From the NCBI GenBank assembly GCA_002069765.1, contig MWBZ01000005.1, positions 42,214 through 106,213 of the forward strand: a stretch of DNA of 64,000 nucleotides. The letters are read 5' to 3'. The position numbers were made by a program, and so were the translations under genes. The notes beneath the pieces are model-generated. The model was not told where the DNA came from and ran no database searches. It saw only the letters and a program-made list of their open reading frames with translations. Positions within the stretch are counted from its first letter, which is position 1. Each line of letters starts with the position of its first letter. Shown one piece after another: positions 1-64,000 of this stretch. This DNA is from a bacterium ADurb.Bin243. GTDB taxonomy: Bacteria > Muiribacteriota > UBA9980.

Positions 1-19028: not shown

Positions 19029-19730
19029 ATGGGTAAAGCTCTGGACAAAGAAATCGAAAGCCTCAAGGGCATGATAAACGAGATGACCATAATCGCGCGC
19101 GCGATGGTGAAAGACGTTATGGAAGGGCTCGTCAGGCGCGATAAAACCTTCTTCGCTAAAATCGGGGAAATGGAAGAGAGCGTCAACAGGTACGAAATGG
19201 AATCGGACGATTTGAGCTGGAAGATAATAGCCCTGCGCCAGCCTATGGGCGCGGACCTTCGTTTCGTTCTCGCCGCCCGCAAAATAAATTCGGTTTTAGA
19301 GCGCACCGCCGACGAGGCCGTAAATATATTTAAAAAAGTGGAATATTTGATATCGGTCCCCGAGCTCAAGCCGCTGATCGATCTTCCCCGCATGACCGAG
19401 ATGGCTATGGACGCGCTAACGCTCGCGGTGGAAACTATTTACAGCGCCGACATGGACGCCGCCCGCGAGATATGCATCAACGACAGCGTTATAGATAATT
19501 TGCGCGACCAGATACACCGCGAGCTTCTCACCTATATGCAGGAATCGCCCGATAACATACAGCGCGCCCTCAATCTGATGATGATTGCCAAAAGTCTCGA
19601 AAGAATAGGCGATATGGCCACCGACATAGCGGAGGACGCCATATATTACCATCAGGGCAAGGATATCCGCCACCACGCCGAAAGCGACGAGGAATTCAAG
19701 AAAAATTATAAAAAGAAAGAAAAGAAATAA
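19029..19730 (+). CDS. phoU: Phosphate uptake regulator.
   Basis: Two PhoU repeats (MGADLRFVLAARKINSVLERTADEAVNI and ALNLMMIAKSLERIGDMATDIAEDAIYY). GGAG RBS before the ATG at 19029. Confidence 0.9.
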   Translation: MGKALDKEIESLKGMINEMTIIARAMVKDVMEGLVRRDKTFFAKIGEMEESVNRYEMESDDLSWKIIALRQPMGADLRFVLAARKINSVLERTADEAVNIFKKVEYLISVPELKPLIDLPRMTEMAMDALTLAVETIYSADMDAAREICINDSVIDNLRDQIHRELLTYMQESPDNIQRALNLMMIAKSLERIGDMATDIAEDAIYYHQGKDIRHHAESDEEFKKNYKKKEKK

Positions 19731-19741
19731 GCCGTCTCTAT

Positions 19742-20860
19742 TCAATCTATGGTTCTACGGAACCTCATAACCGAAAACGCGAGAATGGCGAAAGATATAA
19801 ACGCCATGGCGGCGTATTGCGGATAGAGCACTTCCATGCCCACGCCTTTTAAAAACACTCCGCGCACGATGATCAGAAAATATCTCAGCGGAATCAGAAA
19901 CGTCAAATATTGAACTATTTCGGGCATATTGACGATCGGAAAAACGAAGCCTGAAAGCGTAAAAGCCGGCAGCATGAAAAACGTCGTGACCAGCATGGCC
20001 TGCTGCTGCGTCTGGCTTATCGTGGATATGAAAATGCCTATTCCGAGGTTGCTTAAAAGGTAAATGACGACGCCGCAAAGAAGCAGGGAGTAGCTTCCGC
20101 GCACGGGTATTTCAAACCACAGGACCGCCGCTATGACTATTATTGCGGCCTGGACTATCCCGATAAGCATGAAGGGCAGCGTTTTGCCTATAACGATTTC
20201 TATGGGCCTTATCGGTGTCACAAGCAGCTGCTCGATGGTGCCGATCTCTTTTTCGCGCACTATCGCCATCGAGGTAAGCATGACGGTTATGAGCATCAAT
20301 ATATTTCCGATAATTCCGGGCACGAAAAAATCTTTGGATTCGAGCGACTGGTTGAACCACGCGCGCGGCTCCACGGTCACGGCGTTTATCTTGATGGGCG
20401 ATCTTCCCGCCGTTTTGAGCTTTTCGTTGATTTTCTGGATTTTCGAAACCTGTATTTGCCTCAGGTATTTGTAGGATATCATATTTAAGTAATTGGTTAC
20501 GGTTATGGCGTTGTTGGAGTCTATTCCGTCGTGCACCGCCTGCACGCCGCACAATCCTAGCCCGCAGGATATCGCGCTGGAGTCTATTTCGCGTTTTATG
20601 TCGTCGCTGTTCGCGAGGTATTTCACGGTCTTGAAATATTTATTGGATTCGATATGCGCAATGAAATCGCGCGACGCGGTGGTTCTGTCGTAATCCACTA
20701 TGGCGGTTTTTATGTTTTTGACGTCGAAATTAACCGCGTAGCCGAAGACTACCAGCTGTATTATCGGCGGCAGGAACAGCAGGACCACGAGGCGCGGGTT
20801 CCTGAAAGTCTGGTTAAGCTCTTTTTTTAAAATCTGCAATACTTTATTCAATGAAAACAT
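19742..20860 (-). CDS. ABC-2 family exporter permease (YbhR/YbhS-like).
   Basis: N-terminal cytoplasmic segment, large periplasmic loop, then a 6-TM C-terminal domain. Confidence 0.8.
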   Translation of the reverse strand: MFSLNKVLQILKKELNQTFRNPRLVVLLFLPPIIQLVVFGYAVNFDVKNIKTAIVDYDRTTASRDFIAHIESNKYFKTVKYLANSDDIKREIDSSAISCGLGLCGVQAVHDGIDSNNAITVTNYLNMISYKYLRQIQVSKIQKINEKLKTAGRSPIKINAVTVEPRAWFNQSLESKDFFVPGIIGNILMLITVMLTSMAIVREKEIGTIEQLLVTPIRPIEIVIGKTLPFMLIGIVQAAIIVIAAVLWFEIPVRGSYSLLLCGVVIYLLSNLGIGIFISTISQTQQQAMLVTTFFMLPAFTLSGFVFPIVNMPEIVQYLTFLIPLRYFLIIVRGVFLKGVGMEVLYPQYAAMAFISFAILAFSVMRFRRTID

Positions 20861-20896
20861 TATAACTCACCTCGAAAAGCGTTTCCGTAAAAACGT

Positions 20897-22030
20897 TCAC
20901 TCCAGACGCTTTTTAAATTTTTTGTTTGCCAGTACGAATAAGACAAGGCAGTATATCGAAAGCATGGCCATGTCGTAAAATAAAATTTCGAATCCCACGC
21001 CCTTTAAAAAAATATTTTTAAGTATTTTAACGAAATAAGTAGCCGGAAAAAATTGCGACATTATCTGCAGGATTATGGGCATATTTTCTATCGTAAAAGC
21101 GAACCCGGAAAGCAAAATCGCCGGCAGAAACGCGGTTAAAAGCGAGAGCTGATTGGCGATAAGCTGCGATTTTCCGGCTATTGAAATCAGTATTCCAAAC
21201 GACATTGCGCCGACTAAAAAAATCGAGCCCATAATGAATAACGTAAGATACGATCCGTGGAAAGGCACTTTAAACAATAAAATGCCCATGATTACCGATA
21301 TGAAAACGTCGATATAACCTATAGTTACGTAAGGGATCAGCTTTCCTATTATCAGCTCGCGGCCTCGCACGGGGGTGGAAATAAGCTGTTCCATGGTGCC
21401 TCTTTCCCATTCGCGGGCTATGGTGAGCGATGTTATCATGGCTGAAATTACGGTCATAATAACGGCTATCAGGCCGGGAACTATATAGTTTTTGCTTTCG
21501 AGCTCGGGGTTGAACCATACTATCTGGCGCATTTCGAGAGGCGGCTCTATTTTTTTCATGCCCGCCGCCGTCATTTTTTCGTTGAGCAATTCGTTTGAAA
21601 AAATAGAGATCATATTGCTGAGGTAACCCAGGCCTATGGTTGCGCGGTTGGCGTCGCTGCCGTCGATATCCACTCCTATGGCGGGCGATTCGCCGTTAGC
21701 CAGCCTTTTTTCGAATCCGGCCGGAACGCACATCATGATAGCGGCGCGGCCGTACATTATATGCTCTTCGGCTTCCTTCATCGAGGCCGGATAGTCGACG
21801 ACGTTGAAAAAACGGCTTTTGGATATCCTCGACACCAGTTCGCGGCTTTTCGGCGAATTGTCGAAATCGCATATGACCGTTTCGATCCGGTCCACGTCGA
21901 GGTTGAGCGCCCAGCCGAATAAAACCAGCAGCATGACCGGTATGAAAATCGACGCGAAAAGGCTTTTCGAGTCTCTGAGTATATGGATGAATTCTTTTCT
22001 GGCAATGGCTTTTGTTCTTTTTATATTCAT
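20897..22030 (-). CDS. ABC-2 family exporter permease (paralog).
   Basis: Same architecture as 19742-20860. Confidence 0.8.
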   Translation of the reverse strand: MNIKRTKAIARKEFIHILRDSKSLFASIFIPVMLLVLFGWALNLDVDRIETVICDFDNSPKSRELVSRISKSRFFNVVDYPASMKEAEEHIMYGRAAIMMCVPAGFEKRLANGESPAIGVDIDGSDANRATIGLGYLSNMISIFSNELLNEKMTAAGMKKIEPPLEMRQIVWFNPELESKNYIVPGLIAVIMTVISAMITSLTIAREWERGTMEQLISTPVRGRELIIGKLIPYVTIGYIDVFISVIMGILLFKVPFHGSYLTLFIMGSIFLVGAMSFGILISIAGKSQLIANQLSLLTAFLPAILLSGFAFTIENMPIILQIMSQFFPATYFVKILKNIFLKGVGFEILFYDMAMLSIYCLVLFVLANKKFKKRLE

Positions 22031-22998
22031 ATTTTATACGCCCCGTTTTTTTTAGCCGAAGCCCTGTCCGCTTCGGCGATCGCGAGCACGAAAATATCTT
22101 CGAGCGACGGCGTCGTTCTTTCGAGAGAATGAAAAAGTATATTATTTTTTTCGCATATTTTCCTGACGGCGGCTTCGCTTTCTGATTTATTCAGTGCGCT
22201 TACCAGATGGATAGATTCGCCGAAAACATTGACTTCGGGAAATTCTTTTTCTTCGCAGAGCAGCTCGTACAGCGCCGCCGGCGATGAAGAAACGACTTTA
22301 TATATGTTCTGGTCCTCCCTGCCGGTCTTTAATTCGCCAGGCGTGCCTGATATTACGACTTTGCCTTTATAGATCAAAACCAGATAATCGCAGTATTCGG
22401 CTTCTTCCATATAATGCGTGGTAACGAAAACGGTTATGCCGCCCGCCGCGAATTCGTGAATGACCTCCCAGAAGTTCCGCCGCGATATCGGATCGACGCC
22501 GGATGTGGGTTCGTCCAGAAATAAAAAATCCGGCCTGTGAAGTATGGCGCATCCGAGCGCCAGGCGCTGTTTTATTCCGCCAGGAAGTATTCTGGTCAGG
22601 GCGTCTCGTTTGTCTTCGAGGCCGGCGAGTTTAAGCGCTATTTCGGAGCGTTCCTGGAGCTTTTCGCCGGACAGGCCGTATAAAGAGCCGAAAAATTTTA
22701 TGTTTTCCATGACGCTCAAATCGTCGTATAGCGAAAATTTTTGAGACATGTAGCCTATGTTTTTTTTGATGTTTTCGGAGTCTTTCATGATGTCGAGCCC
22801 GCCGATACGGCCGCTGCCCGCGCTCGGCGTCAAAAGGCCGCAGAGCATCTTTATCGTGGTGGACTTTCCGGCGCCGTTCGGGCCGAGAAAACCGAAAATG
22901 CTGCCTTTTTTTACGTCGAAGGTTATTCCGTCGACCGCGTTGAAATCGCCGAATTTTTTATACAGGTCTTTTACCGAAACCGCTATTTCATTGTTCAT
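22027..22998 (-). CDS. ABC transporter ATP-binding protein.
   Basis: GPNGAGKSTT, LSGGIKQRLALGCAI, FLDEPTSGVDP. Confidence 0.85.
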   Translation of the reverse strand: MNNEIAVSVKDLYKKFGDFNAVDGITFDVKKGSIFGFLGPNGAGKSTTIKMLCGLLTPSAGSGRIGGLDIMKDSENIKKNIGYMSQKFSLYDDLSVMENIKFFGSLYGLSGEKLQERSEIALKLAGLEDKRDALTRILPGGIKQRLALGCAILHRPDFLFLDEPTSGVDPISRRNFWEVIHEFAAGGITVFVTTHYMEEAEYCDYLVLIYKGKVVISGTPGELKTGREDQNIYKVVSSSPAALYELLCEEKEFPEVNVFGESIHLVSALNKSESEAAVRKICEKNNILFHSLERTTPSLEDIFVLAIAEADRASAKKNGAYKI

Positions 22999-23036
22999 AT
23001 CTTCACCTATATCAATTTAATGCCATGGTTGAAGGT

Positions 23037-23993
23037 TTATGCCATTCTTTCTATAAAAATATCTTCGAGGTTCGGGGAGCCGGGGCTGAACGAAAAAAGC
23101 CCTATTTTCGCTTCTGCCAGATCGGCTTTGATTTTTTCTTCGATAAATTCGCGTGAAACTTTGGAATTAGTGAATAAATGTATTGCAGGGCCCATTACGA
23201 GTGCCGATACTATGTCGGGGATTTTTTTTAATATATCGATCGCGCCGAATTTGTCGCTTACTTCGATCCGCCACATCGTGTTTTTCGATGATTTTTTAAG
23301 GTTCTGCGGAGTGTCGATTGAACCTATCCTGCCCCGGTTTATAAAGGCGATGCGGTTGCAGCGTTCGGCTTCGTCCAGATAGGTTGTTGAAACGAAAACC
23401 GTGAGGCCGGTTTTAAGCATTTCGTGCAGTATTTTCCAGAATTCGCGGCGCGAAACCGGGTCCACGCCGTTGGTAGGTTCGTCCAGCAATAAAAGCTTCG
23501 GAGTGTGTATTAGCGCGCAGGTAAGGCCGAGCTTCTGTTTCATGCCGCCGGAAAGCCTTCCTGCGAGGCGGTTTTTGAAGGGAGTCATCCTGCAGAAGTC
23601 CAGGAGCTCTTCAATGCGCGAGTCCAGGCCGGCGCCGCGTTTCATGTCGTATAGATCGGCGTAAAAGAGGATGTTTTCCATTACTGTGAGGTCTTCGTAC
23701 AGGCCGAAGCGCTGCGGCATATAAGCTATGAGGTCTGACAATCCTGGCTGTTCGGTTTTTAAATCGTAGCCGGCCACGTTTACCGTTCCTGCGTCGAAGT
23801 CCATAAGGCCGGCAAGGATTCTCATAATGGTGGTTTTGCCGGCGCCGTCCGGGCCGAGCATACCGAATATTTCCCCCCGGCGCACGTCGAAAGAAATGCC
23901 GGAAAGCGCTTCCAGCGAGGCGAATTTTTTGTGCAGGCCCTTTACCGATATGGCGGGGCCGTTTTCTGAAATGGATGCGGCATGCGTTTGCAT
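23037..23993 (-). CDS. ABC transporter ATP-binding protein (second).
   Basis: GPDGAGKTT, LSGGMKQKLGLTCAL, LLLDEPTNGVDP. Confidence 0.85.
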   Translation of the reverse strand: MQTHAASISENGPAISVKGLHKKFASLEALSGISFDVRRGEIFGMLGPDGAGKTTIMRILAGLMDFDAGTVNVAGYDLKTEQPGLSDLIAYMPQRFGLYEDLTVMENILFYADLYDMKRGAGLDSRIEELLDFCRMTPFKNRLAGRLSGGMKQKLGLTCALIHTPKLLLLDEPTNGVDPVSRREFWKILHEMLKTGLTVFVSTTYLDEAERCNRIAFINRGRIGSIDTPQNLKKSSKNTMWRIEVSDKFGAIDILKKIPDIVSALVMGPAIHLFTNSKVSREFIEEKIKADLAEAKIGLFSFSPGSPNLEDIFIERMA

Positions 23994-24019
23994 AATTATT
24001 TCCTTTGCTTCAGAATGCT

Positions 24020-25225
24020 CTACAATATTATTTTTACGTCCACGGGCATTCCCAGTTTGAGCTCCTGCGAGCTGTTGTCTACGTTTATTTTAACGCGGTA
24101 CACGAGCTTTACCCTTTCTCTTTTGGTCTGAACGTTTTTGGGAGTGAATTCGGCCTCTGGCGATATGTACGAAACGTATCCGCCGTATGTTTTTTCTGGA
24201 AAGCTGTCTGAGACGATCTGCGCTTTATGCCCTATCTTTATTTTGCCCATGTCTTCTTCGGGAATATAGCCGCGCACCCATACGTCGGTTAAATTGGCGA
24301 GGACCGCCACCGACGAGGCCGAGCCCACCACTTCGGAAGTTTCGCTTATTTTTTCTATTATAATGCCGTCTTCGGGGGCCTGCAATATTGAATCGCTTAA
24401 CTTATTCGTTATCGAATCTATATCGGATTTTTTGACTTCGATCTCCCGCTTTAAGGATTCGAGGTCGCATTCCGCTTTCTTCGCCTGAAACGCCAGGGCC
24501 TCCGCGCCTTTGAGCTGGGCCCTGGCCTGCTCCACGCCGGCCTTCATTACGGCTATGGTTTCGCGTCTCGCGCCTTCTTTTAACAGGTTATACTGCTCTT
24601 CGGCGGAGCGTTTCAGTTGTTCGGCCGCAAGCAGTTGAGATTTTACGGTGTCCAGCGATTGAGTGGTGACCGAGCCGGATTTGCTCAATTCGAGATAGCG
24701 CTTGTAATCTTTGGAGAGCTTTTCGAGCTCGATCGACGCCTTGTTGAGCGCCGCTCTGGCCTGCTCTATCTGCTGTTCCCTGTTTCCCGCGAGAGCTTCG
24801 TCGAGGCGGGCCTGCGCCGCGCTTATATTCGCCTGCGCAAGAAGCGTCTGGCTCTGGTGGTTTGCTTTTTGAAACTCGATCAAGGCCTCTATCTGGGGTT
24901 TTAACGATTCCGCGTACAGCAGGGCGTTTTCAGCCTTCTTTTTCTGTATTTCGAGATCGCTCGTGTCGAGGGCGGCGATGATTTCGCCTTTTTTTACCTT
25001 GAACCCTTCGTCCACGTTCATCCGCTCGATTTTGCCGGAATTTTTGAACGACAACCCTATTTTTTTATATTCGATCACGCCGGAAATTTCAACGGATCCG
25101 GAGGCGCCGCTCGCGCCGGAAGCCCCGCTCGGAGCCGAAGCGAAGAGGCCGAAAAAAAACGATATTGAAATCGCGCCCGCCGCGGCCGCTAATAAAAGTT
25201 TGCTTTTGTCGATGTTGCCAGCCAT
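24020..25225 (-). CDS. HlyD-family membrane fusion / periplasmic adaptor protein.
   Basis: TM anchor, long coiled-coil, beta-barrel C-terminus; gene order matches ybhG-type operons. Confidence 0.85.
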   Translation of the reverse strand: MAGNIDKSKLLLAAAAGAISISFFFGLFASAPSGASGASGASGSVEISGVIEYKKIGLSFKNSGKIERMNVDEGFKVKKGEIIAALDTSDLEIQKKKAENALLYAESLKPQIEALIEFQKANHQSQTLLAQANISAAQARLDEALAGNREQQIEQARAALNKASIELEKLSKDYKRYLELSKSGSVTTQSLDTVKSQLLAAEQLKRSAEEQYNLLKEGARRETIAVMKAGVEQARAQLKGAEALAFQAKKAECDLESLKREIEVKKSDIDSITNKLSDSILQAPEDGIIIEKISETSEVVGSASSVAVLANLTDVWVRGYIPEEDMGKIKIGHKAQIVSDSFPEKTYGGYVSYISPEAEFTPKNVQTKRERVKLVYRVKINVDNSSQELKLGMPVDVKIIL

Positions 25226-25301
25226 TTAAATCATCTCGCTTTCAAATAAGTGTTTAATTATTAATTTTATTTATGATTTTAAGTTCTGCCAGGGTTCGTT
25301 T

Positions 25302-26039
25302 TTAATTTGCGTTCTTTTTAAGCGCGCCGTTTAAGAAAATCGACGTAAAAAATTTTACCACCGTGTTTTCGTCGTATGCCTCGAGTTCTTTTCCAAGGAG
25401 TATTTCCTGCATCATATTGTAGGCTAAAAACATTCCGAGAAAAGCCCTGGCCAGAAGTTTAGGGTCCGCCCGGCCTATGGTCCCGTCGCATATTTCTTGT
25501 TGCATGAGCCCGGATATCATTTCGATCGCCCTGTTGGGAACCGTTTCGAAAAACGCCCTGGACATTTCGGGCCGGGTTATAGTTTCGGCGAGCAGCATTC
25601 TGAAATCGCCGGAACGCTGCTTGAATATTTTAATGAAATTAAACGCTATATATTCGAGTTTTTCTTTAAGCCCGTAGTTTTTGATCGTAGAAAAGATTTC
25701 CGAGCTCATCGAAATCATGCTCATATTTTTAACGATCTCGAAAAATATATCTTCTTTGGATTTAAAATGCCGGTAAAGCGTAATTTCCGTAATACCCGCC
25801 TCCGCGGCTATTTCTTTAGTCGTCGCGCCCTTGAATCCTTTTTTAGAAAAAAGTCCGGCGGCCGCCTGAAGTATTTTGCCGTGCGTATTTTCGAATCTTT
25901 CTTTAGGCTTTTGCCGGCTTTCGGCGCCGGGACTTTTTGGAAATTCCGTTTGGCCGAGCGGCTCCGTTTGTTTTTTGGCCGCCGTTTCAGGCGCGGAGTT
26001 TTTAATTTTTTTTTGGATTTTTTTATCGGCTTTAAACAT
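25302..26039 (-). CDS. TetR-family transcriptional regulator with an ~55-aa Lys-rich N-terminal extension. Start placed at the ATG at 26039.
   Basis: HTH TKEIAAEAGITEITLYRHFKSKEDIF. The track ORF extends to 26141 and would overlap the operator palindrome. Confidence 0.75.
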   Translation of the reverse strand: MFKADKKIQKKIKNSAPETAAKKQTEPLGQTEFPKSPGAESRQKPKERFENTHGKILQAAAGLFSKKGFKGATTKEIAAEAGITEITLYRHFKSKEDIFFEIVKNMSMISMSSEIFSTIKNYGLKEKLEYIAFNFIKIFKQRSGDFRMLLAETITRPEMSRAFFETVPNRAIEMISGLMQQEICDGTIGRADPKLLARAFLGMFLAYNMMQEILLGKELEAYDENTVVKFFTSIFLNGALKKNAN

Positions 26040-26126
26040 ATTCGCACTCTTTCGATAAATTTGTCCGCTCTTGCCGCTAAACCAACCCGCGGCCGATTCT
26101 ATATATCTATCGGCGGTTTTTTTATA

Positions 26127-26152
26127 AAAGTAAGTAAGCACTTACTTACTTT
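26127..26152. promoter_or_regulatory. Perfect palindrome AAAGTAAGTAAG-ca-CTTACTTACTTT (12-bp arms), a candidate TetR operator.
   Basis: Read directly. It lies ~90 bp upstream of the tetR start, in the divergent intergenic region. Confidence 0.5.
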
Positions 26153-26631
26153 TAATTATATCACGTCGGTTCAATAATGTCAATGGAATTTTTAATGTTT
26201 TTAACTTGCGCCGTCCGGAAAAGATCGAAAGCTTTTAAAAACGGTTAAAATAAGCGGCCGAATTAACCGGAAAAACAATTATGTGAATGCCCGCTTGACT
26301 TTTAAGCTTTTTAATTTTAATTATATAAGATGAACAATTTTAAATATTTGACTTTATACATGTCTTTATGATGAAACCGATTTTTGAATAACTGAAAAGG
26401 AGAGCGCCGGACATGGATCTTACAACCAGACTATTTTCTAAAATCGTACTTATATTCCGGCAGACTCGTGCCCTTTTTAGCTTCGGCCGCCATGCAGCCT
26501 TATTTTATCGGCCGGCTGGTTTGCTTTTATGCTTCTTAAGACTCCGCTTTGCCCGCGTTTATTACGCGGCGCCATGCGGAGTTTTTTATTGTCATGCCGT
26601 CTTTTAACGGATTTTTTTCAGGAGGTGCCAG

Positions 26632-27696
26632 ATGAACAGATTTATAACAGCTGTTGAAGCGTTTTCTATATTCTTATCCGCGCTCCTTTTTTATGCGCTC
26701 CCTTTGCTGGCCGAGGAAAAAAACGTAGGCGTTCTTTACTGGTCGCAAAACATAGCGGGCCAGGTGGCTATGAGCCGCGGCCTCGAAGACGAGGCCGAAA
26801 GAATTAACAAACGGGCGGCCGCTTCGGGAGGGCATACCGTGAAGCTGCACACGCGTGTTGCCGGCGACGGCTCTGACGGCATAGAAAAGCAGGTACGCCA
26901 GATGAAAGAGCTTATCGAAGCTAAAATGGATATCATAATAGTCCAGCCCACCGATAATGCCGCTCTCGCAGTGCCTCTTGTGCAGGCTAACGCGGCGGGT
27001 ATTCCGGTGGTGGCTTATGATCAGTATATCAGCGGCGGCGTGCTGGCGGCGTTTCGTACGTCAGATAATTATCAGGCGGGCTATCTCGACGGAGAATATA
27101 TAACTTCTAAATTTTCTCTGGGAGAAACTATAAGCGTAGTGCTGGTCGAGTATCCTCATGTTTCGTCCACGGTGGAGCGCGTGAACGGGTTTCTCGACGC
27201 TTTGAGCGAGTGTGGCCGCGCTTATAAAATATGCGCATCCTATCAGGCCGTTGAACCCGTCAGAGGCCGTAAGGCGGCGGCCGATATTTTGCGCGATTTT
27301 CCGAAGCGCGGCGATATAAACGTCGTTTTTACCGTAAACGACGGCGGCGGTCTCGAAGTTGTCGATGCTCTTTCGGCTGCGGGGAGGAACGAAATTTTAA
27401 TCGCCACCATAGACGGAGATCCCAAATCGGTGGAAAATATTAAAAACGGAAAGCTTACCGTTATAGATTCGGCCCAGTTTTGCGGCCCGCTCGGCGCTGA
27501 AGCCATGAAGGCGGCCTTTGCCATTTTAAACGGTGAAAAACCTCCGTATCACGCCCTGGTTCCGACATTTCCGGTAACGGCGGAAACGGTCGGGCTTTAT
27601 CCGGGCTGGCTCGGGCCGATACCCGATAAACTCGAAAAAAAATGGAAAAGCCTTTCTCCGCAATGGCGAGGAGAATTAAAGATAATAAAAAAATGA
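26632..27696 (+). CDS. Periplasmic-binding-protein (type I, sugar-binding-like) domain protein, membrane anchored. Probably the ligand-binding partner of the adjacent hybrid kinase.
   Basis: VGVLYWSQNIAG...DIIIVQPTDNAALAVPLVQANAAGIPVVAYDQYI, a Peripla_BP-like pattern. AGGAGG RBS. The next gene begins 12 nt after the stop. Confidence 0.7.
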   Translation: MNRFITAVEAFSIFLSALLFYALPLLAEEKNVGVLYWSQNIAGQVAMSRGLEDEAERINKRAAASGGHTVKLHTRVAGDGSDGIEKQVRQMKELIEAKMDIIIVQPTDNAALAVPLVQANAAGIPVVAYDQYISGGVLAAFRTSDNYQAGYLDGEYITSKFSLGETISVVLVEYPHVSSTVERVNGFLDALSECGRAYKICASYQAVEPVRGRKAAADILRDFPKRGDINVVFTVNDGGGLEVVDALSAAGRNEILIATIDGDPKSVENIKNGKLTVIDSAQFCGPLGAEAMKAAFAILNGEKPPYHALVPTFPVTAETVGLYPGWLGPIPDKLEKKWKSLSPQWRGELKIIKK

Positions 27697-27708
27697 TGAT
27701 TTAAAGAG

Positions 27709-30138
27709 TTGCTTATGATTGAAACCCGTTCTAACGACTTCGGACATGCGGATAGGAAAATAGCCGTCAGCTTCGGCGCGCTGGTTCTCGCGCTCATGCT
27801 GACCGTAGCGGTTGTAGCTTATTTTCTGTACACCCAGCTTCAGTCAAAGGAAGAAGACCGGCTATGCGGCGCGCTTGCGTCTATGTTAAGCGAATCTATA
27901 AGCAAAGTAAGTTTTTCAGGCAAATACCACATGCGCCTGCTTGTAGAGCAAATGAAAGCCCGGATACCGGTTATCGAATCGATATCGGTCGAAAACGCCG
28001 ACGGACTTATAATAGCTCACAGCGATCCGGCGTTCAACGAAAAGCGTGAAGACGGCGCCGGAGTAAAATTGACCCGCGAATGCCTGGATAGCAAAAAAAT
28101 GGTCGTTTCGGAGCACATCCATAACTCGAAGATAATAAAAGAAGTGCTGATGCCTTACCATGGCGGTTTCGATTCGCAGGTTCTTGGCGTCGTCCGCCTC
28201 GGCGTAAACGTCGAAGACGCCCGCGCCGAACAGCGAGCTAATTTCGTCAAGCTTCTGGAACTGATTACCGTGCTTATGTGCGTCGCTATTTTAATAGTTT
28301 TCGCTCTCAGCCGTTATTTTGGAAGGACCGTCCGCGAACTGGCGATGCAGCTTCAGGCCATACTCGATAATTCGCCCGCCCTTATCTATATGAAAGACAG
28401 GGCCGGCCGCTATCTATTTGTAAATCGTCACTGGACGCAACTTTTTCAAACCACCAACGAAACGGCTCGCGGAAAAACCGACCTCGATATTTTTCCTCGC
28501 GAAACCGCTCTTAAATTAATGGAAAACGATCGGATGGTATTTGAAAGCGGCCGTCTCACGGAACTGGAAGAGAACGCTTTTATAGAAGGAGGCATGAGGT
28601 ATTATCAGAGCATTAAAGTCGCGCTGAAAGGCAATGACGGAAATTGCTACGCGCTTTGCGGAATATCCACCGATATTACCGAAAAAAAACGTTCCGAAGA
28701 AGAGCTGCTCGGCCATCGCGAGCATCTTGAAGAGCTGGTCAGGGAACGAACCGTTCAGCTAGCTATGGCGAAGGAAAACGCGGAGGCGGCCAACCGCGCC
28801 AAATCTTTATTTCTGGCCAATATGTCACATGAATTCAGAACGCCGATGAACGCCATATTAGGCTTTGCGCATATTATGGCTCGCGACGCCGGCGTCACTC
28901 TGAGGCAGAAAGAAAACCTCGATATCATAATTAAATCAGGCGAACATCTTCTTACGCTGATTAACGATATACTGGATATCGCCAAAATCGAATCGGGCAG
29001 AATGCAGGTGGAACTTTCCGACTTCGATCTCGGCGAACTTACCGGCGATCTCATGGATATGCTCCGCGTCAAGGTCGAAGCTAAAGGTCTGAAGCTGGTC
29101 TTAGACCAGTCTTCTTCTTTCCCGCGTTTCGTGCGAACCGATATGGCCAAGCTCAGGCAGATAATCATCAATCTCGTCGGAAACGCAGTAAAATTCACGG
29201 ACCAGGGTCAAATAACCATAAAATTAGGCGTGTGCTCTATTTTGAACGGCCGGGCGGGGAATTTTTTGAAATTTGAAATACAGGATACGGGTATCGGTAT
29301 GGACGAAACGGGAGTAAAAAATATTTTCAAGCCTTTCGTTCAGCTCGGGCAGCACGAAGGGACCGGCCTCGGCCTCGCCATAACCCAGCAATATATAAAT
29401 TTAATGGGCGGTTTCATAGAAGTGGAAAGCCAGCCGGGCAAGGGTTCTAAATTCATTTTCGCCGTGTCTTTCGAACCGGCCGAAAGGGATAAAATTAAGA
29501 TGTCGGCTCCGCCGCGCGGCCGCGTGCTGCAAATAGAGAACGCTAAAAATTATAAAGTGCTTATAGTGGAAGATCAGCCGGAAAACAGGCTGCTCATGCA
29601 AAATCTGCTTTCGCCTTTCGGCTTTCAAATTGCCGAAGCTTCCGACGGAATCGAAGGAGTGGCCTTGTTTGAAAAGTTCAGCCCGCACATCATATTTATA
29701 GATCGAAGGATGCCGGGCATAGACGGAATCGAGGCGGTATGTAAAATACGCGGAAAATCGGGGGCGGACGGCGTGATAATAATAGCGGTTACGGCCCACG
29801 CTTTTAAAGAAGAGCGTCAGCAGATGATAGACGCAGGCTGCGACGATTTCATAAGCAAGCCTTTCGGCGCCGACGCGATTTTCGACGTTCTGGAAAAATA
29901 TCTCAAGCTCCGGGTTATACGCGATCAAACCGAGTCGCCGGACGCCGAGAACACTTTAAAACCGGGCGCGGAAGAGTTGTCGAAACTGCCCGCGAAAATG
30001 CTGCGTGAACTCGAAGACGCTCTGATAAAGCTCGATATGAAAAAAATCGAACAATTGATAAGCGACATAAGCGTTAAAATTGCTTGCCGATACGCTTATG
30101 GAAGAAGGATACGAAGTGCGGCCCACGTCCAGCGGTGA
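27709..30138 (+). CDS. Hybrid sensor histidine kinase (TM - sensor - PAS - HisKA - HATPase - REC - short C-terminal helical tail).
   Basis: H-box SHEFRTPMNAILGF. G-boxes DTGIGMD and GLGLAI. REC with VLIVEDQPENR...IFIDRRMPGIDG...ISKPF. Confidence 0.85.
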   Translation: MLMIETRSNDFGHADRKIAVSFGALVLALMLTVAVVAYFLYTQLQSKEEDRLCGALASMLSESISKVSFSGKYHMRLLVEQMKARIPVIESISVENADGLIIAHSDPAFNEKREDGAGVKLTRECLDSKKMVVSEHIHNSKIIKEVLMPYHGGFDSQVLGVVRLGVNVEDARAEQRANFVKLLELITVLMCVAILIVFALSRYFGRTVRELAMQLQAILDNSPALIYMKDRAGRYLFVNRHWTQLFQTTNETARGKTDLDIFPRETALKLMENDRMVFESGRLTELEENAFIEGGMRYYQSIKVALKGNDGNCYALCGISTDITEKKRSEEELLGHREHLEELVRERTVQLAMAKENAEAANRAKSLFLANMSHEFRTPMNAILGFAHIMARDAGVTLRQKENLDIIIKSGEHLLTLINDILDIAKIESGRMQVELSDFDLGELTGDLMDMLRVKVEAKGLKLVLDQSSSFPRFVRTDMAKLRQIIINLVGNAVKFTDQGQITIKLGVCSILNGRAGNFLKFEIQDTGIGMDETGVKNIFKPFVQLGQHEGTGLGLAITQQYINLMGGFIEVESQPGKGSKFIFAVSFEPAERDKIKMSAPPRGRVLQIENAKNYKVLIVEDQPENRLLMQNLLSPFGFQIAEASDGIEGVALFEKFSPHIIFIDRRMPGIDGIEAVCKIRGKSGADGVIIIAVTAHAFKEERQQMIDAGCDDFISKPFGADAIFDVLEKYLKLRVIRDQTESPDAENTLKPGAEELSKLPAKMLRELEDALIKLDMKKIEQLISDISVKIACRYAYGRRIRSAAHVQR

Positions 30139-31540
30139 ACGCGCTTTGATGGCGGTTCAGGCCCAGCAGCCCGAATTGATAATTCTCGATTTACGAATGC
30201 CGGGCATGGACGGTTTCGAAGTCTGCCGAAGGCTGAAAGAGCAGCCTGAAATTCGTGACATACCTGTTTTATTTTTGAGCGCGGCTTCCGAAGTCGAAGA
30301 GCGCGTTAAAGGCTTTTCAATGGGAGCCGTAGATTTCATAACCAAGCCTTTTCAGCGTGATGAAATGCTGGCCAGAGTCAGGACTCATCTTCAATTGAGC
30401 CGCCTTCAAAACAGGCTGGAAGCTATGGTCGGGCAGAGAACGGCCGAGCTCAACGTTTCAAACGATTGCCTTCAAAAAGAACTCGAGGAAAAAATCGCCG
30501 CGGAAGAATCTTTGAAGGAAAGCGAACAACGGTTCAGGCAGATGATAGAAATGTCGCCTTATGCGGTGGCGTTGAGCGACGCGGAAGACAACATAGAATA
30601 TCTGAACGGTAAATTCGTCGAAACCTTCGGGTATGGCCCGCAAGAGCTGACTACGGTAAAAAAATGGTGGCTTCTTGCACATCCCGATGAAAAATACCGC
30701 GAATCGATTATCGCTCAATGGCGCGAGAAAATAGACATGGCTTTTAAAAACCATCGCGAAGTCGAGCCTACTACCGTCGATGTTACATGTAAAGACGGTG
30801 AAGTTAAAACAATAGAAATATCGGCTTCGCTGATCGGCGATAAAGCGCTCGTAGTTTTTCACGACGTTACCGAAAGAAAACAAAGCGAGGAAAGGCTTAA
30901 AACATCTTTAAAAGAGAAAGAAACGCTTCTGCGGGAATTGTATCACAGGACAAAAAATAATATGCAGGTTATTTGTTCGCTTCTGACTTTAAAAATGATC
31001 GATTCCGACGACGAAAAATTAAAAGACGAGTTTCGCGAAATGGAAAGCAGGATACATTCCATGGCCCTGGTGCATCAGAAATTATACAGTTCCAAAAACC
31101 TTTCGATTATTAATCTAGGAGAATATATCAGCGAACTTTCCGGCGCGCTCTTGAGCAACCGGAAAACGCCGCCGGAAAAGGTTACGATAGACGAGAACGT
31201 CGACGATATAAATATATTTATCGACGTTGCCGTGCCTTTAGGGCTTATAATCAACGAGCTTATATCCAACGCTTTGAAACATGCGTTTCCCGGGGGAAAA
31301 ACCGGCAGAATAACCATAACGGGAAAAAAATATGAAGATGAAATAATAGAACTGAAAATCGCCGACGACGGAATCGGGCTCACGCCCGGAATCGATCTTA
31401 GAAAGGCATGCGGCCTTGGAATGAAAAGCGTGTTCGCGCTAGCCGAATATCAGATGCGCGCCGCAATAAGCTATGAATCTTCCTGCGGATTATCATTCAC
31501 TCTTAAATTTAAGAACGCTATGCATGGCGAACGCTTATAA
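30080..31540 (+). CDS. REC (lacking the first beta-strand as annotated) - PAS - HisKA_2/HATPase histidine kinase. The start is uncertain (TTG at 30080 or ATG at 30098) and overlaps the upstream ORF by 41-59 nt.
   Basis: ILDLRMPGMDG...LSAASE...ITKPF REC core; PAS; HRTKNNMQVICSLLTL (HisKA_2 H-box); ATP-lid region. Confidence 0.7.
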   Translation: MLADTLMEEGYEVRPTSSGERALMAVQAQQPELIILDLRMPGMDGFEVCRRLKEQPEIRDIPVLFLSAASEVEERVKGFSMGAVDFITKPFQRDEMLARVRTHLQLSRLQNRLEAMVGQRTAELNVSNDCLQKELEEKIAAEESLKESEQRFRQMIEMSPYAVALSDAEDNIEYLNGKFVETFGYGPQELTTVKKWWLLAHPDEKYRESIIAQWREKIDMAFKNHREVEPTTVDVTCKDGEVKTIEISASLIGDKALVVFHDVTERKQSEERLKTSLKEKETLLRELYHRTKNNMQVICSLLTLKMIDSDDEKLKDEFREMESRIHSMALVHQKLYSSKNLSIINLGEYISELSGALLSNRKTPPEKVTIDENVDDINIFIDVAVPLGLIINELISNALKHAFPGGKTGRITITGKKYEDEIIELKIADDGIGLTPGIDLRKACGLGMKSVFALAEYQMRAAISYESSCGLSFTLKFKNAMHGERL

Positions 31541-31619
31541 ATACTCCGGAAAAAAGTCCAACATTTTTACCCAGGTTTGCCTGCCACAGCTAAGCTTTTT
31601 TGAAAAAAGCGAAAATTTC

Positions 31620-31649
31620 TTGACAAAATTAACCGTCTTGTGATAAAAT
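31620..31649 (+). promoter_or_regulatory. Sigma70-like promoter (TTGACA-17nt-ATAAAAT) upstream of the Cys-rich gene.
   Basis: ttgaca aaattaaccgtcttgtg ataaaat read directly. GGAGG lies 9 nt before the ATG at 31687. Confidence 0.5.
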
Positions 31650-31686
31650 TCACTCATCAAAAAAAAATTATTTTGGAGGATATTCA

Positions 31687-32298
31687 ATGAAAAAACAGTT
31701 TTCCATCATCGCGGTAGTTCTTTTAGTTTCCTTTATGTTCGTAGCAGCGGCGTTCGCCGGCGACGAAATGTATTCCGACAAATCGGTTAAAGCGCTTTTC
31801 TCGAAAAAAGTCAATGAAAAACCCACCAGCCTCGTTCATTTCGCTAAAAAACAGGCTCCCTGCGCTACAGAATGCACCGCTTGCCCCGGCTGCCCTTCAA
31901 AAGCCGAAGCAAAACCCGAAGTTAAAGCTGAATGCGTAAAATGCAATGCTGCTCCCTGCAAATGCGAAGTTAAAGCCGTTTGCAAATGCGGCGTAGCTGA
32001 ATGCAAATGCGGATGCATCTCCGGCGCTCCCTGCTCATGCGAAGCGAAACTCGAAGCTCCTAAAGTTGAAAACACCGCAGTAGAAAACGCTCCCGTTGAA
32101 AAAAAAGAAGTTAAAAAAGTTAAAAAATCTAAAAAATCAAAAAGATCGAAAAAAGCTAAAAAAGCCGCCGCTGAAAAAGCAGCTGCTGAAAAAGTAGAAG
32201 CTCCTAAAGCCGAAGCTGAAAAAACGGAAGCTCCCAAAGCCGAAGAAGCTCCTAAAGCCGAAGAAGCTCCTAAAGTAGAAGCTACCGAAAAAAAATAG
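31687..32298 (+). CDS. Secreted low-complexity protein: signal peptide, a Cys-rich block (17 Cys in ~75 aa), a Lys-rich block and PKAEEA repeats.
   Basis: MKKQFSIIAVVLLVSFMFVAAAFA signal. CATECTACPGCPS...CVKCNAAPCKCEVKAVCKCGVAECKCGCISGAPCSC. KKVKKSKKSKRSKKAKK. EAPKAEEAPKAEEAPKVE. Confidence 0.6.
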   Translation: MKKQFSIIAVVLLVSFMFVAAAFAGDEMYSDKSVKALFSKKVNEKPTSLVHFAKKQAPCATECTACPGCPSKAEAKPEVKAECVKCNAAPCKCEVKAVCKCGVAECKCGCISGAPCSCEAKLEAPKVENTAVENAPVEKKEVKKVKKSKKSKRSKKAKKAAAEKAAAEKVEAPKAEAEKTEAPKAEEAPKAEEAPKVEATEKK

Positions 32299-32455
32299 TT
32301 TTATAGTTATTTAGAGTATCGATCTTAAATAACGGAAAAAGCGCTTTTTAGATATTCTGAAGAGCGCTTTTTCAATAAGGACAATATAATTTTTCGTATG
32401 ATGCAGTCCCGATTATTCCAAGCGCGGAGAAAACGCGCCGGAACGGAGAGTTGAT

Positions 32456-33193
32456 TTGAGTAATAACGCTAAATTCAAAGGATTTTCAAAACTCGCATTC
32501 GGTTTTCTGGCCGGACTCAAAGAAAACAACAACAAGGAATGGTTCGAAAGCAACCGCGCGACTTATCAGAACGAACTGATCATGCCAATGCGTAACCTGG
32601 TGAACGATTTAAGCGAGTTTATTATAAGCATGGATTACAATCTGGACGTGACTCCCGCAATAGGAAAAACCATTTCGCGCATCTATAAAGACGCCCGAAG
32701 GCTCCGCGGCGGTCCCCCTTATAAAAAAAGCATGTGGATAGCTTTTAAAAGGCCTCTCGAGGAATGGAAAGAATCCCCTACTTTTTATATAGAAATTTTT
32801 TCGGATTCATATAGTTATGGAATGGGATTTTACAGCGCTCCAAAAGATATGATGGAACTGTTCCGCGAGCAATTAGCGAAAAACCCGGCCGAATTTTTAG
32901 ACGCCATTTCGTTTTACAAAAATGAAAAAAAATTCGAGCTGTACGGCGATTATTATAAAAAGATAAAGCCTGACGGCATCGCGCCTGAGGTTTTTGAATG
33001 GTATAGAAAAAAAAGCTTTTATCTTTCGTGCGATAACAACCCCGTCGACGGCGTTATTACTTCGCCGAAATTCGTCGACGTCGTGACTCGCGATTTTGCG
33101 AGGCTAGCGCCGCTTTACCATTATTTATGGAAATTAAAAACTAGGGCCCGCGCGGCCAATGAAAAATTCATTAACAAAACTTATTATACATAA
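32456..33193 (+). CDS. DUF2461/TIGR02453-family-like conserved hypothetical protein.
   Basis: FGFLAGLKENNNKEWFESNRATYQ is the characteristic N-terminal motif of that family. Tentative. Confidence 0.5.
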   Translation: MSNNAKFKGFSKLAFGFLAGLKENNNKEWFESNRATYQNELIMPMRNLVNDLSEFIISMDYNLDVTPAIGKTISRIYKDARRLRGGPPYKKSMWIAFKRPLEEWKESPTFYIEIFSDSYSYGMGFYSAPKDMMELFREQLAKNPAEFLDAISFYKNEKKFELYGDYYKKIKPDGIAPEVFEWYRKKSFYLSCDNNPVDGVITSPKFVDVVTRDFARLAPLYHYLWKLKTRARAANEKFINKTYYT

Positions 33194-33207
33194 GCCTGCC
33201 CGCGATC

Positions 33208-33240
33208 CGCGGCCGTAAAATATGCGGCCGCGAATTTTTT
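33208..33240 (+). terminator. Rho-independent terminator: 8-bp GC stem (cgcggccg / cggccgcg), 9-nt loop, then aatttttt.
   Basis: Read directly downstream of the 32456-33193 gene. Confidence 0.6.
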
Positions 33241-34105
33241 AATAGCTGGTAGTGCGGTCGATTATCCCCTTTGAGCGCGCCAGCATGCTCATATAGTTAA
33301 AAAACAATATCGAGAAAATAAATAATACTACGGTGGAAATGCCGAGCCGCGCCATGAGAGCGCCGGTGGATATTCCATGCCATACGCCGTCTATGGTTTT
33401 ATCCGTGCCGAGAATCAGCCGCCTTGAAATTTCGAGCCAGTAGGAAACAGGTATCACGGCAGATATTTTCTGCAACCATTCAGGAAGGGCGCTTATCGGA
33501 AATATGACGCCGCAGGAAATGAAAAATATGCCCGAAACGCTTTCAGACATCATATTGCCGTGCCGCGCCATCACCAGAGTTAACGCGCACATGATTATTC
33601 CCATGAAGAAAATCGAAACCAGGCCGACCGCGAATGAAAGAGCGAAAGTCGGAACCGAAGCGGCGCTCATTCCGAATTTAAGAGGAAGAAACAACGCGCC
33701 CGCGGCTATAGTCACCGCGCATGAAACGCTCGCCACTATAAAGCGCGCGAAACCGCGTCCAATAAAGTATAAATACCAGTTTACGGGTGAAATGTAAATA
33801 TACTTTATGACTTCGTAGTGCTCGCGGTCCTCGAAAATGACCTGGCTTATTCCGAACAGCACGTTATAAACGTAGAGGTATATAACGTTGCCTATGAAGA
33901 AAAAGTTGAAAAAATCAGCAGAAGCCGAGGGGCCGAGCGCGAAGCGGAACATGAAAATGATTATGAACAGCGACGCCAGAGGCCTTATTATGGTTATGAC
34001 CGCGAATATCCATGGATCGGCCCAGTTGGATTCGAGCTGCCAGCCGAGCCAGGCGGCGCTTTTGACTATCGCGGCAAATCTGCGGTAAATATCCTTTACT
34101 GCCAT
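33239..34105 (-). CDS. ABC-2 type exporter permease.
   Basis: 6-TM integral membrane protein, last gene of the operon. Confidence 0.75.
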   Translation of the reverse strand: MAVKDIYRRFAAIVKSAAWLGWQLESNWADPWIFAVITIIRPLASLFIIIFMFRFALGPSASADFFNFFFIGNVIYLYVYNVLFGISQVIFEDREHYEVIKYIYISPVNWYLYFIGRGFARFIVASVSCAVTIAAGALFLPLKFGMSAASVPTFALSFAVGLVSIFFMGIIMCALTLVMARHGNMMSESVSGIFFISCGVIFPISALPEWLQKISAVIPVSYWLEISRRLILGTDKTIDGVWHGISTGALMARLGISTVVLFIFSILFFNYMSMLARSKGIIDRTTSY

Positions 34106-34917
34106 CTGAGAGTGAGCCTCCCTTCGCGCCGGCCAATATATTCTAGTTTTTTGAGTAAATATTTAGCGCCGGCGAGATATAAGGCGCTAAGCGCGACAAG
34201 TATTAAAATTTCGGTTTTGACCGGTAGAAACGCAGTGTCGGGGCCCAATTTGAAAGCCAGCTGCCTCATGGCGTCGAGGCCTAAAGTAATGGGGATGAGC
34301 GACGCCAGCGCGCCCAGCGGATAACCCAGCGTTTTGACGGGAAAGTAGAACCCGCTCAGGAAAAATACCGGCTCCATAAAAACCGTCAGTATATTCCAGG
34401 CGTCGCGGCCGTAAAGCAGAAAAAAAGACGCCATCATCATTCCAAGGCTGAAAACCGCCGCTATGGTCAAAATAAAAGTGGCGAAAAGCCAGAAATAAGA
34501 AGCCACATGAAGCGTTATGCCGAAGATGAGCTTGCCGATCATAAAAGTTATTATAACTCTGAAGAAAGTCGAAAAACCCGAACCCAGGGCCATTCCTACA
34601 AGAACCGCCATGGTGCTCATCGGGCAGAGCATGTACAGCGTGAGATTGCCCGATTCCCGCTCCCAGAAAAACTGCGCCGCCATTCCCCATAAAACGTTCA
34701 TCCAGATCGCAGTCATAGCGCCGCCTAAAATAACGAACCCCAGGTAGTCCGACGGCGCGTTCATAGATTTATAGACGAACGCGAAAGAGCATATGGGAAG
34801 CAGCGGAAAGAAAAGTTCGAATATAAGCCATGACGGCTCGCGATTTACGCCGACTATGCGCACATAGGCCCTGGCCCATATTCCGCGAAGGTTTTTAATC
34901 AGCTCGTTCATGCTCAC
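34096..34917 (-). CDS. ABC-2 type exporter permease.
   Basis: 6-TM; overlaps neighbours. Confidence 0.75.
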   Translation of the reverse strand: MSMNELIKNLRGIWARAYVRIVGVNREPSWLIFELFFPLLPICSFAFVYKSMNAPSDYLGFVILGGAMTAIWMNVLWGMAAQFFWERESGNLTLYMLCPMSTMAVLVGMALGSGFSTFFRVIITFMIGKLIFGITLHVASYFWLFATFILTIAAVFSLGMMMASFFLLYGRDAWNILTVFMEPVFFLSGFYFPVKTLGYPLGALASLIPITLGLDAMRQLAFKLGPDTAFLPVKTEILILVALSALYLAGAKYLLKKLEYIGRREGRLTLRWQ

Positions 34918-35915
34918 AGCGTATCGCCCTCCCCGCCGGATAAGCGCCTGCCGACGAGCTTTATAAAAGCGTCTTCGAGCGTGAATTCCTTTTTTTGAAT
35001 ATTGTTTATTGAAAAACTTAAGGAATTGATCTTTTCGATTATTCTGGCGAGCGCCGAATCGTCCGAAAGATTGAAAATCATTTCTATCAAGCCCTGCTCG
35101 TTCAATACTGAATGCGCGAAAGAGCTCACGCCGGGCAGCGTTCTTAAAATCTGCGGATCGAAATCGCGGTAGGCGACGTTTATTGTATATGAAACTCCCC
35201 CGGCTTCCTGTTTTTTTAAATTTTTAGGCGTATCGTTGGCCAGTATCCTGCCGTGGTCGATTATGGCGAGTTTGCCGCACATCTCGTCGGCTTCCTGCAT
35301 ATAGTGGGTGGTTAAAATAACGGTTTTGGGTTCGGAAGCGTTTTTTACCCAGTCGGTAACGAATTTGCGGGTTTCGCGGGCGGCGTTCACGTCCAGCCCG
35401 AGCGTGGGTTCGTCCAGAAAAAGTATTTTCGGATCGGTTACGAACCCCCTTATGAAATTCATCTTCTGCCGCATTCCCGTCGAGAGCTTGTTGATTTTGG
35501 TGTCGGCTTTTTCGCTTAAATTCATTATTTCGAGAAGGTCTTTGATTTTAGCCATGGCCTGTTTCGTGGGGATTCCGTAAAACTGGGTGAACATCCACAG
35601 GTTTTCGGCCACCGTTAATATGCCGTAGCCGCAGTTTTCGCCGCCAGAAACCATATTTATTATAGGCCTTATTTTTTCGTATTCGTTGTCGACGTTATAA
35701 CCGGCCACCAGGGCTTCTCCGGCCGTAGGAAGCAGCAGGGTGGACAATATTTTTATAAGCGTGGTTTTACCCGCCCCGTTAGGGCCCAGAAGCCCGTAAA
35801 TACATCCTTCGGGTATTTCGAGGCTGACGTCGCGAAGCGCCCAGAAATTTTTGTCTTTGGCGCCGGAGTCCGCAAAAGCTCGTGACAGATCAGTTGTTTT
35901 AATCGCAATCGACAT
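34914..35915 (-). CDS. ABC transporter ATP-binding protein.
   Basis: GPNGAGKTTL, LSTGMRQKMNFIRGF, LFLDEPTLGLD. Confidence 0.85.
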   Translation of the reverse strand: MSIAIKTTDLSRAFADSGAKDKNFWALRDVSLEIPEGCIYGLLGPNGAGKTTLIKILSTLLLPTAGEALVAGYNVDNEYEKIRPIINMVSGGENCGYGILTVAENLWMFTQFYGIPTKQAMAKIKDLLEIMNLSEKADTKINKLSTGMRQKMNFIRGFVTDPKILFLDEPTLGLDVNAARETRKFVTDWVKNASEPKTVILTTHYMQEADEMCGKLAIIDHGRILANDTPKNLKKQEAGGVSYTINVAYRDFDPQILRTLPGVSSFAHSVLNEQGLIEMIFNLSDDSALARIIEKINSLSFSINNIQKKEFTLEDAFIKLVGRRLSGGEGDTL

Positions 35916-35916
35916 T

Positions 35917-38900
35917 TTATTCCATCCGTTTCTTATTCAGTTGATTAGATTTTTCTTTTATTATTTTTTTTATAAGCATATTGAGGTCGTGTATTTTGTA
36001 GGGTTTGGCTATATAGCCCGCAAAGCCTTCGGACCTGTAATTTGATATCGAAGAGTTGTCGAAATAACCGCTCGAAGCTATGGCGGTTACTTCCGGGTCG
36101 ATCTGCTTTAAAATTTTTATGGTTTCGTAGCCGCCCATGCCGCCAGGAACGGTTAAATCCATAATCAGAATGTCGTAAGGCGCTTTTTCAATAATGGATT
36201 TGCGGTATAATTCGATCGCTTCGTTGCCGTCGCAGGCGCTTTCCGCTTTGAAGCCTATGTGGTTAAGGAGCTGGACGGCCGTCTGGCGGATGAGCGGTTC
36301 GTCGTCCATCAAAAGCACTTTGTAATCATTTTTAAGCCCTTCAGGCTTTTGACTTAAATTTTCGCTTGCCGCCGCTTTAATTTTGGTTTTTTCGAGCTGC
36401 GTAGCGGAAGCGGGAAAGAATAATTCGAATCTGGCGCCTATGCCGATCGTGGAAGATACTTTTATAAATCCGCCGTGGTTTTTGACTATCGAATATACCG
36501 ACGTAAGTCCGAGCCCCATTCCCGTTGATTTCGTAGTAAAGTAAGGATTGAAAATCTGGGTGATATCCTCGGGCGTGATTCCGCATCCGGTATCGGTGAA
36601 AGAAATTTTAACGAAGTCGCCCGCGAATCGCTGCCCGTCGGCGGTTTCTTCGTCTATATAAACGTTTTCGGCGGCTACCTTGAGCATTCCGCCTTCCGGC
36701 ATGGCGTGGCAGGCGTTTATTGCGATATTAGAAAACGCCTGGTTTAATTGCGCCTCGTCCGCGTCGATAAGGCGAAGTGCATTTTCAAACTGGAATTCGT
36801 AAGCTATTTTTGTTCCGACGAGCGTGAAACTTATTATTTTTTTCAAAATGGATGCGGGATCGGCCGTTTTTTTAAGAGGCTTTCCTCCGCGCGCGAAAGT
36901 TATGAATTGGGCCGTTATATTTTTGGCTTTGAAAACCGCTTCGCTTATACGGCTCAGCGAGCTTTCGAATTTTTCCCTGTCGTTGAAATAGCGCCGCATT
37001 AATTCAATGTTGCAGTTTATCGCCAGCAGAAGGTTATTGAAATCATGGGCGATCCCTCCCGCGAGAGTGCCGATCGACTTGATCTGATTCATATGCAGCA
37101 GCTCTTCATCCATCTTTTTAATGTTCGTAATGTCCTTGAACGCTATTACGGCCCCGATCGCGCTCTGGTCTTCGGCTATAACGGGCGCGGCCGTGGCCAT
37201 TATGAATTTTTTCTCCCCGCTGGCGCCTGTCAGTACGGCGTTGCGGCCGAAATCTACGGTTTGCCTTTCTGACAAGGCTTTTAAAGAGCAGCTTTCGAGC
37301 TTTTCGCCCGTTTTCTGGTCTTTGACGATAAAAACATCGAAGAGGTTACTGTTTTCAAATTTCCCACCCTCAGTTTCGAGCATTTTTTTGGCCGTTTCGT
37401 TTATCATAAGTATTTTAAGATCGTTTCCTACTACGATTACGCCTTCGCCGATGCTCTTTAAAATAGTCGCGAGCCGCTCTTTTTCCAGGTAAATTCCGAA
37501 GGCAGATTCGTTTAAAAGCTGTATCCAGACGAAAAAATTTAATATGAGAATAAAAACTACGCATGAAATGGTTATGCCGAAAAGCCTGAAAACGGCGGCT
37601 TTTTTATAGCTGGAAAAGAGCGCGATATCCCAGCCGGGGCTGAAGTTCGAGCGGTTTACGTAAAATTTCATTCCGTGGAGTTCCGCCGTTTGCGCCTTGG
37701 AAATCTCCTTTTTCAGCAGAGCGGCATTCTTTACGGCGCCGAATTTTCTGGAAGCGTTTATGGCGTCGAGTTTTTCCGGTGCCAGCGGCCACATAGGCGT
37801 GAAAAGAAGAGCGCTTATGCTTGAAATGAATATAATCCCATCCGAGCTTATAAAAAAACAATTTTGGTAAGCTTTGAAATTTTTTTCGATATCTTCGACT
37901 TCCGATTTTATGGCGGCCGCGCCGATTATTTTGCCGTCCTCGCCTTTTACCGGAGCGCATACGTAGTAGCCTCTTTTGTTAGTCGTTATGCCTTTATTGA
38001 GATCTTCGCCTATTTTTCCGCCGGCGGCGTCCTGAAAATATTTTCTGAATTTATAATTATGCCCTATCAAGCTGTCTGGCGCGCCGCGGTTGGAAGACGC
38101 GACCGTTATGCCGCTTGAATTTATTATATAAACCAGCGCCCCGCCGAGCGATTGCGAAAAAAAGTCGGCCGTTTCGTTCGATTTTGTAAAAGGCCCGCCG
38201 CCTGATATAAGCTCATCCCGGATTTCCTTCTGAGCGGCTAAAATTAACGCGCTTTTTTTTATGGAGGACAACTTTTCGTTAATCGCGCCGGAGATAATTT
38301 TAACCGACGAATCGCTGTCTGCAGCGATTTCTTTTAAAGCTACGGTTTCTAAAAAATTTGTGAGCAGCCATCCGGATAAAATCAAGGATATCAGAAGAGT
38401 TAGATTTATACCGGTAATATTGTTTTTGCCGGCGATCTGCCCGAAATTGCGGTGTGAACGAAGCTGCCTTGAATAACCGAATATATAATTGGCTATCAGC
38501 AAAGCGCATAGCCCTCTAATTAATTGAGGCGGCGTTTTGAAAAAAGAAAAAAACGATTCGGCATTGATGACGCTGGCCGGAAAAAACTCTGCGGCGGGCA
38601 CTATCAATCCGCTGGCTATGGCGTACAAAAAAAAGAAAAACGCTGATTTTTTGAGATTGCCGCCGGGAAGCTGAATTTTAAACGATAATGCATATAACGA
38701 TGCCGCGGACAGGATGCCGCCGGTAAACCCGAAACAGTAGCGGCCGGCTATATTGGCGGCCGCTCCGCCCGATAAATAAACCCCTGCCGCAAAGCTCGCC
38801 AGAAGAGGCGGATAAATAAAGCCCGCGTATTTTTTATTATAAAGAGCTTCGATTCCGCTTAATCCGAACTGAAGGAGAAACAGGAATGAAACTACCATAA

Positions 38901-39129
38901 CGGCGAGGCGTACCAGAGAGAATGAGGGATTGTCCCCGAACGAAACCGCTATCATATCCAGCCATTCGTTGGCGCCGTGAACGGCGGCGAATAATTCGAG
39001 CCAATGCCATTTTATTCCGCTTTTATCGATTTTTTTAATCGTGACGCAAACTGCGGCAAGAGCGAAAAAACTGAGTCCGTAAAAAAAATATACGTAATCC
39101 AGCTGGCTTTTGAAAAAATCAATAATCAT
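35917..39129 (-). CDS. Hybrid sensor histidine kinase (1070 aa): N-terminal polytopic membrane domain, extracytoplasmic Cache-like region, PAS, HisKA, HATPase, C-terminal REC.
   Basis: H-box AHDFNNLLLAI. GxGxG region. REC KVLLMDDEPLIRQ...ILIMDLTVPGGMGG. Its stop is 1 nt before the ABC ATPase start codon, so translational coupling is likely. Confidence 0.85.
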   Translation of the reverse strand: MIIDFFKSQLDYVYFFYGLSFFALAAVCVTIKKIDKSGIKWHWLELFAAVHGANEWLDMIAVSFGDNPSFSLVRLAVMVVSFLFLLQFGLSGIEALYNKKYAGFIYPPLLASFAAGVYLSGGAAANIAGRYCFGFTGGILSAASLYALSFKIQLPGGNLKKSAFFFFLYAIASGLIVPAAEFFPASVINAESFFSFFKTPPQLIRGLCALLIANYIFGYSRQLRSHRNFGQIAGKNNITGINLTLLISLILSGWLLTNFLETVALKEIAADSDSSVKIISGAINEKLSSIKKSALILAAQKEIRDELISGGGPFTKSNETADFFSQSLGGALVYIINSSGITVASSNRGAPDSLIGHNYKFRKYFQDAAGGKIGEDLNKGITTNKRGYYVCAPVKGEDGKIIGAAAIKSEVEDIEKNFKAYQNCFFISSDGIIFISSISALLFTPMWPLAPEKLDAINASRKFGAVKNAALLKKEISKAQTAELHGMKFYVNRSNFSPGWDIALFSSYKKAAVFRLFGITISCVVFILILNFFVWIQLLNESAFGIYLEKERLATILKSIGEGVIVVGNDLKILMINETAKKMLETEGGKFENSNLFDVFIVKDQKTGEKLESCSLKALSERQTVDFGRNAVLTGASGEKKFIMATAAPVIAEDQSAIGAVIAFKDITNIKKMDEELLHMNQIKSIGTLAGGIAHDFNNLLLAINCNIELMRRYFNDREKFESSLSRISEAVFKAKNITAQFITFARGGKPLKKTADPASILKKIISFTLVGTKIAYEFQFENALRLIDADEAQLNQAFSNIAINACHAMPEGGMLKVAAENVYIDEETADGQRFAGDFVKISFTDTGCGITPEDITQIFNPYFTTKSTGMGLGLTSVYSIVKNHGGFIKVSSTIGIGARFELFFPASATQLEKTKIKAAASENLSQKPEGLKNDYKVLLMDDEPLIRQTAVQLLNHIGFKAESACDGNEAIELYRKSIIEKAPYDILIMDLTVPGGMGGYETIKILKQIDPEVTAIASSGYFDNSSISNYRSEGFAGYIAKPYKIHDLNMLIKKIIKEKSNQLNKKRME

Positions 39130-39262
39130 AATAATATTATATTACAAATCCCGTTAATTTTCAATTGGATTTCATTATAGATAATTTTATTTTTATATGC
39201 ATATTTTTCGAGTTTTATCCAGAACTTCGGTACTTGAATCTAAAGCCGATAATATTTATACC

Positions 39263-40363
39263 ATGAATATTTTTAAAAAGGAACTTTCGATAAATAAAAT
39301 TTTTTTTATACTAATATCGTGCTTCGCTTTTATTTTATGCGGCCATCGGGCCGAGGCCGGACAAAAGGCGGATTCCGTAATAACGCCGGCGTTCGGAATT
39401 ATTTTAAAATCTTATATAAAAGTTCCTTCCGGAGAGATATTTCTTGGAGATATCTGCGATTTTAAAACCGAGCCAGGCTTTAAAACCGATCTTGAAAAAA
39501 TAAAAAATATTCAACTGGGTTTCGCCCCGCCGCCTTTCGTCGAAAGGCGCATATATAAATTCGAGACGGAAAACGCGATACGGGGAAAACTGGAATTTCC
39601 TTCCGGCTGCGGCTATTCGATAGGAGGAGCGGATTACTGCAGGGTAACGTCTTTCGCCGGAGGCGAAACTGACGGCAAAGCGAAATCACTTTTAAAAAAA
39701 GAACTGGAAAATAAGATAGGCGAACTTTTCATTAAAAAATATTCGGGCGAGTTCGAAATCGGCGCTAAAGATAAAATCGCCGTTTCGATCACGGGCGGCC
39801 TGGGCCGTGAAGCCGTAAAAAAATTAACCGCGTCGGCCGAAGCCAGGATAGATATTGTTGGTTATAAATCATCAGCGGCCGATATCGTCGTTTCTGCGGA
39901 AAATGTCACGCCGCTGAAATTAACGGCTAAAATAACCAGAAAAACTCCCGCCGCGGCGGCGCGCGAAAACCTTTCAAAAAATACGGTTATAGATATGAAT
40001 AAAATAATGACTCGTGAAATCGAAATTTTTGCCGAAAAATATGGTGAGTTATTTTTAATAAACGATTCGATCGAAAATGATCGGGAATTGTCTAAAATCG
40101 CCGCCGAAGGACTTGAGTTAATCAGAAACGTGCGCGCGGGCGAAATTTTGAAAAAAAGCTTTTTTAACAAGAAAATCCTTGTAAAAGCAGGGCAGACGAT
40201 TGTTTTACATTTGAGGAATAAACGATCTAGTATTTCTTTTTCGGCGACGGCGTCTAAAAATGCCGGCGAAGGAGATATTATAGAAGCGGTGAACCCGAGG
40301 ACGCGCAAAAAATATAAGGCCGTAGTGAGCGGCGAAGGGACCGCGGAAGCCGTTGAAAATTAA
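39263..40363 (+). CDS. flgA: Flagellar basal-body P-ring formation chaperone.
   Basis: Signal peptide. C-terminal SAF-like domain VRAGEILKKSFF...VKAGQTIVLHL...GDIIEAVNPRTRKKYKAVVSGEG. Sits directly upstream of flgH-flgI. Confidence 0.65.
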   Translation: MNIFKKELSINKIFFILISCFAFILCGHRAEAGQKADSVITPAFGIILKSYIKVPSGEIFLGDICDFKTEPGFKTDLEKIKNIQLGFAPPPFVERRIYKFETENAIRGKLEFPSGCGYSIGGADYCRVTSFAGGETDGKAKSLLKKELENKIGELFIKKYSGEFEIGAKDKIAVSITGGLGREAVKKLTASAEARIDIVGYKSSAADIVVSAENVTPLKLTAKITRKTPAAAARENLSKNTVIDMNKIMTREIEIFAEKYGELFLINDSIENDRELSKIAAEGLELIRNVRAGEILKKSFFNKKILVKAGQTIVLHLRNKRSSISFSATASKNAGEGDIIEAVNPRTRKKYKAVVSGEGTAEAVEN

Positions 40364-40498
40364 TTCGCGCGCGCCGCAAGGGTAAATCCGGGAGATCCCC
40401 GGAAAAAAAGAAAAACGGGTAATCATAATAAAACATAGCACCAGTCGCAGCATTGTCGTAATTTAGTCGGAGTATTTTTAAATTATATCGGAGGCAGA

Positions 40499-41110
40499 AT
40501 GTATCGCAGCGCTTTTAAGAGATTTTTGATTTTATCGTTGGTAAGTTTCTGTGTTATTGGATTTGCGGCGGCCGAACTCAAAGCCGAATCGCTCTGGCGC
40601 GAAGCCGAAGAGGAATCGGCCGGACAGTCGATATTTTCAGAAACAAAGGGGCATAAAATAGGCGATATAATAACCATTTTGATAATAGAAAATTCTACGG
40701 CCGTGCAGAAAGCCACGACCCAGAATAAAAAATCTTCCACGGTAGGCGCGAAAGCCGGAACGGGTCCTTTGAGTTTTATCCCAAATATTTCCAGCAGCAC
40801 TTCGGGCGATTTTTCCGGCGACGGCTCCACGACGCGTTCGGGAACCATAACGGCCAAAATCTCCGCCCGCGTCACTAAGATTTACCCCAACGGCAACCTT
40901 GCCATAGAAGGCAAGCGCAGCATAAGAATAAACGACGAAGTGCAGGACATTACGATAAACGGCATCGCGCGCACGCTCGATATAACATCTGATAATACGA
41001 TATTATCAACATTTTTAGCCGACGCCCAGATCAAGTATAAAGGAAACGGCGTCGTAGGGACCGTTAACAGGCCGGGAGTAATCAAAAGAGTATCCGATTG
41101 GCTTTTTTAA
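40499..41110 (+). CDS. flgH: Flagellar L-ring protein.
   Basis: GDIITILIIENSTA...NGNLAIEGKRSIRINDEVQDITINGIARTLDI... Confidence 0.85.
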   Translation: MYRSAFKRFLILSLVSFCVIGFAAAELKAESLWREAEEESAGQSIFSETKGHKIGDIITILIIENSTAVQKATTQNKKSSTVGAKAGTGPLSFIPNISSSTSGDFSGDGSTTRSGTITAKISARVTKIYPNGNLAIEGKRSIRINDEVQDITINGIARTLDITSDNTILSTFLADAQIKYKGNGVVGTVNRPGVIKRVSDWLF

Positions 41111-41150
41111 CGGCGACCGAAAAGAAAAAATATAGTTAAATATAGGCGGT

Positions 41151-42311
41151 ATGCAAATGGTAAAAACCCAAAAACGATCGAACGGAAAGAAATTGATGAA
41201 AGCTCTTGCGGCTGTTTTATGCGCGGCTTTTATCTTAAATTTTTTATCGGTGTCTTATGCGGGAATAATAACGCGCATCAAAGATATCGCCAGAATCGGC
41301 GGAGTGCGCGAAAACCAGCTTGTGGGTTACGGCGTGGTCGTAGGCCTTGAGGGCAGCGGCGACAAGAACATCATGACCGCGCAATCGATCGTAAATATGC
41401 TCAAGTCATTCGACGTTACGCTGGACCCGAAGACTTTGAAGGCCCAGAATTCCGCCGCCGTAATGGTTACGGCCAATATTCTTCCGTTCATGAGCGAAGG
41501 CGATAAGCTCGACGTCGTGGTTTCGTCGATAGGCGACGCCAAAAGCATTCAGGGCGGAGTTCTTTTGCAGACGCCGCTAAAGGGCGCCAACGGCAAGGTT
41601 TACGCCGTAGCGCAGGGGCCGGTTTCTCTCGGGCAGCTGGGTTCGAGCCAGCAGTCGGCGGGCGGAGTCAAACTTCATCCCCTGGTCGCCAGGATCCCCG
41701 GCGGGGCGCTTATAGAAAGAGAAATATCGAGCGATTTTGTCGCTGACGAAAAGATCGAGATCGTTTTAAATAAAAAGGATTTTTCCACCGCCAATGCCGT
41801 GTCTGCGGCCATCTGCGACAAGTTCGGCGAAGGGTTCGCCAGGGCGAAAAACGCCGGCGTAGTTACCGTGAAGGTCCCTTCGAGCTTCGAAGACAACGTG
41901 GTGGGATTTCTGGCCGCCGTCGAATCGCTCAGCGTCCAGACCGACAACGCTTCTAAAATCGTTATAAACGAAAAGACCGGCACGATAGTGCTGGGCGACG
42001 ACGTGAGAATAAGCCCCGTGGCTATTTCTCATAACGGAATAAAACTCAAAGTCGCGGAAGCTCCCGCTGGCGCTCCTGTTCAGGCTCAGGCTGGCGCGGC
42101 GCAAAATCAGCCGCCGGCGCCGGGTAATGCGGCAGCGGCGCGCGCGAGAGGCGGCGGAGAAAAGAATATAATTTACCTTAACGCCGGCTCCACCGTGCGC
42201 GATATGGTGGACGCCCTTAATGAAATGGGCGCGTACGCCAAGGACATTATCGCGATTATCCAGGCCATGAAGGCCGCCGGCGCCATCCAGAGCGAAATAG
42301 AAGTAATTTAG
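41151..42311 (+). CDS. flgI: Flagellar P-ring protein.
   Basis: RIKDIARIGGVRENQLVGYGVVVGLEGSGD...LQTPLKGANGKVYAVAQGPVSLG. Confidence 0.9.
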   Translation: MQMVKTQKRSNGKKLMKALAAVLCAAFILNFLSVSYAGIITRIKDIARIGGVRENQLVGYGVVVGLEGSGDKNIMTAQSIVNMLKSFDVTLDPKTLKAQNSAAVMVTANILPFMSEGDKLDVVVSSIGDAKSIQGGVLLQTPLKGANGKVYAVAQGPVSLGQLGSSQQSAGGVKLHPLVARIPGGALIEREISSDFVADEKIEIVLNKKDFSTANAVSAAICDKFGEGFARAKNAGVVTVKVPSSFEDNVVGFLAAVESLSVQTDNASKIVINEKTGTIVLGDDVRISPVAISHNGIKLKVAEAPAGAPVQAQAGAAQNQPPAPGNAAAARARGGGEKNIIYLNAGSTVRDMVDALNEMGAYAKDIIAIIQAMKAAGAIQSEIEVI

Positions 42312-42355
42312 CGCGGCGCGCTTAAAAATACCTGAAAGCGAGTGTATTATAAAAA

Positions 42356-43471
42356 ATGAATATATCCGGCCTGAAAGTGGCGATAGTGCATTACTGGCTC
42401 GTAAATATGCGCGGGGGCGAAAAAGTCATAGAAGAGCTGCTCGATATTTTTCCTGACGCCGAAATATTTACTCTGGTTTATGATAAATCTAAAATTTCCG
42501 ATAAAATAAATTCCCGTAAAATTCATACGTCTTTCATTCAAAACCTGCCGTTCGGCGTTTCTAAGTACCAGCATTTTTTTCCGCTTTTTCCATTCGCCAT
42601 GGAGCAGTTCGATCTTTCAAAGTTCGACCTGGTGATAAGCTCCGATTCGGGCTTTTCGAAAATGGCGCTGACCAATTCCAGGCAGAAGCATGTAACATAC
42701 TGCCATACGCCGATGCGTTACGCATGGGACAAATATTTCGAATATCTTAACGAAAACAATCTCGGGTTCATAAAAAAAAGCGCCATGCGAATTTTTATGC
42801 ATTACGTGAGGCTTACGGATCTCGCTTCGAGTTTCCGGGTAGACCACTTCATCGCCAATTCAAAAACCGTCGCAGGGCGCGTTAATAAGCATTACAGGCG
42901 CGCGGCCGAAGTTATTTACCCTCCGGTCGATTGTAAAAAATTTACGATAGCGCCGCCTTCGGAAGAGCCGTCTAAAGATCCGTTCTATCTTTTCGTGGGA
43001 CAGCTGATTCCCTATAAAAAACCCGATATCGCCGTTAAGGCTTTCAATGAGCTCGGGTTGAACCTGATCGTGGCCGGCACGGGCCAGATGGAAAAAGAGC
43101 TTAGAAAAACAGCTGCACCCAACGTAAAATTTATCGGCCGCGCCGAGGATGCGAGGCTTTTAAACCTTTATCAGAATTGCGAAGCGCTTATTTTCCCCAA
43201 TGAAGAGGATTTCGGGATCGTTCCCGTAGAGTGTATGGCGGCCGGAAAGCCCGTAATCGCTCTTAACGAAGGCGGCGCTTCGGAAACCGTTATAGACGGA
43301 AAAACCGGGGTGCTCTTCGACGGCTGCAGCGTGCCTTCGCTTATAGGCGCGGTGAAAAAATTCATCGCCGTCAGAAACGGTTTCAGGGCCGAAGAGATCC
43401 GCGAACACGCGCTGGAATTCGACAATGAAGTATTTAAGAGCAGGATAAAAAGGTTTTTTGAAAGTCTTTAG
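42356..43471 (+). CDS. Glycosyltransferase, GT4 (GT-B) family.
   Basis: C-terminal FVGQLIPYKKPD...FPNEEDFGIVPVECMAAGKPVIA (the E-x7-E region). Confidence 0.8.
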   Translation: MNISGLKVAIVHYWLVNMRGGEKVIEELLDIFPDAEIFTLVYDKSKISDKINSRKIHTSFIQNLPFGVSKYQHFFPLFPFAMEQFDLSKFDLVISSDSGFSKMALTNSRQKHVTYCHTPMRYAWDKYFEYLNENNLGFIKKSAMRIFMHYVRLTDLASSFRVDHFIANSKTVAGRVNKHYRRAAEVIYPPVDCKKFTIAPPSEEPSKDPFYLFVGQLIPYKKPDIAVKAFNELGLNLIVAGTGQMEKELRKTAAPNVKFIGRAEDARLLNLYQNCEALIFPNEEDFGIVPVECMAAGKPVIALNEGGASETVIDGKTGVLFDGCSVPSLIGAVKKFIAVRNGFRAEEIREHALEFDNEVFKSRIKRFFESL

Positions 43472-43482
43472 AAATAAAACAG

Positions 43483-43515
43483 GGAGCCGCCTTCTTCAGG
43501 CGGCTCCTTTTTTTA
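43483..43515. terminator. Bidirectional rho-independent terminator: ggagccgcc-ttcttca-ggcggctcc, with a T8 run downstream and an A-rich run upstream.
   Basis: Read directly between the convergent genes ending at 43471 (+) and 43562 (-). Confidence 0.7.
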
Positions 43516-43561
43516 TAAGGCACTTAAGAACCCTTTTAAGCGGGTTTTGCGATTTATGCTC

Positions 43562-45262
43562 TTACCATTCTTTGCCTTCCATGACGAGGTTTTTAACCAG
43601 TTCATATCTTTCGGGGCTCATCTGCCTCATGGATTTTCCGTAAACTACATAATAAGCGATTGCTTCGGCCATATCTTCCATTACGTTGCTGCCGCCGTAC
43701 TGCGAAATGGCCGGAGGATTCGCGCCGCCTGCGCTGCCCGAGTAACCGTTTCTGCCGGACCAGAACTTTTGCTGAAACTGGTTCTGGAGTTCGTAAGTTT
43801 GAAAGTGAAAGCAGTGGCCCATTTCGTGGATAAGCACGCGCCTGTAATCGCAGTTCAAACCGAGAGGCGTAATAGTTATGCTCGAACCGCTGGCGAAGCC
43901 GCCTATATTGCTCATGCCGGGGAACATTCCTTCGGCGGAGCCTTTGGCGAGCGTGAGGGTTTTTCTTACGAAGCTCTGCGGAAGCTCCGATAATATGTCC
44001 ATGGTCGTTTTCAATTCCTGCTCTGTCCATACGTATTTTGGCGCTTCGCCGTCGACTATGGTGATGCCGAACTTTTCCTGGATTTGCTTGATGAGCTCTT
44101 TGGCTCCGGGCGTGCGGTTATCGACGGTGTTGTCTTTCGGAGTGTTATCGCCGTTCATCTGACGGTTTTGCTGCTTGATCATTTCGTCGAACGGGTCTTT
44201 GAAGTTGTTGTTGACGTTCTGGTTATTGTTATTTGGCGGAAGCGGGGGAATCGGAGGGAACTGCGGCTGCCCGGATATATCGTTATCGTTGTTTTTCGGC
44301 GGCTGCGGAACCGGAGGCGCCGGCGGGTTTACGTTTTGATTGTTGCCGCCCTGGTTCTGCACGTTGCGTCCGTTATCGTCCTGCGGTTTTTTGGGGTTGC
44401 GGTTCAATATGTCCCAGGGGTTCGAGCCTATATTTTTTCCGCTGTTTATGTCGTTGTTTACGTTGCCGTCGTTTGCGCCGTTATTGCCCGGATCGGGGAA
44501 ATCGTCGTCTTTGTTGCCCTGCTGATTGTTAACGCCGCCGTCATTAACGTTATTTTTGCCGTCGTCGTTGTTTGGGATTAAATTATCGCCGCCGTTGTTG
44601 CCGTCGAAGATTTTATTCAAATCGGCGATTTCTTTTGCCGTGTCATCGAGAGTTTTTTCGATATTTTTGAATATGTTTTCGAGTTTTTTGTTGAACGATT
44701 TGAACATATTTTCAAAAATAGATTCCAGGTCTTTGAAAAAATTGGAAAAAGCGTTTTCCAGGCTGCGCGCCAGGTCGAATCCGCCGTCTTCGACTTCGTT
44801 TCCGCCGCCGTTTATATTTTTATTATCGTTATCGTTTTTCGCGCCGTTATCGGCCTTGTCGGCGTTATTTCCGCCGTCGGCATCGCCATTGTCTTTTGAG
44901 CCGTCATTATTTTTTTCGCCGGCCATGCTTTTAGCTTCGATTATTTTGCCGATCTTTTCCGCCAGATCGCTGGAATAGCCGACGATTTTTTCCCCGCCGA
45001 CGATATAGGTCGGATAAAGTTTTACGCCGTATTTGGAGCCGGCCCCGAGGTCCGCTTCGATGAATTCGGCGCGGTCGCCATATTTTTCTCTGGCCTGTTC
45101 GACCAGAGGCTTCGCTTTTTCGCACCACTGGCAGCTCGGCGTCGAAAAGATCAGGACCTCGACCTTATCGCCCGCCGCCGTGGATACTGCCGGATAAAAT
45201 AAAAATGAAAACATGAGGACTGCGAACAATAAAAAACCGTAACATTTTTTCATAAACAACAC
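43562..45262 (-). CDS. Secreted three-part protein: an N-terminal thioredoxin/glutaredoxin-fold domain (CQWC), a ~330-aa low-complexity linker (Asn/Asp/Gly/Lys-rich, then Asn/Gln/Pro-rich), and a C-terminal zincin-like HExxH domain.
   Basis: Signal peptide MKKCYGFLLFAVLMFSFLFYPAVSTAAG. VLIFSTPSCQWCEKAKP...YPTYIVGG. The linker ...NNDNDISGQPQFPPIPPLPPNNNNQNVNNNF.... C-terminal LIHEMGHCFHFQ...NVMEDMAEAIAYY (HExxH plus a downstream Glu). Confidence 0.6.
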   Translation of the reverse strand: MLFMKKCYGFLLFAVLMFSFLFYPAVSTAAGDKVEVLIFSTPSCQWCEKAKPLVEQAREKYGDRAEFIEADLGAGSKYGVKLYPTYIVGGEKIVGYSSDLAEKIGKIIEAKSMAGEKNNDGSKDNGDADGGNNADKADNGAKNDNDNKNINGGGNEVEDGGFDLARSLENAFSNFFKDLESIFENMFKSFNKKLENIFKNIEKTLDDTAKEIADLNKIFDGNNGGDNLIPNNDDGKNNVNDGGVNNQQGNKDDDFPDPGNNGANDGNVNNDINSGKNIGSNPWDILNRNPKKPQDDNGRNVQNQGGNNQNVNPPAPPVPQPPKNNDNDISGQPQFPPIPPLPPNNNNQNVNNNFKDPFDEMIKQQNRQMNGDNTPKDNTVDNRTPGAKELIKQIQEKFGITIVDGEAPKYVWTEQELKTTMDILSELPQSFVRKTLTLAKGSAEGMFPGMSNIGGFASGSSITITPLGLNCDYRRVLIHEMGHCFHFQTYELQNQFQQKFWSGRNGYSGSAGGANPPAISQYGGSNVMEDMAEAIAYYVVYGKSMRQMSPERYELVKNLVMEGKEW

Positions 45263-45297
45263 CTCTCTAATTTATTACTTGTGTAAATTTAACTTTT

Positions 45298-61852: not shown

Positions 61853-63259
61853 CTATTTTCCGATGCAAAACTTTTCGAATATTTTGTGAAGGATATCGTC
61901 GGTGACCGTTTCACCGACTATTTCGCCCAGGCTCGAAAGGACCGAGCGGATATCTATGGTCAGAAGATCGACGGGGCTCCCTGAATCTATAGTGGCGCAG
62001 GCGTCATCGAAGCTCGCCAGGGCGTTTTTTAAAGCCGCCGCATGGCGCGAGCTGGTTATGACGGCCCGGTCCGAGTGGCCGGTCCCTGCCGCCAGACCGC
62101 TTTTTTTGATAATCAGGTTTTTTAATTCTTCGATATTTTCGTTTTCTTTAACGGAAATTTCTATGGCATTTTCTGCGGGCGCGAGCGGAAGGCAGCTTTT
62201 GCTGAAATTAGCGCTTCGCTCGTCGATTTTATTGATTATAACGATGCGGGGAATGTTTTCCGTCTCTGCGAACAGCGCGATGTCTTCGTCTCCGACCGCG
62301 CGGCCCGCGTCTATGAGCAAAAGGCAGAGGTCGGCTTCGCGGATGTTTTCAAAAGTGCGCTCTATACCTAGCTTTTCTACTATATCCGACGACGCGCGCA
62401 CTCCGGCGGTATCGGCGAGCGTGAACGGCACGCCCGCGATATTTAGCGTTTCCTCGATTACGTCGCGGGTGGTGCCCGGAATTTCGGTTACTATGGCGCG
62501 GTTTTCTCGCAACAGCAGATTGAATAAAGAGGATTTGCCGACGTTCGGGCAGCCGGCTATGGTTATTTTTAAGCCGTCCTTCAATACGCGCCCGTATTCG
62601 TAGCTGGCAAGAAGGGCCGCCGACTTTCTGCGGCAGCGTATAAGAGTTTCGCGGACTGCGGCTATATTTACGGGCTCGATATCTTCCTCCGGAAAATCGA
62701 GGTTGGCTTCGATATCGGCAAGCGCCGCGACCAGCTCGTTTTTTACGGAGTTGATCTCGCGCGAAAGGGAGCCTTTTATCTGAGAAACCGCGATCTGATG
62801 AAAAACCGAAGTTTTAGAGTTTATGATGTCGCATACGGCTTCCGCCTGGCAGAGGTCTATCTTTCCGTTGACGCAGGCGCGTTTGGTGAATTCGCCGGCT
62901 TCCGCGGCCCGCGCGCCCCGCGCCAGCACGGCGCCGAGCACTCTGGATGTGTTGTAAGAACCGCCGTGGCAGAAAATTTCGGCCATATCCTCGCCGGTGT
63001 AAGAGAAAGGCGATTTGTAAAAGCAAACCATGGCTTCATCTATAAACTTCGAGCCGTCCGAAGGGTCTATGATAAAGCCATGGTGCATATATCGGGGTTT
63101 TATGGAGGCGCGGCCGCTAAAAAGCGGCGACGCGTCTTTATTCACCGTTATGGAGCTTATTATATCGGCGGATTTATCGCCGGTTATCCTGATTATTCCG
63201 ATCGCGGCGGAAGCGTTCAAGGGAGTCGCAGGCGCGGCTATCGTTTCGTCTAACAGCAT
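61853..63259 (-). CDS. mnmE: tRNA modification GTPase.
   Basis: G-domain GCPNVGKSSLFN...PGTTRD...DTAGVR; C-terminal ...FCIGK. Confidence 0.9.
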   Translation of the reverse strand: MLLDETIAAPATPLNASAAIGIIRITGDKSADIISSITVNKDASPLFSGRASIKPRYMHHGFIIDPSDGSKFIDEAMVCFYKSPFSYTGEDMAEIFCHGGSYNTSRVLGAVLARGARAAEAGEFTKRACVNGKIDLCQAEAVCDIINSKTSVFHQIAVSQIKGSLSREINSVKNELVAALADIEANLDFPEEDIEPVNIAAVRETLIRCRRKSAALLASYEYGRVLKDGLKITIAGCPNVGKSSLFNLLLRENRAIVTEIPGTTRDVIEETLNIAGVPFTLADTAGVRASSDIVEKLGIERTFENIREADLCLLLIDAGRAVGDEDIALFAETENIPRIVIINKIDERSANFSKSCLPLAPAENAIEISVKENENIEELKNLIIKKSGLAAGTGHSDRAVITSSRHAAALKNALASFDDACATIDSGSPVDLLTIDIRSVLSSLGEIVGETVTDDILHKIFEKFCIGK

Positions 63260-63277
63260 ATAAACCGCCCGCCGGTA

Positions 63278-64000
63278 TTAATTTTCCGTCGGCGCCGAAG
63301 GGGTTTTCAGCTGGGCCGAAGCGCTGTTTTCGGTAGCTTTCATGAGGTTTTCGACCGCGGTGTTGATAGCGGTGCGCGTGGGCGGGGCGTATTGCTTGCG
63401 GCCGCCGTTGGCGCCGCCGGCGTTATTGTCTTTGCCGTGGCCGTCGTGGTGCGAAGGCCTTCTTTTTCTGTTGCCGCCGCCCGAATTATTTGAGTGTCCT
63501 GACTTTTCAGAGCGGGCGCCGTCTTCGGAGGGTTTTCCCTGGCCGCCGCGCGATTTGTTTTTGGCCGATATAACCACTTTTCTGTAAGGCTCTTCGCCTT
63601 TAGAGTAAGTGTAAACGTCGGTGTTGTTTTTAAGCGTCGTATGGATGACTTTTCTTTCCTGTGAAGTCATGGGTTCGAGTTCCACGCTTTTATTGGTGTC
63701 TTTGACTTTTGCGGCGAGCTTGAGCGAAAGTTCCTCGAGGCTTTTTACGCGGGATTCGCGGTAACCCGAGGCGTCTATGCTGACGGCTATTTTATCGGAG
63801 CCTTCTTTGTTAACCATTACGTTTAAAAGATATTCGAGGGCGTTGAGCGTGGAACCGCGTTTGCCGATAACGTTTCCGACGTTTTCGCCGTCGATGGAAA
63901 GCGTCGCCTGGTTTTCGCCGGGCGTTTCGAGTTTTACGTTGCACGGAATATTCATGTATTTAAGGATATTTTCAAGAAGTTCGCCCGCGAGTTTTCTTTT
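63278..64000 (-). CDS. khpB: Jag/KhpB (EloR) RNA-binding protein with KH and R3H domains. Partial: the frame stays open beyond the window end, so the Jag_N domain continues upstream.
   Basis: VIGKRGSTLNALEYLL (KH); MTSQERKVIHTTL (R3H); in-frame KRKLAGELLENILKY precedes the listed Met. Confidence 0.8.
   Translation of the reverse strand, partial: KRKLAGELLENILKYMNIPCNVKLETPGENQATLSIDGENVGNVIGKRGSTLNALEYLLNVMVNKEGSDKIAVSIDASGYRESRVKSLEELSLKLAAKVKDTNKSVELEPMTSQERKVIHTTLKNNTDVYTYSKGEEPYRKVVISAKNKSRGGQGKPSEDGARSEKSGHSNNSGGGNRKRRPSHHDGHGKDNNAGGANGGRKQYAPPTRTAINTAVENLMKATENSASAQLKTPSAPTEN

Follow-up and report, generated by a model that had tools for sequence, protein, structure and literature searches.

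A predicted exported, cysteine-rich protein family of Candidatus Wallbacteria and its possible role in extracytoplasmic metal binding

A 203-amino acid open reading frame (ORF), located in a stretch of DNA that was analysed as a whole (64,000 nucleotides, hereafter the window), would encode a polypeptide in which a signal peptide is followed by closely spaced cysteines, a lysine-rich block and a repeat tail. Two questions are raised by this locus: whether such a sequence is a gene at all and, if so, what a Cys-rich protein of this kind might do outside the cytoplasm.

Reading frame and transcription unit

The sequence of the ORF is repetitive and of low complexity, and a second ORF of 133 amino acids overlaps it on the minus strand (31836..32237). 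Both features would favour a non-coding reading of 31687-32298, either as a chance ORF in repetitive DNA or as the counterpart of a true gene read in a different frame or from the opposite strand. Comparison with relatives makes this extremely improbable. Against the 93%-identical relative L012, differences at codon positions 1, 2 and 3 numbered 7, 2 and 12, respectively, and the third position again carried the most differences when more distant relatives were compared. All indels were in frame in the four pairwise comparisons with relatives that were made. Relatives with only 40-60% identity retain the start codon, ribosome-binding site, promoter hexamers and signal peptide, and the stop codon is followed by a terminator. 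The first-pass annotation had proposed that better conservation of a different frame would expose the ORF as an artefact; the codon-position bias and in-frame indels point the opposite way. Judged by these comparisons, the ORF is a true protein-coding gene and its frame is no artefact, the overlapping minus-strand ORF is a shadow of the GCT/GAA/AAA-rich coding frame, and the non-coding reading is effectively refuted. The gene and its flanking signals are as follows.

31687..32298, plus strand: coding sequence, 203 amino acids and stop, ATG start (ORF list and translation; third-position substitution bias, in-frame indels and codon bias)
31620..31649, plus strand: sigma-70-type promoter, with TTGACA at 31620-31625, an 18-nt spacer, TG at 31641-31642 and TAAAAT at 31644-31649 (promoter scan)
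31675..31679, plus strand: Shine-Dalgarno sequence GGAGG, 7 nt 5' of the ATG (read from the sequence)
32335..32373, plus strand: intrinsic-terminator-like hairpin, an 18-bp stem running into a U tract (RNA fold)

The promoter was matched by the scan at 11 of 12 consensus positions, in addition to its TG-extended -10 element, and is the same site that had earlier been written as TTGACA-17-ATAAAAT and called near-consensus. Its -35 hexamer and TGnTAAAAT element are kept in four divergent family loci, in which the spacer and upstream DNA are not kept. GGAGG or GGAG is present at all aligned relatives, and both the GGAGG 7 nt from the ATG and the 203-amino acid ORF are as first described. Folding of the RNA from 32296-32385 gave a free energy of -30.4 kcal/mol with a z-score of -6.2, and 0 of 200 shuffled sequences folded as well. 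The hairpin was not listed by a simple terminator scan, because its U run forms part of the stem. As it has its own promoter and its own terminator, 31687-32298 is therefore a single-gene unit. No conserved metal-responsive operator was found in the promoter among the aligned family loci, where only the -35 and -10 elements are kept, and this pattern is more in keeping with an abundant protein made constitutively than with a metallothionein induced for detoxification.

Expression level

Codon usage in the gene is strongly skewed. AAA and GAA are each used at 100%, GCT at 55% (17% in the window background), GTT and GTA together at 95% (51% in the background) and CCG at 0% (44% in the background). 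The homolog at locus L005 lies near a ribosomal-protein cluster. GCT is used at 64% in the homolog, 56% in ribosomal-protein genes and 30% in other genes, and CCG at 0%, 23% and 44%, respectively. This homolog thus shares the bias of the ribosomal-protein genes, to a still greater degree, and not that of other genes. Ribosomal-protein-like codon bias indicates high expression, and high, probably constitutive expression of the protein is well supported by the codon usage and promoter.

Protein architecture

The modules of the encoded protein were delimited as follows.

31687..31758, plus strand: Sec-type signal peptide, aa 1-24, MKKQFSIIAVVLLVSFMFVAAAFA, cut before GDE (inspection)
31759..31860, plus strand: conserved N-terminal motif of the mature protein, aa 25-58, GDEMYSDKSVKALFSKKVNEKPTSLVHFAKKQAP (family alignment)
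31861..32040, plus strand: Cys-rich region, aa 59-118, with 15 Cys in 60 residues, no aromatics and no CC (translation, shuffles)
31981..32040, plus strand: conserved 7-Cys core, aa 99-118, CKCGVAECKCGCISGAPCSC, C-x-C-G-x3-C-x-C-G-C-x5-C-x-C (family comparison)
32101..32163, plus strand: polybasic block, aa 139-159, KKEVKKVKKSKKSKRSKKAKK, with a 9-nt DNA period (translation, repeat scan)
32164..32295, plus strand: Ala/Glu/Lys/Pro repeat tail, aa 160-203, with AAEKAAAEK and EAPKAE units and a final TEKK (repeats of 15, 18 and 30 nt)

By inspection, the N terminus has the features of a Sec (SPase I) substrate, namely a basic n-region (MKK, within MKKQ), an 18-residue hydrophobic h-region and small residues at -3 and -1, in a small-x-small site where AFA precedes G. 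An (A/V)xA site followed by G or S is found in all nine Cys-rich members of the family (described below) and in the related protein P0005, so the signal peptide that had been annotated is a motif kept in all members. Inspection of the signal region for the lipobox that the first-pass annotation had suggested looking for revealed neither a lipobox nor a twin-arginine motif, and no Cys occupies the +1 position of the AFA/GDE site. As judged from this region, the protein is not a lipoprotein, because the lipobox is absent.

The mature N terminus carries a family motif, (E)MYSDKxxKxLFxKxxxxKPxxLxHF (in short, YSDK...LF...KP), in which S30, D31, K32, L37, F38 and K45 are invariant across members and to which no Pfam entry matched. 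This YSDK module occurs twice in P0005, a 154-amino acid secreted protein without any Cys region, and is an independent unit because it is present in that protein.

The Cys-rich region is 25% Cys and is otherwise rich in Lys, Ala, Gly, Ser and Pro. Its cysteines are arranged as one C-x3-C-x2-C-x2-C module, five CxC motifs (three CKC, one CGC and one CSC) and three CxxC motifs. In 20,000 shuffles of the region, 3.5 CC pairs were expected, and their complete lack had a probability of P = 0.009, or P = 0.005 jointly with at least the observed number of CxC and CxxC motifs. The arrangement of the cysteines is not random. The pairs earlier reported as CxxC, CxC and CKC are borne out by the translation, which gives 15 Cys in 60 residues in place of the 17 in ~75 that had been counted. 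At the DNA level the region is assembled from short in-frame repeats, of which TGCAAATGCG is present three times there and nowhere else in the window.

The basic block, previously noted as poly-Lys and confirmed at aa 139-159, is found in this place in all members, with its charge kept and its sequence not kept; His residues are part of it in the P0003 and P0004 subgroups. DNA repeat periods of 9, 15, 18 and 30 nt were detected, the 18-nt unit being present in 2.7 copies with 96% matches, and all spacings between repeats across the whole gene are multiples of 3. These periods bear out the EAPKAE repeats of the earlier description, for which a check of the repeat period for slippage had been suggested: L012 has exactly one fewer 18-nt EAPKAE unit, and the clean loss of one unit is direct evidence of repeat slippage. 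The C terminus reads ...E(x)KK or ...ETK in nine of nine members, and the tail preceding it cannot be aligned between subgroups.

The protein has a net charge of about +12 and a pI of about 9.0, and mature members of the family range overall from +12 to +24, with pI values of about 9.0-9.4. Approximately 179 amino acids would remain in the mature protein, one third of which is the Cys region. AlphaFold2, run on a 7-sequence alignment, returned a mean pLDDT of 45.6 and a pTM of 0.18, with only the signal-peptide helix predicted confidently and the tail modelled as proline-rich and disordered. Such low confidence is as expected for a protein that is disordered or that folds only around a ligand.

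Family members and divergence

A word-indexed search of 5.8 billion proteins returned two relatives, and 1.84 billion cluster representatives, searched exhaustively with a HMMER profile, yielded five, four of them Cys-rich. The family grew to about nine Cys-rich members with a further profile search and a scan of the species genomes in GTDB, and a scan of metagenome contigs added no others. The taxon-labelled members are Candidatus Wallbacteria MAGs, including the unplaced MAG UBA6123 (L013), whose neighbouring genes share 79-91% identity with those of the window, and the window itself is thereby placed in a Wallbacteria genome. Relatives came from groundwater and activated sludge, the widely sampled organism of P0004 apart. 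On present sequences, the family is tiny and restricted to the uncultured phylum Wallbacteria. No Wallbacteria paper dealing with the Cys-rich protein was found in the literature. The gene was found once per family locus examined, in a semi-conserved chromosomal position. Two other 203-amino acid ORFs of the window, 5566-6177 and 40499-41110, were considered as paralogs and found to be unrelated, the second being FlgH, and a six-frame scan of the window revealed no other credible Cys-rich coding region.

Cys totals in the nine members are 15, 15, 11, 19, 22, 27, 22, 11 and 13, and are odd in seven. The 7-Cys core is the best conserved of the Cys modules. Seven of the nine members have it complete; P0006 and the first of the two copies in P0007 show degenerate versions, and members of the P0003 subgroup have CC in place of its first CxC. 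P0007 and L013 have a second copy of the core. Around it, Cys modules have been gained, lost, duplicated and moved between members. The C-x3-C-x2-C-x2-C module, for example, lies before the core in the window protein and after it in P0002, and its 3-2-2 spacing is not kept among members.

Divergence is rapid. When the window is compared with UBA6123, identity is 79% for the downstream DUF2461 protein and 91% for an ABC-2 permease; for the Cys-rich protein it is 46% over aa 1-123, beyond which no alignment is possible. By these identities, the Cys-rich protein evolves much faster than the genes next to it.

Comparison with known protein families

No credible family was found when the full protein was searched against Pfam and NCBIfam by hmmscan up to E <= 10, which gave only noise at E > 0.1, or when the isolated Cys regions of three members were scanned against Pfam. 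A PDB sequence search with the full protein and two Cys regions gave chance matches only (E >= 0.5), among which those to the EGF domain of factor X, cytochrome c3 (E = 0.55) and an E2 linker were dismissed as noise. The first-pass annotation, to which no homolog family had come to mind, is upheld by these searches, with the Cys region alone as well; the search that it had advised against metallothionein and CxxC-repeat families likewise produced no family match in Pfam, NCBIfam or PDB sequences.

Its term "metallothionein-like" holds in part. In composition (about 15-30% Cys, CxC and CxxC motifs, few or no aromatics), the protein is like a metallothionein within aa 59-118 only, where it has 25% Cys, CxC and CxxC motifs and no aromatics; by sequence it belongs to no metallothionein family. 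In size and location (less than ~10 kDa, nearly all Cys domain, cytosolic) it differs, having ~179 mature residues and a signal peptide. No metallothionein profile, including that of the SmtA type (PF02069), matched the full protein or the three isolated Cys regions. Human MT2A aligned by pairwise BLASTP at E = 0.34 and Synechococcus SmtA at E = 0.004, each in a single comparison; the similarity is compositional in both cases, and that to SmtA, in which the aligned segment is absent from P0002, is no evidence of homology. Known bacterial metallothioneins are cytosolic and metal-induced, and literature searches turned up no comparable metallothionein that a bacterium secretes or keeps in its periplasm. 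What the protein shares with the SmtA/BmtA (PF02069) and eukaryotic metallothioneins are CxC/CxxC arrays, the lack of aromatics, predicted disorder without a ligand, and modules that are duplicated and shuffled. It is unlike them in the lack of homology, the Sec signal peptide, the YSDK motif, the poly-Lys block and repeat tail, and the constitutive-looking promoter.

The n-region has no RR pair and the protein has no CxxCxxCxxxCP cluster motif, as would be looked for in Tat-exported cofactor proteins or FeS ferredoxins, and no CxxCH of c-type cytochromes, its sole His being aa 51, outside the Cys region. Chlam_OMP3/OmcA (PF03503) and other Cys-rich envelope families gave no Pfam or NCBIfam match. 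Overall, in sequence features the protein resembles both metallothionein-type thiolate proteins and Cys-rich envelope proteins and is a member of neither; nor does its sequence place it among the Lpp, TonB/TolA, ferredoxin or cytochrome c families.

Possible functions in the cell envelope

The window contains flgA, flgH and flgI. The host can be taken as a two-membrane bacterium because FlgH and FlgI are encoded in the window and Wallbacteria have been placed among the OmpM-bearing diderm Terrabacteria (10.1101/2021.05.31.446380). According to the same study, Wallbacteria lack Lpp and Pal and use OmpM instead, and Lpp is confined to some Gammaproteobacteria (10.1101/2021.05.31.446380). Cys counts in the mature exported proteins of the window are often odd (3, 3, 5, 7, 13 and 13, a small sample), a weak hint that the host may not rely on structural disulfides.

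The reading that we tentatively put forward, and which may well prove wrong, is that the protein is abundant in the envelope, uses thiolates to bind metals and is kept on anionic envelope polymers by its lysines. After cleavage of the signal peptide, the mature ~179-amino acid protein would stay in the envelope, where its 15-thiol Cys third, with the 7-Cys core, would fold only around soft metals such as Zn, Cu(I), Ni, Cd or Fe. The resulting metal-thiolate clusters would act as a metallothionein-like extracytoplasmic buffer for metals and possibly oxidants, the poly-Lys block would provide an electrostatic hold on anionic envelope polymers or membranes, and the EAPKAE tail would be a flexible spacer. 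Export by Sec rather than Tat implies that any metal would be acquired outside the cytoplasm. The first-pass annotation had suggested periplasmic metal buffering or a surface-layer association, and both would be conjectural.

Metal binding would be supported by the metallothionein-like composition and the CxC/CxxC arrangement without CC, by a Cys number that varies from 11 to 27 through gain, loss and shuffling of modules, and by the predicted disorder. The odd Cys counts of seven of the nine members would be awkward for a fixed intramolecular disulfide fold. Further support may come from the His residues in the basic block of two subgroups and from the anoxic habitats, in which thiols would persist. 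The position of the P0004 homolog (L005), directly after larE, larB and larC (nickel insertion) and rubredoxin, is a weak hint in the same direction. Against metal binding stand the apparent lack of homology to any metallothionein or metal-binding domain, the restriction of the Cys region to one third of the mature protein, and the constitutive-looking promoter with neither a conserved operator nor adjacent metal genes; thiols in an oxidising envelope, moreover, would turn to disulfides.

This last point leads to the main rival, a structural envelope protein cross-linked by disulfides, in which an intermolecular S-S network would rigidify the envelope or outer membrane in the manner of chlamydial OmcA/OmcB and the Lys block would rest on anionic components. 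Cys-rich extracytoplasmic proteins are mostly disulfide-bonded, which speaks for this possibility, and odd Cys counts would leave thiols for intermolecular links. A strong constitutive promoter and ribosomal-like codon bias are typical of major envelope proteins, as fast divergence (46% identity compared with 79-91% for the neighbours) is of surface and envelope proteins. Like OmcA (PF03503) and the disulfide-linked chlamydial outer membrane complex, the protein is small, exported, predicted to be abundant, Cys-rich and from a two-membrane host. Unlike OmcA, it has no lipobox or lipid anchor and no HMM match to Chlam_OMP3 or another Cys-rich envelope family, comes from another phylum and has additional polybasic and repeat modules. 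The organisms are from anoxic or low-oxygen settings (groundwater, digesters and sludge), and the exported proteins of the window, in a small sample, show no bias towards even Cys numbers, both of which argue against structural disulfides. We regard a disulfide network as possible and rather doubtful.

An envelope tether or spacer is a further alternative, in which YSDK would dock on one layer and the poly-Lys block or C-terminal KK on another, either electrostatically or linked to peptidoglycan as in Braun's lipoprotein, with the tail as a wall-spanning rod and the cysteines secondary. The ...E(x)KK or ...ETK ending, retained in nine of nine members despite an unalignable tail, favours such a role, but a C-terminal K is not improbable given 20-25% Lys and common descent. 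The YSDK module, conserved and standing apart from any Cys region in P0005, and the high-expression signals would also suit a tether. TonB, TolA and Gram-positive wall-spanning segments contain extended, charged, Pro-containing spacers of similar composition, and it is by composition only that the tail (AEKAAAEK and EAPKAE repeats) resembles the TonB/TolA linkers and the Pro/Lys/Glu repeats of Gram-positive bacteria; it is unlike them in that the protein has no uncleaved anchor, no TonB/TolA C-terminal domain and no LPXTG. With Braun's lipoprotein (Lpp) the protein shares small size, export, predicted very high expression and a conserved C-terminal Lys, and it differs in having no lipobox, no helical coiled coil and no sequence similarity. 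The reported lack of Lpp and Pal in OmpM-bearing Wallbacteria (10.1101/2021.05.31.446380) would likewise count in favour of a tether. Against it, there is no lipid anchor, no coiled coil and, because the cleavage site is conserved, no uncleaved transmembrane anchor, and the 7-Cys core, the most conserved mature part after the YSDK motif, would be left unexplained. As the main function, tethering appears unlikely; a tether or spacer role is compatible with either the metal-thiolate or the disulfide model.

If metals are bound, a more specific proposal can be made, which we offer as a speculative one: the protein could be the first extracytoplasmic bacterial metallothionein-type protein, constitutive, Sec-exported and disordered, whose CxC modules bind metals or metal-sulfide nuclei in an anaerobic envelope to which it is held by poly-Lys and perhaps by its C-terminal Lys. 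Metal speciation at the surface of the cell would then be under the control of this protein, and so, possibly, would the aggregation of metal-sulfide nanoparticles of biogenic origin. Metal binding would in any case place metallothionein-type chemistry outside the bacterial cytoplasm, in what would probably be one of the most abundant envelope proteins of uncultured Wallbacteria in aquifers, sludge and digesters, and would bear on metal buffering and the handling of metal-sulfide nanoparticles in anoxic settings. If the protein is instead structural, disulfide-linked or tethering, it would add a new component to the envelopes of diderm Terrabacteria, which are still poorly understood. For now the impact is modest, as the family has few members, is confined to one lineage and has a function that is only inferred.

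Genomic neighbourhood

DUF2461 lies downstream of the gene in four loci (the window, L004, L013 and L014) and is its only conserved neighbour. No metal-resistance, metal-sensor, Dsb or maturation genes adjoin the gene in the window. Upstream of the gene, the window, L003 and L012 have two-component kinases, L014 has an ABC exporter, L013 has an alpha-amylase-like gene and L005 has the lar genes and rubredoxin; a functional link to the upstream two-component genes was rejected, as the upstream neighbours vary among relatives.

ABC transporters occur near the gene in the window and in L014, as might be seen if the product were a secreted, cationic, Cys-rich antimicrobial or inter-bacterial effector, whether defensin-like or a Sec-dependent bacteriocin. 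The net charge of about +12, the pI of about 9.0 and the Cys-rich, fast-evolving and predicted secreted nature of the protein would agree with this. However, neither an immunity gene nor a dedicated exporter accompanies the gene with any consistency, its sole conserved neighbour being DUF2461, and a mature protein of ~179 amino acids with long low-complexity acidic-basic repeats is unlike known bacteriocins. The single copy per family locus examined and the semi-conserved chromosomal position also count against an effector, which we consider very unlikely. In a separate observation, made by eye, the C-terminal residues encoded by the alpha-amylase-like gene of L013 closely resemble those with which the truncated ORF upstream in L001 ends.

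Genes adjacent to the Cys-rich gene

Only one consistent neighbour of the Cys-rich gene was identified, a co-directional DUF2461 (TIGR02453-type) gene that follows it directly in four loci, the window and three others carrying family members.

Window 32456-33193, +, DUF2461 (TIGR02453-type) gene, 3' neighbour of the Cys-rich gene
L004 2410-3135, same strand as the Cys-rich gene, DUF2461 gene
L013 8769-9509, same strand as the Cys-rich gene, DUF2461 gene
L014 4331-5071, same strand as the Cys-rich gene, DUF2461 gene
L005 6095-9890, neighbourhood of the homologue P0004 in another Wallbacteria genome

The predicted terminator separates the DUF2461 gene from the Cys-rich gene. Directly upstream of P0004 are larE-, larB- and larC-like genes and a rubredoxin gene, with a cluster of ribosomal-protein genes, secY and rpoA close by. 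Genes of the larE, larB and larC type act in synthesis of the nickel-pincer cofactor (Ni_insertion domain), and the connection of P0004 to nickel through these neighbours may be coincidental.

The YSDK module outside the Cys-rich family

L011 600-1064, P0005, secreted protein of 154 aa

P0005 is built from two copies of the module YSDKxIKxxYEK...KPxFVMEHLxSQAGG arranged in tandem, with an LSxEE..KFEL helix-like segment after each one, and lacks a Cys region; its sole Pfam match, SNaCT13, scored slightly under the cut-off (26.7 versus 27 bits). P0005 thus shows that the N-terminal motif of the Cys-rich family is an independent module.

Other genes of the window

27709-31540, +, hybrid histidine kinase (sCache, PAS, HisKA, HATPase, REC), then REC-PAS-HisKA_2/HWE kinase
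46574-50631, -, first three-gene module
50672-52008, ECF sigma factor and FecR-like anti-sigma pair, between the modules
52115-56060, -, second three-gene module
5566-6177, 6892-8523, 43562-46461 and 56224-57948, sizeable ORFs
39197-42311, +, flgA, flgH (L-ring), flgI (P-ring)
14794-19730, +, pstS-pstC-pstA-pstB-pstB-phoU phosphate-uptake cluster

The two kinase ORFs overlap in the mechanical ORF list of the window. At L012, the locus of a close relative, the first ORF has 820 aa, more than in the window, and the second (504 aa) begins earlier, which points to a possible frameshift or alternative start near 30080-30138 in the window.

The three-gene modules are paralogous, each encoding two proteins with prepilin-type N-termini (e.g. 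GFTVVEIIVV and FSFVEIMVAIV) and a third of ~900 aa with 13 Cys, for which no Pfam match was found in either module. Together they may represent a duplicated system, either of pseudopilins or related to type IV pili. The sizeable ORFs likewise had no match in Pfam and, with signal-peptide-like N-termini in some of them (e.g. those of 543, 566 and 574 aa), look like lineage-specific exported proteins.

The presence of flgA, flgH and flgI shows that this Wallbacteria genome encodes a flagellum spanning an outer membrane. Within the pst cluster, the ABC ATPase ORFs 17357-18151 and 18036-18932 overlap by ~115 nt as listed, so the second was probably given too early a start in the list.

Follow-up and report, generated by a model that had tools for sequence, protein, structure and literature searches.

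The last gene of a pilin and sigma factor block in bacterium ADurb.Bin243 (Ca. Wallbacteria) raises the question of what an exported protein that joins a thioredoxin fold to a zinc peptidase domain may do beside a set of pseudopilins. The gene was analysed within a window of 64,000 nucleotides, that is, the whole stretch of DNA considered here. A preliminary description, made from the sequence, had depicted its product as a secreted protein in which a thioredoxin-like domain and a gluzincin-like domain are separated by a disordered linker of possibly phase-variable length, and had suggested that it serves as a site-1-type protease, a pilin-processing enzyme or a disulfide-handling factor.

Gene and protein architecture

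The 566-codon open reading frame on the minus strand (43562..45262) is a real gene, and its product is annotated in GenBank (OQA81190.1; bacterium ADurb.Bin243/Ca. Wallbacteria) as a "hypothetical protein". Translation starts at ATG 45253 and not at GTG 45262, the start given by the ORF finder, because AGAGAGG is located 8 nt upstream of the ATG and the 563-aa form occurs in GenBank as well as in other assemblies. From its N-terminus, the protein comprises a Sec signal peptide, a CxxC thioredoxin module of 85 aa, a ~260-aa spacer and a C-terminal zincin domain of 190 aa (Table 1). All motifs named in the preliminary description are present: CQWC, followed by YPTYIVGG, LIHEMGHCFH around HEMGH, and EDMAEA from 43678. 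Export is predicted from a single N-terminal hydrophobic segment (Kyte-Doolittle 15-aa maximum of 2.31 versus 1.02 elsewhere in the protein) that runs into T-A-A/G, and the earlier designation of the protein as secreted is thus retained as a prediction by hydropathy and inspection.

Table 1. Features of the zincin gene, its product and the adjoining gene cluster (positions in the window; a slash marks a cleavage site)
Feature	Position	Strand	Remarks
Terminator-like bidirectional intrinsic hairpin	43481..43509	.	12 pairs (8 G-C); serves this gene and the convergent GT4 gene alike
CDS, 563-aa protein	43565..45253	-	Stop codon 43562-43564; exact product is OQA81190.1, also in Logan contig L001
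LF/PPEP/MtfA-type gluzincin domain (predicted), aa 373-563	43565..44137	-	HEMGH, aa 476-480 (43814-43828); Y519, 43697-43699; EDMAE, aa 526-530 (43664-43678)
Low-complexity spacer 2, aa 218-372	44138..44602	-	N 27%, P 14%, D 11%, G 10%, Q 8%; conserved islands at aa ~272-284 and ~350-362
Phe-rich amphipathic helix, aa 158-217	44603..44782	-	Conserved in P0002, P0003, P0005 and P0051
Low-complexity spacer 1, aa 113-157	44783..44917	-	N 26%, D 20%, G 20%, K 11%
Minimal thioredoxin-fold module (predicted), aa 28-112	44918..45172	-	CQWC, aa 41-44 (45122-45133); putative cis-Pro P81 in YPT
Signal peptide (predicted), aa 1-27	45173..45253	-	MKK, hydrophobic core, TAA/G; no lipobox; sole strongly hydrophobic segment; sequence inspection
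Shine-Dalgarno-like AGAGAGG	45262..45268	-	8 nt 5' of ATG 45253; read from sequence
Transmembrane anti-sigma factor, 387 aa	45298..46461	-	ZAS motif (C30, H32-x3-C36-x2-C39), one TM helix, periplasmic FecR domain
Pseudopilin, 255 aa	46574..47341	-	G/FTVVE
Pseudopilin, 172 aa, PilV-like	47344..47862	-	G/AFSFVE
Giant protein, 912 aa	47893..50631	-	Pseudopilin-like N-terminal helix without Glu5; PilX/GspK-like by inspection; no Pfam/NCBIfam family
Exported FecR-domain protein, 231 aa	50672..51367	-	Without cytoplasmic anti-sigma domain
ECF sigma factor, 214 aa	51364..52008	-	First gene of putative operon
Promoter-like site	52018..52047	-	Best sigma-70-like match of the region (11/12, extended -10 TG); consensus match only; just 5' of the sigma gene

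The genes for the ECF sigma factor, the FecR protein, the giant PilX-like protein, the two pseudopilins, the ZAS/FecR anti-sigma factor and the zincin read as one putative operon, as suggested by consensus scans, in which a promoter-like site precedes the sigma gene and a terminator-like hairpin immediately follows the zincin gene, and by the gap of only 44 nt between the anti-sigma and zincin genes. This arrangement agrees with the earlier placement of the gene at the end of the pilin/sigma block, directly downstream of the anti-sigma gene. The 912-aa protein contains more than a dozen cysteines. Among the 36 ORFs scanned in the 64-kb window, no machinery for type IV pili or type II secretion (secretin, ATPase, platform) and no DsbB/DsbD-type partners were found. 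FlgH and FlgI are present and are taken to indicate an outer membrane, which would make the host a diderm.

The thioredoxin module

The N-terminal 85 residues are assigned, by profile comparison, to a minimal CxxC thioredoxin fold. A two-sequence profile of the module recognises 56 thioredoxin-family chains in the PDB at E<=0.01 (best 4.3e-6), in line with the thioredoxin-like domain proposed earlier. CQWC falls on CGPC when aligned with human, E. coli and ancestral thioredoxins, which puts the CxxC behind strand 1, where helix 1 starts; the proline of YPT (P81) matches that of the conserved (I/M)PT, which we take to be the cis-Pro of the thioredoxin fold in the loop before strand 3. The module stays below the curated thresholds of Pfam Thioredoxin (20.2 versus 23.5 bits), Thioredoxin_3 (19.5 versus 24.8 bits) and TIGR00411 (23.3 versus 92.75 bits), and a word-indexed homolog search with it gave no matches.

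MJ0307-type minimal thioredoxins (TIGR00411 redox_disulf_1, Pfam Thioredoxin_3, PDB 1fo5 and 1nho) are of similar size (~85 aa) and share with the module the CxxC after strand 1 and the aligned proline, which belongs to YPT in the module and to PT in thioredoxins. TIGR00411 is the best NCBIfam match of the query (E 4.9e-5), and 1nho and 1fo5 are among its PDB matches. Unlike these thioredoxins, the module is exported, fused to a protease and marked by the unusual dipeptide of CQWC.

The fusion of thioredoxin and zincin is as rare as had been supposed: a search with the thioredoxin profile through ~166 other family proteins and all ORFs of 39 loci located it only in the query lineage and one other. 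Both lineages are Wallbacteria, and sister orthologs are devoid of the module, including P0002 and L024, whose zincin domains are 83-93% identical to that of the query. The module therefore appears to be an optional add-on and not the core function, and disulfide handling, one of the roles first suggested, is unlikely as the main role because these orthologs manage without it. A predominantly redox function, in which the protein would act as a disulfide oxidoreductase for pilins or tip proteins and the HExxH domain would serve only for binding or targeting, could account for a CxxC thioredoxin fold within an exported protein and for the cysteine-rich 912-aa neighbour; it is nevertheless very improbable, since the module is missing from P0002, L024 and all other family members, and the 97-100% conservation of the catalytic zincin residues speaks for a functional peptidase. 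We also considered, and rejected, a C468-C481 disulfide as the purpose of the module: P0003 and P0002 lack C468, and some three helical turns separate the two cysteines in the secondary structure predicted here.

The spacer

The spacer measures ~260 aa (aa 113-372), shorter than the ~330 aa first estimated. Its description as a long low-complexity linker holds for the composition, which is rich in Asn, Asp, Gly and Pro, but not for uniform disorder, since a 60-aa amphipathic helix and two conserved motifs are embedded in it. The hydrophobic moment of the helix reaches z = 7.2 against 1000 shuffles, and the helix is kept in relatives down to P0005 and P0051; the two short motifs, GxNIxSNPWDxLN and NFxxPFDExxKQQ, are conserved among orthologs. 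The low complexity noted in the underlying DNA is confirmed as well: the composition is extreme at ~44140-44920, and the AT skew of -0.436 at 44001-45000 is the strongest among 64 one-kb bins.

Such biased composition, together with ortholog lengths of 563, 538, ~472 and 462 aa that reflect linkers of differing length, would be compatible with a contingency locus whose linker length shifts by slipped-strand mispairing. The DNA itself offers little substrate for this process, as Tandem Repeats Finder reported just one weak repeat (score 34, 66% matches) and the longest simple repeats in a regex search were three trinucleotide copies and an A7 tract. Moreover, ten close population variants (>=98% identity, independent samples) contain no indels, and their 550-aa forms are alternative start calls. 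The suggested phase variation of the linker is thus close to refuted.

The zincin domain and its family

The C-terminal 190 residues are assigned, from their sequence, to the zinc metallopeptidases of the structural class formed by anthrax lethal factor (LF), Pro-Pro endopeptidases (PPEPs) and MtfA. The predicted catalytic set is complete: zinc would be bound by H476, H480 and, as the third ligand, E526, while E477 would act as general base, and Y519 precedes E526 by seven residues. As expected for this class, the third-ligand Glu lies in an E-x-x-A-E helix ~45 residues downstream of HExxH. These positions are nearly invariant in 97 homolog domains (H476 99%, E477 100%, H480 99%, Y519 97%, E526 100%, D527 100%, E530 97%), and this 97-100% conservation of the catalytic residues argues for a working peptidase. 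The gluzincin motif proposed for the C-terminus is thereby upheld, with HExxH and the downstream Glu 99-100% conserved; taken with the thioredoxin profile matches, this leaves both domains of the initial description in place. The overall fold also appears similar to that of solved LF/PPEP-type members in an AlphaFold model computed from a 27-sequence alignment; a single-sequence run reached only pLDDT 36.

An exhaustive HMMER search indicates that the family comprises at least 209 representatives (clusters at 50% identity) at E<=1e-3; a word-indexed search with the C-terminal 187 aa returned one 88%-identical fragment only. Members occur in MAGs of Wallbacteria, Riflebacteria, Elusimicrobiota and Methylomirabilota and are concentrated in uncultivated phyla. 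The query passes no curated Pfam or NCBIfam threshold, and the same applies to most members tested. Literature on minor-pilin-associated metalloproteases with ECF sigma factors and on the biology of Wallbacteria yielded nothing about this zincin family.

Lethal factor is the sole solved protein that the family profile matches at a significant level, with its catalytic domain (M34, Pfam ATLF PF07737) at E 1.8e-5 and with HExxH, the YG pair and the E..AE residues in register, so that Y-G-x5-E-x2-A-E is common to both. In the query, Y519 and E526 (EDMAE) align with SYGRTNEAEFFAE of lethal factor, where the equivalents are Y728 and E735. ATLF gives weak matches in 7 of 27 family members (best E 4.6e-4) and none in the query. 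Lethal factor is, unlike the query, a large multidomain toxin delivered by protective antigen.

PPEP-1, PPEP-2 and PPEP-3 (MEROPS M34; PDB 5a0p, 6fpc and 9g0j) each consist of one small, secreted zincin domain, in which HExxH is accompanied by a Tyr and, seven residues after it, a Glu. The genes of PPEP-1 and PPEP-2 adjoin those of their own surface-protein substrates, and the query gene likewise adjoins genes for a surface filament. In contrast to the query, PPEPs have no thioredoxin module, long tether or pilin context. Their preference for Pro-Pro bonds is conferred by the S-loop (Trp/Tyr) and the diverting loop. Identity to the query domain is only 15-18%, with profile E-values of 0.04-0.06 to PPEP-1 and PPEP-3 chains. 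PPEP homologs (E<1e-25) are confined to Firmicutes (PMC8610288); the present family departs from this level of homology and from this distribution, and is not PPEP proper. The specificity of PPEPs or lethal factor is not transferable to the query because identity amounts to only 14-18%.

MtfA/Peptidase_M90 (PF06167; PDB 3dl1 and 3khi) is the Pfam family most often grazed, by 18 of 27 members (best E 2.5e-5), and several members carry precomputed "faint" M90 matches below threshold; the query itself has no PF06167 match at E<=1. MtfA lacks a signal peptide, being an aminopeptidase that resides in the cytoplasm and binds a regulator, and its genomic context differs from that of the query. The best direct Pfam match of the query C-terminus is Peptidase_Mx1 (PF15890; BACCAC_01431, PDB 4l7a; E 0.003, 17.3 bits versus a cut-off of 25.6), and the best NCBIfam match is TIGR04549 (LP_HExxH_w_tonB, [quoted passage not shown], PDB 9urd; E 0.0019, 17.5 versus 75 bits). 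Both represent Bacteroidota lipoproteins tied to TonB/SusCD loci, whereas the query lacks a lipobox and its cluster lacks a TonB-dependent receptor.

Genomic context and proposed substrate of the predicted protease

The seven-gene order of the query recurs in L003, L004 and L024, and the zincin gene is adjacent to a ZAS/FecR anti-sigma gene in four Wallbacteria loci. In Ca. Rifleibacterium (L014/L027) the order is zincin, sigma, ZAS anti-sigma, PilX-like protein, pilin, pilin. Conservation of zincin/anti-sigma synteny is restricted to the Wallbacteria and Rifleibacterium clades. The order of giant protein, pilin, pilin and zincin also persists in three distant lineages, namely L008, L013 and L017 (the last being Ca. 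Methylomirabilis), where neither strand of 8-19 kb encodes a sigma or anti-sigma homolog, which points to the pilin module as the conserved partner of the zincin. In 224 kb of core-family loci, 13 of 14 prepilin-motif ORFs adjoin the zincin gene; the control, ~229 kb of distant-family loci, contained none after removal of L017, a locus that does not belong in the control set and whose two pilins were the sole "background" matches. The link to pilins, though frequent, is not universal: the flanks available for L005-7, L009-12 and L025-26, roughly half of the sampled lineages of the family, are free of pilin genes. Many relatives carry, instead or additionally, a conserved secreted partner of ~155 aa, for which no match at E<=10 was obtained in the window or in the C-terminus of the anti-sigma factor.

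The reading favoured here, with modest confidence, is that of a Sec-exported, three-part envelope endopeptidase whose substrate is a product of the adjoining pilin module. An envelope or surface product of this module is the most likely target because the gene order recurs in distant phyla, in three lineages without sigma and anti-sigma genes. The protein would act in the periplasm or on the surface of the diderm host and cut a product of the pilin module, the likeliest substrate being the giant tip-type protein or a pseudopilin, and less likely the periplasmic domain of the anti-sigma factor. The helix-bearing tether may position or restrain the protease, and the thioredoxin add-on would probably provide thiol/disulfide care of Cys-rich partners or of C481 beside the zinc site.

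The site-1 role raised in the preliminary description would require the zincin to cleave the 387-aa ZAS anti-sigma factor within its periplasmic FecR domain and thereby free the ECF sigma factor that drives the operon. The zincin gene directly follows the only true anti-sigma gene of the cluster (ZAS, TM helix and FecR), this adjacency is also found in L003, L004 and L024, the zincin gene of Ca. Rifleibacterium directly precedes the sigma/ZAS-anti-sigma pair, and both the zincin and the anti-sigma domain are predicted to be periplasmic. Such an assignment is weakened by the three lineages that dispense with sigma and anti-sigma genes, by the absence of sigma or pilin genes near about half of the family, and by the anti-sigma gene being the least conserved of the block (E 1e-41 to 1e-57 versus 1e-80 to 1e-140 for the pilins). 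In Prc/RseP cell-surface signalling, an ECF sigma factor, a transmembrane anti-sigma factor with a FecR domain and an extracytoplasmic protease are encoded together, as in the query cluster; however, the latter has no TonB-dependent transducer, and its companions are pseudopilins. The zincin is also unrelated to Prc (S41), DegS (S1) and PrsW. Known site-1 protease families (DegS, Prc, PrsW, signal peptidase) were absent from every family scan of the query. To our knowledge, FecR-type anti-sigma factors are processed by autoproteolysis, Prc and RseP, and not by a co-encoded zincin. Cleavage of the anti-sigma factor is thus possible but weaker than cleavage of a pilin-module product, and on the whole unlikely.

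A general secreted exoprotease, either cargo of a pseudopilus-driven (type II-like) device or a nutritional or competitive protease without a specific substrate in the cluster, would fit the presence of a signal peptide and the lack of a membrane anchor. Pseudopilin-tip modules (GspK/I/J, for example) form part of secretion machines, and zincins are frequent among the proteins secreted through type II systems. Tandem zincin paralogs in L011, L013 and L017 and an M20 peptidase gene beside the zincin gene in L009 and L010 could be read in the same way. This option is doubtful, as the window is devoid of genes for a secretin, an ATPase or a platform; PPEPs and LF, the nearest enzymes by structure, are highly specific endopeptidases; and the tight, order-conserved place after the pilins across phyla, combined with sigma/anti-sigma control, argues for a specific role.

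A more far-reaching and quite speculative scenario is a pilus-coupled surface signalling device, in which a type IV-filament tip complex assumes the part that the TonB-dependent transducer plays in classical FecIR systems. The signal-triggered protease would then be the LF/PPEP-like zincin, which would either cut the FecR-type anti-sigma factor (site 1) or shed the giant tip protein and so switch the cell between attachment and motility. If this proposal, which has a rather low probability, were true, the zincin family would be the conserved proteolytic partner of an undescribed minor-pilin module across several candidate phyla.

Implications

The protein does not constitute a new kind of system but belongs to an uncharacterised protease family. 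With at least 209 clusters at 50% identity, this sizeable family consists of exported, LF/PPEP/MtfA-like predicted zinc peptidases, which the sources that name them list as "hypothetical protein". It takes the M34/M90 structural class further than the toxins and adhesin-releasing enzymes of Firmicutes. The repeated position of these genes directly after a module of one giant protein and two pseudopilins, sometimes with an ECF sigma/anti-sigma pair, provides a testable link between a protease and the tip of a type IV filament. The thioredoxin fusion, as a rare architecture, might reveal the way in which an anaerobe links an exported protease to thiol chemistry. Current understanding is not overturned by this family, which constitutes a well-delimited lead for enzymologists and pilus biologists.

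Assignment of the zincin domain

The zincin protein is encoded by a minus-strand open reading frame of 566 codons (43562..45262). The GTG start chosen by the ORF finder overlaps a Shine-Dalgarno-like AGAGAGG, and ATG 45253, 8 nt 3' of that motif, gives a 563-aa product, the exact form in OQA81190.1 ("hypothetical protein BWY32_00474", bacterium ADurb.Bin243), which is also found on a separate Logan contig; near-identical copies carry the label Candidatus Wallbacteria. Every motif quoted in the preliminary description is present, namely CQWC (nt 45122-45133), YPTYIVGG, LIHEMGHCFH (HEMGH at 43814-43828) and EDMAEA (from 43678), and its low-complexity DNA corresponds to an AT skew of -0.436 in 44001-45000, the most extreme bin of the window.

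The protein falls below every Pfam and NCBIfam threshold, with Peptidase_Mx1 (E 0.003) and TIGR04549 (E 0.0019) as best matches, and single-member scans of 27 relatives gave sub-threshold contact with Peptidase_M90 (18/27), Peptidase_Mx1 (9/27) and ATLF (7/27). Against the PDB, the family profile matched the catalytic domain of anthrax lethal factor (LF) at E 1.8e-5, with HExxH and Y-G-x5-E-x2-A-E in register; the Tyr and Glu correspond to LF Y728 and E735. Structure comparison of an AlphaFold model built from a 27-sequence alignment (Table) and Foldseek, which retrieved the same set of relatives (PPEP-1 TM 0.60), place the modelled domain as a gluzincin of the structural class of LF, the Pro-Pro endopeptidases (PPEPs) and MtfA, whose catalytic set is intact. 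None of the families proposed earlier (SprT, DUF4157, M48, M78) includes it. The protein is predicted to function as gluzincins of the M34/M90 class do. By curated sequence criteria it is a member of neither PPEP proper, ATLF, Peptidase_M90 nor Peptidase_Mx1, and the most fitting description is a new, unclassified family in the LF/PPEP/MtfA structural class. The window also encodes a second large exported protease, an S8 subtilase with no bearing on these findings.

A word-indexed search recovered a single fragment of this family, and an exhaustive HMMER scan yielded 209 cluster representatives at E<=1e-3. Typical members have 300-400 aa and are built of a signal peptide, an N-region of variable, low-complexity sequence and a C-terminal zincin domain; those named by a source are called "hypothetical protein". 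Members with a name and a location trace to MAGs of Riflebacteria, Ozemobacter, Rifleibacterium, Wallbacteria, Elusimicrobiota and Methylomirabilis; Poribacteria and Bacteroidota have more remote relatives, which are giant multidomain proteins. In this protein and many others of the family, a Cys (C481) directly follows the second zinc His (HEMxHC), and the alignment shows that many members have another Cys in the loop that leads into the active-site helix. A redox switch or an extra ligand is a putative role for C481 in the family.

Features of the zincin protein, its putative operon and related loci (nucleotide positions are in the window unless a contig locus, L, is named; conservation is over 97 full-length domains; comparison values are for the zincin domain model)
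Feature	Position	Strand	Detail
Signal peptide	aa 1-27		sole strongly hydrophobic stretch; Kyte-Doolittle 15-aa maximum 2.31 vs 1.02 elsewhere
Thioredoxin module	aa 28-112
Spacer	aa 113-372		~260 aa, three parts
Asn/Asp/Gly/Lys stretch	aa 113-157
Phe-rich amphipathic helix	aa 158-217		60 aa
Asn/Pro/Asp/Gly/Gln stretch	aa 218-372
Zincin domain	aa 373-563
H476			99% conserved
E477			100% conserved
H480			99% conserved
Y519			97% conserved
E526			100% conserved
D527			100% conserved
E530			97% conserved
Comparison, PPEP-3			11.2
Comparison, PPEP-2			11.1
Comparison, lethal factor			10.2
Comparison, MtfA			10.0
Comparison, BACCAC_01431 (Peptidase_Mx1)			9.3
Comparison, Wss1			7.1
Comparison, thermolysin-type enzymes			about 5
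574-aa protein	56224-57948	-	heads block
Upstream giant/pilin/pilin set	52115-56060	-	898, 165 and 253 aa
Promoter-like site	52047-52018	-	11/12 matches, extended -10
ECF sigma		-	first gene; 214 aa
Exported FecR-domain protein	50672-51367	-	second gene; 231 aa; without anti-sigma domain
Downstream giant/pilin/pilin set	46574-50631	-	912, 172 and 255 aa
912-aa protein		-	third gene; N-terminus resembles pseudopilin helix without Glu5
Pseudopilin		-	fourth gene; 172 aa
Pseudopilin		-	fifth gene; 255 aa
Anti-sigma	45298-46461	-	sixth gene; 387 aa; H-x3-C-x2-C, one TM helix, FecR domain
Zincin gene	43565..45253	-	seventh gene; after 44-nt gap 3' of anti-sigma gene
Strong bidirectional terminator	43481-43509		directly after zincin gene
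FlgA/FlgH/FlgI	39197-42311	+
S8 subtilase	12024-14780	+	918 aa; CarboxypepD_reg domains
MotA/MotB	L008:191-1730
Flagellin	L017:4685-5488
~155-aa secreted protein	L005/6:8891-9367, L008:8999-9478, L012:5287-5751	+
~155-aa secreted protein	L025:1450-1914, L026:8492-8983, L028:232-711	+
~155-aa secreted protein	L013:262-735, L014:4348-4857, L017:5697-6305	-
Tandem zincin paralogs	L011:9404-11658		Ca. Ozemobacter
Tandem zincin paralogs	L013:4061-6627		binchicken MAG
Tandem zincin paralogs	L017:9482-11973		Ca. Methylomirabilis
M20-family peptidase	L009:4469-5728		JPNA MAG
M20-family peptidase	L010:5319-6578		Ca. Wallbacteria GWC2_49_35

Export and domain architecture

As its only strongly hydrophobic stretch is a signal peptide that ends in T-A-A|G and lacks a lipobox, the protein is predicted to be soluble and Sec-exported. 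Flagellar L and P rings usually go with an outer membrane, and the neighbouring FlgH and FlgI genes suggest a diderm envelope; its first destination would therefore be the periplasm.

The thioredoxin region lies below all curated thresholds (Pfam Thioredoxin 20.2 bits, cut-off 23.5; TIGR00411 E 4.9e-5). A profile of two sequences, the protein and its one relative carrying the module, nevertheless matched 56 thioredoxin-family PDB chains at E<=0.01 (best 4.3e-6), which bears out the proposed fold; in the alignment CQWC falls on CGPC, and the proline of YPT on that of the thioredoxin PT, taken here as the cis-Pro. As had been anticipated, this thioredoxin-tether-zincin arrangement is rare: in a search of ~166 other family proteins and every ORF of 39 loci, the profile found the fusion in only this lineage and that of P0003/L003. 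In the relatives P0002 (83% identical in the zincin) and L024 (93%), the signal peptide runs directly into the amphipathic helix. Since these two lack the module and only two lineages have it, the module and the first spacer stretch are a lineage-specific insertion, not the core of the protein.

A long spacer does separate the two domains, but it measures ~260 aa and not the ~330 first estimated. Its helix has a mean hydrophobic moment of 1.90, against 0.70±0.17 in shuffles (z 7.2), and is kept in four relatives (P0002, P0003, P0005 and P0051); the stretch after it contains two short motifs conserved among orthologs. Linker length varies between orthologs. Nothing supports the suggestion of phase variation: TRF returned one weak row, simple repeats extend no further than three trinucleotide copies and A7, and no indel occurs in ten variants that share >=98% identity and come from independent samples.

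Genomic context

The giant/pilin/pilin set is duplicated in tandem, with one copy on either side of the sigma gene and the two giant proteins 58% identical; L003 and L004 have one copy, and the start of L024 suggests two. Scanning assigned no Pfam family to the proteins of either set or to the 574-aa protein, which keeps its place, flanked by a DegT aminotransferase gene and the sigma gene, in L003 and L004. The first FecR protein, whose gene immediately follows that of the sigma factor, carries only a signal or anchor sequence, with no cytoplasmic anti-sigma domain; the zinc-binding anti-sigma (ZAS) domain sits on the second, five genes downstream, an unusual split for an ECF module. A scan of 36 ORFs of the window revealed no pilus or secretion machinery.

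The seven-gene order is repeated in three other Wallbacteria-clade contigs (L003, L004 and L024), all with different downstream neighbours. In distant relatives (21-32% identical), giant (~700 aa), pilin, pilin and zincin are kept in L008, L013 and L017 (Ca. Methylomirabilis), whose flanks contain no sigma or anti-sigma homolog, and in Ca. Rifleibacterium (L014/L027) the order is zincin, ECF sigma, ZAS anti-sigma, PilX-like protein, pilin, pilin. The core-family loci (224 kb) contain 14 ORFs with a prepilin motif, and 13 of these adjoin the zincin; control loci (L017 excluded) have none. The pilin link is not universal: no pilin gene lies nearby in about half of the lineages that were sampled (L005-7, L009-12, L025-26). 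As literature searches returned nothing on it, this neighbourhood link appears to be undescribed.

Other genes recur around the zincin. A conserved ~155-aa secreted protein of no known family, with motifs AMIxTLxLxDL and GxWP...GMG, accompanies it in at least five lineages; its HMM has no match in the window, L003, L004 or L024, and it might serve as an inhibitor, a chaperone or a substrate and have been lost or replaced in the Wallbacteria clade. Tandem paralogs occur in three loci. In the two closest named non-orthologous relatives (L009 and L010), a conserved M20-family peptidase gene follows the zincin without pilin context. Motility genes lie near the pilin-zincin module in three unrelated loci and are absent from L003 and L004; this proximity may be a chance event, yet it recalls the adhesion/motility role of PPEP-1.

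Proposed mechanism and substrate

The protein combines an export signal, a complete, strongly conserved zinc site of the LF type, a CxxC thioredoxin fold and operon-like placement, and its family is recurrently adjacent to a minor-pilin tip-type module. It would be an endopeptidase that acts on a product of the pilin module, either in the periplasm or on the cell surface. As speculation, the tether with its helix may help the enzyme to dock or keep it restrained, and the thioredoxin module may shield or rearrange thiols of the Cys-rich 912-aa protein, or C481 beside the second zinc His.

PPEP-1 and PPEP-2, the closest structural relatives with known biology, cleave surface adhesins encoded next to their own genes and function as an adhesion/motility switch (PMC8610288, PMC12828418), so that a substrate encoded next door would be a reasonable prior by analogy. 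The periplasmic domain of the anti-sigma protein is the second candidate, since two separate clades have a sigma/anti-sigma pair alongside the module; a pilus-coupled sigma-signalling device with the zincin as its trigger protease seems rather improbable. The giant tip-type protein or the pseudopilins are favoured as the substrate, because their adjacency to the zincin survives across phyla.
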